DNA of 64,000 nucleotides from an uncultured bacterium (GTDB lineage: Bacteria; Abyssobacteria; SURF-5), in NCBI GenBank assembly GCA_964607485.1, contig CAZSKP010000005.1:64001-128000 (forward strand). Direction: 5' to 3'. The notes under the pieces were generated by a model. It had not been told where the DNA came from. It ran no database searches and was given only the letters and a program-made list of their open reading frames with translations. A program made the translations under genes and the position numbers. Shown piece after piece: positions 1-64,000 of the stretch; the stretch's first letter is position 1, and each line of letters begins with the position of its first letter.

Positions 1-1186
1 CTCCGACTTTTGCGATTTCCTCCATGTTCGGCTTGCTGATGCATTCGTAGTAAACGAACCTTTCGAGCCCCTCTTCGAGCGCGATGTCCATCAAAACCGA
101 GAACGGAGTAGTCTTCTCGGCCTCGGCGATTCTGCAAAGGTTTCCCGTGCGCGGCTTGCCGCGCTCTTTGCCGGAGCGACTGGGCACGGTCACCGCTCGA
201 TAGGCGTTTTTCTTGGGAAATGAGTACGACATGTGTTCCTCGAGCCGCTCCCGGAGACTGCCCTTCGAGCCGACCGTTGCGAGACGCGTTCCCCCGTTGG
301 ACACTACCCATGTGGGGAAGATCACCTTCAGGGGTGCGCACACGTAGGCGTAGGGGAAGAAGTCCGCGCTCACGTTCACTCCCGCCGCGCGCATTTTGTG
401 AATGAGTTTCAGCGCCTGCTCCTGTTTATGCCAGTTCATCCGGTCGAGCACTTTGAAGTGGGAGATTTCCAGCGGGACCTTGCTCTTGATTCCCACCAGA
501 ATAGCCTCTGAGAGAGCGTTAAGGATATCGCTCGACTCGCTTCGCAGATGGGCTGAAAACAATCCCCCCTTTCGCGCAACTACCCTGGTCAGCTCTACCA
601 GTTCATTTGACGTATCGATGGAAGCCGGGAAGAGATTCATTCCGCTCGACAGCCCGAATGCGCCTTCTTCCATCGCCTTGGCCACCGTGCGTTTCATTGT
701 CGCGAGCTGGCCGCGCGAGGCTGTCTCTTGGTCGGCGACGCCCGCCGACCGACGCACGCAGTTATGCCCCAGCATGCTTCCGTAGTTGAGCGCGGTGCCT
801 CGCGCCTGTATCCTATTCAGAAACTCATCGAACGAGCGCCAATCGAACTCGGTGTCCTTTCCGGCGATATAGAACTGATTCGAGCTCGACCAGGGAAACG
901 CCGAGCTGCCGCAGTTGCCGCCTATCTCCGTGGTGATTCCCTGCAGCAGCTTGTTCTTCATTATCGGGTCGAGCAGCAGAAATTGATCGGAGTGGGAATG
1001 CACGTCGATGAATCCGGGAGCGACGATCATGTCGGACGCGTCGATGACCCTTCGGGCGGTCATCTTTGCGTTCCTGTCGGCGACACAGCCGATTCTCCCG
1101 TCCCGGATACCGATCTTACCGGGCGCAAGCTGATTTGAGATGCCGTCTGCTATCCACCCATTCTCGATAAGCGTGTCGTAAGTCAT
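1..1186 (-). CDS. N-acyl-D-amino-acid deacylase / amidohydrolase family (runs off the window start)
   Basis: Manual translation from ATG at 1186: MTYDTLIENGWIADG...VIDASDMIVAPGFIDVHSHSD...LLQGITTEIGGNCGSS. The PGFIDxHxH and QGxTTxxxGNCG motifs are typical of D-aminoacylases. Absent from the ORF track because it is truncated. Confidence 0.88.
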   Translation of the reverse strand, partial: MTYDTLIENGWIADGISNQLAPGKIGIRDGRIGCVADRNAKMTARRVIDASDMIVAPGFIDVHSHSDQFLLLDPIMKNKLLQGITTEIGGNCGSSAFPWSSSNQFYIAGKDTEFDWRSFDEFLNRIQARGTALNYGSMLGHNCVRRSAGVADQETASRGQLATMKRTVAKAMEEGAFGLSSGMNLFPASIDTSNELVELTRVVARKGGLFSAHLRSESSDILNALSEAILVGIKSKVPLEISHFKVLDRMNWHKQEQALKLIHKMRAAGVNVSADFFPYAYVCAPLKVIFPTWVVSNGGTRLATVGSKGSLRERLEEHMSYSFPKKNAYRAVTVPSRSGKERGKPRTGNLCRIAEAEKTTPFSVLMDIALEEGLERFVYYECISKPNMEEIAKVG

Positions 1187-1254
1187 CCCTTCTCTCCCTC
1201 CCGTTGCCGCCGGACCCAAAGGACTTGCAAAGACCAGCCGGTTCGCGTGCCACC

Positions 1255-1324
1255 ATTATATTACAGAATAGCAATATGTTGTATGTAGGTAATTAATGGA
1301 TTCTCATGTAGGAAAAGGCTGACA
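1255..1324 (-). promoter_or_regulatory. Putative promoter (-10 TATAAT at 1255-1260) with upstream imperfect palindrome TGTAGG-N6-CTGACA (1307-1324)
   Basis: AT-rich intergenic region upstream of the aminoacylase. The 18-bp site resembles NarL/GacA-type boxes (TGTAAG-N6-CTTACA). Confidence 0.4.
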
Positions 1325-1389
1325 AACCGCAAATTTTATCGCTTGAAAAAGAATGTGGGAGGATAGACTGGGAGGGGACTGGTACCGGA

Positions 1390-2025
1390 TCATTCGAGCA
1401 GCCGTTTTTCCAGGGCATACCGAATCAGGTCGGCGGTCGTGCGAAAGTTGAGTTTGTTCAGCAGGCGGCTGCGGTACGTGCTGACCGTCTTTTCGCTTAT
1501 CCCCAAGGTCTTGGCCGTTTCCTTCAGGCTGTGGCCTGCTCCGAGATGCCTGAGAACCTGGAACTCTCTGCTGGAGAGCGATTCGAGCCGGTCGGTGTCT
1601 CTTCTTTTTCGGCGATACTGCACGGCCAGCTTTTCGGAAATCTGCGGGCATATATAGATCCTTCCTGCAAGGACAGCCTGAATGGCTGTGAGCAGGTCCG
1701 TCGATGCCGACTCCTTTCGGAGAAAGCCATGTGCGCCGGCTTCAAGCATTCGGACTGCATATTGATAGTTGTCATGCATGGTGAGCACGAGTATTTTCGC
1801 TTCCGGCACGAGCGTTCTGAGAGAGCGCGCGCAGTCGAACCCGTCCATATCAGGCATGGAGATGTCGAGTATGACGACGTCGGGATGAGTTTTCCGGGCC
1901 GCTTCGAGGGCCGTCAGGCCGTTCTCGGCTTCTCCGACGACCTTCATGGCGGTTTCGGCTTCGATGATCCGCCGCAGCCCGTCTCGAATGATTCCGTGGT
2001 CGTCGACCAGCAACACTTTGACCAT
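1390..2025 (-). CDS. NarL/LuxR-family two-component response regulator
   Basis: MVKVLLVDDH...VVILDISMPDMDG...LTMH receiver domain; C-terminal LSSREFQVL...LGISEKTVSTYRSRLLNKL LuxR HTH. Start trimmed to ATG 2025. Confidence 0.95.
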   Translation of the reverse strand: MVKVLLVDDHGIIRDGLRRIIEAETAMKVVGEAENGLTALEAARKTHPDVVILDISMPDMDGFDCARSLRTLVPEAKILVLTMHDNYQYAVRMLEAGAHGFLRKESASTDLLTAIQAVLAGRIYICPQISEKLAVQYRRKRRDTDRLESLSSREFQVLRHLGAGHSLKETAKTLGISEKTVSTYRSRLLNKLNFRTTADLIRYALEKRLLE

Positions 2026-2035
2026 GTTTGCTCCC

Positions 2036-5000
2036 TCAATGCGGTTGCACAGTCGGGACTTCGGCTTCAATCTTTGTGCCAAGGCCGATATTCGAGGATA
2101 CCGTCAGGCTTCCTCCGACCAAATTGGCTCGTTCCCTCATGCCGATGAGGCCGAGAGATTGGCCGGCGTCTATCTTCGAGCGCTCGAATCCGCACCCCGC
2201 ATCCTCGATCGTCATGACGAGCTTTCCGTCTTTTTGAAAAAGTCCGACTCTCACTCGGTTTGCCTTGGCGTGGCGGGCCACGTTGGTGAGGGCCTCTTGA
2301 AGGATGCGGTAGAGGGCCGTCTTGACCTCGGGCGGATAATCTTCGTCCTCTGCGCGACAATCCCAATCGCACTGAATTCTCGTCATTTGTTCAAATTGCT
2401 CGAGATACGATTCGATTGCCGGGATGAGGCCGAGGTCGTCGAGTATGCTCGGCCTGAGCGAGAACGATATACGGCGGATGGCGGCGAGCGTCGCGTCGAG
2501 CCTCTTGTGGAGCCCATTGGCGACGTCTTGCGCTTCCGGACGGCCTCTATCCATGAATGCCGCAAGGTTATCCACGTGCATTTTCGCCGACGTCACGAAC
2601 TGGCCGAGCTCGTCGTGGAGGTCTCTGGAAATGCGTCTTCTCTCCTCTTCTTGGGCTTCCATCAGTTTCTTTGAAAGCAGACGTGCCTCCGTCTTCGATT
2701 CCTCGAGTTCGCTCTCGAGCTTCTTCTTCCTCGTGAAGTCACGCGCTATTGAGAACATGCCGGTCACTTTTCCGGCTTTCACGATGGGAACCGTGCTAAT
2801 AGACAAGGTCGCTATCTCGCCGTTCTTGCGTCTCACTCTCGACTCGTGAGTTGTCGGAATACCCTTGATCATCTTCTCTCGCCGCTTCAGTCCTTCTTCG
2901 GCATCCTCACCTATGAGCAGGTTGATCGGGTCCAGGTCGCGCCACTCTTCGGGCGTGTAACCGAGAATCTCAAGGCCCCTACGGTTGACGAAGGTGAGTT
3001 TCCAGTCGAGGTCTTGCGTGAAGATGATATCGTTTGCGTTGTCGAGCAGGCTTTGGAGATAATCCTTGGTCTCGACAAGTTCCTCCTCGGCCCTCTTGCG
3101 GTCGGTGATGTCGCGCGCGACATTGATAATGGCTACGATTTGCCCGTCCTTCCATAACGGGGCTCCGCTCACCTCGGCAACTCTCTTTGTTCCATCTTTC
3201 CTGATGAACTCATACTCTGACGGGGGGATGCGTTCGCCTGCAAGGACCCGCGCCGAATTTGCAAAGGCCTGCTCAAGGTATTCAGGGGATAGCAGATTGA
3301 GTTCGTCAAATTTCCTGCCAACTATCTCCTCGGGGCGGTAGCCGATGGCGGCTTCGACCGACGGCGAAATGCTGGTGACGCGGAAGTCGCGATCAGTCGC
3401 ATACACCACGTCCCGTATGTTTTCGAAGTGCAGCCGGTACACTTCCTCGCTGCTGCGCAACGCCTCTTCCGCCTTCTTTCGCTGGGTGATGTCGCGGAAG
3501 ATCTCGAGCCTGGAGACGCTGCCGTTGGGGTTTCTCAGAGGAGTGTCGATCAGATCGTAGGTTTTTCCATTCTTGGAGCAATGCCATTCGCGATGGTCGG
3601 TCTTGCCGGCGAAAAACTCCCTGTTCTTGCACCAAGGGCAGACATCGTTCTGGTCGTCGAAATATTCGTAGCACTTGAGACCTTCCCAGGGTCCGAAGTC
3701 GTTGGAAAGAGCAGGATTGACATACTGGAGCTCGTAGTGTTCATCGGCGATGTACACGCCGTCTTCCATGGTCTCCAAAATGTTGATAAGGTTGTCTCTC
3801 TCCCGCCGCAGCGCCTCCTCGGCGCGCCTGCGCTCCGTGATATCGCGGACCGACGACACGAATCCGATGCTTTTCCCCTCGACGTCCGTTACGATTGATA
3901 CGCTCAGCTCAGCGGGAAAAGAACTGCCGTCTTTGCGACGTGTCAGCACTTCTCCCCTGAACTTCCCTCTTTCTTCGAGGGAGCGGATAATACGCGTGAA
4001 ATCTCCACTATTGGGAACTCCGAACGCGCTGATGGGCTTTGCCAAGAGTTCTCCCGACCGATAGCCGGTCATCTGTTCCATCACAGGATTCACAAACAGG
4101 ATATTCCCACCGTCATCGGCGAGTGCGATACCGTCATCGCAGCAGCAGATGGCCTCGAACAGGCGGGCCATTTCCTGCTGGTCTCTTCTCGCATCCGTCA
4201 TGTCACGCGCGATGAGGACCAGCCTCGTGGTGTTGTCGTCTTCGTCGAACACCGGATTGAGCGAATAGGACCAGCGCTGTTCTTGTCCTCTGACCTCGAT
4301 CACCTTTTCGAACTGGAGGCCTTCCCCGGTCTCGAAAACTTCTTCGTATTTTTCCTCAAGGAAATCCGCCAGCTTCGGTTGCGTCACATCGCTGACTTTC
4401 TTTCCTATGATCTGTTCCGGTTTCACGCGCAGTTGAGCCAACGCTTTCTGGTTTACTGAGACGAAGCGATGCTCCCGGTCTATTGTGCAGATGATGTCGG
4501 AGGCGCTTTCCACGGTGGCGCGGTAGAGCTGTTGCGATTCTCGCGCCGTCTTCTCAGCCAGCACGTGCTCGGTCACATCCACGACGAACGCGCTGGCCGC
4601 TATTACGTTTCCGGCGGAGTCCTTGACGGGCAGAAGAACGGCGTCGGCGTATCCGGGCTGCCGGTCTTGCCGATTGGGAACGTTGAACGGGATTCGACTC
4701 CGGCGTACCGATTTGCCTATGTCGAACACATGACGGTAATACTTGGATATCTCGGAGTCGGACCCGTACATTTCCATCACTGTCTTCCCGATGAACGCTT
4801 CCATGGGAAAGCCCGTCATCTCCGACAGGGCACGGTTTACCGCCAGGTAGCGATATTTGCGATTCACATACGTCATGCCAATGTGGCTTTCCTCGAAAAA
4901 GAACCGAACTCTCTCGTCGAATTCTTCCAGTTCGGATTCTAAACGTCTTTGCGACGTGATGTCGTGCCCGATCGCCAGAACCGTTTCGTCGTTGCAAGCT

Positions 5001-5371
5001 CCCTCAATGACGCTCGCCCTCACTTCGAGCAGCAGCTCAGAGCCGTCCTTCCTCCTGATGCTCACCTTCGTTGATATGACCGGACGGCGGGCGGACTTCG
5101 TCCAGCCGAGATCGTCGCAAACACGCTCGCGCTGGCCCGGAAGCATGTAATCGAAGACGCACGCTCCCAGGAGTTCCTCTTCCCTGTAGCCAGTGGATTC
5201 AGTCACGGCGTGGTTCACCATCAAAAGGCGGCCCTTGGCGTCCACGGCCGCAACGAGTTCGGGCGCCGTCCAGAACAGCTCCCTGGATGCCTCCGGCCCC
5301 AGCCGGGTACCTGAATAACCGTTCACTGCGTCTGCGGACAGCTTCTCATTGTGGTGCTTCATACTGAACAC
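2036..5371 (-). CDS. Cytoplasmic multi-PAS sensor histidine kinase (HisKA_3/NarX-like)
   Basis: About seven PAS/PAC repeats ending in DIT/DVT/DMT/DFT motifs; EERRRISRDLHDELGQ H-box; QEALTNVARHA N-box; DAGCGF and GLIGMRER. No TM segment evident. Confidence 0.95.
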   Translation of the reverse strand: MFSMKHHNEKLSADAVNGYSGTRLGPEASRELFWTAPELVAAVDAKGRLLMVNHAVTESTGYREEELLGACVFDYMLPGQRERVCDDLGWTKSARRPVISTKVSIRRKDGSELLLEVRASVIEGACNDETVLAIGHDITSQRRLESELEEFDERVRFFFEESHIGMTYVNRKYRYLAVNRALSEMTGFPMEAFIGKTVMEMYGSDSEISKYYRHVFDIGKSVRRSRIPFNVPNRQDRQPGYADAVLLPVKDSAGNVIAASAFVVDVTEHVLAEKTARESQQLYRATVESASDIICTIDREHRFVSVNQKALAQLRVKPEQIIGKKVSDVTQPKLADFLEEKYEEVFETGEGLQFEKVIEVRGQEQRWSYSLNPVFDEDDNTTRLVLIARDMTDARRDQQEMARLFEAICCCDDGIALADDGGNILFVNPVMEQMTGYRSGELLAKPISAFGVPNSGDFTRIIRSLEERGKFRGEVLTRRKDGSSFPAELSVSIVTDVEGKSIGFVSSVRDITERRRAEEALRRERDNLINILETMEDGVYIADEHYELQYVNPALSNDFGPWEGLKCYEYFDDQNDVCPWCKNREFFAGKTDHREWHCSKNGKTYDLIDTPLRNPNGSVSRLEIFRDITQRKKAEEALRSSEEVYRLHFENIRDVVYATDRDFRVTSISPSVEAAIGYRPEEIVGRKFDELNLLSPEYLEQAFANSARVLAGERIPPSEYEFIRKDGTKRVAEVSGAPLWKDGQIVAIINVARDITDRKRAEEELVETKDYLQSLLDNANDIIFTQDLDWKLTFVNRRGLEILGYTPEEWRDLDPINLLIGEDAEEGLKRREKMIKGIPTTHESRVRRKNGEIATLSISTVPIVKAGKVTGMFSIARDFTRKKKLESELEESKTEARLLSKKLMEAQEEERRRISRDLHDELGQFVTSAKMHVDNLAAFMDRGRPEAQDVANGLHKRLDATLAAIRRISFSLRPSILDDLGLIPAIESYLEQFEQMTRIQCDWDCRAEDEDYPPEVKTALYRILQEALTNVARHAKANRVRVGLFQKDGKLVMTIEDAGCGFERSKIDAGQSLGLIGMRERANLVGGSLTVSSNIGLGTKIEAEVPTVQPH

Positions 5372-5762
5372 TCCCTCTCACTCCGCGTTCACGGTTACTT
5401 CGAACCATAAAGGGCGTAGCGTTGGCTGGGAGTATTGCACAATTGGCAAGACGCCAGGGAGGAACAAAGAAAACAACTTCTCTGCAAATGTGCAATGAGT
5501 CCAGCGCGCCGTTAGGGAAAGCAGCTAAACGATGAATTCCCTCTTGACTCTTATAACACACCGTTGGTGGAAGCGCAAGCCCAGCGCAAATTATTCACTC
5601 ATAGAGTAATCGCTCCGAACTCACTCCTTGGCGATGCTCATTTGATTCCCGACGCTGAGAGACCGGTTGGACAGGGGGAGACGAACGGGCTGGCGTAGCG
5701 GCTCACGATGGGAGAAGAGGAGAGAGCTCACGTCAAGGGAACAGGGGCGCCCGGCTGGGATT

Positions 5763-8700
5763 TCAGCTCCGGGCTGTCTTCGTGTGGTATTCCTGGAGGC
5801 ATTTCACTTCGAGGCCGCCCGAGACGAGCGCCTCCAGCGCGCCTACGGTTGCCTCCGCGCCTGCGATGGTGGTTATGTAGGGAATGCGGTACTCCACGGC
5901 GGCCCTGCGGATGGCGACCTCATCGTACACAGACGCTTTGCCGAGCGGCGTGTTTATGATAAGCGCGATTTCGTTGTTCTTCACGCGGTCAACCACGTCG
6001 GGACGATTCTCGTTGACCTTGTAAACGGTCCCGACCTCGAGACCATTGGCCGAGAGGAACTCCGCGGTGCCCCGCGTGGCCATGAGCGCGAATCCCACCT
6101 TCTGAAGCCGCCCGGCTATCGGAAGTATTCTCTGCTTGTCCTTGTCGTTGACACTTATCAGGACGTTTCCTTTCACAGGAAGATAAGAATTGGCCGCCAG
6201 TTGAGACTTGGCGAAGGCGAGCCCGAACGTGCGGTCTATGCCCATCACCTCGCCGGTGGACTTCATCTCAGGCCCGAGGATGGTGTCCACTCCCGAAAAC
6301 TTGATGAACGGCAGGACCGCCTCCTTCACCGCGAAATGTTCGAGCGCGCGGTCGGCGCGAATGCCGAGTTCTTTGAGAGTCCGGCCGACCATCAGCCTCG
6401 CTGCCACCTTCGCCCACGGCACGCCCGTCGCCTTCGACACGAACGGCACGGTGCGGGACGCCCGGGGATTGACTTCGAGCACGTATATCTCGCCGTCCTT
6501 TATCGCGAACTGGATGTTTATCAGCCCGACAACGTTGAGGGCCAGAGCGAGCGCGCGGGTCTGTTCTTTGAGCGATTCCACCTCCCGTTCCTTCAGCGTG
6601 TGAGGCGGCAGAACGCACGCGCTGTCGCCCGAGTGGACGCCCGCAAGCTCGATGTGTTCCATGATGCCGGCCACTATCACTTCCTTGCCGTCGCACACGG
6701 CATCGACATCGATTTCGACGGCGTCCTCGAGGAATTTGTCCACGAGAATCGGATGGTCGGGAGACGCTTCTCTGGCAAGGGCCATGTAGCTCTTCAGGTG
6801 TTCGTCATCGTATGCTATGATCATCGCCCTGCCGCCCAGCACGTACGAGGGCCGCACCAGGACGGGGTAGCCGATGCGGCGCGCGATCTCGAGCGCCTCC
6901 TCGGCCGAAAAAGCGGTGTCGCTGGGGGCCTGTTTGAGTCCCAGTCGGTCGAGTATCTGCCTGAACAGCTTGCGATCCTCGGCGATGTCTATGCTCTCGG
7001 GCAGCGTCCCGATTATCGGCACTCCCGCCTTCTGCAGCGGCACGGCCAGCTTGAGAGGGGTCTGGCCGCCGAACTGGACGATCACGCCGTCGGGCTTTTC
7101 CTTGTCGACGATGTTGAGCACGTCCTCGAGCGTGAGCGGTTCGAAGTAGAGCTTGTCGGAGGTGTCGTAATCGGTGCTCACGGTTTCGGGATTGCTGTTG
7201 ACCATTATGGTCTCGCAGCCCTCTTCCTTCAGGGCGAACGCGGCGTGGACGCAGCAGTAGTCGAATTCTATCCCCTGTCCGATGCGATTCGGGCCGCCGC
7301 CGAGTATCATGATCTTTTTCCTGTCCGACGGTCTCACCTCGTCCTCGTCGGAATAGGTCGAGTAGTAATAGGGCGTGTAGGCCTCGAACTCGGCCGCGCA
7401 GGTGTCCACCAGTTTGAAGGTGGCCTCCACTCCAAGCTTCTTCCGCACCGTCCTCACGGTCATTTCGTCCGAACCCCAGAGGTACGCAAGCTGGCGGTCG
7501 GAGAATCCGTATTGCTTCGCCTCCTTGAGGAGCCCCTTGGCTTCGCCGTTTTCCGTCGGGTCGAGCTGGCCGCGCATCATACCCAGCAGGCGTCCGTTCG
7601 CGACACGCAGGCGCGCCTCCATCTCGACGATGTCCTTCATGTTGTTGATGAACCACGGGTCGATGCGAGTGAGCGAATGCATCTCCTCGACGTCGAGGCC
7701 CGCAAGGATCGCCTCGCGCAGGTAGAACACGCGCTCGCTGGTCGGCGTTCTCAGCTTCTCCCTGATTTTGTCCACGGTTTCGGGGTCGGCTCCGTCTGCG
7801 ATGAATCGGACGTTCTTCCCGTCGCAGCCGAGGCCGTACCTGTCGATTTCAAGCGAGCGCAACCCCTTCTGAAGCGCTTCCTTGAAGGTACGCCCGATGC
7901 TCATCGTCTCGCCCACGCTTTTCATCTGGACGGTCAGTCGAGGGTCGGAGCCGGGGAATTTCTCGAACGCCCAACGGGGAATCTTCACGACACAGTAGTC
8001 GATCGTCGGCTCGAAAGAGGCAGGCGTCTGCTTCGTGATGTCGTTGGGAATCTCGTCGAGCGAATATCCGACCGCCAGTTTCGCCGCAATCTTTGCGATG
8101 GGAAAGCCGGTCGCCTTCGAGGCGAGCGCGGAGCTGCGCGACACGCGGGGATTCATCTCGATTATGACCATTCTCCCGTTCGCGGGGTCCACAGCGAACT
8201 GGATGTTTGAGCCGCCGGTATCCACGCCGATTTCCCGGATGACGGCGATGGCGGCGTCGCGCATGATCTGGTATTCCTTATCCGAGAGAGTCTGTGCGGG
8301 GGCGACGGTGATGCTGTCGCCCGTGTGTATGCCCATGGGGTCGAAGTTTTCGATGGAGCAAATGATGACGACGTTGTCGGCGCAGTCGCGCATGACCTCC
8401 AGCTCGTATTCCTTCCATCCTATGACCGATTCCTCGACGAGCACCTCGCTGATGGGGCTTGCATCGAGACCCCACTTGACCATGCGCTCGAATTCCTCGA
8501 GGTTGTAGGCGACGCTTCCGCCCGTGCCGCCGAGCGTAAAAGAGGGGCGTATCACCGTGGGGAAGCCGATCTCGTCGATTCCTCGCATCGCTTCGTCGAG
8601 TGAATAGCAGTAGTAGCTTCGGGGCAGTTCGAGTCCGATCTTGTCCATGGCCGCCTTGAACAGCGAGCGGTCCTCGGCCTTCTTGATGGCGTCGAGCTTC

Positions 8701-9053
8701 GCGCCTATCAGTTCCACGTTGTGCTTTTCGAGAGCGCCTATCTTCGCCAGGTCGACGGCAAGGTTGAGGCCGGTCTGGCCGCCCAGCGTCGGCAACAGCG
8801 CTTCGGGCCTCTCGCGCTCGATTATCTTTTCCAAGACTTCCGGCACGAGCGGCTCGATGTAGGTGCGGTCGGCCATTTCGGGGTCGGTCATGATGGTGGC
8901 GGGATTGCTGTTCACCAGCACAATCTCGTAGCCCTCTTCCTTGAGGGCCTTGCAGGCCTGGGCGCCCGAATAGTCGAATTCGCAGGCTTGGCCGATTATG
9001 ATCGGACCGGAGCCCACTATCAGTATTTTGCGGAGGTCAGTGCGTTTTGGCAT
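5763..9053 (-). CDS. carB: Carbamoyl-phosphate synthase large subunit
   Basis: [30 protein letters not shown]; duplicated ATP-grasp domains ([36 protein letters not shown]); C-terminal MGS domain. Confidence 0.99.
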
Positions 9054-9107
9054 CGGAAATAGAGGATTCGACAGCTCCGGCTTGCGAGCCGGGCCGTCCT
9101 GGCGGGT

Positions 9108-9359
9108 TCACTCGCCAAAAGTGAAGCCGCAGTCCGCGACGAGCGACTCTTTCTGTGTGCGCGGGTATTTGCGGCACTGAGGGGGTCGGAACGAATAGAT
9201 AATGCATCCTTTTCCGTCATAGAACGGGCACCGAAAGACGAACTGACAGCACTGTCCACACCTCCGGCAGGATCCCTTTCGATTCTCATCCACGGGGAAA
9301 AAAGCGGTGAACGTTCTCTGAAGCTTGAGGCCGACTGTTTTTACACCTTCCGGGCTCAT
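9108..9359 (-). CDS. Small Cys-rich protein (YkgJ-like CxxCxxCC Zn/Fe-chelating domain)
   Basis: CRRCGQCC...CPF...CIIYSFRPPQCRKYP pattern. Confidence 0.75.
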   Translation of the reverse strand: MSPEGVKTVGLKLQRTFTAFFPVDENRKGSCRRCGQCCQFVFRCPFYDGKGCIIYSFRPPQCRKYPRTQKESLVADCGFTFGE

Positions 9360-9549
9360 TGCGGAAATTATCCCCTAATTTTGGCTTGAAAGTCCCCATA
9401 ATATAGCACAAGCTCTGTCACCGCGTCAAGGAGACCCCAGCCGTTGTTTGACCCCGCACGGTTATCTGTGATAGCTTGGGAGAGTGTCGGCCGAAAAAAG
9501 AGTGCCGGCCTTTCTGCGAGAACCATGATTCATTGAAAGGAAGCAACAG

Positions 9550-10224
9550 ATGGATGCGATGGAAGCGATCAGGAAAAGAAAGAGCATTCGCGCATACAAG
9601 CCGGAACCGGTGAGCAGGGAGGTAATCCTGGAGCTGCTCCGGGCGGCGGTTATGGCGCCCTCGGGCTCGAACTCTCAGCCGTGGAAATTCTATGTTGTTG
9701 GGGGACAGAGGAAGCAGCAGCTGGATGAATTGCTGCTCCGGTGTCTGCACGAAGGCCGCCCGACGAGCAACGAGCTTCACGTTCAGCGAGAGGGGGGCGA
9801 CGAGAAGACGCAAGAGCGGGTCAGCTCGCGCAGAACCGAATTGACACGGGCCATCATGGACATCCTCACGAAGAACGACCTGCCGATAGAGATGTTTGCA
9901 AAGGGGAGCTTCAGGTATTTCGGCGCGCCGGTAGCGATTTTCGTCGCGATGGACCAGTCCCTGGGCGAAAACTACCTTGTGGCCGTGGGCGCGGCGGTCG
10001 AAAACCTCATGCTTGTCGCCTGCGAGAAAGGGCTGGGCTCCTGCTGGATAGGGATGTCCCTCATGTACTCGAAGGAAATCAAGAAAGAGTTGGGCATTCC
10101 CGACACCGAGCGAATCGTCACGAGCCTGGCGCTCGGCTACCCCGACGACGAGGCCTCGATAAATACTTTCAAATCGACCAGAGATGCCCTCGATTCGTTC
10201 GTTGAATGGGTTGGGTGGGAATAG
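9550..10224 (+). CDS. Nitroreductase family protein
   Basis: AIRKRKSIRAY...APSGSNSQPWKF...ENLMLVACEKGLGSCWIG...LALGYP. Confidence 0.93.
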   Translation: MDAMEAIRKRKSIRAYKPEPVSREVILELLRAAVMAPSGSNSQPWKFYVVGGQRKQQLDELLLRCLHEGRPTSNELHVQREGGDEKTQERVSSRRTELTRAIMDILTKNDLPIEMFAKGSFRYFGAPVAIFVAMDQSLGENYLVAVGAAVENLMLVACEKGLGSCWIGMSLMYSKEIKKELGIPDTERIVTSLALGYPDDEASINTFKSTRDALDSFVEWVGWE

Positions 10225-10270
10225 AATCTGCCCGGACGCGACCGACCTGATGCACGCAGCCGCCGGTAAA

Positions 10271-12997
10271 ATGACGGAATCTCCGAGGCGCAGCCGCCTT
10301 GTGCTGCTTGCGGCGCTCGTTCTCTGTCTCTCGATTGGGTGCAACCGGCGCGATCTCTCGAGGCCTGAGTACAAGTATGACAGGGAGAGAACATCGGAAG
10401 AGCTGCGTCGGCTCGAACAAATGACGGAGCTCGAAGAGGTGCTCGGACGCGACATCGAAAAGTTGAGCAAAATGTTGAAGAAGCGCGAGTCCGTCAAGTC
10501 GCTCCGGGAGATGCAGGATCTCCTTGTCCAATGCCGCGACGAATATCTTAAGGGATTGAAAGGTGAATCCGGCGTTCCTCTCGGGGGAATCGGGGCCGGA
10601 ACGGTCGAGCTGCGGCCCGACGGCGGCCTGCATGATTGGCGAATCGCCGGAAACTGGGACGTGGCCAAAGAGCCGGAGTTCTGCTACTTCGCCGTCCGAA
10701 CGCATTCGCCTCGCCGCGGCCCATCGACTCGCGTGTTGCAGAATTCGGACTGGGCGGGCCGGATGAAAACACAGGATATTGGATACGACGGCCGATTCCC
10801 CTTCGTCTTCCTCGACTATGGCTCTGGTCGGCAACCCGTCTCGACGCGCTGTGTCGTGTTCTCGCCGCTCATCCCGCACAACGCCGAAGACTCATGCCTC
10901 CCGCTCGCCTGTTTCAAGTTCACGCTGGAGAACACGTCGGCGGAAGATGTCCACGTGTCGATAATGTTTGCCGCCGGCATGTCCGACCTGATGGAGGGGG
11001 GCGCTGTCGATTTCGATCGGACTGAGGATATTTGGACGGTTAGCTACGGATCGGGCCGGGACGCGGTCGCCCTTTCGACCACTTTGCAAAATTCAAGCCA
11101 TGCAGCAGGCTGGCCGGGCGGTTTTCTGCCTCCGGAATTCGCTCGCACCGGAAGGCTCGGCGACGACGCCGGGAATGAGGACAACGGCCGGATCGCACTC
11201 TGCACGGAGCTTGACCTGAAACCCCATGAATCAAAGGACGCGCTGTTTCTCCTATCATGGTTTTTCCCCGACTTCAGGCAACGGCCGACGCGGAGCTACC
11301 AGATGGAGGTGAAGTTCAAAGAGTTGGGAACGACGCAGGAGGCCGAGGCCCGGAAATACTTTGGCCGAAGGTACAACCACTTCGGAAGCGCGAAAGGCGT
11401 GATACGGTATTTCGTGCAGAATCGTTCGCGGCTGGAAGATGCAACCAGGCAATGGCATGAACTCATTCAGAAGAGCACGCTCGACGATAAGCTCAAGCAT
11501 TTCCTCCCGAATTCCTTATACCCACTGTTCAAGACGTCGTTCTGGACGGAGAACGGGCTCTTCAATATTTTGGAGTCCACGAATGCCGCTCCCAACCTGG
11601 ATTGCGTTCACGTCAGATATTACGGCTCCATTCCGCTTGCGCTCATGTTTCCCGAGCTCGACAAGCAGGTCCTCAGGCGGCTGGCCCAGCACAGAGGCCC
11701 GTTCGGCGGCGAGAAGAAGGGCCAGATACCGGAACAGTTCTACGGCTTTTGCTTCGAGATACCCTTCGGACGCGCCCTGCTTCAGAACAACCTCGTGTTT
11801 GTGCTGATGGTGTATAGAGACTATGTGTGGACAGGCGATATGGAGTTCCTTCGCGAAATGTGGCCGGCGGTTGAGGAGGCGATGGCGCTGGCCGCGTCGG
11901 CCGATACCGATGCGGACGACCTGCCGGACGAGACCGGGATATTGCAGTCCTATGATGATTACGACATGGGCGACTCGTCGGCGTACATCTCGGGCATCTG
12001 GCTCGCCTCGCTCAGAGCGGCCGAGGAAATCGCTCTGGCAATGAACAAGCCGGAAGCCGCCAAAAATTTTCACGACTCATTTGTCGAGAGCCGCCAGTCG
12101 ATGGAAGACCTGCTTTGGGCGGGCGAATATTATGCTTTCACCGAGGGAGAAAGGGGAAAGGTCTGTTTTGCGGACATGCTCAATGGACAGTGGTACGCGG
12201 ACATGCTCGGCCTGGGCGATTTGCTCGACAGGGACCGGGTGCGAAGTTCGCTCGCGTCGGTTTTCAAATACAACTATCCCGCGACACCCTACGGCATCGT
12301 GAACGGCTTCTTGCCCGGGAGCGGGATAGATTTCCCCGAGCAGGCCGGCTACTTCCAGGCGCAGAGCGGCTCCGTTTGGACTGGCGCCACGTTCGCAGTC
12401 GCATCGCTGGGACTCTACCGGGGTTTTTATGATGAGCCGATGCGAGCGGTCGGCGAGGTCTATGACAACTATTCGACGCGTCTCGGAAACCTCTGGAACC
12501 TGCGCGAGGCCAACGACCCCGAATCGGGCCTGCCGATGGCCTGGCCGTATTATTACAGGGCGATGTCGCTGTGGTCCGTTCTGCTGGGAGTCGAGGGATT
12601 TCGGTACAACGCGCCGGAGGCGCGGCTGACCATAAGGCCGCCGGAAAAAGCAACTCACCTCAAAGCCCCGCTGATTGTACCGGGCGCGGTGGCCGAGGTG
12701 GAACTGGACGGAGAAGACGGCGAAACTCGTCTCTCCATAACGACTCACAGTGGTGCTCTCCGAGTCGAACAGGTCAGGATGCCCGGTGAAATCCCGGACG
12801 GAACGCCGGAGCATTCCGTCCGACTACGTGGGACTGCGGTAGATTCACAGCTCTCACACGACGGCGACGGACACGTCGTGACACTTTCACGAGCGCAGCA
12901 GATTCGTCCCAAGGAGACATTGGAAATAACCATTGAGGAAGGGCAAGCCGGAGTATTGAACGATGGACAAACAGCCCAAAATGCGAGAAGTAGATAG
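10271..12997 (+). CDS. GH116 (non-lysosomal glucosylceramidase-like) glycoside hydrolase, predicted lipoprotein
   Basis: GVPLGGIGAGTVEL GH116 N-terminal motif; QSYDDY, GQWYADMLGLG, VWTG and YYRAMSLW in the (alpha/alpha)6 domain; N-terminal hydrophobic stretch ending LSIGC. Confidence 0.85.
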   Translation: MTESPRRSRLVLLAALVLCLSIGCNRRDLSRPEYKYDRERTSEELRRLEQMTELEEVLGRDIEKLSKMLKKRESVKSLREMQDLLVQCRDEYLKGLKGESGVPLGGIGAGTVELRPDGGLHDWRIAGNWDVAKEPEFCYFAVRTHSPRRGPSTRVLQNSDWAGRMKTQDIGYDGRFPFVFLDYGSGRQPVSTRCVVFSPLIPHNAEDSCLPLACFKFTLENTSAEDVHVSIMFAAGMSDLMEGGAVDFDRTEDIWTVSYGSGRDAVALSTTLQNSSHAAGWPGGFLPPEFARTGRLGDDAGNEDNGRIALCTELDLKPHESKDALFLLSWFFPDFRQRPTRSYQMEVKFKELGTTQEAEARKYFGRRYNHFGSAKGVIRYFVQNRSRLEDATRQWHELIQKSTLDDKLKHFLPNSLYPLFKTSFWTENGLFNILESTNAAPNLDCVHVRYYGSIPLALMFPELDKQVLRRLAQHRGPFGGEKKGQIPEQFYGFCFEIPFGRALLQNNLVFVLMVYRDYVWTGDMEFLREMWPAVEEAMALAASADTDADDLPDETGILQSYDDYDMGDSSAYISGIWLASLRAAEEIALAMNKPEAAKNFHDSFVESRQSMEDLLWAGEYYAFTEGERGKVCFADMLNGQWYADMLGLGDLLDRDRVRSSLASVFKYNYPATPYGIVNGFLPGSGIDFPEQAGYFQAQSGSVWTGATFAVASLGLYRGFYDEPMRAVGEVYDNYSTRLGNLWNLREANDPESGLPMAWPYYYRAMSLWSVLLGVEGFRYNAPEARLTIRPPEKATHLKAPLIVPGAVAEVELDGEDGETRLSITTHSGALRVEQVRMPGEIPDGTPEHSVRLRGTAVDSQLSHDGDGHVVTLSRAQQIRPKETLEITIEEGQAGVLNDGQTAQNARSR

Positions 12998-13928
12998 TGT
13001 CGAGATAACCACGCTGGTCGATAACACCGTCGACGCTTTGCTGGAGAGCGGCGACAACGTGAAGCGCGCTCCCAGAGTGCGTGACGGCGCGCCTGCCCCG
13101 CCGCTTCTGGCCGAGCACGGTTTCTCGGCCGTCATCCGCGTGGCCGATGGGGACGAAGCTCACACGATCCTGCTCGACGCCGGGTTCAGCGAGACCACGA
13201 TGCTTATCAACGCCGACCGGCTCGGTACAGACTTCACCGAAGTCGAGGCGGTCGTCATCAGTCACGGCCACGTCGATCACATCAAGGCATTGATGCCCGC
13301 GCTCGAACGCCTGCGTGCCGGCACCCCCATAGTGATACACCCGCACGCTTTCCGGCCTCGCATCATAAAGATTCCCGGTGGCGCCCAGGTAAGGATGACG
13401 CCTCTCGACCCAGCGGCGCTCGAAGGGGCGGGAGCGAGAATAGTACGGGAGGAAGGCCCGTCATCGGTGGCCGACGGAATGATTCTCGTGACCGGCCAGA
13501 TTCCGCGGACCACGGAGTTTGAATTCGGCTTCCCGGTGCAATACGCCGTCGTTGACGGGGTCGAGCAGCACGACCCGCTCACCCCCGACGACCAGGCGCT
13601 CGTTGCTGCCGTCAGGGGAAAAGGGCTTGTGATAATCTCAGGATGCGCGCACGCCGGAATCATCAACACGGTGAACTACGCCCGTGAGCTGACCGGCGTG
13701 GAAAAAGTGCACGCGGTCGTCGGGGGTTTTCATCTGGCGGGGCCATTGTACGAATCGATCATCGACCCGACAGTTGCCGCAATCGAGCGAATCGCCCCCG
13801 ATTTTCTCCTGCCCACTCATTGCACGGGATATAAGGCGGTACACGAGTTTGCCCGGCGGATGCCCGACGCGTTCATCCAGAACAGCGTCGGCACCCGATT
13901 GATCTTCGGCTCTCTCCCAAACGCTTAA
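12963..13928 (+). CDS. MBL-fold metallo-hydrolase (AEHG / SGCAH / GGFHL / HCTG subfamily)
   Basis: LAEHGFS, ISHGHVDH, SGCAHAGIIN, GGFHL and HCTG motifs. Confidence 0.9.
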   Translation: MDKQPKMREVDSVEITTLVDNTVDALLESGDNVKRAPRVRDGAPAPPLLAEHGFSAVIRVADGDEAHTILLDAGFSETTMLINADRLGTDFTEVEAVVISHGHVDHIKALMPALERLRAGTPIVIHPHAFRPRIIKIPGGAQVRMTPLDPAALEGAGARIVREEGPSSVADGMILVTGQIPRTTEFEFGFPVQYAVVDGVEQHDPLTPDDQALVAAVRGKGLVIISGCAHAGIINTVNYARELTGVEKVHAVVGGFHLAGPLYESIIDPTVAAIERIAPDFLLPTHCTGYKAVHEFARRMPDAFIQNSVGTRLIFGSLPNA

Positions 13929-13942
13929 CGCGGAAAGGAGCG

Positions 13943-14956
13943 ATGGAAATGTTCGACAGGGAAAAATGCGACCTGTGCGGCGATTGTCTCGTGGAGTGCA
14001 AGTACACCGATTACGACCGCGAGAGCGCAATCGCCGAGATGACCGCGCTTGTCGAGGGACGCCCGACCGACATCGTCAAGCAGTGCATCACATGCGCGGC
14101 CTGCAACGAAGTCTGCGAGAAGGGAGCGAACCCGTTCGACCTCATTTGTGAGACTCAAGAGAAGACCGGTGCGCTCAACGTGCCGGAGGCGGTCGTCGCG
14201 ATGTTCGATTCAATGTGCAAAGGACGCAACGAGGTCCGCAAGGGCGCTCCCGGCAAGCCCGCCCTCTCCTCGTGCATCATCGGGCCGGCGCTGCCGCGGC
14301 CGCTTGAGGGCTCGCTTTTCGACGACCTCACTCGTATTCGGGGCGAGGACTACTTTTGCTACATCGGCTGGGTTCATCTGGGCATGTCGAGCCCGCTGGA
14401 GAAGGGTATCCAATCCTTCATTGACAACTTGGCCGCGACGGGGGAAAAGGAGATAGTGTTCGTGCACGACGACTGCTATGCCACCGTCACGAGCCAGGCG
14501 AAGCAATACGGCATCGACGTGCCGTTCCGTCCCATCCACGTACTCGAATACCTGCGCGACCAGATGAAAGCGCGGAAGAGCGACATCAAGAAGCTGAACA
14601 TGAAGATCGCATACCAGCGCCCGTGCGCCTCGCGCTACACTCCCGAGAAGGAGCCGATGGTCGATGAATTGTTCGATTTGATCGGCGTGGAGCGGGTCGC
14701 GCGAAAGTACGACCGCAAGGACGCGCTCTGCTGCGGATTGCCGCTGATGTTCCGTGATATGGAAAGGGGAGCGGAAATCCAGGCGAGGAATCTCGACGAC
14801 GCCAAACAGGCCGGCGCCACCGCGATGACGTTCCTCTGCCCCGTCTGTATCCGCGGCCTGGGCACCGGCAGCATCGAACGCGGGCTCGACATATACATGG
14901 TAGGCGACCTGTGCCGGCTCGCGCTTGGGGAACAGATACCGGAGTATTCGCCGTAG
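13943..14956 (+). CDS. Fe-S-binding protein with CCG domain (HdrD/GlpC-like)
   Basis: CDLCGDCLVEC and CITCAACNEVC ferredoxin motifs; YQRPC...LCCG...CPVC CCG domain. Confidence 0.85.
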   Translation: MEMFDREKCDLCGDCLVECKYTDYDRESAIAEMTALVEGRPTDIVKQCITCAACNEVCEKGANPFDLICETQEKTGALNVPEAVVAMFDSMCKGRNEVRKGAPGKPALSSCIIGPALPRPLEGSLFDDLTRIRGEDYFCYIGWVHLGMSSPLEKGIQSFIDNLAATGEKEIVFVHDDCYATVTSQAKQYGIDVPFRPIHVLEYLRDQMKARKSDIKKLNMKIAYQRPCASRYTPEKEPMVDELFDLIGVERVARKYDRKDALCCGLPLMFRDMERGAEIQARNLDDAKQAGATAMTFLCPVCIRGLGTGSIERGLDIYMVGDLCRLALGEQIPEYSP

Positions 14957-15109
14957 CGCTTTGTTGACTGTATTTTCGGCCGTCGATTCGTTCTCATAGA
15001 AGCTTCCGGCCGCGAGGCGCTGCGCCTGATTCTGCATTTGCGCTTCCGGATTTTTCAGGGTAATATAGAGAATCATGGGGACCAGGCGGAAAGGCGGAGG
15101 GCTTTAATC

Positions 15110-16255
15110 ATGAAGGGTAAACAATCCACGGTCGTAATTATCGTAGTAGTTGTCGCCGTTTTGATTGTCATCGGCCTGCTTTACCGGAGGTCCGCCGAAA
15201 GGCAGAGGAAGGCCGAAGAAGACAAACAAGCCACAGAGCAGGCGCGTCTGGCAAGGGAGGCGCAGGCGAAACGAGAGAGGATGGAAGCCGGGAAAGTCCC
15301 CGAAGCGCCGGCTGTTCCCGCTCCCGAGGAGGCCGCCCCGTCCGAACCCACGGAGCCGGCTAAGCCGCTCCCGTTCGAACCGGTCCCGATCGAACCTGCC
15401 GTTGAGGTCCCGATGCCTCCTCCAATCTCCGATGCGAAGTGCACACCCGACTCTCCGGCCATGGTCAAGAAGAGACAGGCTGCCGTTCCCGAGGGAATGG
15501 TGTATGTTTCGAGCGGGGTGTTCATCATGGGCAGCTCGCCCGATGCGGGCTACACCGACGAAACGCCGGCTCACCGCGTGTGTCTCAGCGGCTTCTATAT
15601 CGATAAGTACGAGGTAACCAACGCCCAGTTTAAGAAGTTTGTGGATGCCACCGGCTATGTCACGGATGCGGAAAAGGACGTCGCATCCCAGGGCGGTCGC
15701 ACCTGGCGCCACCCTTACGGTCCCGAATCGAATGCGGACGATATGCCCAATTATCCCGTCCTCTGCGTGAGCTGGAACGACGCGAACGCCTATGCAAACT
15801 GGGCCGGGAAGAGACTCCCGACCGAGGCCGAGTGGGAAAAGGCCGCGCGCGGAACCGACGGCCGGATCTACCCGTGGGGAAACGCGGAGCCTAATGCGGC
15901 ATCGGCGAACATAGCCGATAAGAGCACAGGGCTCAAGTGGAGCAACGCATCTCTCGACGATAAACACAAGACGGCGGCGCCCGTGGGAAGCTTTCCCGGC
16001 GGAAAGAGCGCTTACGGGGCAGAGGACATGGCGGGCAACGTGTGGGAATGGTGTCTCGACTGGTGGGACAGCGATTTTTATAAGAACAGTCCCTCGCAGA
16101 ATCCGACCGGTCCGCAGGCGGGAGAATTCAAAGTCATACGCGGCGGCTCGTGGTTTTACAACGCCGCCGGAGCGAAGGCGGCCCGCAGGATGTACTTCAG
16201 GCCGACGGGCAGCAGCGCCGCCATCGGATTCCGTTGCGTCAAGGATGTGGGATAG
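15110..16255 (+). CDS. Membrane-anchored FGE-sulfatase (SUMF1/EgtB/PvdO) domain protein
   Basis: N-terminal TM, Pro-rich linker, FIMGS, KYEVTNAQF, RLPTEAEWEKAARG, DMAGNVWEW, RGGSW, IGFRCV. Confidence 0.9.
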   Translation: MKGKQSTVVIIVVVVAVLIVIGLLYRRSAERQRKAEEDKQATEQARLAREAQAKRERMEAGKVPEAPAVPAPEEAAPSEPTEPAKPLPFEPVPIEPAVEVPMPPPISDAKCTPDSPAMVKKRQAAVPEGMVYVSSGVFIMGSSPDAGYTDETPAHRVCLSGFYIDKYEVTNAQFKKFVDATGYVTDAEKDVASQGGRTWRHPYGPESNADDMPNYPVLCVSWNDANAYANWAGKRLPTEAEWEKAARGTDGRIYPWGNAEPNAASANIADKSTGLKWSNASLDDKHKTAAPVGSFPGGKSAYGAEDMAGNVWEWCLDWWDSDFYKNSPSQNPTGPQAGEFKVIRGGSWFYNAAGAKAARRMYFRPTGSSAAIGFRCVKDVG

Positions 16256-16276
16256 AATTCCACTGGAGCGATTGAT

Positions 16277-17071
16277 ATGCGAGTGCGTTGGAGATATCTG
16301 GTCGCGGCCACGCTGGTTGCGTCGGCGCTTGGATGCGCCTCTCTGCCTCTGACGGAACGGCCGGAGATCGAAGCTGTTCGTCCGCGGATAAGCGGCATCG
16401 ATTTTCAGGGAGTGAACATGGCCTTCGACGTCGATGTCCGCAACCCTTATCCTCTTCCCCTTCGCACACCCCGCTTTCGATATGGAATTGATATAGAAGG
16501 TTCCAGATTCTTCGATTCAGAGGCCGCATCCGGTATCGACCTCCCCGCAAGCGGAGTGGGCACCGTGACACTGCCCATGCGACTGTCTTACTCCGACCTG
16601 TGGCGTACCTATGGGAACCTCGCCGGCGCTTCCCAGGCTGACTATACCCTTCGCGGCGCACTGCTAATTCCCGTCGCAGGACGGTCGCTGGAGCTTCCCC
16701 TCTCACACAGCGGAACATTTCCCATTCTTCGACCGCCCACGTTCTCGGACATCAAGGTTCAGCTTGGCGATGTTTCTCTCACCAGGGCAGGAGTGAGCGT
16801 TGACGCGGTGATGAAAAACCCCAATGCCTTCGCTCTGGGTCTGGAACACCTCGGTTATGCGCTCAAACTGGGCGACGCCAAGCTAGGCGGCCTCACGGCG
16901 ACAACCGCCAGCACACTGGCCGCCGGCCAGACGGGACGGATGACTCTCTCGGGCGAGGTTTCTGCGGCAAGCGCCTTGTTCAACATGCTCATGAGTGGAG
17001 GCAAGGGCGGGGCGGAAATTGTCCCGTCAGGGTCGATCCAAACACCGTATGGAACGGTGAAACTTCCATGA
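16277..17071 (+). CDS. LEA type 2 (WHy) domain lipoprotein, two domains
   Basis: Lipobox ALGC; two NPN/NPY motifs (VRNPYPLPL, MKNPNAFAL). Confidence 0.8.
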   Translation: MRVRWRYLVAATLVASALGCASLPLTERPEIEAVRPRISGIDFQGVNMAFDVDVRNPYPLPLRTPRFRYGIDIEGSRFFDSEAASGIDLPASGVGTVTLPMRLSYSDLWRTYGNLAGASQADYTLRGALLIPVAGRSLELPLSHSGTFPILRPPTFSDIKVQLGDVSLTRAGVSVDAVMKNPNAFALGLEHLGYALKLGDAKLGGLTATTASTLAAGQTGRMTLSGEVSAASALFNMLMSGGKGGAEIVPSGSIQTPYGTVKLP

Positions 17072-17152
17072 CGAGGCCGAAGCGAGCCCCGATGAGTATG
17101 GGTGGAAGCGGCGTGGACGGACTGCCTAGTTTCTGAGAAGAAGGAAATAGGA

Positions 17153-18196
17153 ATGGACGCGTTGGTGAAGCTGAGCAGCGTGGTGGGGCTTTCTCTCACC
17201 TCGGGGATAAATCTCTACGCGACCGTGGCTGTCGTGGGGCTCGTCACGAAGTTCGACATGATAAAGGGACTGCCTCCCGAATTCCAGGCATTCAACAATA
17301 ACTTCATTATTATCCTCGCCATAGTTCTCTACCTTTGCGAATTTGCAGCCGACAAGATTCCCGCCTTCGACACCGTCTGGGACAGCGTGCACACCATAAT
17401 TCGACCGTTCGGAGCGGCATTGGTCTCGCTGGCAGCCGTCGGCGAGGCAGGCCCGTCGGTAGAGGTCGGCGTCGCACTGCTCGGCGCGAGCCTTGCGCTG
17501 GCCACCCACACGGCGAAGGCGGGCACCCGGCTGGTGGTCAATACCAGTCCCGAGCCGTTCTCGAATATCGCCCTCAGCCTCGCGGAGGACGTAGGAGTGG
17601 TGGGGATGTCGCTTCTCGTCATGTCTCACCCAATTATCTCGCTTGTGGTCAGCCTGGTAGTCCTGGTTCTCCTTATAAAGTTCGGACCCGGGCTGTGGAG
17701 AGGAGCCATCCTGATTGTCAGGGCGATTCCGGCAAAACTCTTCTCGGGAGCATCCGGCGGGGGAGAAGCGGGGCTGAAAGAATTTCTGCCTGATAGCATC
17801 GAGGAGGCGATCGACGCTGAGACGTCAAAGAACGAAGAAGTTCAGGCTTCCATGAAATGCTTCGCGCGTAAGGTGAAGGGATGCGGAAGAAATAAGAAGG
17901 GATACCTCGTCCTGACCGATAACCGGCTGCTCTTTGCGTTTCGAAAATTTTTCAGAACGAGAGTGAAGCAGTGGAAGCTCGCGGACGTGGACAAGGTAAG
18001 GCTGAACAGGAGATTCCTGTTGGATGTGCTCGGAGTCAAGAGCGAGGGAAGATTCCTGCAGTTCATCTTCCTGAAGAACAAGTCCGCTTCCGCCGGCCGA
18101 CTGTGCGAAGTGCTGGATGAAAAGCTCGGCCGCCCGGATTCAAGAGAAGTCGCGCCGGGAGAGGCGGCGAGCGGCGCTGATATCGCCGGCGAATAG
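17153..18196 (+). CDS. DUF4126-like membrane protein with C-terminal bacterial PH-like domain
   Basis: SGINLYAT, EFAADKIPAFDTVWDSVHTIIRP, NTSPEPFSNIALSLAED; C-terminal GYLVLTDNRLLF. Confidence 0.8.
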   Translation: MDALVKLSSVVGLSLTSGINLYATVAVVGLVTKFDMIKGLPPEFQAFNNNFIIILAIVLYLCEFAADKIPAFDTVWDSVHTIIRPFGAALVSLAAVGEAGPSVEVGVALLGASLALATHTAKAGTRLVVNTSPEPFSNIALSLAEDVGVVGMSLLVMSHPIISLVVSLVVLVLLIKFGPGLWRGAILIVRAIPAKLFSGASGGGEAGLKEFLPDSIEEAIDAETSKNEEVQASMKCFARKVKGCGRNKKGYLVLTDNRLLFAFRKFFRTRVKQWKLADVDKVRLNRRFLLDVLGVKSEGRFLQFIFLKNKSASAGRLCEVLDEKLGRPDSREVAPGEAASGADIAGE

Positions 18197-18204
18197 TCCC
18201 CCCA

Positions 18205-18972
18205 TCAGTACAGAAGCCTGCTCCATTGCAGTAGTCCCATGAACACGAGCGCCGCCGACATTGCGACGCCGAAGAGCACGTCAACCCCGCCAATTGAAAA
18301 ATCGTCCATTGCGTAGAACTTTCCCTTGAAACCTCGACATAACATGGCGGCATAGACTGCCTGCGCGCTTTCGTAACTGCTCACCAAAAGCATCCCCACC
18401 ATGTTCGCGTACGACCGATACGTATGCAGGTTGGCGCCGGGCCGGAAGCAGCGCACCTTCATCGAGGCCCTGAGCCGCAGATACTCGCGGTTTATCACGC
18501 CGAGATACCGAAGCATGAAGAGGAGCACGTGGATTATCTTTTCGGGAACGTGCAGCCTGCCGAGGGCGCGGCCGATGTCGGTCAGGTGTGTCGTCGAGAG
18601 AAGAGCGATGCACGTGAGGACGATGGCGTTCGATTTAACGGTGATGAGGAGCGCGTAGGCAGCCCCTTCGCGCGAGAACGCCAGCGGGCCGACGTGGAAC
18701 ACGACCTCGCCGGGATAGGTGAACGGCAGCATGAGCCACAACAGAAGCATGAACCCGTTGACGAGCAGCATTCGATACGCGATCGCCCGGGCGGGCAGCC
18801 TCGCCACCGAGGCGAGCACAACCGCCAGCCCCAGTGCCAGCATCAGCGCGGGAAAGCGGTCTGCCACGGCCGTCAAGATTGAAAAAGCTACGGCGGCGAC
18901 GATTTTCACCCGCGGGTCGAGCCGGTGAACGAAAGAATCACCGTCGGCAAACGTTTCTTCCAGCATGCTCAT
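18205..18972 (-). CDS. cbiQ: Co/Ni ECF transporter T component
   Basis: HRLDPRVKI...RYLGVINREY...MKVRCF...AMLCRGF. Confidence 0.92.
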   Translation of the reverse strand: MSMLEETFADGDSFVHRLDPRVKIVAAVAFSILTAVADRFPALMLALGLAVVLASVARLPARAIAYRMLLVNGFMLLLWLMLPFTYPGEVVFHVGPLAFSREGAAYALLITVKSNAIVLTCIALLSTTHLTDIGRALGRLHVPEKIIHVLLFMLRYLGVINREYLRLRASMKVRCFRPGANLHTYRSYANMVGMLLVSSYESAQAVYAAMLCRGFKGKFYAMDDFSIGGVDVLFGVAMSAALVFMGLLQWSRLLY

Positions 18973-19631
18973 TATTGCCGCCTCTGGAGTCGTCTGCTGC
19001 GAAAATACAGCGCCAATCCCATCAAACCGATAATATAACCGATCCCGCCGACGATGTCGGAAAACCTCTCCCTGTCCTTGGATTCCTCGATGGCTCTGCG
19101 AATGGGCGCCAACTGTCGGGCGAGCGCTTCATCGATGGCCCGTTCAATGTCAGTCATGGCGGGTGTGGGCTCTATCGGTGCATCCTCAGGTTTTGCTGTG
19201 GGCTCTTTCGGAACCCCCGCGGGTGGAGCTTCAGGAGCCGTTCCCGTGGGTATATCCTCAGGCAGGCCGCCGGGAAGTTCGCTCGCCTGAATCGTGTATT
19301 CAGCCCTGTGGCCCATCGACGCAGTGAGGCGTATCAGCAGGTTCGCCCTGACCGGAGGATGGAACGAAAACGTGCCTTCGGCGTCGGTCTTGCCTTCGAG
19401 GAGTTTCTTCCCCTTGTCATCGAACACCTCGATGGTCGAGTCGCGGCATTTGCGCCCGTCGTTGAAGTAGCTTTCGGTAACCACGTTATCACCTTCCACG
19501 TAGGCGAACACGTTTACCTTGTGAGCCCACGCGGTCGATGGCGCGAGAAGCCCGGTGAGTAAACAGATGACCATGAGGGAGAATATTCTCGAACACCGAC
19601 TTCTACGTCTTGCTGAACTGAGAGTGGGCAT
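18972..19631 (-). CDS. Co/Ni transporter accessory component (CbiL/NikL-like; signal peptide and C-terminal TM)
   Basis: AWAHKVNVFAYVEG...GKTDAEGTFSF...GHRAE...DIVGGIGYIIGLMG; located between cbiM and cbiQ. Confidence 0.75.
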   Translation of the reverse strand: MPTLSSARRRSRCSRIFSLMVICLLTGLLAPSTAWAHKVNVFAYVEGDNVVTESYFNDGRKCRDSTIEVFDDKGKKLLEGKTDAEGTFSFHPPVRANLLIRLTASMGHRAEYTIQASELPGGLPEDIPTGTAPEAPPAGVPKEPTAKPEDAPIEPTPAMTDIERAIDEALARQLAPIRRAIEESKDRERFSDIVGGIGYIIGLMGLALYFRSRRLQRRQ

Positions 19632-20235
19632 AGGGCGCCTCCAGGATTTCCGGCTTGACCTTTTTCAGGAAGCCAACAACGAAAGTGGTCACCACTCCCT
19701 CGACAACCATTACGGGCAGGTGTGCGACCAACACGACCTTTGCGACTTCCAGGAACGATTCCTCCGACCAGACGAGTGAAAGTGCGACCATCAGGCCGCT
19801 CAACAGGATGGCGATGGCGCCGCACGCGAACGCTGCCGTCGCCGATACAAAAGCGCGCGAGCTGTGAATGAAGCGTCCGAACAGCAGAAAGCATATCACT
19901 GCGGGTAGGGCCATGTTCAGCGTATTTACGCCGAGCGTCGTCAGGCCGCCGAATTGAAACATGATCCCCTGCAGGAATAGAGCCACCAAAATCGCAGGGA
20001 AAGCCTCCCAGCCGAGCAACACTCCTGCGAGCCCGTTGAGCACCAGATGAACGCTCACAAAGGGGCCGACGGGCAAGTGTATGAGCGACGCCACGAAGAA
20101 CGCGCACGAGACGAGCGCCACCTGAGGAACCCGCTCGTAATCCATTTTCTTCAAGGCGTAGGCGACGCCGGCGGCGGTCAAACCACCGCCGGCAACCAGG
20201 ACTGCGGGCGATAAAACGCCTTCGGAAATGTGCAT
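19603..20235 (-). CDS. cbiM: Co/Ni ECF transporter S component
   Basis: N-terminal MHISEGVL metal-binding motif; FFVASLIH, HLVLNGLAG, GGLTTLGVN. Confidence 0.95.
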   Translation of the reverse strand: MHISEGVLSPAVLVAGGGLTAAGVAYALKKMDYERVPQVALVSCAFFVASLIHLPVGPFVSVHLVLNGLAGVLLGWEAFPAILVALFLQGIMFQFGGLTTLGVNTLNMALPAVICFLLFGRFIHSSRAFVSATAAFACGAIAILLSGLMVALSLVWSEESFLEVAKVVLVAHLPVMVVEGVVTTFVVGFLKKVKPEILEAPYAHSQFSKT

Positions 20236-20242
20236 CGCCTTA

Positions 20243-21025
20243 TTACTCCATCTCGCGGGTGTTGACCCATATCAGCGCGCCGATTTCGACGGGCACCTCG
20301 TCGCCGTCGGGATTCTTGAGCTTTTCGTCGGCCTCGCTCAGCGCGGCGAACCCCCACCAGCCCGCCTTCGGCATCGCGTAACTGAACACGCCGTTGGCAT
20401 CGGCCTTGACCACCTGGGTGATGAACGGGTCGGCGGGCGGCTTGACCTTTCCGTCCTCATTGAAGTATTCCACCTCGACCTCGGCGTAGGGAACCGGCTT
20501 GCCGTCCTTCTTCACGATTCCGCGGAACACGTTGCCGGCCCACAGCCCGTACGGGCGCGTGAGCGGCACGATCTCCGTCTTCAGCCCGAGTTCCTCATCC
20601 CAGCCCTGCTCGAGGCCCATCGCGTTCACCACGACCTTCGTGTAATGAACAATCATGAGGCCTTCGGCTGGCTCCCAGTAGGGGGCGGGCTCGACATAGA
20701 ACACGTGGTCGCCCGGCCGCTTGATTTCATACGTTGTCTTGAAGGCGGAGTGGCCCTTGTAGGTCATCGGCTCGAGGGCACCGAGCAGGTCGTGCTTCTT
20801 GCCTCCAATGAACACCCCGAACTCGGTCGGCTTCGCCATATCCATGGAATGGCCTTCCATAGGGTGTATGAACATCAGCCGCAGGGACAGCTCTCTGCTG
20901 TCCCTCGGCGAGACGATGTCCGTTGAGGGCACTATCATCTGGAAGTGTGCAAGGGCCGGCGACGCGGCTGCAAGGGTGAGAATCAAGGCAATGAGTAAAC
21001 GAGACAATGTTCCAGTGGTTTTCAT
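20243..21025 (-). CDS. DUF4198 periplasmic Ni/Co-uptake protein
   Basis: Signal peptide then [45 protein letters not shown]. Confidence 0.85.
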
Positions 21026-21056
21026 AACGGCATTCTCCTTGTCGTTGTAAATTCTA

Positions 21057-22364
21057 TCAAAAATCAACCTGCGCGCGTGTGCCGAGAACGGTCACGGTGT
21101 CGTTGTCGGCATCGCCCCCCGGATTGTCGATGACCTGAATATCGGGAGAGAGGCGGAACTGGTCGCTGAACATGATGCTGTAGTATGCTTCAAAAAGCGT
21201 CTCGGTGTCATCGGGCTCGACTCTGTCGCTTATGAGCGCCTGCGAGACCGCGAAGCCAAGCACGTCGTTCTCGCGGTTCCACTTCCTCCCGCGTATCTCA
21301 GCGCCCGCGCTCCATGTTCCCTCGACCTCGTACACGTCCTTATCCGCATATCCCGCCCGGAGGAACGCGGTGAGGCAATCGGTGAGCTGCTGGTCAAAGC
21401 TCAGGCCGACACCCCAGCCGTTCTTGTGAGAGTCGCCGTCGCCCAGCTTCTCCTTGTCGGAACCGTTGACCCAGGCGTAGAACCGGTAGTTGCCTTCCCT
21501 TTCGCTCAAATTCGGCTTGAAATCCACCTCCATGATGCCGAAGCCGTCATTCGCAATGTCTTCCCAGTCGGCATCGCTTTCGGCCCAGCCGAGACTGAAC
21601 TGAATCAGGTCGGATGGATAAACGGCAAGCAGTGCGCCTGCCCCGTTTTCCTCGGGAAACTCGACTGCGATAGAGTTGACGAGCCCGGAGTTGAGGAACT
21701 GAAATCTCTCGTCGTTGGCCACTGTGTTCGTGTCGAAATAGTTGGTCATGTCGAGTTTGCCGGCGGCGAGCGCGACGCGGTCATCACAGAAGGAATGCTG
21801 ATACCATGCCTCTGTCACTTCCAGGCCACTCTCGCTGTCGCCGGCGTCGTCGTTCACGTTGTGAAAGAGACCCTCAAGCTCATCGGTCAGTCCGTCGCCC
21901 TGAGCGGCCTCGATGAGCATAAAGGCCAAGCCGCGCTCTCCGACGGGCGACTCGAGCTCAAGGTCCATCGACCACGAGCCATCCGTCCGGTCCCGATTCT
22001 CACCGCTGATGTCCTCGCCGTCGATGCTGCCCTGTACGACGCCGGTGAGGCCGACGGCGATCCGCAGGTTCCCCAATTGCTCGCCCACCCCGCTGCGGTC
22101 GTGCAGGATATGTTTATCAAGGTGCGGCTCAAACATCCGTGCCATTTCTTCGGGCGAGGGAAGCTGCGCCTGCAAATCTCTTATGAGCTGTTCCTGATGC
22201 CTGATTGTTTGACCTTGTTGCTGAACCACCTCCTGAAGTTGGGTGACCATCTGTTTGAGTTCTTCGAGTTGCTGTTCCACCGTGTCCGCATGGCTTCTGG
22301 ATGCCGGAAGCATCGCCGCCATCGCGACGGCAGCCAGCGCGAGCCCGCGCGTGAGTCCTTTCAT
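21057..22364 (-). CDS. Outer-membrane porin (OprB/carbohydrate-porin-like) with N-terminal coiled coil
   Basis: Signal peptide, coiled coil, [42 protein letters not shown]-terminal Phe (RAQVDF). Confidence 0.8.
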
Positions 22365-22490
22365 GTTTGCCGTCCTTTCCCTTTCGGACTCCGGGGGCAA
22401 TCTCCGATATTGCGCCGAGTAACGCCCATAAGAGCGCATCCGGAGACTCATCGCCTCTGCGACAAGGTACAATTCTCCTTCCGTTTCCCC

Positions 22491-22594
22491 AAAAAAAATC
22501 ACGAAGGGGCGGCGTCCGCTTCGTGCCGACGCGCCGACCTTCGTGGTCAGCTTTGGGAAATACTACTGTATTCGGCCGGGCCTTCGTGGCCCGG
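22491..22594 (-). promoter_or_regulatory. Putative transcription attenuator: three ACGAA-loop hairpins plus a competing intrinsic terminator
   Basis: Minus strand reads CCGGGCC-ACGAA-GGCCCGG; GACC-ACGAA-GGTC; GCGTCGGC-ACGAA-GCGGACGC; then CTTCGTG-A-T8, which can pair with a CACGAAG to form a terminator. Confidence 0.7.
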
Positions 22595-22608
22595 GTTGTC
22601 GAGCGTTC

Positions 22609-22797
22609 TCAGCTCTTCTCGAGGAGTATCTTGTGGTCAATCAGGCGAATCTCTTTTATGCGCGCGCTGACGGTCTTCTGTTCGCCGAAAGCGCTTCGCA
22701 GATACACTCCGTCGCCTTCAGGACGCAAGATATCCACGCTCTCGAGCAGCATCTGCTCCTTGCCGTTTTCCAGGATGTAGGCGTTTGCTTCACACAT
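22609..22797 (-). CDS. cooT: CooT-family nickel-binding protein
   Basis: MCEANAY...MLLESVD...SAFGEQK...IDHKILLE: Cys2 and C-terminal His pattern, 62 aa. Confidence 0.88.
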   Translation of the reverse strand: MCEANAYILENGKEQMLLESVDILRPEGDGVYLRSAFGEQKTVSARIKEIRLIDHKILLEKS

Positions 22798-23215
22798 TTT
22801 CAGGGTTCCTTGCTATTGCGGCCACTCGCTGGACGAGCTCCTCTATGAGGTGAGGAATCGGCTCGTCCTTCAAGCCGACAACCTCGATGCCGGCCGACTT
22901 GAGCGGCATCACAATCTTATGGGCCCGGCTCTGAACGATTGCTTCAACCATGCCGGGGGTTATCTCGCCGAGCATCGAATGCGGCTGAAGAATCGCAAGC
23001 CCGCCCGTGATGATGTCCAGCCGGGGCGATGTTTGGCTGATGGCGTTCTCGCCCGAGGCGCCCTTGTTCGCGCCCGCCTTCATCATGTTGGCCGTGGCGA
23101 TGGCGTTCGTCCCGAGCGCCACTATCTCCGTCTCCTCGGGCAGGGCCTTGCGCAGCCGCTCGACCACATGCGCTCCGATTCCGCCGCCCTGTCCGTCCAC
23201 CACGCCAACTATCAC
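22790..23215 (-). CDS. DUF3842 family protein
   Basis: VVDGQGGGIG...ALGTNAIATANMMKAGANKGASGENAI...SMLGEITP; overlaps the cooT start by 8 bp. Confidence 0.85.
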   Translation of the reverse strand: MIVGVVDGQGGGIGAHVVERLRKALPEETEIVALGTNAIATANMMKAGANKGASGENAISQTSPRLDIITGGLAILQPHSMLGEITPGMVEAIVQSRAHKIVMPLKSAGIEVVGLKDEPIPHLIEELVQRVAAIARNPENV

Positions 23216-23248
23216 GGTCGCACCCGATTCGAATTGTCTTACGGAACA

Positions 23249-23277
23249 AGGATAACAGAATGGCGCGTGTTAGTCAA
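23249..23277 (-). promoter_or_regulatory. Sigma70-type promoter for DUF3842-cooT(-metal uptake) operon
   Basis: TTGACT-17 bp-TATCCT with a TG extension on the minus strand. Confidence 0.6.
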
Positions 23278-23554
23278 GAAGGCGATCGGGAGAATGAAAG
23301 TCGCGGGAATCGTGATAAGTTATGCTCGACCATATGGCCGTGCCGAGTCGTTCCAATCTGAACGTGAAACCGTTCTGGAGATTTCGGCGGGGCGCATCAA
23401 GACCTCGGAGGATGGCACCCATGCTATAATGAAGTCAGGCCTGCTCAGGGGGGAAGTATGCTCCGGGTTGAAATGGACAGGCCATACCAACGAAACGGGG
23501 CGATACTCGGATTTCTTCCAGTCCGCCGCAATACAGTTTTCTGGAAGCCGTCAC

Positions 23555-25354
23555 ATGAGGAAGCGATTTTTCAAAGCGAACTCGCTGATTGCAGTTTGTT
23601 GGGTACTCTTTGCAATCAGCAGTTTCTATCTTGCCTGGTCACTATGCAACCTTCAGGTAGATTGGGACAGGGGGCCCGACTCACTTCCGGCTTTCTATCG
23701 GCTGCAGTATAGCTTGATTGGAGTGTTGGCCTTTTTCTTCCTCTGGCATCTGATTGCTCTGATTTCGGCCATCCTTACGGGTCAAGAATTGAGAACTATT
23801 CTGACGAAATACTCTTTGTCGTGTGTGTCCTTTCTGGCCGTGGTTATCACAAACAATCAGGCACAGGGATATTTGGAGGGAGAATTCGCCCGGCTTTCGA
23901 CGACCGATTTCCTCTTGCCAGGAACGATTCCGGAAGCAGCGCGCACAGATATGCTGTTTCTTGGGATGGTCGTCGTCCCATCGCTCTTATTGTTTCTGGC
24001 AATTCTCCTGGGGGTTCTGAGGAAGTCGAAGTTGAGGGCCGTTCACGGACTGTTTCGACTCAAGCCGATGTTGAATCTCATGCTGCTCATTCTCACGGCG
24101 GTCGGATGGAATCATTGGCGGTATGCGGTATTTGAGCGAGGCGAGGGGGAGCCGAATATCTTGTTTATCGTTTGTGATGCGATGCGCGCAGACCATCTGG
24201 GCTGCTATGGATATTCGAGAAACACGACCCCCTGCCTGGACCAATTAGCCAGAGAGGGAGTTGTATTCTCAAACTTCACTGCTGCTTCCAGCTGGAGCCT
24301 GCCGTCCTATACGGCGATGTATACATCACGATATTTTTCATACTACGACGATTCCATTGCGAGACCTCGGTGCGCGGGAAGGGCGTTGACCATGACTCAG
24401 ATTCTGACCAATCAGCACTACTACACGAAGGCCCTCCTTTCAAATGTCTTTGCTGCAAAATCTTATGGTAGCCCGAAGGTGGACCTGGATATTCATATGA
24501 GCATCGATTCTTCCGGAACATTCAGCCGGACTTTCACCGACCGCGCGCTGGAGCTAATCGAGACAATCAAGGACAAAAGGTTCTTTATTTACTTGCAATA
24601 TATGGACCCGCACGAGCCGTACACGCCGCCAGCACCTTTTGATCAGCTCTTCGTGGACCCGGCAAATAGACTGCTGACCGAGGAAGACAGGAGAAGGAGA
24701 AGCTTCGCCTTATATGACGAAGAAATCGCCTATGTCGATTCTCAAATATCGCGACTCCTTCAACAACTCAAGACTCTAGGCATCTACAATGACACGTTCG
24801 TAGTCGTGACTGCCGACCACGGGCAAGGGTATAGGTTTCACGGATATTCTCTCGATGAGGAACTGCTAAGGGTTCCCTTGATCATTCGCGGACCAGGAAT
24901 CCCCGAGAACAAGAGGGTTGATTCCGTGGCGAGCCATGTTGATCTGTTACCCACATTCATGGAATGGACGATGGGCGAACCGGATGCTCGTTGTCAGGGC
25001 AAGAGTTTAGTACCAATCATACACGGGACAGATGCTGAAGATCACATTGTCTTCGCCGAACTGGATCTTCCTTTCCTTCCTCTACAACCCGGGTTACCAC
25101 CTGAGCATCATCTCGTCAGCGTAAGGAAGGGGTGTTGGAAACTTGTCACCGGAGACCCGAGAGGAGAGCTGCTGTTCGACCTGGAAAAGGACCCGGCGGA
25201 AAAAACCAATCTTGCGGAAGCGAAACGGCAAATTGTGGCCGACTTGAGCGCCAAAATCGATGAGTTCGAGAATGGCATGCCAGAGAAGCAGGCCCTGTTC
25301 TCATACTCTCAGAAGGAATTGGAGGCTTTGAAGGACCTGGGATATATTCAATGA
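23555..25354 (+). CDS. Sulfatase/alkaline-phosphatase superfamily protein with N-terminal multi-TM domain
   Basis: About 5 hydrophobic segments, then PNILFIVCDAMRADHLGCYGY, SWSLPS, YMDPHEPY, YDEEI, TADHG, LFDLEKDPAEKTNL, LKDLGYIQ. Start trimmed to ATG 23555 to avoid overlap with DUF3842. Confidence 0.88.
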   Translation: MRKRFFKANSLIAVCWVLFAISSFYLAWSLCNLQVDWDRGPDSLPAFYRLQYSLIGVLAFFFLWHLIALISAILTGQELRTILTKYSLSCVSFLAVVITNNQAQGYLEGEFARLSTTDFLLPGTIPEAARTDMLFLGMVVVPSLLLFLAILLGVLRKSKLRAVHGLFRLKPMLNLMLLILTAVGWNHWRYAVFERGEGEPNILFIVCDAMRADHLGCYGYSRNTTPCLDQLAREGVVFSNFTAASSWSLPSYTAMYTSRYFSYYDDSIARPRCAGRALTMTQILTNQHYYTKALLSNVFAAKSYGSPKVDLDIHMSIDSSGTFSRTFTDRALELIETIKDKRFFIYLQYMDPHEPYTPPAPFDQLFVDPANRLLTEEDRRRRSFALYDEEIAYVDSQISRLLQQLKTLGIYNDTFVVVTADHGQGYRFHGYSLDEELLRVPLIIRGPGIPENKRVDSVASHVDLLPTFMEWTMGEPDARCQGKSLVPIIHGTDAEDHIVFAELDLPFLPLQPGLPPEHHLVSVRKGCWKLVTGDPRGELLFDLEKDPAEKTNLAEAKRQIVADLSAKIDEFENGMPEKQALFSYSQKELEALKDLGYIQ

Positions 25355-25402
25355 AACAACCCCGGAGGGGCAACCTCGAGGCAACTTGGAATTGAGACCG
25401 GT

Positions 25403-26368
25403 TCAATGCCGAAAATAGACCCGGTCGAGTTTCTCTTTTTCGCGGGCCTCTTCGTGAAGGCGGGCGGTCTCCGTCGCGCCCGATGCCTGGGCCGCGATGC
25501 CCGCCAGCAGGTTTGCGTCGCCGGAGGTGAACGGGGTGGGGTTGCCCTTGTGGTCAATCTTGTCGCAGAGCACGATGGTTCCGATCGCCTGCCCCTGCAC
25601 GCGCAGCGCTGCGCCGAGCATCGAGGGGGTCTCGTAGCCGACGGGCTCGATTGATTCAAAGCGGACGTCCTGCTCGAAGTTTTCGATCGCGACGGAGCCC
25701 TCGGCCCCAATTATCTCTTCAGCGATTCCGCCCTCGAGCGGCTCGGTCCAGCCCGAAGGGTCGGCGTCGTATCCGAACGCGGCCCGGCACTCCAGCGCGC
25801 CGGTTGCCGTATTCAGAAGGAACACCGCGCCCCGCGTGCACGATGTCGCGTCGGACAGAACGGCCAGGAGATTGGAGAGTATCTCACCCGGCTCGGCACG
25901 TTCGCCGATGATGCGGCCCGCTTCGTACAGGGCGACGAGTTCGCGGTTCGTCTGACGGATGCGGGGTGCGACGGTGCGCATGATCTCGAGCATCAGCTTC
26001 GACGCGGCGGCGGCGTCGCTCGACAGGAACTTCATGAACGCCTCCTTGCTGATTTCGAGCGCGCGCACTTTGCCCACCGACGAAGCCGTCGCGGAGCGGA
26101 AATATTCGTCGAAAAGCGCCATCTCTCCGAAAAACCCGCCTGGGCCGAGCGTCGCTATCGATTTCTGCTCGCCCGAGTGGGTTGCCTTGGATATCCTCAC
26201 CCTGCCCGACAGGATTATGAACAGCGAATCCTGCTCACTTCTTTCAGCGAAGATGGTGGAACCCGGCCCATATTCCTTCTGTTCCGCCACCGCCGCCAGC
26301 TCTTTGAGACCGGAATCGCTCAAATGCTTGAGTATGGAGACGTTCTTGAGTTCGCTTGTATCGAGCAT
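25403..26368 (-). CDS. Cyclic-nucleotide-binding domain + GAF domain protein
   Basis: LFIILSGRVRI...GGFFGEMALFDEYFRSATA cNMP domain; C-terminal GAF (SMLGAALRVQGQAIGTIVLCDK...PFTSGDANLLAGIAAQAS). Confidence 0.88.
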   Translation of the reverse strand: MLDTSELKNVSILKHLSDSGLKELAAVAEQKEYGPGSTIFAERSEQDSLFIILSGRVRISKATHSGEQKSIATLGPGGFFGEMALFDEYFRSATASSVGKVRALEISKEAFMKFLSSDAAAASKLMLEIMRTVAPRIRQTNRELVALYEAGRIIGERAEPGEILSNLLAVLSDATSCTRGAVFLLNTATGALECRAAFGYDADPSGWTEPLEGGIAEEIIGAEGSVAIENFEQDVRFESIEPVGYETPSMLGAALRVQGQAIGTIVLCDKIDHKGNPTPFTSGDANLLAGIAAQASGATETARLHEEAREKEKLDRVYFRH

Positions 26369-26381
26369 CGATGACCTCTTC

Positions 26382-27575
26382 TCACTTCCACCATGAGCCC
26401 TTGGAATCTTTTCCGTGCGGCGCGGGCCGGGGCTGTGGCCGCTGCTGTGGCCGCTGTTGTGCCCCGGGAGCGGGCGCGGGCGCGGATTTGGGCTTTTGCG
26501 GCGCAGGAGCTGCCGACGAAACACGTTCGATAATGGTCAAGAATGTCTTGACATCGTTGACGGCGCTTATGGCAGCCTCGTAGGTGATTACGTCGCGCGA
26601 GAGCAGTCGGGCGACATCCATCTCGAGCGTGACCATTCCTTCCGATGCCCCGGTCTGGATTTGCCCGTATATCTGATGCGACTTTCCCTCGCGTATCATC
26701 GAGGAAATTCCCTGAGTGACGATCATGATCTCGCGCGCCGCCACACGGCCTCCGGACTTGCGTGGCAGGAGCGTCTGGGAGATGACCGCCCGCAGCCCGC
26801 CCGCAAGCTGCATCTTTATCTGCTGCTGCTGGTATGAGGGAAACACGTCTACGATGCGGTCAATCGTCTGCGCGGCCCCCATCGTGTGCAGCGTGCCGAA
26901 CACGAGGTGGCCCGTCTCTGCGATGGTTATCGCTGAGGCGATCGTCTCCAAGTCTCGCATCTCGCCCACGAGCACGACGTCGGGGTCTTGCCTGAGCACG
27001 TGCTTGAGCGCCTCGGCAAACGAGAGCGTGTGCGCGTTGAGCTCGCGCTGATTGATGAGCGACTTGTTGTGCTCGTACACGAATTCGATGGGGTCCTCGA
27101 TCGTCATGATGTGGTCCTTGCGCGTCTTGTTTATCGCGTCGATCATGGCGGCGAGCGTGGTCGATTTGCCGCTGCCCGTAGGACCGGTCACCAGGACGAG
27201 CCCGTTTTTCGCCTCCGTGAGCCTTTCCACGACCGGCGGAAGCTCGAGCTCGCGCAGGGTGGGAATCTTGTTCGGGATGGTGCGTATCGCCGCGCCCATT
27301 CCGCCATTCCGGAAGAACACGTTCACGCGGAAGCGCGAGACGTCGGGGATGGAGTACGAGCAGTCCAGCTCCAGCTTCTCGTCGAGTTCCTTGCGCTGTT
27401 CCTCCGTGATTATCTGCGATATGAGCGCCTCCGTGTCGGCGGCCGTGAGCGACTGGTAATCTTTTTGCGACTCAAGCTCGCCGTGAATGCGAAGTGTGGG
27501 CGGGCGTCCTATCGTGAGATGGAGGTCGGAGGCTTTGCGCGCGACTGTCTGACGAAGAATTTCAATCATGTCCAT
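26382..27575 (-). CDS. pilT: Type IV pilus retraction ATPase
   Basis: ASDLHLTIG, GPTGSGKSTTLA, TIEDPIE, LRQDPDVVLVGEMRD, AETGHLVFGTLHT, SMIREGK; Pro/Gln-rich C-terminal tail. Confidence 0.95.
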   Translation of the reverse strand: MDMIEILRQTVARKASDLHLTIGRPPTLRIHGELESQKDYQSLTAADTEALISQIITEEQRKELDEKLELDCSYSIPDVSRFRVNVFFRNGGMGAAIRTIPNKIPTLRELELPPVVERLTEAKNGLVLVTGPTGSGKSTTLAAMIDAINKTRKDHIMTIEDPIEFVYEHNKSLINQRELNAHTLSFAEALKHVLRQDPDVVLVGEMRDLETIASAITIAETGHLVFGTLHTMGAAQTIDRIVDVFPSYQQQQIKMQLAGGLRAVISQTLLPRKSGGRVAAREIMIVTQGISSMIREGKSHQIYGQIQTGASEGMVTLEMDVARLLSRDVITYEAAISAVNDVKTFLTIIERVSSAAPAPQKPKSAPAPAPGAQQRPQQRPQPRPAPHGKDSKGSWWK

Positions 27576-27636
27576 GGCGGGTCCCCTCTTCGGACGGACA
27601 GCATAAAATAAGAGTGCAGATGTATGGTTCGGGATT

Positions 27637-27717
27637 AGTCTAGCACGGCCCTATTACGCTGTCAAATCACGGGCCATCCCGACGAAATTGCCGCCCTGCG
27701 CCCGTGAATGCTATAAT
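27637..27717. promoter_or_regulatory. Divergent sigma70-type promoters for pilT and rarA
   Basis: Minus: TTGACA-17-TAGACT (27665-27637). Plus: TTGCCG-18-TATAAT with TG extension (27688-27717). Confidence 0.55.
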
Positions 27718-27755
27718 TTTGTGGAAGGATTCATGCCGAAGGACGGTGAACCGGA

Positions 27756-29114
27756 TTGGAGCTTTTTGAAGAAGAGCAGAGGCGCCTGAAGGAAAAGAAC
27801 GCGCCGCTCGCGTGGAGGATGGCGCCGCAGACGCTCGATGAACTGGTCGGCCAGGAGCAGCTCATCGGAGAGGGCAAGCTGCTGAGGCGCGAGATCGAGT
27901 CGGACCGGCTCGCCACCGCAATCTTCTATGGCCCGCCCGGCACGGGCAAGACGGCGCTCGCGCGCATTATCGCTAAGACCTCGAAGGCGTCGTTCCAGCG
28001 GCTGAACGCCGTCACCTCGGGCGTCGCCGACCTGAGACAACTCATCGACGGCGCTCGCCAGCGGATGGTCGCGTCCGGCCGCAAGACCATCGTGTTCGTC
28101 GATGAGATACACCGGTTCAACCGCGCGCAGCAGGATGCGCTCCTGCCCGACGTCGAAGAAGGCACGATAACGTTCATCGGCGCGACCACGCAGAACCCGT
28201 TCTTCGCCGTCACGGCGCCGCTCGTCTCGCGCTCGCAGATTTTCCAGTTTCAGCCGCTCCGGCCCGACGACATCGCCGCGCTGCTCGACCGCGCGCTCGC
28301 CGACGAAGAGCACGGACTGGGCAAAATGAAAATCCGCCTCGACGCCGAGGCACGCAGCCATTGGGCGAACACGTCTGACGGCGACGCCCGCCGCGCGCTG
28401 AACGCGCTCGAGGTGGCCGCGATGACGACCCCGCCTGACGCGGACGGCGTCGTGCGCATCACGCTCGAGATTGCGCAGGAATCCATCCAGCGCAAGGCCA
28501 TCGTGTACGACGGAACCGGCGACGACCATTACGACACCATTTCGGCGTTCATCAAGAGCATGCGCGGCTCCGACCCCGACGCCGCCATCTATTGGCTCGC
28601 TAAGATGCTCGAAGCGGGCGAAGACCCCCGCTTCATCGCGCGCAGGATCGTCATCTGCGCGTCCGAGGACGTGGGCAACGCCGATCCGCGGGCGCTTGCG
28701 GTGGCCGTCGCGGCGATGCAGGCGAGCGAGTTCGTCGGCATGCCCGAGGCGCAGATACCGCTTGCGCAGGCGACTATCTACGTCGCGTGCGCCCCCAAGA
28801 GCAACGCGAGCTACATGGCGATTTCAGACGCGCGCAAGGACGTGCGCGAGCAGCCGACGTTTCCCGTGCCCAAACACCTGCGCGACGCGAACTATCCCGG
28901 CGCCAAGCGGTTCGGTCACGGCGAGGGCTACAAATACGCGCACGATTTTCCCGGCCACCACGTCGAGCAGCTCTACGGCCCGCCCGACAAAAACCTCTAC
29001 ACCCCCACCACTCACGGCTACGAGGCCGAGATCAAGAAACGGCTGGAGGAGTTGAGGAAGACTAAAGACACTGAACAGAGGCATGAAGCGAAGAAGCCGA
29101 AGGGAAAGGCGTGA
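27756..29114 (+). CDS. rarA: Replication-associated recombination protein A (RarA/MgsA AAA+ ATPase)
   Basis: PLAWRMAPQTLDELVGQ, GPPGTGKT, DEIHRFNRAQQDALLP, SAFIKSMRGSDPDAA, ASEDVGNADP, PKSN, GYKYAHD. Confidence 0.97.
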   Translation: MELFEEEQRRLKEKNAPLAWRMAPQTLDELVGQEQLIGEGKLLRREIESDRLATAIFYGPPGTGKTALARIIAKTSKASFQRLNAVTSGVADLRQLIDGARQRMVASGRKTIVFVDEIHRFNRAQQDALLPDVEEGTITFIGATTQNPFFAVTAPLVSRSQIFQFQPLRPDDIAALLDRALADEEHGLGKMKIRLDAEARSHWANTSDGDARRALNALEVAAMTTPPDADGVVRITLEIAQESIQRKAIVYDGTGDDHYDTISAFIKSMRGSDPDAAIYWLAKMLEAGEDPRFIARRIVICASEDVGNADPRALAVAVAAMQASEFVGMPEAQIPLAQATIYVACAPKSNASYMAISDARKDVREQPTFPVPKHLRDANYPGAKRFGHGEGYKYAHDFPGHHVEQLYGPPDKNLYTPTTHGYEAEIKKRLEELRKTKDTEQRHEAKKPKGKA

Positions 29115-29127
29115 GTACTTACCTACA

Positions 29128-30303
29128 TCATAGCCTGGCAATATCCATCGAACGATCCTGCGCAAATCCATTCAGTGCATCGAGAGATGCATCAAGAACG
29201 CTGTCGAACGCCCTCGTACCTGGTCGGAATCCTCCCCTAACGAGCGTTTCGAGCTTGGTTATGACATCTTCCAACAAGGATCTGACGGCCAGTAGTCGAT
29301 TCCTTCGCTCAGTAGCCTCGAACTGACACCATTGGCGATGTATCTCATGAAGAAAATGTCTGAAAGATTCTCCCTCCCTCCATGCGACACTGGAAGGAGT
29401 TTGCGCTGAAAGCAGAGACTCACAATGGTTGCAGATAGGACCGAAGCGACCCTTCAGCCCTCGTCGGTATGCCAAGTCTAACGCTTCTATCCTGTACTCA
29501 CTTAATGTGTCTGCATCGTAGTACCATGTCCTTCTTCTTTGTTCCTCATCTTCTGAAGGTATGTCAAATATTCCTGAGTTAAAAGAGCGAGTGTTCCTGA
29601 AATTGCCGCTTGCTAGCGTTTCAACCCCTGCCGCAGCATAGATTAAGCTCTGTTGATTTCCGTATCCCAATAGTACCCTCTTGCCCCCAAGCTCGACGCT
29701 CAGAAAACCATCCAGCAGAGAATATAAGAATAGTTCATTCGTAACTAGAAATGATGGAGACTGGATGACGAAGTAAACGCCATGAACGGGATAGTTAACA
29801 ACTTCATCGAGAACGGTATCGAACGCTTCTGTGTTTGTAACGACATCCGGGCCCAAGGAGATCGTGCTGTAAACAGGACGGTCAAGCTTCAGCTCGGGTA
29901 CGATTTGCGCGAAACCGGCCTGAGTTGCCAGCCAATCCTCATTTACTGAGTTCGTATAACGTCCGGGAAGAATGATTTCAGAGACATTCAGCGTCTCAAT
30001 CTGGTATTCAACAACTCGCTGTGCAAAAGAGCCAGCCTCACCATTGGCAAATTCTCCGCTTTCAAATTCAACACCGTTCCAGTAGGGATAATCCAAGATC
30101 TTTTCTCTTTCTGTACGTGGCTGATAGAATTGTGGATCGAACATGACGAGCCCACCAAGCTCGAGAATCTCCCTCGCATGACGCTCAATCTGCTCTCTTC
30201 GATACACCCTCGGGGATAGAATTACGCCCGATCCGGGATGAGCCCGCACAAACTCTCTGTCGAGAGGCATCATCTGGTGTCCCTGTTGTAACAAGAATCT
30301 CAT
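29128..30303 (-). CDS. Hypothetical protein, possible TIM-barrel (beta-protein/sce7725/TGT-like), gene 3 of AT-rich cassette
   Basis: ATG at 30303 overlaps the kinase stop (ATGA); motifs GVILSPR, FDPQFY, IILPG, ASGNFRNTRSF, CNHC...RHFLH. The fold assignment is inference. Confidence 0.7.
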   Translation of the reverse strand: MRFLLQQGHQMMPLDREFVRAHPGSGVILSPRVYRREQIERHAREILELGGLVMFDPQFYQPRTEREKILDYPYWNGVEFESGEFANGEAGSFAQRVVEYQIETLNVSEIILPGRYTNSVNEDWLATQAGFAQIVPELKLDRPVYSTISLGPDVVTNTEAFDTVLDEVVNYPVHGVYFVIQSPSFLVTNELFLYSLLDGFLSVELGGKRVLLGYGNQQSLIYAAAGVETLASGNFRNTRSFNSGIFDIPSEDEEQRRRTWYYDADTLSEYRIEALDLAYRRGLKGRFGPICNHCESLLSAQTPSSVAWREGESFRHFLHEIHRQWCQFEATERRNRLLAVRSLLEDVITKLETLVRGGFRPGTRAFDSVLDASLDALNGFAQDRSMDIARL

Positions 30304-31163
30304 CTGTCCCCCCAATCTAGAGATCGAAATTGGCTGAGAGCCATAGCGGCATTTCCAAGTCGCCGGTGAACTGTTTTCTTTAGACAAGACTTCACAAAAT
30401 CGGAAACGCTTTCCGAAAAGCCAAGTCTACTTAGCGGAACCGGTTCAGATGAGAGACAGCGCCTCATGGCCTCTGTTGCTGAAGCGTTTTCCGTAAATGG
30501 ATTGCGCCCTGTAAGACACTCATAAATAACCACACCAAGTGCAAACAAGTCAGTTCTAATGCTGATTTTCCTCTTTTCATTTCTGATTTGCTCTGGCGCA
30601 GAGTATCCTGGAGTAAGTGGGCCATACAGAGCGTAATCCGCCGTAAGGGATTTTAAATCCAAGTGTCGGGCAATTCCGAAGTCTATGAGCAGTATTCTTT
30701 CTCCTTGTCCGAACATGATGTTTTCGGGTTTTATGTCACGGTGAACTAAGGCAGCCTCCTCAACTCTTACTAACGCTTCCAAGACGTTCTCGCCAATCCG
30801 CTTGGTTTCGTCGATAGGCAGGTTCCCTTCGTGCTGAAGTCGGTCCCGCAATGAGCCGCCCTCAAGAAATTCTTCAACAAGGAACACCGCTTTGTGATCT
30901 TTGATTCTAACGCCTCCAAAATCATGCAGCTTTGCGAACCACGGGCCAGCGAGCTTGGAGGAAACCTCTATTTCTCGCAAAACTCGCTTCTCCACCTTAT
31001 CATCGTCCGTACAAATAATCTTTAGAGCCACCAAGCCCGCTTCTTTTGATAAAGCTCTAAAGACAACTTTGTATCCGCCGCGAGCTACTTCACCATCCAT
31101 AGAAAGACTAGGAAAAAGCTCTGCAGCTTCTTTGGTGCTAATGGGAAAAGCTTCTTTTATCAT
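30300..31163 (-). CDS. Hanks-type Ser/Thr protein kinase (catalytic domain only), gene 2 of cassette
   Basis: RGGYKVV, VALK, REIE, VHRDIKPENI, DFGIA, GYSAPEQ, DLFALGVVIYECLTGRNPF; 287 aa, no TM or sensor domain. Confidence 0.95.
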   Translation of the reverse strand: MIKEAFPISTKEAAELFPSLSMDGEVARGGYKVVFRALSKEAGLVALKIICTDDDKVEKRVLREIEVSSKLAGPWFAKLHDFGGVRIKDHKAVFLVEEFLEGGSLRDRLQHEGNLPIDETKRIGENVLEALVRVEEAALVHRDIKPENIMFGQGERILLIDFGIARHLDLKSLTADYALYGPLTPGYSAPEQIRNEKRKISIRTDLFALGVVIYECLTGRNPFTENASATEAMRRCLSSEPVPLSRLGFSESVSDFVKSCLKKTVHRRLGNAAMALSQFRSLDWGDR

Positions 31164-31842
31164 TTGCTAATCCGTCAACGAGTTGTTCGTTTAGACTCCA
31201 CGCCAAATACGTGTTTCTTGGCTTTCGGCACTGCGGGGCTAGAAGGATCCGGAATGAATGGTCTTTTTCAATAACTATGAGGCCGACTTCACGCATCCTG
31301 CAACTTTCTATGACTTTCTGAAGAAACCTTTCTTTCATCCTTGGGATCAGAACATATGAATCTCCCGTAAACCAGAGATGCCGCTCGGCTTGCTCTACTG
31401 CATTCTTCCACTTCGTCAGCTTGCCTTCATAAGTTGTTATGCGCTTTATGGCAAAAACCTCGCCAAGCGGGCGAGCTCGGATACATCCATTCTTAGAGAG
31501 GACTAGTCGTCTCGACCTAAGTCTGCTTGAGATATCTTTTGCCTCACCGACCGAGCATCGTAGGTGTGCGGCGAGACTGTTTGTCTTGGTCCAACGTCTT
31601 CTTGTAAGTATTTGCATGGCATAAGCGCACGCTTGCGAGAAGTCTGGCATTCCTTTCCTCAAAGATCGTACCCGTCTTGAAATAACGCTCTTCTTATATT
31701 CGACTACCAACACATCCGGACGGCCATAGCGGGTATCAGCCTCTTGCTCCATCCAAATGCTTTTCCCTTTGCCGGTCTCCAAATTCTTCTTAAGGCATGA
31801 TGTGAAGCAATCTACCAACTCCATCTCACTCCGCCAAATCAT
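31138..31842 (-). CDS. Hypothetical PD-(D/E)xK nuclease-like protein with probable inserted winged-helix, gene 1 of cassette
   Basis: SEMEL...EQE...GRPDV...YEGKL..WKNAVEQA...WF...SYV...VGLI pattern; basic helical insert TNSLAAHLRCSVGEAKDISSRLRSRRLV. Confidence 0.7.
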   Translation of the reverse strand: MIWRSEMELVDCFTSCLKKNLETGKGKSIWMEQEADTRYGRPDVLVVEYKKSVISRRVRSLRKGMPDFSQACAYAMQILTRRRWTKTNSLAAHLRCSVGEAKDISSRLRSRRLVLSKNGCIRARPLGEVFAIKRITTYEGKLTKWKNAVEQAERHLWFTGDSYVLIPRMKERFLQKVIESCRMREVGLIVIEKDHSFRILLAPQCRKPRNTYLAWSLNEQLVDGLANDKRSFSH

Positions 31843-31889
31843 ATCACGAACCTTTCATTGCTCAAGTCTATATACGCTTAACTTCCATT

Positions 31890-31898
31890 ATTATACCA
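31890..31898 (-). promoter_or_regulatory. Extended -10 promoter (TGgTATAAT) for the three-gene cassette
   Basis: Minus strand TGGTATAAT about 50 bp upstream of ATG 31842, with a GAAAGG RBS-like sequence in between. Confidence 0.55.
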
Positions 31899-31949
31899 CA
31901 AACCAACGCTGACAAGTCTGAACTCAGCCAAGAAAAGGCAGGATGCCCT

Positions 31950-32210
31950 ATATCTTGTCTTGACCTTGACCCCTTTACCATTCTAATTTCGAGGGTGTGC
32001 CCCTACGTGGCATCCGTATTTATCCGTGTGTATCTGTGGTTCATGAGATTCTTCGCTGCGCTCAGAATGACAAGAAGGGTTCAGAATGACCAGCGGTGTT
32101 CAGGATGATGACGGATGTAACCGTATCGATCGCGGGCGCAGCATGGTGCGGCGCTGCAAGAAAACATTCGTCACGCCAATCTGCGAGAATCGGCGAAATC
32201 TGCGGATGTA
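31950..32210. repeat. Cluster of REP-like / short-repeat remnants
   Basis: TCTTGACCTTGACCCC; GTGTGCCCCTAC; ATCCGTATTTATCCGTGTGTATCTGTGG; GAGATTCTTCGCTGCGCTCAGAATGACA (32045-32072, similar to the element at 43770-43890); AATCTGCGAGAATCGGCGAAATCTGCGGA. Confidence 0.6.
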
Positions 32211-32233
32211 AGTCTTTCTAGCGACACACCCCC

Positions 32234-33529
32234 TCACTCCTCGCGGGAAATAGACCAGTTGGGGTGTTGCAGGCAGACTTCGTTGAGGTAGTCTTCGACC
32301 CAGTCCTTCACGTCGGGGCTGATGTAGAATTTCGGCTCCATCAGCGGATCGTCCGCTGAGATGAGGCCCTCCTTGACCGCGATGTCGAACAGGCCGGTGT
32401 TCGGCATGAGCCGGATGCCGACGCAATAGTCGAGCATGAACGGCGTGCGCTCAGCCGCGAACGCGACGGATTCCTCGACGCTCTCGCGGGTCTCGCCCGG
32501 CCCGCCGACGAGCAGCGACAGAATGTAGTTGATCCCCATCTCCTCGAGCATCTCGGCGGTTCGCCGGAGTTCCTCTTTCGTGATATCCTTCTGCAATACC
32601 TCAAGCATTCGCTCAGACAACGTGTCCGATGCGAGCGAGACCGCCTGGCAGCCGGAGTCGCGCATGAGTTCGAGAAGCTCGCGGTCGGCGAATCCGGGAT
32701 GCACCGTGCCGAGCCAGAATATGTTCAGGCCGCGCCGGATTATCGTGCGGCACACCTCTTTGGCGTGGTCGAGCGGATGATTGAAAACGGCATCGGTGAA
32801 GAACGCCACGTTGATGCCGAGGTCCTGCTGCATCGTCACGAGTTCGTCAACGACGTGCTCGGGCGACTTCATGCGCCAGCGCGGACCCATCGTGTGCCGG
32901 GCATCGCAGTAGAGACAGCGGAACACACACCCCTGCTTGATGACGATGTTGCCGAAGCCGCCTGCGGTCATGTAGCGCTGGTTGTCGAACAGGTCGCGGC
33001 GCGGCAGGCGGAGCGCGTCGAGGTTCTCGATGTGCCGCATGGGATTCATCCGCGTGCCGTCGGCTCCGCGCCAGACGAGACCGGGGATATCCGATGGGTC
33101 GGCCTTCGCGTCGAGCCGCTCGATCAGCGCAGGAAACGCGGCCTCCCCCTCTCCAGCGATGCCGAAATCCGCCTGCATGTAATCGAAGATCGCGACGGGC
33201 GTCACGGTGAACGCCGGCCCGCCGATGACGATGACGGCGCCTGAGTTCTCGCGGCACAGATCGACGACCTCCTTGTCCTTCGGGAGCAGGTACACGGTGT
33301 TCAGATAGCTCTGGTTATCGAGATTGCGAACCGAAATCGCAACCACGTCAGGAGCGAAGTCGGACAGAGCGGCCTTCAGCTCCTCGTCGGGATTCTCGCA
33401 AAACATGAGGTCGAGCACGCGCAGCTCGTGCCGGGATTCGTCAACCTGAGCGATGATGCTCGCGAGTCCCAGCGGCATCGGGGGCATGATGCGTTTGAGC
33501 CGGTTCGATGACACGAAAAGGATTCTCAT
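32234..33529 (-). CDS. B12-binding domain radical SAM protein
   Basis: PLGLASI, ISVRNLDN, IGGPAF, GEGE; GCVFRCLYC CxxxCxxC motif; GGPGET. Confidence 0.93.
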   Translation of the reverse strand: MRILFVSSNRLKRIMPPMPLGLASIIAQVDESRHELRVLDLMFCENPDEELKAALSDFAPDVVAISVRNLDNQSYLNTVYLLPKDKEVVDLCRENSGAVIVIGGPAFTVTPVAIFDYMQADFGIAGEGEAAFPALIERLDAKADPSDIPGLVWRGADGTRMNPMRHIENLDALRLPRRDLFDNQRYMTAGGFGNIVIKQGCVFRCLYCDARHTMGPRWRMKSPEHVVDELVTMQQDLGINVAFFTDAVFNHPLDHAKEVCRTIIRRGLNIFWLGTVHPGFADRELLELMRDSGCQAVSLASDTLSERMLEVLQKDITKEELRRTAEMLEEMGINYILSLLVGGPGETRESVEESVAFAAERTPFMLDYCVGIRLMPNTGLFDIAVKEGLISADDPLMEPKFYISPDVKDWVEDYLNEVCLQHPNWSISREE

Positions 33530-33609
33530 TGCACCCTCCGGTACACTCCAAATTTACTCAATTTCATCCTACCGTCAAACGAAAGTCGAGACCCTACTAC
33601 CGCTTACAA

Positions 33610-34476
33610 TTAGGTTGCGAAGACGAGAAAAACAGGCGTCACCACGACGCTGAGCAATGTGCCGAGCACGATCGCCGAGGCCACTGCGTCGGGGTCGGCG
33701 CCATACTTCTGCGCCAGGATCACGTTAAACACCGCGGGCGGCATCACCGCATCAAGAAAGATCACGTTGCGGGTCAACCCCGAAACACTGAGTACCAGGG
33801 CGAACGCGGCGGCGATCAGCAGACCGCCGCCCATCCGTAACACGACGGCGGCCGCGGCGTGGTGGAGGTCCGAGACCGTCAGCGACCGGAGCTGGATGCC
33901 GAGGTTGAGTATCATCAGGGGAATCGCAACGTCAGCCAGCATTTCGATCGGCGTCATCAGGAATTTCGGCAGATGCCATCTAAGTATCGACACGGCCAGT
34001 CCACCGAGCGCTGCGTAGATGAGCGGAAGCCTGAATATCTCCTGGATGCCGCCCTCCCCCTTCGCGATGAAGATGCCCAACGAGTAGGTTGTCACCGCAA
34101 TCGCAACGTAAAAGATTATCGCCTTGTCGAAGCCGGGCCTGCCGAAAGCCAGCAGCGCGAACGGCAACGCCATGTTGCCCGAATTCATGAACATCGCAGG
34201 CAGAAAGAGCCCGCGTATCCGTATGCCGCGAATCCGCTGATACAGCCACATCAGTCCGCCGGTACCGAGCACGACGGTCACGGCGGCGCCCCCCATGACC
34301 AGCCACTCCGACATCACGATCTCGCGCTTCGCGATCGAGCTGAAGATGAGGCATGGACTCGTCGCATACACCATGATCTCTGAGATCGTGGGTATGTCCA
34401 GTTGTTTGATTCGCGCAAGGAGATATCCCAGCGCAATGATGGAAAAAACAGGGAATACGACCTCGAAGACCGTCAC
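33610..34476 (-). CDS. AEC family transporter
   Basis: PVFSIIALGYLL, PCLIFSSI, NSGNMALPFALLAFG, IPLMILNLG, MPPAV; GTG start at 34476 after GGAG. Confidence 0.9.
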   Translation of the reverse strand: MTVFEVVFPVFSIIALGYLLARIKQLDIPTISEIMVYATSPCLIFSSIAKREIVMSEWLVMGGAAVTVVLGTGGLMWLYQRIRGIRIRGLFLPAMFMNSGNMALPFALLAFGRPGFDKAIIFYVAIAVTTYSLGIFIAKGEGGIQEIFRLPLIYAALGGLAVSILRWHLPKFLMTPIEMLADVAIPLMILNLGIQLRSLTVSDLHHAAAAVVLRMGGGLLIAAAFALVLSVSGLTRNVIFLDAVMPPAVFNVILAQKYGADPDAVASAIVLGTLLSVVVTPVFLVFAT

Positions 34477-34785
34477 GCCTATCAGCTCCAGAAAGAAAAA
34501 GAACCGGCCGCCACACGGGATCCGCGCGATCGCAGCCGATCTCCCGCACTCAAATAGAAGAAGCCGTCCGACAAGCGTGCACATGGTAGCACATAGACGC
34601 CGGGATTTCAAGAAACCGGGGCGTGGGGCAGTCCCGCCCGACGCTTGGTTCTCACGCCGCGACAAGAAGAGCAGAGGTTGGGGTGTCCTTATTGACACCC
34701 GCTCACGCGTGACATACACTAGTAGGCGTGAGAGTTGTGCAACCGGTTCGCTTCCATTCCCGCACATGCGAGGGGGACTGAAGGA

Positions 34786-35460
34786 ATGAATCCTTTTATG
34801 CCTTATGCGGATGTTTTGCTCAAGATTGCAGTGTCAATTGTGTTCGGCGGAATGATAGGGCTCGAACGCGAGCATCACAACCAGCCGGCCGGCCTTAAGA
34901 CGCACATCATACTGTGTGTGGGCGCCACGCTGATAACCGTCGTGTCGATAGAATTGGCTCGCGATTGGGCGGGACCTCTCCAGGCCGACCCGACCCGGAT
35001 CGCCGCGAACATCGTGACCGGAATCGGCTTCCTCGGCGGCGGCGCCATCCTGAGAATGGGCGCGACCGTGAGGGGGCTCACGACGGCGGCCTGCCTGTGG
35101 GCCGTCGCGGGAGTGGGGATGGCCATCGGGGGCGGATATTACTTTGCGGCCTCGGTGGCGATACTCACCATCCTGCTGACGCTCCATCTGCTGTCGCGCG
35201 TTGAAAACGTGTTTCTCCATAGGAAGACGTTCAAGGAGATGACGCTGATTGCAAGGAGCTCACCCGATATTCTTGGCAGCGTGGAAAAAGTTCTGTCGGC
35301 CAATCAGATTTCTATAAGAAACATCGAAGTTGAACGAGATATAACGGAGCCGAATGTGGAGCTTCGGGCGCTTGTGACGGTTCCGGGAGAGGTGAATCTT
35401 AACAAGATCACCGACGAAATCTTCCAGATTCCGGGGACGATACGGTTCGAGCTGGAATGA
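34786..35460 (+). CDS. MgtC/SapB family protein
   Basis: IGLERE...PAGLKTHIILCVGA, DPTRIAANIVTGIGFLGGGAI, GLTTAA; C-terminal ACT-like domain. Confidence 0.93.
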   Translation: MNPFMPYADVLLKIAVSIVFGGMIGLEREHHNQPAGLKTHIILCVGATLITVVSIELARDWAGPLQADPTRIAANIVTGIGFLGGGAILRMGATVRGLTTAACLWAVAGVGMAIGGGYYFAASVAILTILLTLHLLSRVENVFLHRKTFKEMTLIARSSPDILGSVEKVLSANQISIRNIEVERDITEPNVELRALVTVPGEVNLNKITDEIFQIPGTIRFELE

Positions 35461-35688
35461 CCGGGCGGAAGCGGGCCACGACCCGCGTCGCATCGCAGTA
35501 GCGTCGTGCCGAACGGTTAGAGCCCAAAGCGCGAGCCGGGCACTTGAACCGGAAACCGCCTTCTGATACACTCCAATCTCGAGCCTCGGCACCCCCCGCA
35601 CGGTTTATGAGGTTCACAGACCGTTCATTCGATATACCTCCGGATTGGTTCCGAGTAATACCGGACGCCGGATGAAAAGGAGCTTGGC

Positions 35689-37593
35689 ATGCTGCGATTC
35701 TTTGGAACTGCCCGAATCGAGAAATTCAACGCACGTTACGCCATCATCATTCTGGCGGCAGTCATCGGGGTTCTCGCGACGTCCATCCTCGGCGAGCCCG
35801 CCGAAAAGGTCAGCCGCCCCGGCCATTATCAGGGGTATTCATTTCCGAAGTACGAAGGGATCGAGTCGTCGTCGTTCTATCTGCCGATGCGCGACGGAGT
35901 GAAGATCGCCGTTGATCTGCATCTGCCCAAAGGGCTGGACGAGGGCGAAAAGGTTCCGACCATCCTGTTCCAGACCCGCTATGTCCGGTCGATGGACCTC
36001 AGGTGGCCGTTCAGCCTTTTCAAAGAGAGCTCGCCCGAGGTGGGGACGACGATAAAGCTTTTCGTCCCCCGCGGGTACGCATGGGTGAGCGCAGACGTGC
36101 GCGGCTCCGGGGCCTCCTTCGGGACGCGGCCGTATCCCTGGTCGCCGGACGAGGTGAAGGACGGTGCCGAGATCGTAGACTGGATCATCAGCCAGCCGTG
36201 GTCCGACGGCACGGTCGGCTCGCTCGGTTGGTCCTATACCGGATCGGCCAGCGAATTTCTCCTGCTCAACAATCATCCGGCGGTGAAAGCCGTGGCGCCG
36301 AGATTCTCCCTGTTCGACGTGTACACCGACATCGCGTTCCCGGGAGGCGTCCAGCTTCGCTGGTTTACCAAGACATGGGCTCGCGTCAACAGCATCCTGG
36401 ACCGGAACGCGATGAGCGAGTTCGGGTTGTTGGCCGGCCTGTCCGTGCGAGGGACAAAACCGGTGGACGCCGACAAGGACCGGTCCATGCTGGCGGCGGC
36501 AATCAGCGAGCACCAGGGCAACTACAACGTTCACGAGCAGGTCCTCGGCATCACATACCGCGACGACGTCGCCCCCTCGGGGCTGGGCACTATCGACAAC
36601 TTCAGCCCGTCCGCCTTCGTGGACAAGCTTAACTCGTCGGGCGCGGCGATATACAGTTACTCCGGATGGTTCGACGGCGCTTACCCGCACGCGGCCATCA
36701 AGCGGTTCCTGACGCTCACGAATCCCCAGAAGCTTATCATCGGGCCGTGGCCCCATTCCGTGAAGATCCGTCAGTGGTGGCCGAACGCGCAAGAGGTGGA
36801 GTACGACCACGACGCGGAAATGCTCAGGTTCTTCGACTATTATCTCAAGGGAATCGACAACGGCATCATGGACGAGAAACCGGTCTGCTACTACACGATG
36901 GTCGAGGAAGCGTGGAAGTGGGCCGACACCTGGCCGCCGCCCTCCGAGACGAGGAGATACTTCTTCTCGGACGGAAACCGGCTCGGGACCGATGAGCCCG
37001 TCGCGTCCGAGGGTTCCGACATGTACCGTGTCGACTACACGACCGGCACCGGGCTGACGTCGCGATGGGTTTCTCTCGTGAATGTGGAAGAGGTTCCGAT
37101 AGAATACAAGGGACGGAAGAAGGAAGACGAAAAGCTTCTCTGCTACACGTCTCCTCCTCTGGAGCAAGACACGGAGGTGACAGGACACCCCATTGTCCGC
37201 CTGTATGTCTCGTCCACGGCCGACGACGGCAACTTCTTTGCGTACCTCGAAGATGTTGACCCCACGGGAGACGTCACCTACGTCACCGAAGGCGAGTTGC
37301 GCGCGCTCCACCGCAAACTGAGCGATGAGAAGCCGCCGTATGTCGACGTGGTGCCCTATCGCACGTTCAACCGCAGGGACGCAATGCCCCTCGTGCCGGG
37401 CGAGGTGGCGGAGCTTGTGTTCGACCTGCTGCCAACCTCGTATCTCTATAAGAAAGGGCACTCGATTCGGGTGGCGATTGCCGGCGCCGACAAGGACCAT
37501 TTCGCGCTGATGAAAACCGATCCGCCGCCCACGCTGACAGTGTTCCGGAACAAGCACCATGCGTCGGCCATTGACTTACCCGTGGTCCGCTGA
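35689..37593 (+). CDS. CocE/NonD family serine hydrolase, probably exported
   Basis: MRDGVKIAVDLHLP, DVRGSGASFG, GWSYTG nucleophile motif, IGPWPH; N-terminal hydrophobic segment. Confidence 0.93.
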   Translation: MLRFFGTARIEKFNARYAIIILAAVIGVLATSILGEPAEKVSRPGHYQGYSFPKYEGIESSSFYLPMRDGVKIAVDLHLPKGLDEGEKVPTILFQTRYVRSMDLRWPFSLFKESSPEVGTTIKLFVPRGYAWVSADVRGSGASFGTRPYPWSPDEVKDGAEIVDWIISQPWSDGTVGSLGWSYTGSASEFLLLNNHPAVKAVAPRFSLFDVYTDIAFPGGVQLRWFTKTWARVNSILDRNAMSEFGLLAGLSVRGTKPVDADKDRSMLAAAISEHQGNYNVHEQVLGITYRDDVAPSGLGTIDNFSPSAFVDKLNSSGAAIYSYSGWFDGAYPHAAIKRFLTLTNPQKLIIGPWPHSVKIRQWWPNAQEVEYDHDAEMLRFFDYYLKGIDNGIMDEKPVCYYTMVEEAWKWADTWPPPSETRRYFFSDGNRLGTDEPVASEGSDMYRVDYTTGTGLTSRWVSLVNVEEVPIEYKGRKKEDEKLLCYTSPPLEQDTEVTGHPIVRLYVSSTADDGNFFAYLEDVDPTGDVTYVTEGELRALHRKLSDEKPPYVDVVPYRTFNRRDAMPLVPGEVAELVFDLLPTSYLYKKGHSIRVAIAGADKDHFALMKTDPPPTLTVFRNKHHASAIDLPVVR

Positions 37594-37668
37594 TAGGACG
37601 CCGTTCGAACGGGGATGCACGGCGGCTTGATCTTGGGCGCCTACTTGACTAAGAGGAGGATCTTTCGT

Positions 37669-38190
37669 ATGATGGGTTTCATGAACGAACCTTCCGCCGG
37701 GCGGCTCTCATTCCGAATTTCTGCGAGCAACAGGTGCGCCCGGCTGTTGCGTTCAGGCGGCGCGGCAGCGGTGTTAGCAGTCGTTATCGCCCTGGCATCC
37801 TGCGCCTCGTCGGCTGAGTACCCCGCCATGCCCCCTCCGATGACGAAGGTTCTGCCCGCGAGTTTTCAGAAGACGTTTGACGCCACGCGGTCGGTATTGG
37901 ATGAAGACCGGAGGCTGGTTCTGCACACCATTGACAACGCCGGCAGGTTTGTCGCATGGGAGAAAACGGGCGGATTCATCTTCTTCCAGCATAGGACGGT
38001 CCTCGACATCAGGCTGGAGCCGGTCGGCCCCGAGCAGACAAAGGTCGTCATGCACATGAGCGCCGAATCATACGAGATGGGCGGCCTCACGCGTCCTGCC
38101 GGCTGGTATCCTTCCTCGGATGTGGACACTTTCCTCGGCGAAGACATCATGGGCCTCATCGAGAAGAAGGCCGAAAAGTTGTCGGGATAG
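37669..38190 (+). CDS. Hypothetical lipoprotein
   Basis: GAGGAGGA RBS; hydrophobic stretch ending LASC; coding-like codon usage. Confidence 0.65.
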   Translation: MMGFMNEPSAGRLSFRISASNRCARLLRSGGAAAVLAVVIALASCASSAEYPAMPPPMTKVLPASFQKTFDATRSVLDEDRRLVLHTIDNAGRFVAWEKTGGFIFFQHRTVLDIRLEPVGPEQTKVVMHMSAESYEMGGLTRPAGWYPSSDVDTFLGEDIMGLIEKKAEKLSG

Positions 38191-38255
38191 GCTGGGCGCC
38201 GGCGGCGTCCCTTCCGGCGTCGCGCATTCCGTGGCGTGTTCGATTCCTTAATAAC

Positions 38256-38374
38256 GTAGGGGCGCACGGCCGTGCGCCCCGACGGGGGTGTGGATTTGGG
38301 GGAATGTGGCGGGGGGTGGGGGGGGGGGTTGATTTTCTTAAATCCGGTGGGGCCCCGCGGCGGGCCGCCCCTAC
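38256..38374. repeat. GTAG-type REP-like palindrome pair flanking a poly-G tract
   Basis: GTAGGGGCGCACGGCCGTGCGCCCCGAC at 38256 and a degenerate inverted copy ending GCCCCTAC at 38374, between convergent genes. Confidence 0.6.
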
Positions 38375-38421
38375 TCGTTTCTGCATTTGCGGAAATGTGA
38401 CGGTGCTTCTGGAGCGTCTTT

Positions 38422-39624
38422 CTATTTTTCCCTTTCGATAATCGTTGCGACGCCCTGCCCGCCGCCGACGCAGGCATTGGCAAGTCCGTAGCGGGCGTTC
38501 TTCTTTTCGAGAATCCGCGCCAGCGTGCCTATCAAGCGGATGCCCGTGGCGCCCAGCGGATGGCCGATGGCCGTGCCGCCGCCCATCACGTTGACCTTGT
38601 TCGGGTCGATGCCCAGTTCCTTGATGCAGTTGAGCGCAACGACGCAGAAGGCTTCGTTGATTTCCCAGTAGTCGATGTCTTTCGCCTTGAGTCCGGCCTT
38701 TTCGAGGGCCTTCTTGCTCGACGGCACCGGGCCCGCTCCCATGATTGTCGGATCGACGCCCGACCAACCCATGGAGCGGATGGTCGCCAGGGGCTTAATG
38801 CCTTTCTTCTTGGCGGTCTCCTTCGACATGAGGATCATTGCCGTTGCCGCCGCGTTCAGCGGCGAGGAGTTACCCGCCGTGATGATGCCGTCGGGTCTGA
38901 ATGCGGGCTTCAAGCCTGCGAGACCCTCCATCGTAGTGCCTTCGCGCACTGCCTGGTCGGTGTCGACGACCTTCTTGCTTCCATCGCCTTGTTCGGCCTC
39001 GATGGGCAGGATCTCGCCCTCGAAGAAACCATCCTTTCGGGCCTGAACCGCGAGGTCGTGGCTGCGCTTCGCCCACTCGTCCATCGCTTCCTTGGTGATG
39101 CCCGACTGTGCGGCCAGCTTCTCGGCCGTGAGACCCATGTTCATGGTTGTCATCATGTCCCAATGATGATACTGCTCATCGCCGATAAGGGCGGGATTGG
39201 GGGCGATGGCGTCGCTGCCCCTCGCCACCAGGTCCATGGGCACGCGGGTCATGTGTTCCATGCCGGTGCACAGCACGATGTCCGAATAGCCGGTCATGAT
39301 TTCCATTGAGCCGATCTGTACGGCGGCCATGGCGGACCCGCACTGCTGGTCGACAAACCTGGCCGCGACGGTCTCGGCCAGATTGGCGAGAAACACGGGA
39401 ATCCTGCCGCCGTATGTCCATTGCTCGTTGACTCCCATTGCGGAGCCGGTGATACAATTGTCAATCTCTTTCGGGTCGACACCCGTGCGTTTGACCAGCT
39501 CCTTTATGACGGAGCCGAGCAAGACGTCGGCCCTCACCTGGCCGAACCAGTCCCGACCCGGGTCGTTCGGGCGCGACCTCGATTGAGCGGTTCTCAGGTA
39601 TCCTACAATTACGGGTTCTTTCAT
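38422..39624 (-). CDS. Acetyl-CoA C-acyltransferase (thiolase)
   Basis: [37 protein letters not shown]. Confidence 0.96.
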
Positions 39625-39744
39625 CGTTCAACTCCTTTTTCTAGTTCTTTCCCGTACCCTCTCCTGCCAAAACACGATTGGCCCACAGTACGATAGCGCC
39701 GAACCTTCAGCAGAACTCAGCCTCTTCCGTTGTCCCGCCGCTTC

Positions 39745-40590
39745 TCAGGTCAGCGGGAAGAAGTCCGGCATGTCCTTGCTCACCCGCATCGTCCATCGTG
39801 GCGGCCTCTTCTCCATGAACGATACGATCCCCTCGTGGCAGTCGGGCTGAGTGCCCGTCCACCCGAAGTAGGCGTGATTTATCTGTTCGACCTTTTCGAG
39901 GTCGTTCTCGGCGAGGAATTGCCAGAGCATGCGTTTCGTGAGGGCGATGGAAACCGGCGCCGCATGGGTCGCGATCTCGGTCGCCAGCTCGCGGGCCGAT
40001 TTCAGGAGTTCGGCGTCCGGCACGACTCGGCTCACGAGCCCGCACTCGAGCGCCTCCTTAGCGCCGATGATCCTGCCCGTGTACATCAGCTCCGCCGCCT
40101 TGCTCACCCCGACGATGCGGGGGAGAAACCACGGGCTGGCCAGCTCGGGAATCACACCCCGCCGCACGAACACCATGCCGAAGCGGGCGCTCTCGGCGGC
40201 GATTCGGATGTCCATGGGGAGTATCATCGTGAGGCCGACGCCTACCGCCGGACCGTTGACCGCGACGATGACCGGCTTCTTGAGATCGAGAAGGGAAAAA
40301 AGAATGTTGCCCACTTGAGTCACGTCTTGGGACTTTTCCTCCGAGCCCTCCTGCCGTTCGGAAGATTCGAAGGTCGTCGCACCCGTGGAGAGGTCCATCC
40401 CCGCGCAAAAGCCCCTTCCGGCGCCCGTGAGTATCGTGGCCCTGATGTCGTCGTCATTGTCGACCTTTTGAAGAGCGTCTATCATCTCGGCGGCCAGCAC
40501 GAAAGTGAACGCGTTCAGGCGTTCCGGGCGGTTCAGCGTGATGGTCGCCACCTGCTCCGATACATCAAAAAGAATCTGTTTATAGCTCAT
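39745..40590 (-). CDS. Enoyl-CoA hydratase/isomerase family protein
   Basis: LNRPERLNA, FCAGMDL, KPVIVAVNGPAVGVG, DIRIA, GVIPE. Confidence 0.95.
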   Translation of the reverse strand: MSYKQILFDVSEQVATITLNRPERLNAFTFVLAAEMIDALQKVDNDDDIRATILTGAGRGFCAGMDLSTGATTFESSERQEGSEEKSQDVTQVGNILFSLLDLKKPVIVAVNGPAVGVGLTMILPMDIRIAAESARFGMVFVRRGVIPELASPWFLPRIVGVSKAAELMYTGRIIGAKEALECGLVSRVVPDAELLKSARELATEIATHAAPVSIALTKRMLWQFLAENDLEKVEQINHAYFGWTGTQPDCHEGIVSFMEKRPPRWTMRVSKDMPDFFPLT

Positions 40591-40711
40591 TCCGTGCCTC
40601 TCGTGTGACGGTTGGGTGAATGAAACGCCTCTCCTCCGGCAAAGCTAACCTGATCGCAGCGGCCGTGACGGAACTCACTCCTGGCTGCGCGCGAATTCCG
40701 CCGCACGACTC

Positions 40712-42175
40712 TCAGTCTTCGATGCCCGCGAGTCGTTTGACCATGTTCTTGCGCAACTCGATGTCGTACTGCGAGGTGATGGCGATCTGCTCCATTATGG
40801 GGGACCCGCCGCCGTGATAGCTTCCGAACGCATGCACGCCCGCGGTGGCGGAGCAGAGCAGGTCGCCGACGTAGCGCCACAATTGAGCCGCGTTTTCCGC
40901 CGATATGTCGGGATTGCGCATAATATATTTGTTGAGCAAATCCTTCGTTTCGGTATTGATGAAATCGCCTTCGTACGGGAACGTCGCGGGTATGCCTCCG
41001 GCCAGGTCGCACAGCATCTCACTCTCGTGGAAGACCGCCTCGCCCGTCAGGCAGCGTCCGACGTTGGCATAGATGGAGTCGGGGATATAATTGCCCGGCC
41101 CGTAGGTGACCTTGCCCAGCCCGGGGACGAACACCTCGGGTCCGCCGAGCTCCGACGCCGTGAAACCGGCCGCGTATCCCAGCTCTGTGACCATGATGAA
41201 TTCGGACAGCTTCGTACGCACGTGTGACGCCTTCTGTATGCCGTTGTACTCGGCTATGAGCGCCGCGGTTCCGAGCAGGAGGTCCCCGATGGCCGGCTTG
41301 CAGCCGGAATAGCTGTGCCGGTGAAACAGTGCGAATAAGAGGGCGCACGCGCCGCCGTGGACGGTCTCTCCGCACAGAAACACGCGGTCCCACGGGATGA
41401 ACACGTTGTCGAAGATGGTGTAGGAATCGGTTGCTCCGGGGGTGAAGCCCCTGGGGAAATGCTGCCTCTTGCGAAGGTTGTGGATGCTCACCACCTGCTT
41501 GATGCCTTCCCAGTCTGCGGGGATGGCGAATGCGACGGCCCAATCCTTTTCCTCCGGCTTGAGCGCGCGGGTGGGCACGACGAGGATCTCGTCGGCGACC
41601 GACGCCTCGGAATTGTGGACCTTGCAGCCGCGGACGACGACGCCGTCGCTCTTCCGCTCGACAACCCTCAGGTACAGGTCGGGGTCTTCCTGCTCGCTCG
41701 GCCGCCTCATGCGGTGACCCTTGACGTCGGTCTGGGCGCAGCAGCCCACGAGGTCCTCTTTTTGAAAGCGCTCGAGCCATTTCTTGAAGTTGCTGTGATA
41801 CTCGGTCGCGCCATTGTTCTCCTTGTCGGCCTCGTAGGAAACGGCGTAGATTGCGTTGGTGGCGTCGATGCCCATGCAGCGCTGAATGCACCCGCCGACC
41901 ACACGGCAGAGCATGCGTGTCATGTCCTGCTTCTTGTGCAAATCCTCTTTGTTCTGGTGAACATGACAGAAACGGCTGATCTTTTCTCCGGTGAGGTGAG
42001 AGGTGGCGGTGCACAGGTCTTCATATTGCGGGTCGTTCGCGTAGTCGAAGGTCACGCCGATGGTGTTGAGACAATCCATCTGCAGCTCGTCGTCACGGTC
42101 GATCTTTTGACCGTTCACGTAAATGTTGCGACGCTTCTTCTTAAGACCTTCGATGTATTGTTCTTTCGTTCGCAT
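40712..42175 (-). CDS. 4-hydroxybutyryl-CoA dehydratase-like (AbfD / HpaB family) FAD/Fe-S protein
   Basis: GGCIQRCMG and HRHSYSGCK match the AbfD Cys/Cys/His/Cys cluster ligands; QTDVKG, VFIPWDRVFLCGE, HGGGSP. Confidence 0.88.
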   Translation of the reverse strand: MRTKEQYIEGLKKKRRNIYVNGQKIDRDDELQMDCLNTIGVTFDYANDPQYEDLCTATSHLTGEKISRFCHVHQNKEDLHKKQDMTRMLCRVVGGCIQRCMGIDATNAIYAVSYEADKENNGATEYHSNFKKWLERFQKEDLVGCCAQTDVKGHRMRRPSEQEDPDLYLRVVERKSDGVVVRGCKVHNSEASVADEILVVPTRALKPEEKDWAVAFAIPADWEGIKQVVSIHNLRKRQHFPRGFTPGATDSYTIFDNVFIPWDRVFLCGETVHGGACALLFALFHRHSYSGCKPAIGDLLLGTAALIAEYNGIQKASHVRTKLSEFIMVTELGYAAGFTASELGGPEVFVPGLGKVTYGPGNYIPDSIYANVGRCLTGEAVFHESEMLCDLAGGIPATFPYEGDFINTETKDLLNKYIMRNPDISAENAAQLWRYVGDLLCSATAGVHAFGSYHGGGSPIMEQIAITSQYDIELRKNMVKRLAGIED

Positions 42176-42375
42176 ACTCCCTACTCCTTGGTCTTAAGGC
42201 TGGTTGTGCCTTGTACCCAAAACCGGCAAAAGTCGGTTTGCCAAAGAATATGTTTCGGCCATTGCGGGATGATATGTGCTCGGCCACACAGGGGTGTAAG
42301 CTATAATATCATATTGTTGACAAGAAAGGCAAACTTTTCCCCCTTCCATCTTCCGCAAGCGCAATTGAGGGAGAG

Positions 42376-43644
42376 TTAACCCGGCGCTCTCGGCGGAATG
42401 GCCAGGAAGCTCAGTCCGGTGGCGAGAGTGTAGGTCGCCACGAAGACGGCGAACGCGAATAGGTAGCTTTGGTTGATGTCGAAGATGAATCCGGCAAACG
42501 GAGGCCCGACCGAGGCCCCGATAGTGCTGAACACGTAGAACATTCCCAGTATCACCCCAAATGACTTCATGCCGAAGCACTCGCCCACAATCAACGGTTC
42601 GAGAGCAATCACTCCTCCCATCGCGAAACCCCAGATAATCACGAACCAGAAGGGAGAGCCGAGCGCTTGCGTGCGCAGCAGCAAAACGGTGCCGACCGCC
42701 TGAAGCCCGAAACACAGAGCCATCGCGTAACGAACGGGGTAACGGTCGGCCATCGCTCCGAAGAAGAGTTTTCCCGCGATGCCCAGAAGCGCGCAAAGCC
42801 CGAGGGCGTCGGCGGCCTTCTCGGGCGAGATACCGATGTCCTGAAAATACGCCACCTGATGCACCAGAATCCCGATCTGACCGAAAGTCGCAAGGATGAA
42901 CGCGGCCGCTATCGCCCAGAAACTGGGTGTCCGGACCGCCTCGCGAAACGTCAAGCCAACAGCGGCGGCGAAGCCAGATGGCATCCGGTTGTGCTTCTCT
43001 CTCGCCGGATCGTCGGCAGGAGTTTTGCCGTCTGGCAGTACACCAAGCTCCGCCGGACGCCTCTTGAAAACTGCGCCGGCGACCGGAATCAGGACCAGGA
43101 AGGTGAGGACGCCGAAGATCAAGAATGTCCTCTGCCATTGAAACAGGTCGATGAGCCTGCGCGTGAGCGGCACGACGATCAGACCGCCCACGCCGACCCC
43201 GACCATCATGACGCCCATCGCCCTTCCTCGCTTCCTTTCGAACCAGTCGGAGACGGCGTAGCTGGTTGACATGGGGCCGGTGCAGCTCACGCCGACCGCC
43301 AATAAGAGGCAGATGAGGCAGAACTGCCAGAGCGTTTGCATGCGACTGAACAGCACGAAGGAGGCGCTCATGATGAGCGCGCCCGCGATGACTATCTTCT
43401 TGACGCCCCATGCGGGCACCAATCGGCCCACCACGGGGCTTGCGAGTCCGCCCCCGACAAACGTCATGGAGATGCCTATCGCGGTCTCGCCTTTTCCCCA
43501 GCCGAGGTTCTCGCTCAACGCCACAAGGAACACGGGAAACGAGTAGAACCCGACACCGGCATGGAACCACAGGCTCACGAAACCGGCGGCCACGATGTAC
43601 CAGCCGTAGAATATCCCTCGGCGCTGGGGTGCGCGGGCGTTCAT
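42376..43644 (-). CDS. MFS transporter
   Basis: IFYGWYIV, WFERKRGRAMG, GAMADRY; about 12 hydrophobic segments. Start uncertain. Confidence 0.92.
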   Translation of the reverse strand: MNARAPQRRGIFYGWYIVAAGFVSLWFHAGVGFYSFPVFLVALSENLGWGKGETAIGISMTFVGGGLASPVVGRLVPAWGVKKIVIAGALIMSASFVLFSRMQTLWQFCLICLLLAVGVSCTGPMSTSYAVSDWFERKRGRAMGVMMVGVGVGGLIVVPLTRRLIDLFQWQRTFLIFGVLTFLVLIPVAGAVFKRRPAELGVLPDGKTPADDPAREKHNRMPSGFAAAVGLTFREAVRTPSFWAIAAAFILATFGQIGILVHQVAYFQDIGISPEKAADALGLCALLGIAGKLFFGAMADRYPVRYAMALCFGLQAVGTVLLLRTQALGSPFWFVIIWGFAMGGVIALEPLIVGECFGMKSFGVILGMFYVFSTIGASVGPPFAGFIFDINQSYLFAFAVFVATYTLATGLSFLAIPPRAPG

Positions 43645-43769
43645 GAACAGTCTAGCCCCCATGGGTGCAGATTTGTTGCCCGCATGGGTGCAACATGTCC
43701 CGCCCATGCACATATTTCAAATCGCATCGAACTCTTCACAGCATGTTGTCCAAGAGGCCATTGCCGATT

Positions 43770-43890
43770 TGTCATTCTGAGCCCTTCGGCTGCGCTCAGG
43801 ATAAACTCCGCGAAGAATCTCCTGCGCTCCCGCGAAAATGAGAGATTCTTCGTCGCCCGGGTCTGCGACCCTTTGCTCCTCAGGATGACA
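43770..43890. repeat. Palindromic REP-like element (TGTCATTCTGAG...GAAGAATCT...AGATTCTTC...CTCAGGATGACA)
   Basis: Terminal inverted repeats and an internal inverted repeat; a half copy occurs at 32045-32072. Confidence 0.75.
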
Positions 43891-43974
43891 CTTCCGATAA
43901 GGTTGTCAAGAGGAACCTTCTTTCGGCAACAGCCCTTCCAGATACAACCATATTCTCGCAGGAAAACGGATTTC

Positions 43975-45456
43975 TCACCTGACCGTCTTTGAAGAGGCGC
44001 GCGTAACGTACCATTTGTACAGCCGCGAGGACAGGATTCTCAGATTGCGCGGCCCGCCGTACGGAATCTTGTGATTCACAACAAAGAGGCGGGTATGCTC
44101 GCTCTCCTCGTTTGCCATCAGTTCCGAGATGATGCGCCCGGCGAGCTGGCCGAACGCGACGCCTTCGCCGTTGTAGGCGACTCCGTAGAATATGTTCTTG
44201 TGTTCTCCCATCACTCCCACCGACGAAACAAAATCGAGCGTGAACCCCATTGTGCCTCCCCAGGCGTGGTCGATTCGCAGTCCCTCTAACTGGGGAAATG
44301 TGGTGAACAGGCTTTTTGTCAGGAGTTCGATGACAGGCTTGTTGTTCCCCGAGCTCAACGCATCGTTGGCGTAATACGGATAGTCCGTTCCGCCGATGAC
44401 GATTCGGCCGTCCGCTGTGGGCCGCTGATAGTCGAACAGCACGCGCATGTCGGCGATCCCCTGCCGGTTTTGCCAGCCGATGGATTCCCACTGCGCTTTG
44501 TTGAGCGGCTCGGTGGCTATCACGTAGCTGCAAAGGGGTATCACGCGGTTTTGGAAGAAGCCGAGTTTGGAGGAGTAGCCGTTCAGGCCGAGCACGAGCA
44601 CGGGAGCGGTTATCTCGCCCATCTCCGTCTCCACACGGTGCACCTTGCCCGGAGTGACGCGCATCACCAAGGTTCGTTCCCTGACCTCGACTCCGGCATT
44701 CTCTATCACCGGCTTTATCCCCCGTGCCAGCTTTGCAGGGTTGACGATGGCTCCGTAGGGGAACTTCACCCCGGCGATGTAGCGGGGCGACTTGACCTCA
44801 GCCTCGAGCTCTTTTCCCTGCACGAACGTGGCGTCGAGTCCCATCGCTTTGTATCGTTCGAGCTCCTTTTCCATGTGTTCGGCCTGCTCTTCATCCATCG
44901 CGGCTTCCAGCATGCCGTTTTCCTCGAAGTCGCACTCGACGCCGTTTTCCGAGATCAACTCCTTGATTTGTCCGATGCCGTAAAGGGTGGCGTCGAAGGC
45001 TTTGCGACCCAGTTCCGGACCCGCCTTGTCAACGTAGTCCATCAGGCCGGGTATGCCGGCGTCGCAGAAGCCGCCATTGCGGCCGCTCGCGCCGTAGCCG
45101 CAGCAGGCTCCCTCGAGCAGCACGATTTTCTTGTCCGGGTATTTGCGGCTGAGATTGTAAGCCGAAGAGAGGCCGGTGAAGCCGCCGCCGATAATGACGA
45201 TGTCGGCCTTGCGACTTCCTTTCAGCGGCGCGTTTATCTCTTGATGTTCGAGGTCGGCCGCCTTGAACCAGAAGTTGTCGAGGAAGTATTCATACAAGTC
45301 CGGCGGCCTCGCGGGGTCGTTTCCCACGCGTGAAAGCCCGTAGGAGAGCCCCCACGCGCCCGCCGCACCCGCAGCCACACCGCCCACAAAGGCGCGCCGG
45401 GTTATCTTCCTTCCGCTGCCAACATCGGTCTTCTCAATCTTTGTGTCCTCGCTCAC
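43975..45456 (-). CDS. FAD-dependent oxidoreductase (DAO/PuuB-like) with twin-arginine-like leader
   Basis: TRRAFVGG leader; IIGGGFTGLSSA, GASGRNGG, HAWGG, YNGEGV. Confidence 0.9.
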   Translation of the reverse strand: MSEDTKIEKTDVGSGRKITRRAFVGGVAAGAAGAWGLSYGLSRVGNDPARPPDLYEYFLDNFWFKAADLEHQEINAPLKGSRKADIVIIGGGFTGLSSAYNLSRKYPDKKIVLLEGACCGYGASGRNGGFCDAGIPGLMDYVDKAGPELGRKAFDATLYGIGQIKELISENGVECDFEENGMLEAAMDEEQAEHMEKELERYKAMGLDATFVQGKELEAEVKSPRYIAGVKFPYGAIVNPAKLARGIKPVIENAGVEVRERTLVMRVTPGKVHRVETEMGEITAPVLVLGLNGYSSKLGFFQNRVIPLCSYVIATEPLNKAQWESIGWQNRQGIADMRVLFDYQRPTADGRIVIGGTDYPYYANDALSSGNNKPVIELLTKSLFTTFPQLEGLRIDHAWGGTMGFTLDFVSSVGVMGEHKNIFYGVAYNGEGVAFGQLAGRIISELMANEESEHTRLFVVNHKIPYGGPRNLRILSSRLYKWYVTRASSKTVR

Positions 45457-45477
45457 TGTCGGCCTCCTTTGTCTTCG

Positions 45478-46206
45478 TTACAAATACCTCCGGTCCCGAG
45501 AGGTGCGTTTTCCTCTTGGCTTTCGGCTGGCTCGCTTCTTCGCTCTTATGATGAACATCATCCCCTGCTCGCGAAATTCTATTCTGATGAATCCCGCTTT
45601 CCTGAGCATTTGCCGGTATTCGTCCATGTACAGGAAATGTCCCAGCGAGAACTTCATGCCCAAACGCCAGAGCAGATTGGTTTCACACTTGTCCCGGTTC
45701 AGCGTCGAAAGAGCGAGCGTACCGCCCGGCCGCAGCATCTGCGCCATCTCGGCCAACGCGCGCTCCGGATGAACAAAGTTGGGCAGGCCGTTGCAGCTCA
45801 GCACCGCGTCGAAAGATTCTTGCTTGAAACGGTCGGAGAGTTTTTCCGCGTCGGCCTTGCGGTAACGGATGTTTCGCAGCTTCAGCCGTCTCGCCCGTGC
45901 GCGCGCCCTTTGAAGCATTTCGGTGGAGATGTCGACAGCCACGACGTTGCCCTCAGGCCCAATGGCACGGCACAACGCCTGATGTCCGGCGCCGGTGCCG
46001 CACGCGACGTCGAGCACCGTCGCACCCGGCTCCACGCGTGCCAGTTCAACAAACCTTTCCTCGAACTCGTCGTATGAAATGTCGCCGAACAGGCGAAACA
46101 GCTTTATGAAAAAGGGCTGCGCGACGTCATAGAAACGTGCATAGGAGTCCCAGGCAAGTTCGGTAACACCGAAATCTCGGATGCTTCTTCCAGTGAATAT
46201 CTTCAT
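45478..46206 (-). CDS. Class I SAM-dependent methyltransferase (UbiE-like)
   Basis: VLDVACGTG, VDISTEML, FDAVL, LRPGG. Confidence 0.9.
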   Translation of the reverse strand: MKIFTGRSIRDFGVTELAWDSYARFYDVAQPFFIKLFRLFGDISYDEFEERFVELARVEPGATVLDVACGTGAGHQALCRAIGPEGNVVAVDISTEMLQRARARARRLKLRNIRYRKADAEKLSDRFKQESFDAVLSCNGLPNFVHPERALAEMAQMLRPGGTLALSTLNRDKCETNLLWRLGMKFSLGHFLYMDEYRQMLRKAGFIRIEFREQGMMFIIRAKKRASRKPRGKRTSRDRRYL

Positions 46207-46410
46207 GAGGGTGTACGGGCTGGGAGAACGTGTGCCTTCGCATGACAGCTTACCACGACCAAATCCCGAAAATCAAAACGTTGGCTCCGAGGCTCAAGCG
46301 GGCGCCAGCTTCGTGTTTGACCCTGAAGTCGGCCACGTGATAGGATACGCTCCGCGCGTGAATTCCATATAGATGTAGTCAGTAAGCGGAGTCTTCGGAG
46401 GTGTAAATCG

Positions 46411-47481
46411 ATGGGGAAGAAGGTCGTCGTGCTTGGAGGAGATGGAATCGGCCCGGAGGTGACGGACGCCGCCGCCTACGTATTGAGGGAAGCCGGATTC
46501 GGGCTCGACATACACACGCCGCCATGCGGCGAAAAAGTCGTCGATGAATTTGGAACCGCGCTTCCCGACGAGACGAGGGAGATGTGCGGCGACGCCGACG
46601 CGATACTGTTCGGCGCAACGGGCGAGGCGAGCATAATAATCATCGCGTATCTCCGCTTCGTCCTGAGAGCATACGCCAATGTGCGTCCGCTGAAATACTA
46701 CGCTGGCTCCAATTCGCCGCTGGCACATCCCGGCAAGATCGACTTCGTCGTGGTGAGAGAGAACCTGGAGGGGATGTATCCCGGTCGGGAGGGCGACCTG
46801 TCGGACATGGCCAGAGCCATGCCCGATTACCGCGACCTGTTGGGCAAGAGTTTCGGCGATTTGGGCGAGGGCAAGTTTGCGGTCCGCGTCATCACGAAGG
46901 AGGGCTCCGACAGGATCGCCCGGTTCGCGTGCGAGCTGGCGCGGAAACGCAAGCGGATGGGCCATGCCGGGAAAGTCACCTGCGTGACAAAACAGAACAT
47001 GCTCAGAGAATCCTGCGGCCTGTTCAAGCAGAGGGTCGAAGAGGTGCTCAAAGAATATCCCGAGCTTGCGTACGAGCATTTCCACGTGGACGACGCGGCG
47101 CGCCGGCTGGTGAGATTTCCGCAGGAGATGGACGTGGTCGTGACCTCGAACATGTTCGGCGACATACTGTCCGACCTCGGAGCGGAGCTGGTCGGCGGCC
47201 TGGGAATCGCCCCGAGCGGCTGCTACAGCGATGAGAAGGCCTACTTCGAGTCGATCCACGGTTCCGCTCCCGACATCGCGGGCAAGGGAGTGGCCAATCC
47301 GACGGCGACCATCCTGTCGGCGAGCATGATGTTGGATTACCTGGGGATGGAAGGCGAGGCGGTTGCGCTCGAGCGGGCGGTCGAACGTGCTTATCGCAAG
47401 GGGAAAACCCTCCCGCACGACCAGGGCGGCCGCGCGACGACCATGGAATTCGCCGACGCGGTGCTTAAGGAAATCAAATAA
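46411..47481 (+). CDS. Isocitrate/isopropylmalate dehydrogenase family protein
   Basis: GDGIGPEV, YANVRP, VRENLEGMY, NMFGDILSDL, ESIHGSAPDIAGKGVANP. Confidence 0.94.
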   Translation: MGKKVVVLGGDGIGPEVTDAAAYVLREAGFGLDIHTPPCGEKVVDEFGTALPDETREMCGDADAILFGATGEASIIIIAYLRFVLRAYANVRPLKYYAGSNSPLAHPGKIDFVVVRENLEGMYPGREGDLSDMARAMPDYRDLLGKSFGDLGEGKFAVRVITKEGSDRIARFACELARKRKRMGHAGKVTCVTKQNMLRESCGLFKQRVEEVLKEYPELAYEHFHVDDAARRLVRFPQEMDVVVTSNMFGDILSDLGAELVGGLGIAPSGCYSDEKAYFESIHGSAPDIAGKGVANPTATILSASMMLDYLGMEGEAVALERAVERAYRKGKTLPHDQGGRATTMEFADAVLKEIK

Positions 47482-47556
47482 CATTTCCGTATCGCCAACA
47501 AGATTTCAAATTGCGGTGACCACCCCGCCGTTTTTCAGCCGAGAGATGAGGAGATT

Positions 47557-48969
47557 TTGAGAATGCAGGATTCCGCCCGGACCCTGAACCGCATATTTCA
47601 TCCGAAATCCGTCGCGATAGTGGGCGCTTCGGATAATCCGTTCAAGATGGGATTCCGCTGTGTGGCGAGCCTGGTCGAGATAGGGTTCGAGGGAGGAGTG
47701 TATCCGGTCAACGACCGGGTGGATTCCATCTGCGGTCTGAAGACCTATCCAACGCTCTTGGACGTGAACGGAGACGTGGATCTGGTCATCATCGTCGTTC
47801 CCGCGCAGCACGTGCCCGACGCGCTCAGGGCGGCCGCGCAAAAGCGCGCCGCGGGAGCGGTCATCATCACAGCCGGTTTCAAGGAAATCGAGGGCGACGA
47901 GGGCGCCGCGCTCCAGGCGGAGATAACGCGCATCGCGAACGACGCCGGCATCAAGATAGTCGGCCCGAACACGTTCGGGATGGTTAATACGGTGGCCAAC
48001 CTCAACGCCTCATTCACGCCGGTTTTCAGCCACCTAAAGCGTGGGACGATCAGCATGCTCGGCCAGAGCGGAGGTGTGTGCCACCTCGTTTCGTTCCAGG
48101 CGATTGACGAAGGAGTGGGAATGAACAAGGTGGTCGGGCTGGGCAATCGCTGCAACCTGAGCTTCCCGGAGCTGCTCGAGTACCTCGCCGACGACCCCGA
48201 GACCCGCACAATCATTCTGTACCTTGAGGGCATCGAGGAAGCGCGCGCCCTCATGGAAACCGCGAAGAGCGTGGCCCCGCGCAAGCCGCTCGTCGGGCTA
48301 AAGGTAGGACATTCCGAGGCGGCCTCGCGGGCGGTGCAGTCGCACACGGGCTCGCTGTCGGGCAGGAGCAACCTGTACTATGCGGCGTTCGAGCAGGCGG
48401 GCATCGTGCCCGCTCGCGACACGGTCGAGCTGCTGGACGTGGCGAAGATTCTCGACATGATACCGCCGCCTGCGGGCGACAGGGTTGCGGTCATGTCGTT
48501 CCAGGCGGGGCCGGGCATCATGCTCACCGATTTGTGCGTGAGCCATGGGCTGAGAATGCCGAGTCTTTCGCCCGACACTGTGGCCGGGCTCAAGCGGCTC
48601 TGGCCCGACTTCACCATCCGGAGCAACCCGGTGGACCTCGCGTTCCTTACCGACATGAGCATGTTCGGCGAGGCGGCGCGGCTGGTGCTGACGGACGAGA
48701 ACGTGGACGCGGTCATCGTCTTCTATCTGGACTTCTTCGGCATGTTCACCAACGCCGTGTCGCAGGACCTGCTTTCGTTGAAAGAGGAACTGGGAAAACC
48801 CATCGTCATGTGCGTGAATTTTCCGACCAGTGTGTCTGCCGGAGAGACCGTGGAAGCACTCGCCAAATTACAGGAGAACGGCATCCCGGTCTATCCGCTT
48901 CCCGAACGCGCCGTGAAAGCGCTGAAGGGGCTCGTCCGCCGGGGCGAGATAGAGAGAGCCCTGCGGTAA
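47557..48969 (+). CDS. Acyl-CoA synthetase (ADP-forming) alpha-subunit-like CoA-binding protein
   Basis: PKSVAIVGAS, AGFKE, GPNTFG, QSGG, SHTGSLSG (phospho-His), NPVDL; no ATP-grasp domain. Confidence 0.9.
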   Translation: MRMQDSARTLNRIFHPKSVAIVGASDNPFKMGFRCVASLVEIGFEGGVYPVNDRVDSICGLKTYPTLLDVNGDVDLVIIVVPAQHVPDALRAAAQKRAAGAVIITAGFKEIEGDEGAALQAEITRIANDAGIKIVGPNTFGMVNTVANLNASFTPVFSHLKRGTISMLGQSGGVCHLVSFQAIDEGVGMNKVVGLGNRCNLSFPELLEYLADDPETRTIILYLEGIEEARALMETAKSVAPRKPLVGLKVGHSEAASRAVQSHTGSLSGRSNLYYAAFEQAGIVPARDTVELLDVAKILDMIPPPAGDRVAVMSFQAGPGIMLTDLCVSHGLRMPSLSPDTVAGLKRLWPDFTIRSNPVDLAFLTDMSMFGEAARLVLTDENVDAVIVFYLDFFGMFTNAVSQDLLSLKEELGKPIVMCVNFPTSVSAGETVEALAKLQENGIPVYPLPERAVKALKGLVRRGEIERALR

Positions 48970-48972
48970 CTA

Positions 48973-49383
48973 TCACACCTTTTCCGCGTACACCTTGAAC
49001 AACACCCGCCCCAGACCTCCGTGCGCGGCCCCGGTGTCGATGCACTGGACGTGGTTGAAGATGTACTTGTTCGGGTCTTCTCCGGTCACTATGGCCGACA
49101 GCATCGCACGAATGGCGGTGTTCAGGGGCGTGATGGCGTCGGTGCAGACGTTGTCGGCGGTCGTCTCGTCCTTGTTCAGCATCGTGGCATTGAACACCAG
49201 CTTGTCGCCGGGTTTGTAGAAAGCGAAGCAGTTTTCCGATTCGACCACTTCCGCCACGATCTTGTAGCCCATCAGCGCCATGCTGTTCTCAAGCATGCGT
49301 TCCATCCCGGGGGAAAGCTTGTCGAGTTCCTCGTCGCTGATGCCAACCATGCTCTTTACCATCTCACGCGTTGCTTCATCCAT
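48973..49383 (-). CDS. Hypothetical protein with spaced Cys residues
   Basis: GGAG RBS; AEVVESENC...PGDK...C...CIDTG...GLGRVLFKV. Confidence 0.75.
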   Translation of the reverse strand: MDEATREMVKSMVGISDEELDKLSPGMERMLENSMALMGYKIVAEVVESENCFAFYKPGDKLVFNATMLNKDETTADNVCTDAITPLNTAIRAMLSAIVTGEDPNKYIFNHVQCIDTGAAHGGLGRVLFKVYAEKV

Positions 49384-49485
49384 TTCTCTTCTCCTTGGTT
49401 ACTGTACCCCTGTTTCGAAGTTCACGATGCCGCCACGAACCGTGGGAAGAAGCCAATCTCCATCCATGGTGCGGGCACATACGCG

Positions 49486-51147
49486 TCATTCCGCAATTCG
49501 GTGTGTCAATATGGCTCGCATGTCGGCGTAATACTTGCTCTCTCGCCGAATCGCCACATCCGACAGTTTTCCCGCGAGCGGAAAGTATTCGTAATGACTG
49601 GCGAAGTATGGGTTCTCGCGCAGCCGTTTTACCGTTTCTCTGTAATCCGGGTGAGGCATATAGACCAAGTCCGGCCGATATTTTTCAAAAAGGAAATCCG
49701 CGGAAAATCCCCCGCGGGCGAATCTCGTCTCGTTCAGGCCCGTCAGGTCGACGATGGTCTTCTTGGGATTGATTGCAGCCGGGAGACCGACCTCCGTGGT
49801 GGCGATGACGAGGTCGTCCGGCAGCAGCGAGAAATCGTCTAGACAGAACCATGTGTCGCGGTAGCGATGCCAATAGTTTTCCATGATGTTGAACCGGGTG
49901 TAGTCGCCCGTGACGAGGCTTGTGCGAATATCTCTCGACACCTGGAGATATCGAGGCAGAAGGAAACCCAGCAGGAAAAACGTGGCAAGCAGCACGACCG
50001 GTTTGGAGAAATTCGCGGATTTCCATTCCGGAAGCTTTTTGATAATTCTCGCGCCACCCTGAAAGGCGAGAAACATGAGCGCCGCCAGCGTCGGAAAATA
50101 GAAGCGCTGATTGTAGTGCATTATCTGCAACACGAAGAATAAGTAGTACAGGATGAACAAGCCCGTTGCGACGATGAGCCCTTTGTCGGTCGCCGAGGTC
50201 TCCCGCCGCCATCCTTTGAAGTAGATGAAGAAGTTCGCACCGATTATCAAAAACAAATACCAGTATGAATTGACGTAGGTGAGAAGCTCGTTGACGGGTG
50301 TGTCGGAATATTTCTTGTATATGAAATCTCCGTAAAGCTTCGAGCCTTTCGCGTAGAACGACAGTGGCAGGGGCGAGTTGAAATACCCTGAAGCCAACCA
50401 CGCCTGGCCGCCTGCAACGACGGCGGTAACACAAATGACAATGAGCGCGTTCCGTTTGGCCTTGCGGTCTGAGGCGAAGACGATGATCGAAGCGGGGACG
50501 ACGAATGAGTAGAGCAGCAGGTCGGGCCTTGCCGAAAATGCCAGGCCGCCCCACACTCCCATCAGCGCGATGCTCGCCCCGGATGCCGACCGCTCATGCC
50601 ATTTACTGATGAAAATATATGCCGCCAGAAAGGCGAGCGCGAATGCGGTGTCCATGCCGCTGGTGAAATGCGCCGCCAGCGGATTGATAGAGTTACCGAC
50701 GACAAGGGAAAAGGCGATGATCAGAAGCAAAGAGCGTTTTGCCGCAGGCTCGGCGTCCACATATCGCAGCAGCATCACCATCAGGATGAGAAACAAGACG
50801 CCGCATATGAGGCTCGATAGCAGGGCGGTCGCGACGGGATTGTGAGCGAACAAGGCGCGGAGCGGCACGACGATGCCGAGAAACAAGGGGGAGGTCAGAC
50901 CGTAAGTCGGCTCGCCTCCGGGATTCCACGAAAGTTTTCCATGAGCGAGCACGTTGTCTGCGTATCGGATGAACATGAATGAATCGTCCCAGATGTCGCC
51001 TCGGAAGAACTGGTTGCATATCTCCAGAACGATTATTCCGCAGCAGGCAAGCAGGACAAGCCAGTAACATGTCTTTAGAAGTCTGCGCTCCTCGACCACG
51101 TTTTCGCGAGGTAGCGTGTCCGATGAGGCCATGGAGTCGTCAATCAC
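49486..51147 (-). CDS. Polytopic membrane protein, GT-C glycosyltransferase-like
   Basis: WDDSFMFIRYADN...G.TSPL, SGMDT, RPD, PLPLSFYAK, DLTGLN; many TM segments. Confidence 0.75.
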   Translation of the reverse strand: MIDDSMASSDTLPRENVVEERRLLKTCYWLVLLACCGIIVLEICNQFFRGDIWDDSFMFIRYADNVLAHGKLSWNPGGEPTYGLTSPLFLGIVVPLRALFAHNPVATALLSSLICGVLFLILMVMLLRYVDAEPAAKRSLLLIIAFSLVVGNSINPLAAHFTSGMDTAFALAFLAAYIFISKWHERSASGASIALMGVWGGLAFSARPDLLLYSFVVPASIIVFASDRKAKRNALIVICVTAVVAGGQAWLASGYFNSPLPLSFYAKGSKLYGDFIYKKYSDTPVNELLTYVNSYWYLFLIIGANFFIYFKGWRRETSATDKGLIVATGLFILYYLFFVLQIMHYNQRFYFPTLAALMFLAFQGGARIIKKLPEWKSANFSKPVVLLATFFLLGFLLPRYLQVSRDIRTSLVTGDYTRFNIMENYWHRYRDTWFCLDDFSLLPDDLVIATTEVGLPAAINPKKTIVDLTGLNETRFARGGFSADFLFEKYRPDLVYMPHPDYRETVKRLRENPYFASHYEYFPLAGKLSDVAIRRESKYYADMRAILTHRIAE

Positions 51148-52763
51148 CTCCCCGGCGCGTCCGCATGCCTGGGAACCGAGGGGAAAAGTTCCCTGTCGGT
51201 GTGTGGAATGAAGATGGCGGCGTTGAGCCTGTTCATGAATTCGTTGTCGGTTGTCAACTGGAGATAGGCGGTTTTGCTGCGAATCGACTCTACCTCGTCG
51301 CGCAGTTTATATGAAGCGAGCATCAGACATGCTCCCAGCCCGGCGCTGTTCCCCAACACTTGGAATCGTTCCAGGGGGATATCGGGAACCATGCCGATCG
51401 TGACAGCGTGTCTCGGGTCGATGTGTTCGCCGAAACTGCCCGCGACGAAAAAGGTTTCAATGTCGTCGAAGCCGACACCCATTCTCTCGGTGACGAGCGT
51501 GAGCGCCGTGTACATCGCGCCCTTCGCTCTCATGAGATTCCCTATGTCCAGTTCATCAACGACAATGTCTTTTGCGCCATTTCGCTCGCCGGCCATAACG
51601 ACCGCGTAGCCTCTTACATCGTCACTCGTTCTGAGCCGGGGCGTCACGAGGCGGTCCGTGATGCGTCCCTTGGAGTCGATGGCTCCGGAGAGATACAGTT
51701 CCGCAACCAGGTCGATGAGGCCCGAGCCGCAGATGCCCTCGGCCGGACCTCCCCCGATGACCTCGACGGTGGGCTCGAGGGTTTCCCTGTCGATTCGGAC
51801 CCTCTCGATTGCGCCGTTCGCTGCGCGCATGCCCGCCTTTGCGCCGCCGCTCTCCAGCGCAGGTCCGGCGGCTCCCGCGCACACGACGAGCCAGTCGCGG
51901 TTGCCCAGCACTATCTCGGCGTTTGTTCCCACGTCCACCAGCAGCGAAAGTCCGCTCCTCCTGTGCATTCCAGACGCCAGAATCCCGGCAACGACATCAC
52001 CCCCGAAGTAGCTGCCGAGGTTGGGAAACACGTAAACGGGCGCATCCGCATGGGCGCTCAACATCAGCTCTCTCGCCTTCAGCAGCAACGCCCGACCGGT
52101 CACCGGCACGTAAGGTTCTCGGCACAGGTGGTACGGGTCCAGGCCGAGCAGCAGGTGCATCATCGCGGGGTTCCCGGCCACGCTGACCGCGTAGATATCG
52201 TTCGCGCGCAACTCCTGCGCCTCTGTGAGCGCGGCGACGGCCTCGTTGATGCATCCCACGACCGAGTCCCGGAGCGTCGCCAGCCCGCCGGGCGTCTGGC
52301 AGAAATGGATTCTCGAAAGGATATCCTCGCCGCAGGCGGTTTGGGGATTCTCCATCGCCATTCTGCCGGCTATCTCTCCGCTTGTCATGTTGACGAGGTA
52401 GAGGCTAACCGTGGTCGTCCCCACATCGATTGCGAGGCCGAAGCAATCGGTAGTGTCATGGCCTTCGAGCAGGTCGATGAGCTCCCACGTTCGCTCGCCT
52501 TGCGCCACGACGGCGGTCACCCGGAACAAGGCATTTCGCAGTACCGCACCGATTCGGCGGATAAGGCCCAGCGACACTTCCACCTCTTCTGGAGCCGGTT
52601 CTCCCAGAGTCAGACCGTCGTGCAACGCCGAGAGCACCCTTTCGACGTCTCCCAACGGGTCTTCGAGCGTCGGTTTCAACAGCTCGAGCCGGTGTTTGCG
52701 TGCAATCGGGTCGTCATGTGGGAGCGTAATCGGTCTCTCGCCGTCTTGACTTGAAAGAAACAT
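51144..52763 (-). CDS. ASKHA-domain corrinoid-protein reductive activator-like (RACo/DUF4445)
   Basis: AIDVGTTT, NPQ..GEDILSRI, YFGGDVVAG, DVGTNAEIVLG, AGAAGPALE, GICGSG, AGSFG, GNSAGLGA. Confidence 0.9.
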   Translation of the reverse strand: MFLSSQDGERPITLPHDDPIARKHRLELLKPTLEDPLGDVERVLSALHDGLTLGEPAPEEVEVSLGLIRRIGAVLRNALFRVTAVVAQGERTWELIDLLEGHDTTDCFGLAIDVGTTTVSLYLVNMTSGEIAGRMAMENPQTACGEDILSRIHFCQTPGGLATLRDSVVGCINEAVAALTEAQELRANDIYAVSVAGNPAMMHLLLGLDPYHLCREPYVPVTGRALLLKARELMLSAHADAPVYVFPNLGSYFGGDVVAGILASGMHRRSGLSLLVDVGTNAEIVLGNRDWLVVCAGAAGPALESGGAKAGMRAANGAIERVRIDRETLEPTVEVIGGGPAEGICGSGLIDLVAELYLSGAIDSKGRITDRLVTPRLRTSDDVRGYAVVMAGERNGAKDIVVDELDIGNLMRAKGAMYTALTLVTERMGVGFDDIETFFVAGSFGEHIDPRHAVTIGMVPDIPLERFQVLGNSAGLGACLMLASYKLRDEVESIRSKTAYLQLTTDNEFMNRLNAAIFIPHTDRELFPSVPRHADAPGR

Positions 52764-52796
52764 AAGATTTCGACGATTCGCCTGTAGATTGCGCGC

Positions 52797-53027
52797 TCAG
52801 CTTTCGAGCAGAGCCTTGAGCAATTCCAGACTCGACGGCTGACCGCCGATGCCGAAGTTTTCGGCCGGAATCTCCTCTATCAGGCACCACGTGAATGGCT
52901 GGAGCTTTTCCTTCGGATGGGGTCTGGCCTCTATCTCGGCCACGACCTCCGTCACGCGGGCTATCATTTCCCTCTTCTTCTCTTCCGACAGCACACCCTC
53001 GAACACCTTGATTTGAATCAGCGGCAT
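52797..53027 (-). CDS. 4-oxalocrotonate tautomerase family protein
   Basis: MPLIQIKVFEG (catalytic Pro1), EEIPAENFGIGG; GGAGG RBS. Confidence 0.9.
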   Translation of the reverse strand: MPLIQIKVFEGVLSEEKKREMIARVTEVVAEIEARPHPKEKLQPFTWCLIEEIPAENFGIGGQPSSLELLKALLES

Positions 53028-53249
53028 GATTACCTCCTTTGAATTGCAGGCCACAAGGCTGCCAATTACTTTACCATTTCACTCGGTCGATTAACAAGAG
53101 TTTTGATGGGCGGGAGTAGTGCGGGTAGGCGCAATCAATAGTGCGGGGACAAGATAACGCAAGCTACAGACATGTCTCGCTTCCGCTTGCGGATGGTAAG
53201 CGATAGGCGAAGCTCGCCGTGAAAGACGACGCTCCTGACCTTAGCTCGC

Positions 53250-53405
53250 TCAGAACTTGTACGCGCCGGTTATCAGAACGAGGAAAATCAGGAGCGCAAC
53301 ACCGAGAATGAGGCTGTAGCCGATCAGTTTCTTTTCAGTGGAGGAAAGAGGTTCCGCCTTCTCCTCCATCTCCTCGGCTATCTTGTTTTCCGCTGGGTCG
53401 GTCAT
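53250..53405 (-). CDS. Small single-TM protein (51 aa) downstream of the YeiH-type transporter
   Basis: Manual translation MTDPAENKIAEEMEEKAEPLSSTEKKLIGYSLILGVALLIFLVLITGAYKF; AGGAG RBS; below the ORF-track cutoff. Confidence 0.8.
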   Translation of the reverse strand: MTDPAENKIAEEMEEKAEPLSSTEKKLIGYSLILGVALLIFLVLITGAYKF

Positions 53406-53443
53406 TTTCTTTCTCTCCTAAAAGACTCTTGACAAACTCGGCC

Positions 53444-54895
53444 TCACTGAATAATGGGCGGCAAGATGCCGTGGAAGAACAGGAAGGAAATAAGCAGACC
53501 CACCCATATGATGAACCCGAAAAGGCACAGCAGGTACACCAGCGCGAGCTTTCCCATTCCTTCCTTTCTCAACGAGGCAAAGTTCGAGATCACTCCTATC
53601 GAGAAAAATGTCAGGGCGAAAAAGAGCTGCCGCAGGCTGTTGGTCCCGGAGATGCCCTCCTTTAGAGAGGGAACCAGCTTCGACACCGACAACCCAAGCG
53701 CCGCAACAAACAGGAAGGTGAAGAAATATCCGATGACGAACTTCGGGAACCGATACCATATCTCCATCTTCGGCACCTTGACGCCCGGCTTCTTTTCTAT
53801 TCCATACACCCAGACGATTGCCAATACGAATGCCCAGATGCCGATGAATATGTCGATGAAGATTTTCGTCGTCACTCCGGCCGTGAGTATCCAGTCCTTC
53901 TCGTAATTTATTCCCTGGACACTTAATGCTTTGGCGCGGATGAGGGCATCGGTTACCGCGCCGCTCGCCGCCGCCGCGCCGTCGGTCTTTATCGCGAGCC
54001 CCATCCAGGCGCCCGCGACCATCGGCTCCTTGTATAGCCACGCCTGCGCAGCGAACGGAATTATCACAAGCTCGACCACCGCAAAGACGATGACCAGCGA
54101 GGAAACGATGACGGGCACCACGGGCCGCGCCCTGATCGCTCCCCCCGTCGCGATGGCGGCCGACACCCCGCAGATGGAGATTCCCGATGCCAGGGGAGCG
54201 GCCCATTCCGGCGTGAGCTTGAACCATCTCCGGGCTATGAAATAGACGACAGGCCAGTAAATCAAATAGGCCTCGACGATGGCGCAGAGACCCCGGAAGA
54301 ATATGGTTTTTGCCAGACCGAACGAATGGAATGTCTTCAGGCCGACCACCGCGCCCAAAATCACGATGGCCGTCTTGATGAACCATTCCGGTTTTGCCGC
54401 GTCTTCAAGATATTTCGCCAGCCCCTTGAAGAAATTTCCCACGATGAGGCCCGCGATGAGCGCGACGATGTATCCCGCCTCCCCTGTCAGGCTCATCGAC
54501 CACGAAATGCCGAATTTCTCCCGGACGTTGGGCGTCGCCGCGATGTATGCCCAGTGTCCTGCGACCCAGCAGATGTAGGTGAGCCAGAATATTATGGAAA
54601 AGCCCAACAGATACTTTTTCAGCTTTGTTCCCAACGAGACCGCGCCGATTGCAGTGATTACCGTGACGAAGACGTACGTGAGGAGCAGCGAAAGGAGTCC
54701 CGGAATCGCGCCGTACTGTTCGGACGTGGTGCTCAGCGCTTTCGAGAGACTCGTATAAACATTCGTCTTAGCCACCCACCCAAGCAGATCCACTCCGAGC
54801 AGCGAGTTGCCCGTGCCCAGAAACACTATGAAGAGCCCGAGCCATACTGACCACCAGTCCTCGGTGTTGAAGGATGCTCTCTCATCTCTGGCCAT
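53444..54895 (-). CDS. Putative sulfate exporter family (YeiH/UPF0324) transporter
   Basis: EDWWSVWLG, PEWFIKTAIVILG, ASGISICGVSAAIATGGAI, RFPKFVIG; GGAGG RBS before ATG 54895. Confidence 0.88.
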   Translation of the reverse strand: MARDERASFNTEDWWSVWLGLFIVFLGTGNSLLGVDLLGWVAKTNVYTSLSKALSTTSEQYGAIPGLLSLLLTYVFVTVITAIGAVSLGTKLKKYLLGFSIIFWLTYICWVAGHWAYIAATPNVREKFGISWSMSLTGEAGYIVALIAGLIVGNFFKGLAKYLEDAAKPEWFIKTAIVILGAVVGLKTFHSFGLAKTIFFRGLCAIVEAYLIYWPVVYFIARRWFKLTPEWAAPLASGISICGVSAAIATGGAIRARPVVPVIVSSLVIVFAVVELVIIPFAAQAWLYKEPMVAGAWMGLAIKTDGAAAASGAVTDALIRAKALSVQGINYEKDWILTAGVTTKIFIDIFIGIWAFVLAIVWVYGIEKKPGVKVPKMEIWYRFPKFVIGYFFTFLFVAALGLSVSKLVPSLKEGISGTNSLRQLFFALTFFSIGVISNFASLRKEGMGKLALVYLLCLFGFIIWVGLLISFLFFHGILPPIIQ

Positions 54896-55200
54896 TTGAG
54901 TCTCCTCCTTGAGTAGCCACTGTATCCGTGGTGCCAGGCAAACAGTGGTCGGTTGAGATGTACGGGAATGGGAGAGCTGAATGTCCGGAAAAAGGGGCCG
55001 TCTTGCAGAAGGTGGCAACTGAGTCCCTCTGCCAAGCCATGCGGGGCAGGACGCTCACTAGGGCCTTTGAGTTTCGCCATCTGGCCCCTGATTGGAATGG
55101 GGTGAACAAGGCGCCGGGGCTCCTCTTCACGCGTTCCCTAGTAAACCATCTCCAATTTTAGTAGAGCAGGCCGCATATGTCAAGAATTTATCTGATGGTC

Positions 55201-56325
55201 TCAGAAGCCAAGAGCGCGAAGGCAGCTCCGGCAGGGGAGCGGAAGCGGGGCCTCTTCCTCTTCCGCCGCGGTTTTCCGCAGGGCAACAGAGGCGCCGCCG
55301 TCCGCTTCCGGCGGCAAGAAATATTGCATCGGGTTCGGCCGAAGCTCGACCTCTTCACGCCTGGCATGAGCCTCCCTGAACCCTGCGTATCGGGGTGAAT
55401 TCCATATTTCCAAAAGGGATAGCTCGGCCACGCGTCCGAGAACAAACCTCTCCACGCTGAGTGTCCGGCCAAGGTATCGTCTCGGGATATTTCCGCTTAT
55501 CGGAGGATTGAGGAACACGCAGGGAGACACCTCTCCTCGAACGCCGATGTACAGATTTCGCCGTGGCTCTTCGCGACAGACCGCCGTCGGCGTCTGCTGC
55601 GCAGGCTCATGATAGAAAGGAAGCGAGAGAAGCCTTGAGAGCCACGAGGCCCGGCGCAGATGTTTTCTCACCTGCCTGAGCCAGGAGGCACCCTCGTCGA
55701 GAAACACAAGATTGTTCTCTTGTTCCGGCGTGGAGACCAGAATGGGATTAATCGCTGTCACACTTTCGGTGCCCGCCTTTCTCGCTTTCCGCGCCGCCCG
55801 TGCGAGCGTCGATATGTTTGCCCGCGTCATCTGGAATGATGCGACAATTCGCGGAACTCTCGACCTGCGCTGCGATTTCAGCTCCTTCATCATCCGGATT
55901 TTTCCCAAGATTTGCTCCAACTCCGTGCCCGGTCGGTTCTCCTCATGGCATGCGGATGTTCCGCCGCCCAGGGAGAAAATGATCGAGTCGAGCCCGGCCT
56001 CGATCAAACGGCCGGCCGTCGCGTCTGTGAGCAGGGTGCCGTTGGTGGTTATCGAAGCCCTGCTCCCTCTTTCCGAAATCGCCCGGACGAGATCGGGCAG
56101 GTCTGCTCTCAAGAGCGGTTCGCCCCATCCCTGCAGATGATACAGCCGGCCTTCGGCTGCGGTCTCAGACACCACCCTTTCGAACACGCTTGAGGAGAGG
56201 TCTTCGGAAATCCACTGTGACTTCAGCTCGGGAACGCTTCGCGGACATGCGGGACAACTCAGGTTGCAGCGACTCGTCACTTCGATCTGAATGATGCCCG
56301 GCAGCTCCGGTGAGGATATAGGCAT
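55201..56325 (-). CDS. Radical SAM protein with SPASM/twitch domain
   Basis: EVTSRCNLSCPAC, QGWGEPLL, TTNGTLL, GEVSPCVFL, C-terminal CRSC. Confidence 0.9.
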   Translation of the reverse strand: MPISSPELPGIIQIEVTSRCNLSCPACPRSVPELKSQWISEDLSSSVFERVVSETAAEGRLYHLQGWGEPLLRADLPDLVRAISERGSRASITTNGTLLTDATAGRLIEAGLDSIIFSLGGGTSACHEENRPGTELEQILGKIRMMKELKSQRRSRVPRIVASFQMTRANISTLARAARKARKAGTESVTAINPILVSTPEQENNLVFLDEGASWLRQVRKHLRRASWLSRLLSLPFYHEPAQQTPTAVCREEPRRNLYIGVRGEVSPCVFLNPPISGNIPRRYLGRTLSVERFVLGRVAELSLLEIWNSPRYAGFREAHARREEVELRPNPMQYFLPPEADGGASVALRKTAAEEEEAPLPLPCRSCLRALGF

Positions 56326-56392
56326 GATGGCAACCAGCCGAGGCGGTTAACGAAGGGAAGCTCGACGAACGATGGTCATTTCCCCTGTCGGC

Positions 56393-57178
56393 CTATGGGT
56401 CGAAGTGCTCCGAAATGCGCTCAATACTGACGCCGCGCCCGGTAGAATCATCGACCTCCACCAGCACGGCCTGAAGCTGCAAGTTCTCTTCGGCGACCTC
56501 AAACCGCGAAGGTATGCCCGTGACGAAACGCGTGAGCACCTGCTCCGGTTTCATTCCGATTATGCTGTCGTGGGGACCGGTCATGCCCACGTCGGTGATG
56601 TAGGCGGTTCCGTGGGGAAGTATTCGCTCGTCGGCGGTCTGAATGTGGGTGTGAGTGCCCAACACGGCCGATGCCTTCCCGTCGAGGTACCATCCCAGCG
56701 CCATCTTTTCCGAGGTAGCCTCGGCGTGCATGTCGAGTATGACAACGGGTGTCTGTTCCCTTAACTCTTCGGCGAGTTCCAATCCGGTTCGGAACGGACA
56801 ATCGTTGCTCTCCATGAAAATGCGGCCGACCAGGTTGAATATTGCCGCGCGTCTGCCGTTGCCGGTATCGTAAATGATGCTTTTCGCGCCCGGGCTGCCG
56901 GGCGGATAGTTTGCCGGTCGCACGATGTTGTCCATCGAATCGATGGCTTTGCTCAACTCCGCCCTTCTCCACGTGTGATTTCCCATCGTGACGACGTTCA
57001 CCCCATACCCCATGATTTCCCGGATGAGTTGCGGTGTGGCTCCCAGCCCTCCGGCAAGGTTCTCGCCGTTGGCGATGGTCACATCGGGGGCATGCTGCCG
57101 CTTCACCGACGGCAAGTGGTCGCGGAGTATGCGCCGACCTGGACCGCCCACAACGTCGCCGATGAAGAGGATGCGCAT
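56393..57178 (-). CDS. ymdB: YmdB-like (TIGR00282) metallophosphoesterase
   Basis: MRILFIGDVVG, NGEN, TMGNH, RPANYP, DMHAEATSEK, GTHTHIQTAD, TDVGMTG; downstream of rny. Confidence 0.95.
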   Translation of the reverse strand: MRILFIGDVVGGPGRRILRDHLPSVKRQHAPDVTIANGENLAGGLGATPQLIREIMGYGVNVVTMGNHTWRRAELSKAIDSMDNIVRPANYPPGSPGAKSIIYDTGNGRRAAIFNLVGRIFMESNDCPFRTGLELAEELREQTPVVILDMHAEATSEKMALGWYLDGKASAVLGTHTHIQTADERILPHGTAYITDVGMTGPHDSIIGMKPEQVLTRFVTGIPSRFEVAEENLQLQAVLVEVDDSTGRGVSIERISEHFDP

Positions 57179-57205
57179 GGAAAGTCCTTTCTCTTATGCG
57201 TTCAT

Positions 57206-57236
57206 AAAAAAAGCCCCTCCCGCGAGGGAGGGGCTT
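57206..57236 (-). terminator. Intrinsic terminator between rny and ymdB
   Basis: AAGCCCCTCCC-4 nt loop-GGGAGGGGCTT followed by a T-run on the minus strand. Confidence 0.8.
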
Positions 57237-57248
57237 CTGAGTTACGAA

Positions 57249-58835
57249 TCACTTTGCATACTCGACCGCGCGGGTCTCACGTATGCATATTATCTTAATC
57301 TGACCCGGATATTCAAGTTCCTGCTCGATCTTCTTCGTTATGTCGCGAGCGAGCTGGGTCATCTCGGCGTCGCTGAGTTTTTCGGGCTCGATTATCACCC
57401 GAATCTCGCGGCCGGCCTGAATGGCATACGTTTTCTCGACGCCGACAAAGCTGTCGGCGATGTGTTCCAGCTTCTCCAGCCTCTTCACGTATGTCTCGAG
57501 CGTCTCGCGCCGTGCGCCGGGTCTTGCGGCGGAGACGGCGTCGCTCGCCTGGGTGAGGACCGCGATCAACGAATTGGGCGACACGTCGTTGTGGTGAGCC
57601 TCGATAGCGTTGACGATTATGTCGCTCTCGCCGAATTTCTTCGCCAGTTGCGCCCCGATGCGGGCGTGGGTGCCCTCGACCTCGTGGTCGAGAGCTTTCC
57701 CGATGTCGTGCACAAAGCCGGCGCGCTTGGCCTGTTGCACGTTGAGCCCCAGCTCTGCCGCCATTATGCCGCAGATGAAGGCGACCTCCTTCGAGTGCTG
57801 GAGCACGTTCTGGCCGTAACTCGTCCGGTACCTCAGCCGGCCCATCAGCCTTATTTCTTCCGGGTGCAGGCTGTGCACTCCGGTTTCCAGCGCTGCGTTT
57901 TCGCCTTCCTCGCGGATGGCCGTCTCCATTTCTTCCTGAACCTTTGCGACGACCTCTTCGATTCTGGCGGGATGAATCCGCCCATCGGCTATCAGGCGTT
58001 CGAGCGAAATTCGAGCGATTTCTCTTCGGATGGGGTCGAAGCCTGAAAGGATAACGGCTTCAGGAGTGTCGTCAACGATTATGTCGATGCCGGTGGCGTT
58101 CTCCAGGGCCCTGATGTTCCGGCCTTCCCTTCCTATTATGCGGCCTTTCATCTCATCGTTTGGAAGGGAGACCACCGAGACGGTCGATTCAACGACGTAG
58201 TCTGCCGCGCATCGCTGAATCGCGTTGCAGATTATTTCCTTCGCCTTTTTCTCGGCCACTTCGCGCGTCTCATCTTCTATCCTCTTAATGCGAAGGGCCG
58301 CCTCGTGCTTGACCTGCTCCTCAAGCTGAGAGAGCAGGAGTTTCCTCGCGTCGGCGGCGGTCAGGCCGGACAGGTTTTGCAGCTTGTCGCGTTGCTGCTC
58401 TATCAGGCTCTGGAACTCCTCGCGCATCTTGTTGACGTTCTTGTCACGCGCGCTCAGGTCTTTCTCTCTGGCGACGAGATTGTTTTCTTTCCTCTCGAGG
58501 AGTTCAACCTTTTTGTCGAGGTTTTCCTCCCGTTGAATCAGACGCTTTTCGAGCTCCAGAACCTCTTGCTTGCGCTCCCACGTCTCCTTCTCAAATTGCG
58601 TCCGCATCTTGAGGCGCTCGTCTTTTATCTCGAGGAGCCCCTCTTTGATTATTGAATTTGCCTCCTTCTGCGCGTTTCCGGTAATTCTCTCGGCGGCTTT
58701 CCTTGCGGAACTCAGACGCCGCCTGCCCAGCAAAAGCCATACGGCGAGACCCAACACCATTATTATGACCCCCACCGCAATCCCTATGAGAAGGGACAGA
58801 CGGGGGTCGCCAACGAAATAGCGGTTGAAATCCAC
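57249..58835 (-). CDS. rny: Ribonuclease Y
   Basis: N-terminal TM, coiled coil, KH ([14 protein letters not shown]), RTSYGQN, HD (HDIGKA), [24 protein letters not shown]. Confidence 0.98.
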
Positions 58836-59227
58836 GATATCTATTTTCCTTCACCCCCCATAATAATATGTAAACGGAGCGCCCACCCAAAGCCAGCGCA
58901 GACACCCCTGCCTCACGTAACGGACGGACACGGTTCACCGTCCTAATTTCGTGTGTACCAATAGGTTGTCTCACAGAACTAATTGATCTCCAAGAACTTC
59001 GAAAATGTTGCAAAACTTTCGTCGCCAGTTACTCAATCTCATTGTCATTATAGATTGGCAGTACATGAAAAGTCAAGAACAAACATTGGCGAGGCTCCCC
59101 CTCCAGGTTGACAGAAGCGATGAATTTTCAAGATGTTAAGGAATGGAATGCGAACCTGCGTGCATCTTCGTCGACTGCTGCGGCGGACGTGACAACATGC
59201 CTTGATTGTGGTATCATTGTTTGATAT

Positions 59228-61429
59228 ATGAAACAGAAAACCGAGCAGATCCGCAGAGCCTCGTCCAAAGCGCCCGAGCCTCCAAAGGAGCGACCACAGC
59301 AGGACACCACGCGAAAGAGACGGTTTTCGTTCAGTCTCCGACGCCTGTTGTTTCTGATGTTGGGGGGAGGACTCTTGGGCGTGGCATGTGGCATATCGCT
59401 GGGCCTCACCCGCGACCTTCCCCAGATCACGAATCTGGAAAATTTCAAGCCCATGCTGTCGTCCATCGTGCGTTCATCTGACGGCCAGGTGCTGGCGGAA
59501 TTCGGAATCGAAAAGAGGCAACGCACCTCGCTCACCCGGATGCCGCCCCAACTGCAACAGGCCTTCCTCGCGGTCGAGGACCAATATTTTTACCGGCACT
59601 TTGGCGTGAACCCGGCGGGAATTCTCCGGGCGGCCTACGAGAATATAATGGCGGGCCACGTCGTCCAAGGCGGTAGCACGATCACTCAGCAACTGGCACG
59701 CAACCTTTTCCTGACCCGACGGAGAGACTTCGCCCGCAAAGCGCGCGAGGCGATTCTGGCGCTTCAAATCGAGAGAAGCTATACGAAAGAACAGATACTC
59801 GAGATGTATCTGAACCAGATATACCTCGGCCACGGCGCATACGGCGTCGAAGAAGCGTCTCAGCTTTACTTTGGCAAGCACGCCGAAGACTTGACGCTCG
59901 CCCAGTGCGCTTTGCTGGCGGCGCTTCCCAAGGCGCCCAACAAGTATTCGCCCAAGAACAATCCCGCCGCCGCGCTCCGAAGGAGAAATCTCGTTCTGGA
60001 GATGATGTACCATGAGGGCTACATCACCAAGGAAGAATGCATCTCGGCCAAGTTCGAGCCCATCCTTCTGGCGACTCCGTCCACGAAGAAGTCCTCCTTA
60101 GCGCCGTATTTCGCCGAATACGTTCGACAATACGTCATCGACAGGTACGGCTATGACATGCTTTACAAAGGAGGGCTCCAGATACATACCACACTCGACC
60201 TCAAAATGCAGCAAGCGGCCGAGGCGGCGATCGAGGAGAGCCTCAGGAAATATCAGTTGCAGCGAACGGTCGAGTCTCTGAACGAAAACCGCGATGAGGC
60301 GGGCGGAGCCGACGAGGCCCTGCCCGATGATATTTCGGCACCACGCGAAGCGAGTAAGGTGCCGAAAGAGATGGCCACCGACATCGTGCAGGCGGCGCTT
60401 GTGGCCATAGACCCCCGCTCGGGCGAGATCCGCGCCTTGGTGGGCGGACGCGACTTTGACAAGAGCGAGTTCAACCGTGCGGTTCAGGCTCGACGACAAC
60501 CGGGTTCCGGATTCAAACCGTTCATCTGGGCGACAGCCCTCGAAAGCGGCATGACGGCCTCAGACAGGATAGTCGATGCCCCCGTCGTGTTTCACTTTCA
60601 AGATAAGGTGTGGGAGCCCAAGAACTATGAGGACCGCTTCTACGGCCCCACAACGCTCAGAGAAGCCTTGGAACACTCTCGCAACATAGTCGCCATAAGA
60701 CTGCTGAACCAACTGGGAGTCACTCCCGTTATCAGGCTCGCCCACAGAATGGGAATAGACAGTTACCTCCAGCCGAACCTCACGCTCGCCCTCGGTTCCA
60801 CCGGTGTGAGCCCTCTCGAAATCACCTCAGCCTTCGCGACATTCGATGCAGGCGGCATCCAGCGGGAACCGACGTCGGTTCTGAGGATAATCGGCCCGGA
60901 TGGCGCGATTATCGAAGAAAAACAGCCCCGAGAGCGCATAGCTCTCTCCGAGCAGACGGCCTACATCATGACCACGCTGATGGAAGGCGTCGTCGAAAGG
61001 GGCACGGGCAGGGCAGCCAGGGACCTTGGACGTCCCTGCGCGGGCAAGACCGGGACCACCAACGACTGCACCGACGCCTGGTTCATCGGTTACACACCTC
61101 AACTTGTCACGGGCGTGTGGGTTGGGTATGACGACATGAGGTCGCTGGGAAAGAGACAGACCGGTGGACGTGTGGCCGCACCCATCTGGACGAGCTTCAT
61201 GAAGGCCGCCCTCGCCGGCGAGCCAGTGGAAGATTTCAGCGTTCCGCCCGACATCGAATTCGTTGAGGTCGAAAGCAGCAGCGGGCTTCTGCCGCCTCCC
61301 GGAAGCGTAAACAAAATCACGCAGGCCTTTCAAGCGGGCACCGCCCCCACAAGATATCACGACCCCGACGAAGATGAACGCACGGCGGAAGACATCATGC
61401 ACATATTTCCCACCGACTTGCCCCTCTGA
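59228..61429 (+). CDS. Class A penicillin-binding protein (PBP1A family)
   Basis: EDQYFYRHFG, QGGSTITQQL, RKARE transglycosylase motifs; SGFK, SRN, KTGT transpeptidase motifs. Confidence 0.96.
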   Translation: MKQKTEQIRRASSKAPEPPKERPQQDTTRKRRFSFSLRRLLFLMLGGGLLGVACGISLGLTRDLPQITNLENFKPMLSSIVRSSDGQVLAEFGIEKRQRTSLTRMPPQLQQAFLAVEDQYFYRHFGVNPAGILRAAYENIMAGHVVQGGSTITQQLARNLFLTRRRDFARKAREAILALQIERSYTKEQILEMYLNQIYLGHGAYGVEEASQLYFGKHAEDLTLAQCALLAALPKAPNKYSPKNNPAAALRRRNLVLEMMYHEGYITKEECISAKFEPILLATPSTKKSSLAPYFAEYVRQYVIDRYGYDMLYKGGLQIHTTLDLKMQQAAEAAIEESLRKYQLQRTVESLNENRDEAGGADEALPDDISAPREASKVPKEMATDIVQAALVAIDPRSGEIRALVGGRDFDKSEFNRAVQARRQPGSGFKPFIWATALESGMTASDRIVDAPVVFHFQDKVWEPKNYEDRFYGPTTLREALEHSRNIVAIRLLNQLGVTPVIRLAHRMGIDSYLQPNLTLALGSTGVSPLEITSAFATFDAGGIQREPTSVLRIIGPDGAIIEEKQPRERIALSEQTAYIMTTLMEGVVERGTGRAARDLGRPCAGKTGTTNDCTDAWFIGYTPQLVTGVWVGYDDMRSLGKRQTGGRVAAPIWTSFMKAALAGEPVEDFSVPPDIEFVEVESSSGLLPPPGSVNKITQAFQAGTAPTRYHDPDEDERTAEDIMHIFPTDLPL

Positions 61430-61605
61430 GCCGGGTCGCGGGCGCCTTGCGACACGCCTGGAATCGCCTCTTGACATCCATCGCGAAAGGCAATAGAATT
61501 AGCTCGCCTCGGAACACCCCAATAAAAACAATGGTTCATTTGATTCCGCATGACGTGTAGAATCGTCTTGGTGGCGGACAATAAGTTGAAGGGAGGAGAA
61601 CAGAG

Positions 61606-62448
61606 ATGGGACTGCTTGACGGAAAAGTGGCAATCGTTACCGGCTCCGGCGGCGGAATAGGCCGGTGTCATGCCTTGGCGCTGGCCAAAGAAGGCGCAAA
61701 AGTAGTGGTCAACGACGTGGGAGGCGACCGCAGCGGCACGGGCGGTGGCAAAAGCATGGCCGACAAGGTTGTGGATGAGATCAAGGCCGCCGGCGGAGAG
61801 GCAGCGGCAAACTATGACAGCGTTGCCACCATGGCGGGCGGCAAGGCTATCGTGCAAACGGCTCTGGACACCTTCGGCAGGATCGACATACTTGTCAACA
61901 ACGCCGGCATCCTGCGTGACAAATCCCTGCTCAAGATGGATGAAAACATGTGGGACGGCGTCATTGCCGTGCACCTCAAAGGGACATTCGCATGCACCCA
62001 GCCCGCAGCCGCCTGGATGAAGGAAAACGGTCAGGGCGGACGGATAATCAACACCAGCTCCACCTCCGGCCTCCTGGGCAACTTCGGCCAGTCGAACTAC
62101 GGCGCCGCGAAGGCGGGCATAGCCGGCTTTACCCGCGTCTGCGCGATCGAGCTTGCAAAGTACGGCATCACTGTGAACGCATTGGTGCCCGTCGCAAAGA
62201 CGCGGATGACCGAAGACCTCGCTCCCTTTGCACAGCTTGGGGAAGGCGAGCTCGATCCGGCATACATCTCGCCGATGCTCGTGTTCCTTGCCTCAGACCT
62301 TGGCAAGGACATCAACGGCAAATTCTTCCTTATCCAGGGCCCGCGCATCTCCATGATGGAAGTCAAGGCTACCGAGGGCGTAGGCAAGGATGCGATGTGG
62401 ACGCCGCAGGAAATCGCGAAAAGCTTGGACAAAATCATGGCCTGGTAA
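61606..62448 (+). CDS. SDR family oxidoreductase (hydroxyacyl-CoA dehydrogenase-like)
   Basis: TGSGGGIG, VVVNDVGG, NNAGILRD, YGAAK. Confidence 0.95.
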   Translation: MGLLDGKVAIVTGSGGGIGRCHALALAKEGAKVVVNDVGGDRSGTGGGKSMADKVVDEIKAAGGEAAANYDSVATMAGGKAIVQTALDTFGRIDILVNNAGILRDKSLLKMDENMWDGVIAVHLKGTFACTQPAAAWMKENGQGGRIINTSSTSGLLGNFGQSNYGAAKAGIAGFTRVCAIELAKYGITVNALVPVAKTRMTEDLAPFAQLGEGELDPAYISPMLVFLASDLGKDINGKFFLIQGPRISMMEVKATEGVGKDAMWTPQEIAKSLDKIMAW

Positions 62449-62473
62449 CGCGCCTTTCACTGAAAGGAAAACG

Positions 62474-62505
62474 GTGAGCCGCAGCGATGCGGCTCACGTT
62501 TTTTT
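62474..62505 (+). terminator. Intrinsic terminator after SDR gene
   Basis: GTGAGCCGCA-GCGA-TGCGGCTCAC then G and T7. Confidence 0.85.
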
Positions 62506-62644
62506 CGGACCTCTCATTCCGGTAGCGAGGAAGTCTCTTCCGTCGGGGCTCCCACTGGACAACGATATCGAGAGTATTTAGAATATGGTTATGATTTCTC
62601 TAATCCGATTTGTGATGTTCTATATGACCGGCAGCTTGGAAGAC

Positions 62645-63616
62645 ATGTCGAAAATGTGGCTGTTCATCGGGATCTTAGTCGTGCTGGCGTCATGTGGAGG
62701 AGGTAATAATCAGGGTCGCGCGGCCGAGGGGCCCGCCCGCCTGTTGCCGCCTGCTCCCGCCGAATGGCGCGAAGCAGGGGAGACGCTGACGTTTTCCGAC
62801 GTCGCGCTCTCGAATTATATCAATGGCGGCGCCGAGGCGTACTTCGCCTATGGATTCAAGCGGGTGGCCGTGCGGGAGTTTCGGAGCGCCTCCGACGCAC
62901 GGCTGACTGTGGAAATTTATGAGATGGACCGCCCCGAGAACGCCTATGGCATTTACTCGACCGACTCGGCCGGCGAACACTGGCCCGTCGGAGCCGACGC
63001 CTCATACGGTGACGGGTTGCTCAGGTTCTGGAAAGGACCGTACTTCGTGCGCATCATGTGCTTCCCGCCCGATTCCTCCGTCGAGACTCTCATTCGGGAA
63101 ATTGGCGCCGGGATTGCGGACGCCATCGTCGCGGAAAGCCGGCGGCCGAACATAGTGAAGCTGCTGCCCGAAGGGGCGTACGTGCCCGACACCGCCTGCT
63201 ACTTTCACCGGCAGACATCTCTGAACAACATACGGTTTCTCTCGGACGAGAACCTGCTTCACCTCGGCGACGACGTGGACGCGCTCACGTGGGAACAGGA
63301 GGTCTCGGACCCAAAAGGGAAGCGGAGCAGGCTGAGACACATCGTCATCCGCTATCCGTCGCAGTCTTCCGCCTCTGCGGCGTTTGATGATTTCACGACG
63401 AAATATCTTCGAGCCGAAAACGTTTCAACGACCGAGGCGCGAGTGAGGACACCGCTCGTCGGCCGGTTGTCCAACGAACGGTACGCCGCGGCGGGCCTTG
63501 AAGGTGAATGGGTGTTGTTCATCCTCGACGCCGACTCTCCCGAATCGGCCGCCAAGGCTCTAGCCCAGACCGATGCAAGGTTGGACGCCTTCATCCGTCA
63601 ACCAAAGGGGAAATAA
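62645..63616 (+). CDS. DUF6599-like lipoprotein
   Basis: LASC lipobox; LSNYINGGAEAYFAYGF, VEIYEM...AYGIYS, FWKGPYFVRI. Confidence 0.75.
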   Translation: MSKMWLFIGILVVLASCGGGNNQGRAAEGPARLLPPAPAEWREAGETLTFSDVALSNYINGGAEAYFAYGFKRVAVREFRSASDARLTVEIYEMDRPENAYGIYSTDSAGEHWPVGADASYGDGLLRFWKGPYFVRIMCFPPDSSVETLIREIGAGIADAIVAESRRPNIVKLLPEGAYVPDTACYFHRQTSLNNIRFLSDENLLHLGDDVDALTWEQEVSDPKGKRSRLRHIVIRYPSQSSASAAFDDFTTKYLRAENVSTTEARVRTPLVGRLSNERYAAAGLEGEWVLFILDADSPESAAKALAQTDARLDAFIRQPKGK

Positions 63617-63618
63617 TC

Positions 63619-64000
63619 ATGATGCACGGAAAAGATGAACCTCGTTCCCACGGCTCACTCACGAGAAGGGATTTCTTGAGAGACACGGCGCTGGGTGCGG
63701 CGGGCGTCGCCCTCGGGGCGGCCGGCTGTTCCCCGTTTGCGGAAGCGGGCTACGAGCCGGTCGTCGGCGAATCGCTTCCAGCCGGCAAGAGCAGGGTCGT
63801 TCTCGTGCGTGAAGAAGACGCTTTTGGCAATAACGGAACGCCTCGGGAGGAGCGGCTGGGGGAGATGCTGGAACGAGCGATGCTCGAGCTTGCAGGAGAG
63901 TCGAAAAGCGACGCCGCCTGGGCACGATTCTTCAAGGCGGACGACGTCGTGGGTGTGAAGATAAACGTGATGATGACGCCGACGTCTCCTGAGCTGTCGC
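63619..64000 (+). CDS. Tat-exported DUF362-like protein (runs off the window end)
   Basis: Manual translation MMHGKDEPRSHGSLTRRDFLRD...KSRVVLVR...AWARFFKADDVVGVKINVM. Confidence 0.75.
   Translation, partial: MMHGKDEPRSHGSLTRRDFLRDTALGAAGVALGAAGCSPFAEAGYEPVVGESLPAGKSRVVLVREEDAFGNNGTPREERLGEMLERAMLELAGESKSDAAWARFFKADDVVGVKINVMMTPTSPELS

Follow-up and report, generated by a model that had tools for sequence, protein, structure and literature searches.

The window, that is the whole 64-kb stretch of DNA analysed here, carries on its minus strand a gene for a DUF3842 protein and cooT, followed by an RNA element and by five genes of a putative nickel/cobalt uptake operon, whose gene order is the same in relatives (Table 1). 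The calls for DUF3842, CooT, the porin, DUF4198, CbiM and CbiQ made in an earlier note on this DNA are upheld by Pfam and NCBIfam, and the gene then described as cbiL-like belongs to the NikL family; DUF3842, CooT and DUF4198 have no NCBIfam model. The stop codon of DUF3842 overlaps the start of cooT (ATGTGTGA), which itself ends at 22611-22609, and the DUF3842 gene lies 240 nt upstream of the element. CbiM, NikL, CbiQ and DUF4198 are candidate parts of an ECF Ni/Co transporter of the NikKMLQ(O) type, which would also comprise an ATPase; the operon lacks an ATPase gene, and the gene that comes next (17102-18196) has the opposite orientation. NikR_C was not found in the window's genome, which is 97.5% complete.

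Table 1. Coordinates of the genes and RNA features of the locus in the window.
Feature	Position	Strand	Description
Promoter-like site, sigma70-like, extended -10	23249..23277	minus	TTGACT-17-TG-TATCCT, 5' of DUF3842; predicted function
DUF3842 gene	22790..23215	minus	141 aa, GTG start; PF12953, 171.2 bits
cooT gene	22609..22797	minus	62 aa; PF10133, 90.2 bits (cut-off 27)
HP1, accessory hairpin	22594-22576	minus	CCGGGCC-ACGAA-GGCCCGG (sequence)
HP2 (P2), core hairpin, putative antiterminator	22550-22534	minus	CUGACC-ACGAA-GGUCGG
Intrinsic terminator	22491..22545	minus	lower stem CACGAAGG (22545-22538) with CCUUCGUG (22507-22500), P3 as apex
HP3 (P3), terminator apex	22535-22508	minus	GCGUCGGC-ACGAA-GCGGACGC within extended stem; MFE, RNAalifold
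Terminator 3' arm	22507-22500	minus	CCUUCGUG; then A 22499 and U8 22498-22491
Conserved leader block, terminator to porin start	22389..22445	minus	CUCCGG...UCGGAG, then second CGGAG
Putative controlled operon porin-DUF4198-CbiM/NikM-NikL-CbiQ	18205..22364	minus	gene order same in relatives
OprB-type porin	22364-21057	minus	Pfam
DUF4198 (nikK)	21067-20243	minus	Pfam
CbiM/NikM	20235-19603	minus	Pfam; NCBIfam NF004905, 282.6 bits
NikL-family protein	19631-18972	minus	NCBIfam NF058648, 196.8 bits
CbiQ	18972-18205	minus	Pfam; NCBIfam TIGR02454

A pattern scan upstream of DUF3842 finds a promoter-like site that agrees with 9 of 12 consensus positions and also has the TG of an extended -10. The pattern CTTGAC(T/G)-N17-TGnTAnnnT is kept in 8/8 family relatives, while the flanking sequence diverges. 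The promoter proposed earlier is thus conserved, and judged by its sequence it would transcribe DUF3842 and cooT into the element.

The three hairpins with C-ACGAA-G loops first noticed after cooT are present on the minus strand as described; the core given for the second one (22548-22536) is correct, and the full hairpin extends slightly further on both sides. The last part of the element has the make-up of an intrinsic terminator, with a stem (22545-22500), an A and then U8; a simple terminator scan missed it because it took only loops of 3-8 nt. The window holds 23 copies of CACGAAG or of its complement, where shuffled sequences give 11.1 +/- 3.4, and the Poisson chance of four such copies within 96 nt is about 6e-8, or about 4e-5 when all spans are counted. 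Genome-wide, ACGAA pentaloops close 98 hairpins with stems of at least 5 pairs and rank 245 of 1024, which is no enrichment, and the locus after cooT holds the only cluster of them. We take the repeated-loop element for a conserved attenuator-like structure rather than hairpins clustered by chance.

The 251-nt region around the element folds at z = -3.8 relative to shuffles. For the 68-nt element, the terminator in which CCUUCGUG pairs with the HP2 segment is the minimum free energy structure (-33.7 kcal/mol), the alternative pairing of CUUCGUG with the HP3 loop reaches -25.2 kcal/mol, and the P2 hairpin folded alone -7.2 kcal/mol. Mutual exclusion between the terminator and a hairpin, as first proposed, is upheld in part: the 3' arm prefers the HP2 segment, and it is this pairing, not that with HP3, which is conserved. 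The pairing with the HP3 loop is feasible in the window and is the weaker of the two. That the 3' arm pairs with the HP2 segment follows from the minimum free energy fold, from RNAalifold and from compensatory changes. A compensatory change from A-U to G-C in one relative (L013) supports the lower stem of the terminator, the CCAUGAAGG/CUUCAUGG variants of two further loci (L230 and L232) support the pairing of the 3' arm with P2, and RNAalifold also recovers the P3 stem, compensatory pairs included.

Within the window's family, the element follows cooT in 8/8 genomes that carry DUF3842, and among 41 relatives the matches to the model R1 introduced below fall in exactly these 8. HP1 is present in 8/8 of them, with 7 pairs by RNAalifold, 2 of which show compensatory changes; the linker between HP1 and P2 is not alignable. 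The HP1 loops of these relatives read ACGAA in four cases and AUGAA, GCGAA, AUGAC and GUGAA in the others, and the P3 loops ACGAA in five and AUGAA, AGAA and ACAAA in the rest. Of the three hairpins first described, hairpin 2 alone is universal; loops of the HP1 and HP3 types depend on the lineage. The window's genome, from a little-sampled lineage, has ACGAA loops in all three hairpins and the element inside an operon after cooT. One genome of the same family (G001) has neither DUF3842 nor the motif; its cbiM sits on a 2.7-kb contig, so the absence may reflect an assembly gap. Between the terminator and the porin start, the conserved leader block is kept by 3/6 porin-bearing relatives, namely the window, L013 and L016.

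Outside this family, we found the same design, a small hairpin (R)GCC-ACGAA-GGC(Y) that competes with a long terminator, in Clostridia, Nitrospirota, Heliobacterium and Actinomycetota. Membership in the model R1 means that the 5' half of this hairpin is also the 5' arm of the terminator, whose 3' arm is CCUUYGUGG followed by a U-tract. R1 was trained on 63 sequences (alignment A2, for which 23 loci were removed beforehand and others were lost as duplicates or because they lay too near the locus end); the window's element, itself a training member, scores 56 bits (E = 2.6e-9). The core of A2 was fixed by the search pattern, and its invariance there is by construction. The flanking pairs of P2 nevertheless covary across the 63 sequences, being paired in 80.4% of cases versus 69.8% after shuffling, with a covariation score of 0.383 versus 0.200 (permutation test 0/10000); terminator cells are 96% paired, with the core partly fixed by the search pattern. 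The conservation and stem covariation that the earlier reading called for are thus found in homologous loci. Conserved information is limited to about 13 nt of one hairpin, a size that is typical for protein sites and small for an aptamer.

The placement of these relatives also agrees with the link to cbiM, DUF4198 and porin genes suggested at first, since in other phyla they precede Ni/Co uptake genes. As a rule they form the 5' leader downstream of a promoter, and the gene that follows encodes CbiM/NikM, DUF4198, a porin, a TonB receptor, an ECF S-component or DUF3842; they are also seen before ECF_trnsprt, OprB and HMA genes. In Clostridia and Nitrospirota a TTGACA/TATAAT-like promoter precedes the element and the gene starts after it, so that it is in leader position rather than at a gene end, and in other phyla it is often 0-40 nt upstream of Ni/Co uptake start codons. 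The design also occurs in other phyla downstream of DUF3842, with or without cooT: a search of both strands of 80 loci (893 kb) found 19 C-ACGAA-G hairpins, every one on the gene strand and 18 of them directly after DUF3842/cooT. For a metagenome scan based on an RNA-only pattern, 50 downstream ORFs were typed by Pfam, of which 18 are CbiM, DUF4198, a porin/outer-membrane channel, a TonB receptor or DUF3842, and another 7 are other transport or metal proteins. About 16 of the 80 metagenome loci carry something else, namely long hairpins of repeated CACGAAG...CTTCGTG units, and other loci are plain terminators, for instance after TPP-type leaders before ThiG; it was loci of these kinds, 23 in number, that were removed before A2 was built. 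The spacers between cooT and cbiM in Thermoleophilia were rejected as members, having no canonical terminator, with no R1 match in that genome. A GGGCC-ACGAA-GGCCC hairpin is kept in 6/7 of these spacers.

Concerning known RNAs, a scan of the window against Rfam 15 (E <= 10) returned only a chance snoRNA match on the opposite strand, and a scan of nine related loci (E <= 1) no relevant match. The element thus matches no Rfam family, the NiCo and cobalamin riboswitches included, as had been judged by eye. A literature search that covered few subscription journals found no description of it.

Of the two proteins that the earlier note had named as possible readers of the loops, co-occurrence points to DUF3842 more than to CooT. 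In the Clostridia sample, 12/13 R1-positive genomes have DUF3842, against 53/150 overall; in the Nitrospirota sample the figures are 26/39 at E <= 0.01 and 40/151 overall, rising to 19/21 for strong matches (E <= 1e-5). CooT occurs in only 2/13 motif-bearing Clostridia genomes and is not generally needed. These figures are inflated by the relatedness of the genomes sampled and by the frequent adjacency of motif and DUF3842; many Nitrospirota sites are unlinked to it. Two Nitrospirota genomes (G212 and G253) have strong motif matches and no detectable DUF3842 even by profile at E <= 1. Conversely, 41 of the 53 DUF3842-positive Clostridia genomes have no R1 match, and a looser pattern applied to five of them detected no motif in three; this points either to a different role of DUF3842 or to an insensitive model.

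The proteins themselves give little hint of RNA binding. The AF2 model of DUF3842 (pLDDT 91.6) is Rossmann-like and most resembles NAD-binding domains in fold (Z up to 9.0), and Foldseek with VIA-align returned generic Rossmann matches only. Against PDB sequences there was only a chance match (E-value 0.58), the ESM Atlas search gave no usable match, and a literature search on DUF3842 found nothing relevant. DUF3842 has a median pI of 5.9, and most of its invariant residues are Gly or acidic, with no Cys or His among them for nickel sensing. CooT, with a median pI of 5.0, matches the solved CooT 6FAN (E = 1.1e-14), to which its Cys2 and His55 align as C2 and H55; 25 homologues all keep M-C-E. 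Neither protein looks like a typical RNA binder. As for the statement that CooT was formerly a predicted RNA-binding protein, 'RNA' occurs nowhere in the review of CODH maturation searched.

The design has several counterparts among known systems. In the hut operon of Bacillus subtilis, the regulator gene hutP comes first and an intrinsic terminator precedes the structural genes. The order here is similar, with DUF3842-cooT first, then the target terminator, then the uptake genes; in both, read-through would depend on an RNA-binding protein encoded upstream together with a small ligand or a divalent metal. HutP, however, reads spaced NAG triplets about 4 nt apart in single-stranded RNA, whereas the conserved site here is one ACGAA-loop hairpin; inspection of 22491-22611 revealed no NAG triplet array of this type, and DUF3842 and CooT are unrelated to HutP. 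Targets of ANTAR proteins (EutV, NasR, AmiR, and NasS-NasT) likewise have small hairpins with conserved loops, the last of which overlaps the 5' arm of a terminator, and in those systems the RNA binder may be retained or set free by a sensor protein, a part that CooT might play for DUF3842. They consist of two tandem hairpins with hexaloops carrying A1 and G4, an arrangement that the element lacks: its loops are the pentaloop ACGAA here and 4-5 nt (N)NGAA in relatives, and only one hairpin is universal. A search for ANTAR (PF03861) in the window's genome gave no match, the control genomes being likewise silent.

Competition in a 5' leader between a terminator and a single hairpin bound by protein is also the principle of the LicT/SacY RAT and of PyrR, whose binding promotes termination and not read-through; the likeness to our element lies in this competition, and sequence, regulon and protein families differ. 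NiCo riboswitches and the cobalamin riboswitches found before cbiMNQO share with it control at the RNA level of genes related to Ni/Co transport. The NiCo riboswitch (czcD motif), however, controls efflux and forms a four-way junction, whereas the element is a simple hairpin switch before uptake genes and matches nothing in Rfam. NikR does the same physiological job, turning nickel uptake off when nickel suffices, but is a DNA-binding repressor, whereas control here would act at transcription elongation.

We regard the element as very probably a regulated attenuator of this P2/terminator family. It would gate read-through from DUF3842-cooT into the porin-nikK(DUF4198)-nikM-nikL-nikQ Ni/Co uptake operon through two competing structures, P2 (CUGACC-ACGAA-GGUCGG) and the long terminator formed by CACGAAGG and CCUUCGUG before U8. 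The RNA alone favours the terminator, and the uptake genes would therefore be off. We infer that the (R)GCC-ACGAA-GGC(Y) hairpin is the recognition site of a trans-acting factor, with the look-alike loops of HP1 and P3 probably serving as helper sites in the window's family; binding of the factor would hold P2 closed and leave CCUUCGUG unpaired, so that read-through would occur under nickel scarcity. A protein is a likelier reader than a small ligand, and the complete reading, with regulated attenuation and a trans-acting protein as the reader, is one that we favour by a little. DUF3842 is the leading candidate for this protein, an assignment that we make tentatively, and CooT may be its nickel-sensing partner here.

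That the element is a plain terminator of the DUF3842-cooT operon, accompanied by a stabilising hairpin and by loops without regulatory role, with the uptake operon under its own promoter and regulator, we consider very improbable. The long hairpin with U8 is indeed strong and canonical, at the -33.7 kcal/mol given above; the leaders of 125-340 nt that follow the element could hold a promoter, and L010 has a TTGACA; many metagenome pattern matches are chance terminators before ThiG, TetR or other genes. Termination, however, does not require a 9-bp stem to keep its sequence across phyla, and a plain terminator leaves the covariation of the P2 flanks unexplained. In other phyla, moreover, the element has a promoter before it and the start codon of a Ni/Co uptake gene after it, and the neighbouring genes are strongly biased towards Ni/Co uptake. 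This placement before metal uptake genes across phyla, together with the terminator/antiterminator layout of an expression platform, could also fit a small riboswitch, in which Ni2+/Co2+ or a nickel-related metabolite would shift the balance between P2 and terminator without a protein; metal-sensing RNAs do exist, for example the NiCo class. We nonetheless find it improbable: the conserved positions amount to one hairpin of 15-19 nt plus its complement, a conserved junction or internal loop is lacking, linker lengths vary, HP1 is optional, no Rfam riboswitch matches, and tight co-occurrence with one protein family is unexpected for a self-sufficient RNA.

A more serious alternative, though still an unlikely one, keeps the attenuator as real and has it read by another factor, with DUF3842 and CooT as nickel-handling members of the regulon, serving as chaperones or in cofactor supply, that do not touch RNA; being in the same regulon, they would for that reason share the motif's distribution and neighbourhood. 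The motif precedes DUF3842 itself in L133, L174 and L237, as expected for a regulated member, yet autoregulation through a regulator's own site is common. The fold and charge of DUF3842, its presence without the motif in so many Clostridia genomes and the motif's presence without it in G212 and G253 all lean the same way, as does CooT, described in PMC6006190 as a Ni chaperone that binds one Ni per dimer with a Kd of 9 nM. Against this, the co-occurrence in 12/13 and 19/21 genomes is tighter than usual for one member of a regulon, CbiM, ECF S-components, porins and TonB receptors each being found in only some genomes, and no alternative candidate emerged.

If DUF3842 does read the hairpin, it might be the founder of a group of Rossmann-like RNA-binding antiterminators acting on GCC-ACGAA-GGC and, with CooT, replacing NikR in at least four phyla, an extension that we hold to be possible but doubtful. 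In the window, the regulator pair would be transcribed first and would decide whether the transcript extends into the nickel importer genes; the nickel-binding CooT dimer would join DUF3842 only in lineages that have CooT, and the hosts would be anaerobes. Motif copies were found in the cultured Heliobacterium chlorum DSM 3682, where the element precedes cbiM (L231), and Thermodesulfovibrio sp. N1, which has four copies (L228-L233), and the existence of these carriers makes the hypothesis testable at the bench, where the recognition hairpin is short and mutable. The regulon can be read from sequence and comprises NikM/CbiM, NikK/L, porins, TonB systems, ECF S-components, HMA proteins and FmdE. 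The control of nickel uptake in most anaerobes outside the NikR paradigm is poorly known, and the element represents a testable new route; it also gives a testable function to DUF3842, a widespread protein lacking an assigned one, and to orphan cooT genes located far from any CODH.

We found three hairpins with ACGAA loops and a U8 terminator between cooT and the uptake operon, and the coordinates that an earlier note had read from the minus strand are all correct (see table). Pfam and NCBIfam identify the genes as DUF3842 and CooT upstream, and as an OprB-type porin, DUF4198, CbiM, a NikL-family subunit and CbiQ downstream. Counting both CACGAAG and its complement, the window contains 23 copies of the heptamer where shuffles contain 11.1 ± 3.4, and the Poisson chance of four copies within 96 nt is ~6e-8, or ~4e-5 counting all spans. 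The 251-nt element region folds more stably than each of 200 shuffled versions (z = -3.8). ACGAA pentaloops show no enrichment in the 4.7-Mb genome as a whole (98 hairpins, rank 245 of 1024), where this cluster of ACGAA hairpins has no counterpart.

Features of the element downstream of cooT, in window coordinates
Feature	Position	Strand	Remarks
cooT ORF end	22609	minus	sequence
HP1, CCGGGCC-ACGAA-GGCCCGG	22594-22576	minus	15 bases past cooT ORF end
HP2 (P2, core hairpin), CUGACC-ACGAA-GGUCGG	22550-22534	minus	25-nt spacer after HP1
HP3 (P3, terminator apex), extended stem, ACGAA loop	22535-22508	minus	directly 3' of P2
Terminator 3' arm, CCUUCGUG	22507-22500	minus	then A, then U8 at 22498-22491

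In the MFE fold, the 3' arm CCUUCGUG pairs with CACGAAGG of HP2, leaving HP3 as the apex of one long terminator hairpin, and RNAalifold on eight family members likewise gives a consensus of HP1 plus a long terminator. The 68-nt element has -33.7 kcal/mol in the terminator fold and -27.2 kcal/mol with P2 enforced (-7.2 kcal/mol for the P2 hairpin alone), against -25.2 kcal/mol when CUUCGUG is paired to the HP3 loop, the register in which the earlier note had seen HP3 and the terminator as mutually exclusive. Moreover, the related locus L013 has ACGGA as its P2 loop and CCUCCGU as its 3' arm, an A-U to G-C exchange, while its HP3 loop is still ACGAA, which ties the 3' arm to P2; two Thermodesulfovibrio copies combine CCAUGAAGG with CUUCAUGG or CUUUCAUGG. 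From both folds and these variants, it follows that the conserved switch is P2 against the terminator, rather than HP3. In this window alone, pairing to the HP3 loop is possible as a second and weaker register.

An alignment of 63 attenuator sequences (A2), from which we also built a covariance model (R1), reveals both conservation of the motif and covariation of its stems. P2 flank pairing beyond the fixed CC/GG averages 2.63 bp; exchanging flanks at random among the 63 sequences lowers this to 1.58 ± 0.13, and none of 10000 such permutations reached the observed value. Of the P2 cells in the alignment, 80.4% are paired, whereas shuffled controls reach 69.8% and sliding P2 gives 17-48%. Its covariation score is 0.383, compared with 0.200 in shuffles, and both sides have changed in 53 cells. 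The terminator is 96% paired, its core being fixed by the search pattern, and its free pair 8-60 covaries (GC 29, AU 20, GU 13). A typical member consists of a promoter, an optional P1, a ~40-nt unconserved linker, P2, a variable P3, the 3' arm and the U-tract, with the start codon 0-40 nt further on in most cases. The P1 loop is one to two nucleotides plus GAA (AGAA, UGAA, AAGAA, AUGAA, ACGAA, AGGAA); as read from sequences and folds, a P1 of this type is present in most Clostridia leaders and absent from most Nitrospirota leaders, in some of which the promoter leaves no room for it. The only universal parts are P2 and its complement, with the consensus nAnnnAnGCCACGAAGGTnT...CTTCGTGGT8.

Among 41 relatives searched, DUF3842 is present in eight, namely the window's own genome and seven of the nine others of its family, and in none of the 31 more distant ones; R1 matches exactly these eight, once in the window's genome and twice in G006, where the second copy precedes a TonB-receptor gene. 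The element follows cooT in all eight, in the maintained order DUF3842-cooT-element-(porin)-DUF4198-cbiM-nikL-cbiQ, the next gene being the porin in five of seven relatives and DUF4198 in two. HP1 loops (ACGAA in four genomes, then AUGAA, GCGAA, AUGAC, GUGAA) and P3 loops (ACGAA in five, then AUGAA, AGAA, ACAAA) vary; HP1 shows covariation in its outer pairs, and the spacer between HP1 and P2 lacks conservation. The promoter proposed upstream of DUF3842 corresponds to a predicted site, CTTGAC(T/G)-N17-TGnTAnnnT, kept in all eight genomes, and no conserved promoter was seen in them between cooT and HP1. The nearest public records are uncultured MAGs.

Several further features of these loci were noted. 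At window 22790-22797 the stop codon of DUF3842 and the start codon of cooT overlap (ATGTGTGA); in L010, L013 and L016 an in-frame TAG or TGA ends DUF3842 three to four codons sooner. These sequences suggest translational coupling at a variable junction. On the minus strand, the porin leader between terminator and porin start holds a ~57-nt block (22389-22445; CUCCGGAU...AAUAUCGGAG, then UUGYCCCCGGAG), kept in three of six porin-bearing relatives (the window, L013 and L016), with an inner helix changed from GCGC/GCGC to UUGC/GCAC in L016; L009 retains just GUCCCCGGAG. This block may act as an operator or as another RNA switch. The porin leader of L016 (1239-1276) also carries, downstream of the attenuator, a tandem array of four CACGAAU/AACGAAU repeats, spaced by 9-10 nt, which could be extra single-stranded sites for its factor. 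No ECF ATPase gene follows cbiQ at the end of the uptake operon, because the next gene (window 17102-18196), coding for a DUF4126 and bacterial PH-domain protein, lies on the opposite strand.

The best 80 DUF3842-encoding genome loci span Nitrospirota, Thermodesulfobacteriota, Actinomycetota, Bacillota and Heliobacterium, and 73 of them have cooT after DUF3842. These 893 kb contain 19 C-ACGAA-G hairpins with a stem of at least 4, all on the gene strand and 18 directly downstream of DUF3842/cooT. In three Bacillota MAGs lacking cooT, a promoter precedes a GCrUAUC-AUGAA-GAUAUGC hairpin, which is followed in turn by AUGCC-ACGAA-GGCAU, an apical hairpin, GUCUUUGUGG, U8 and the start of cbiM. A metagenome scan by RNA pattern alone gave at least 120 matches, of which 80 loci were taken; our own HMMs detected DUF3842, cooT or cbiM in 17 of these. 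Fifty downstream ORFs put to Pfam include 4 CbiM, 2 DUF4198, 2 OprB, 4 Phenol_MetA_deg outer-membrane channels, 3 TonB-dependent receptors, 1 BBP2 porin, 2 DUF3842 and 7 other transport/metal proteins, the remainder being unrelated or without assignment. Part of these pattern matches are chance terminators or a separate object, a long hairpin in which 2-4 direct CACGAAG units are matched by equally many CTTCGTG units, with a T-tract behind them. It is found in L102, L113, L121, L123, L124, L135, L142, L143, L145, L157, L163, L164, L166, L172 and L176, mostly where unrelated genes end, and has no relation to Ni genes.

Genes behind R1 matches include those for CbiM, ECF S-components, FmdE-zinc-finger proteins, OprB, TonB, TonB-receptors, HMA/YHS proteins and outer-membrane channels. 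An FmdE domain fused to a DksA/TraR-type zinc finger recurs directly behind the attenuator in Clostridia-type loci (L242:755-1276, L247:1574-2095, L140:1302-1835), and these proteins are putative members of its regulon.

By eye, the earlier note had seen no resemblance to cobalamin or NiCo riboswitches. Rfam 15 holds no known family matching the element: the only match in the window at E <= 10 was to a snoRNA, by chance and on the other strand, and nine loci from other phyla gave nothing relevant at E <= 1. A sub-threshold Na+ riboswitch match (RF03071, 30.5 bits, gathering score 40.5, E = 0.0096) lies on the minus strand of L070 (2786-2841), upstream of a 378-aa ORF that adjoins DUF3842 in a Bacillota MAG. 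We found no account of this kind of RNA in the searchable literature; the element is new to Rfam and to searchable papers, attenuation itself being a known type of control.

CooT and/or DUF3842, or another factor, had been proposed to bind the loops. R1 searches support the tie to DUF3842 and not, in Clostridia, to CooT: in the Clostridia-class sample R1 matches 13/151 genomes, DUF3842 is found in 53/150 and CooT in 14/151, and the R1-positive genomes contain DUF3842 in 12 of 13 cases and CooT in only two. The one without DUF3842, G126, is the weakest match and looks like a plain terminator. In Nitrospirota (R1 in 39/151, DUF3842 in 40/151), the overlap is 26/39, rising to 19/21 at E <= 1e-5, and many R1 sites are distant from DUF3842 or on separate contigs. 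In all these samples the genomes, being related, do not count as independent, and the overlap is raised by adjacency of motif and DUF3842. In one Clostridia genome the element lies immediately upstream of DUF3842-cooT. Exceptions are G212 and G253, Nitrospirota with strong R1 matches and no DUF3842 even by profile at E <= 1. Against DUF3842 as the binder also count the 41 of 53 DUF3842-positive Clostridia without an R1 match, a median pI of 5.9 (5.0 for CooT) and the lack of any invariant Cys or His, its invariant residues being Gly-rich loops, D7, E30, E84, K46, N37 and T41. AF2 predicts a generic Rossmann fold for DUF3842 (pLDDT 91.6), with NAD-binding domains as best fold matches (Z <= 9.0) and FtsZ, USP and UbiX by Foldseek. 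For CooT, the accessible part of a CODH maturation review describes a 7.1-kDa dimer binding one Ni via Cys2 with a Kd of 9 nM, and does not contain the word RNA (PMC6006190). The attenuators of G212 (C17:11275-11536; L263) and G253 (C95:7881-8199; L252) form divergent pairs ~200 nt apart.

The earlier interpretation as an attenuator was right in kind, and the element is probably protein-dependent; that interpretation misplaced the hairpin competing with the terminator and gave CooT too large a part. The arrangement, in which the terminator comes after the genes of its presumed regulators, resembles hutP, and a sensor releasing an RNA binder would resemble NasS-NasT (PMC3795266). No NikR_C was found in this 97.5%-complete genome. 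Beyond the structures and associations, we infer every step of the mechanism. By default the terminator would form and DUF3842-cooT transcripts would stop at 22491. A factor clamping P2, probably helped in this window by the look-alike loops of HP1 and P3, would leave the 3' arm unpaired and the U-tract 9 nt from the P3 stem, so that transcription would continue into the uptake operon. Read-through under nickel limitation would be the sensible logic for uptake genes.
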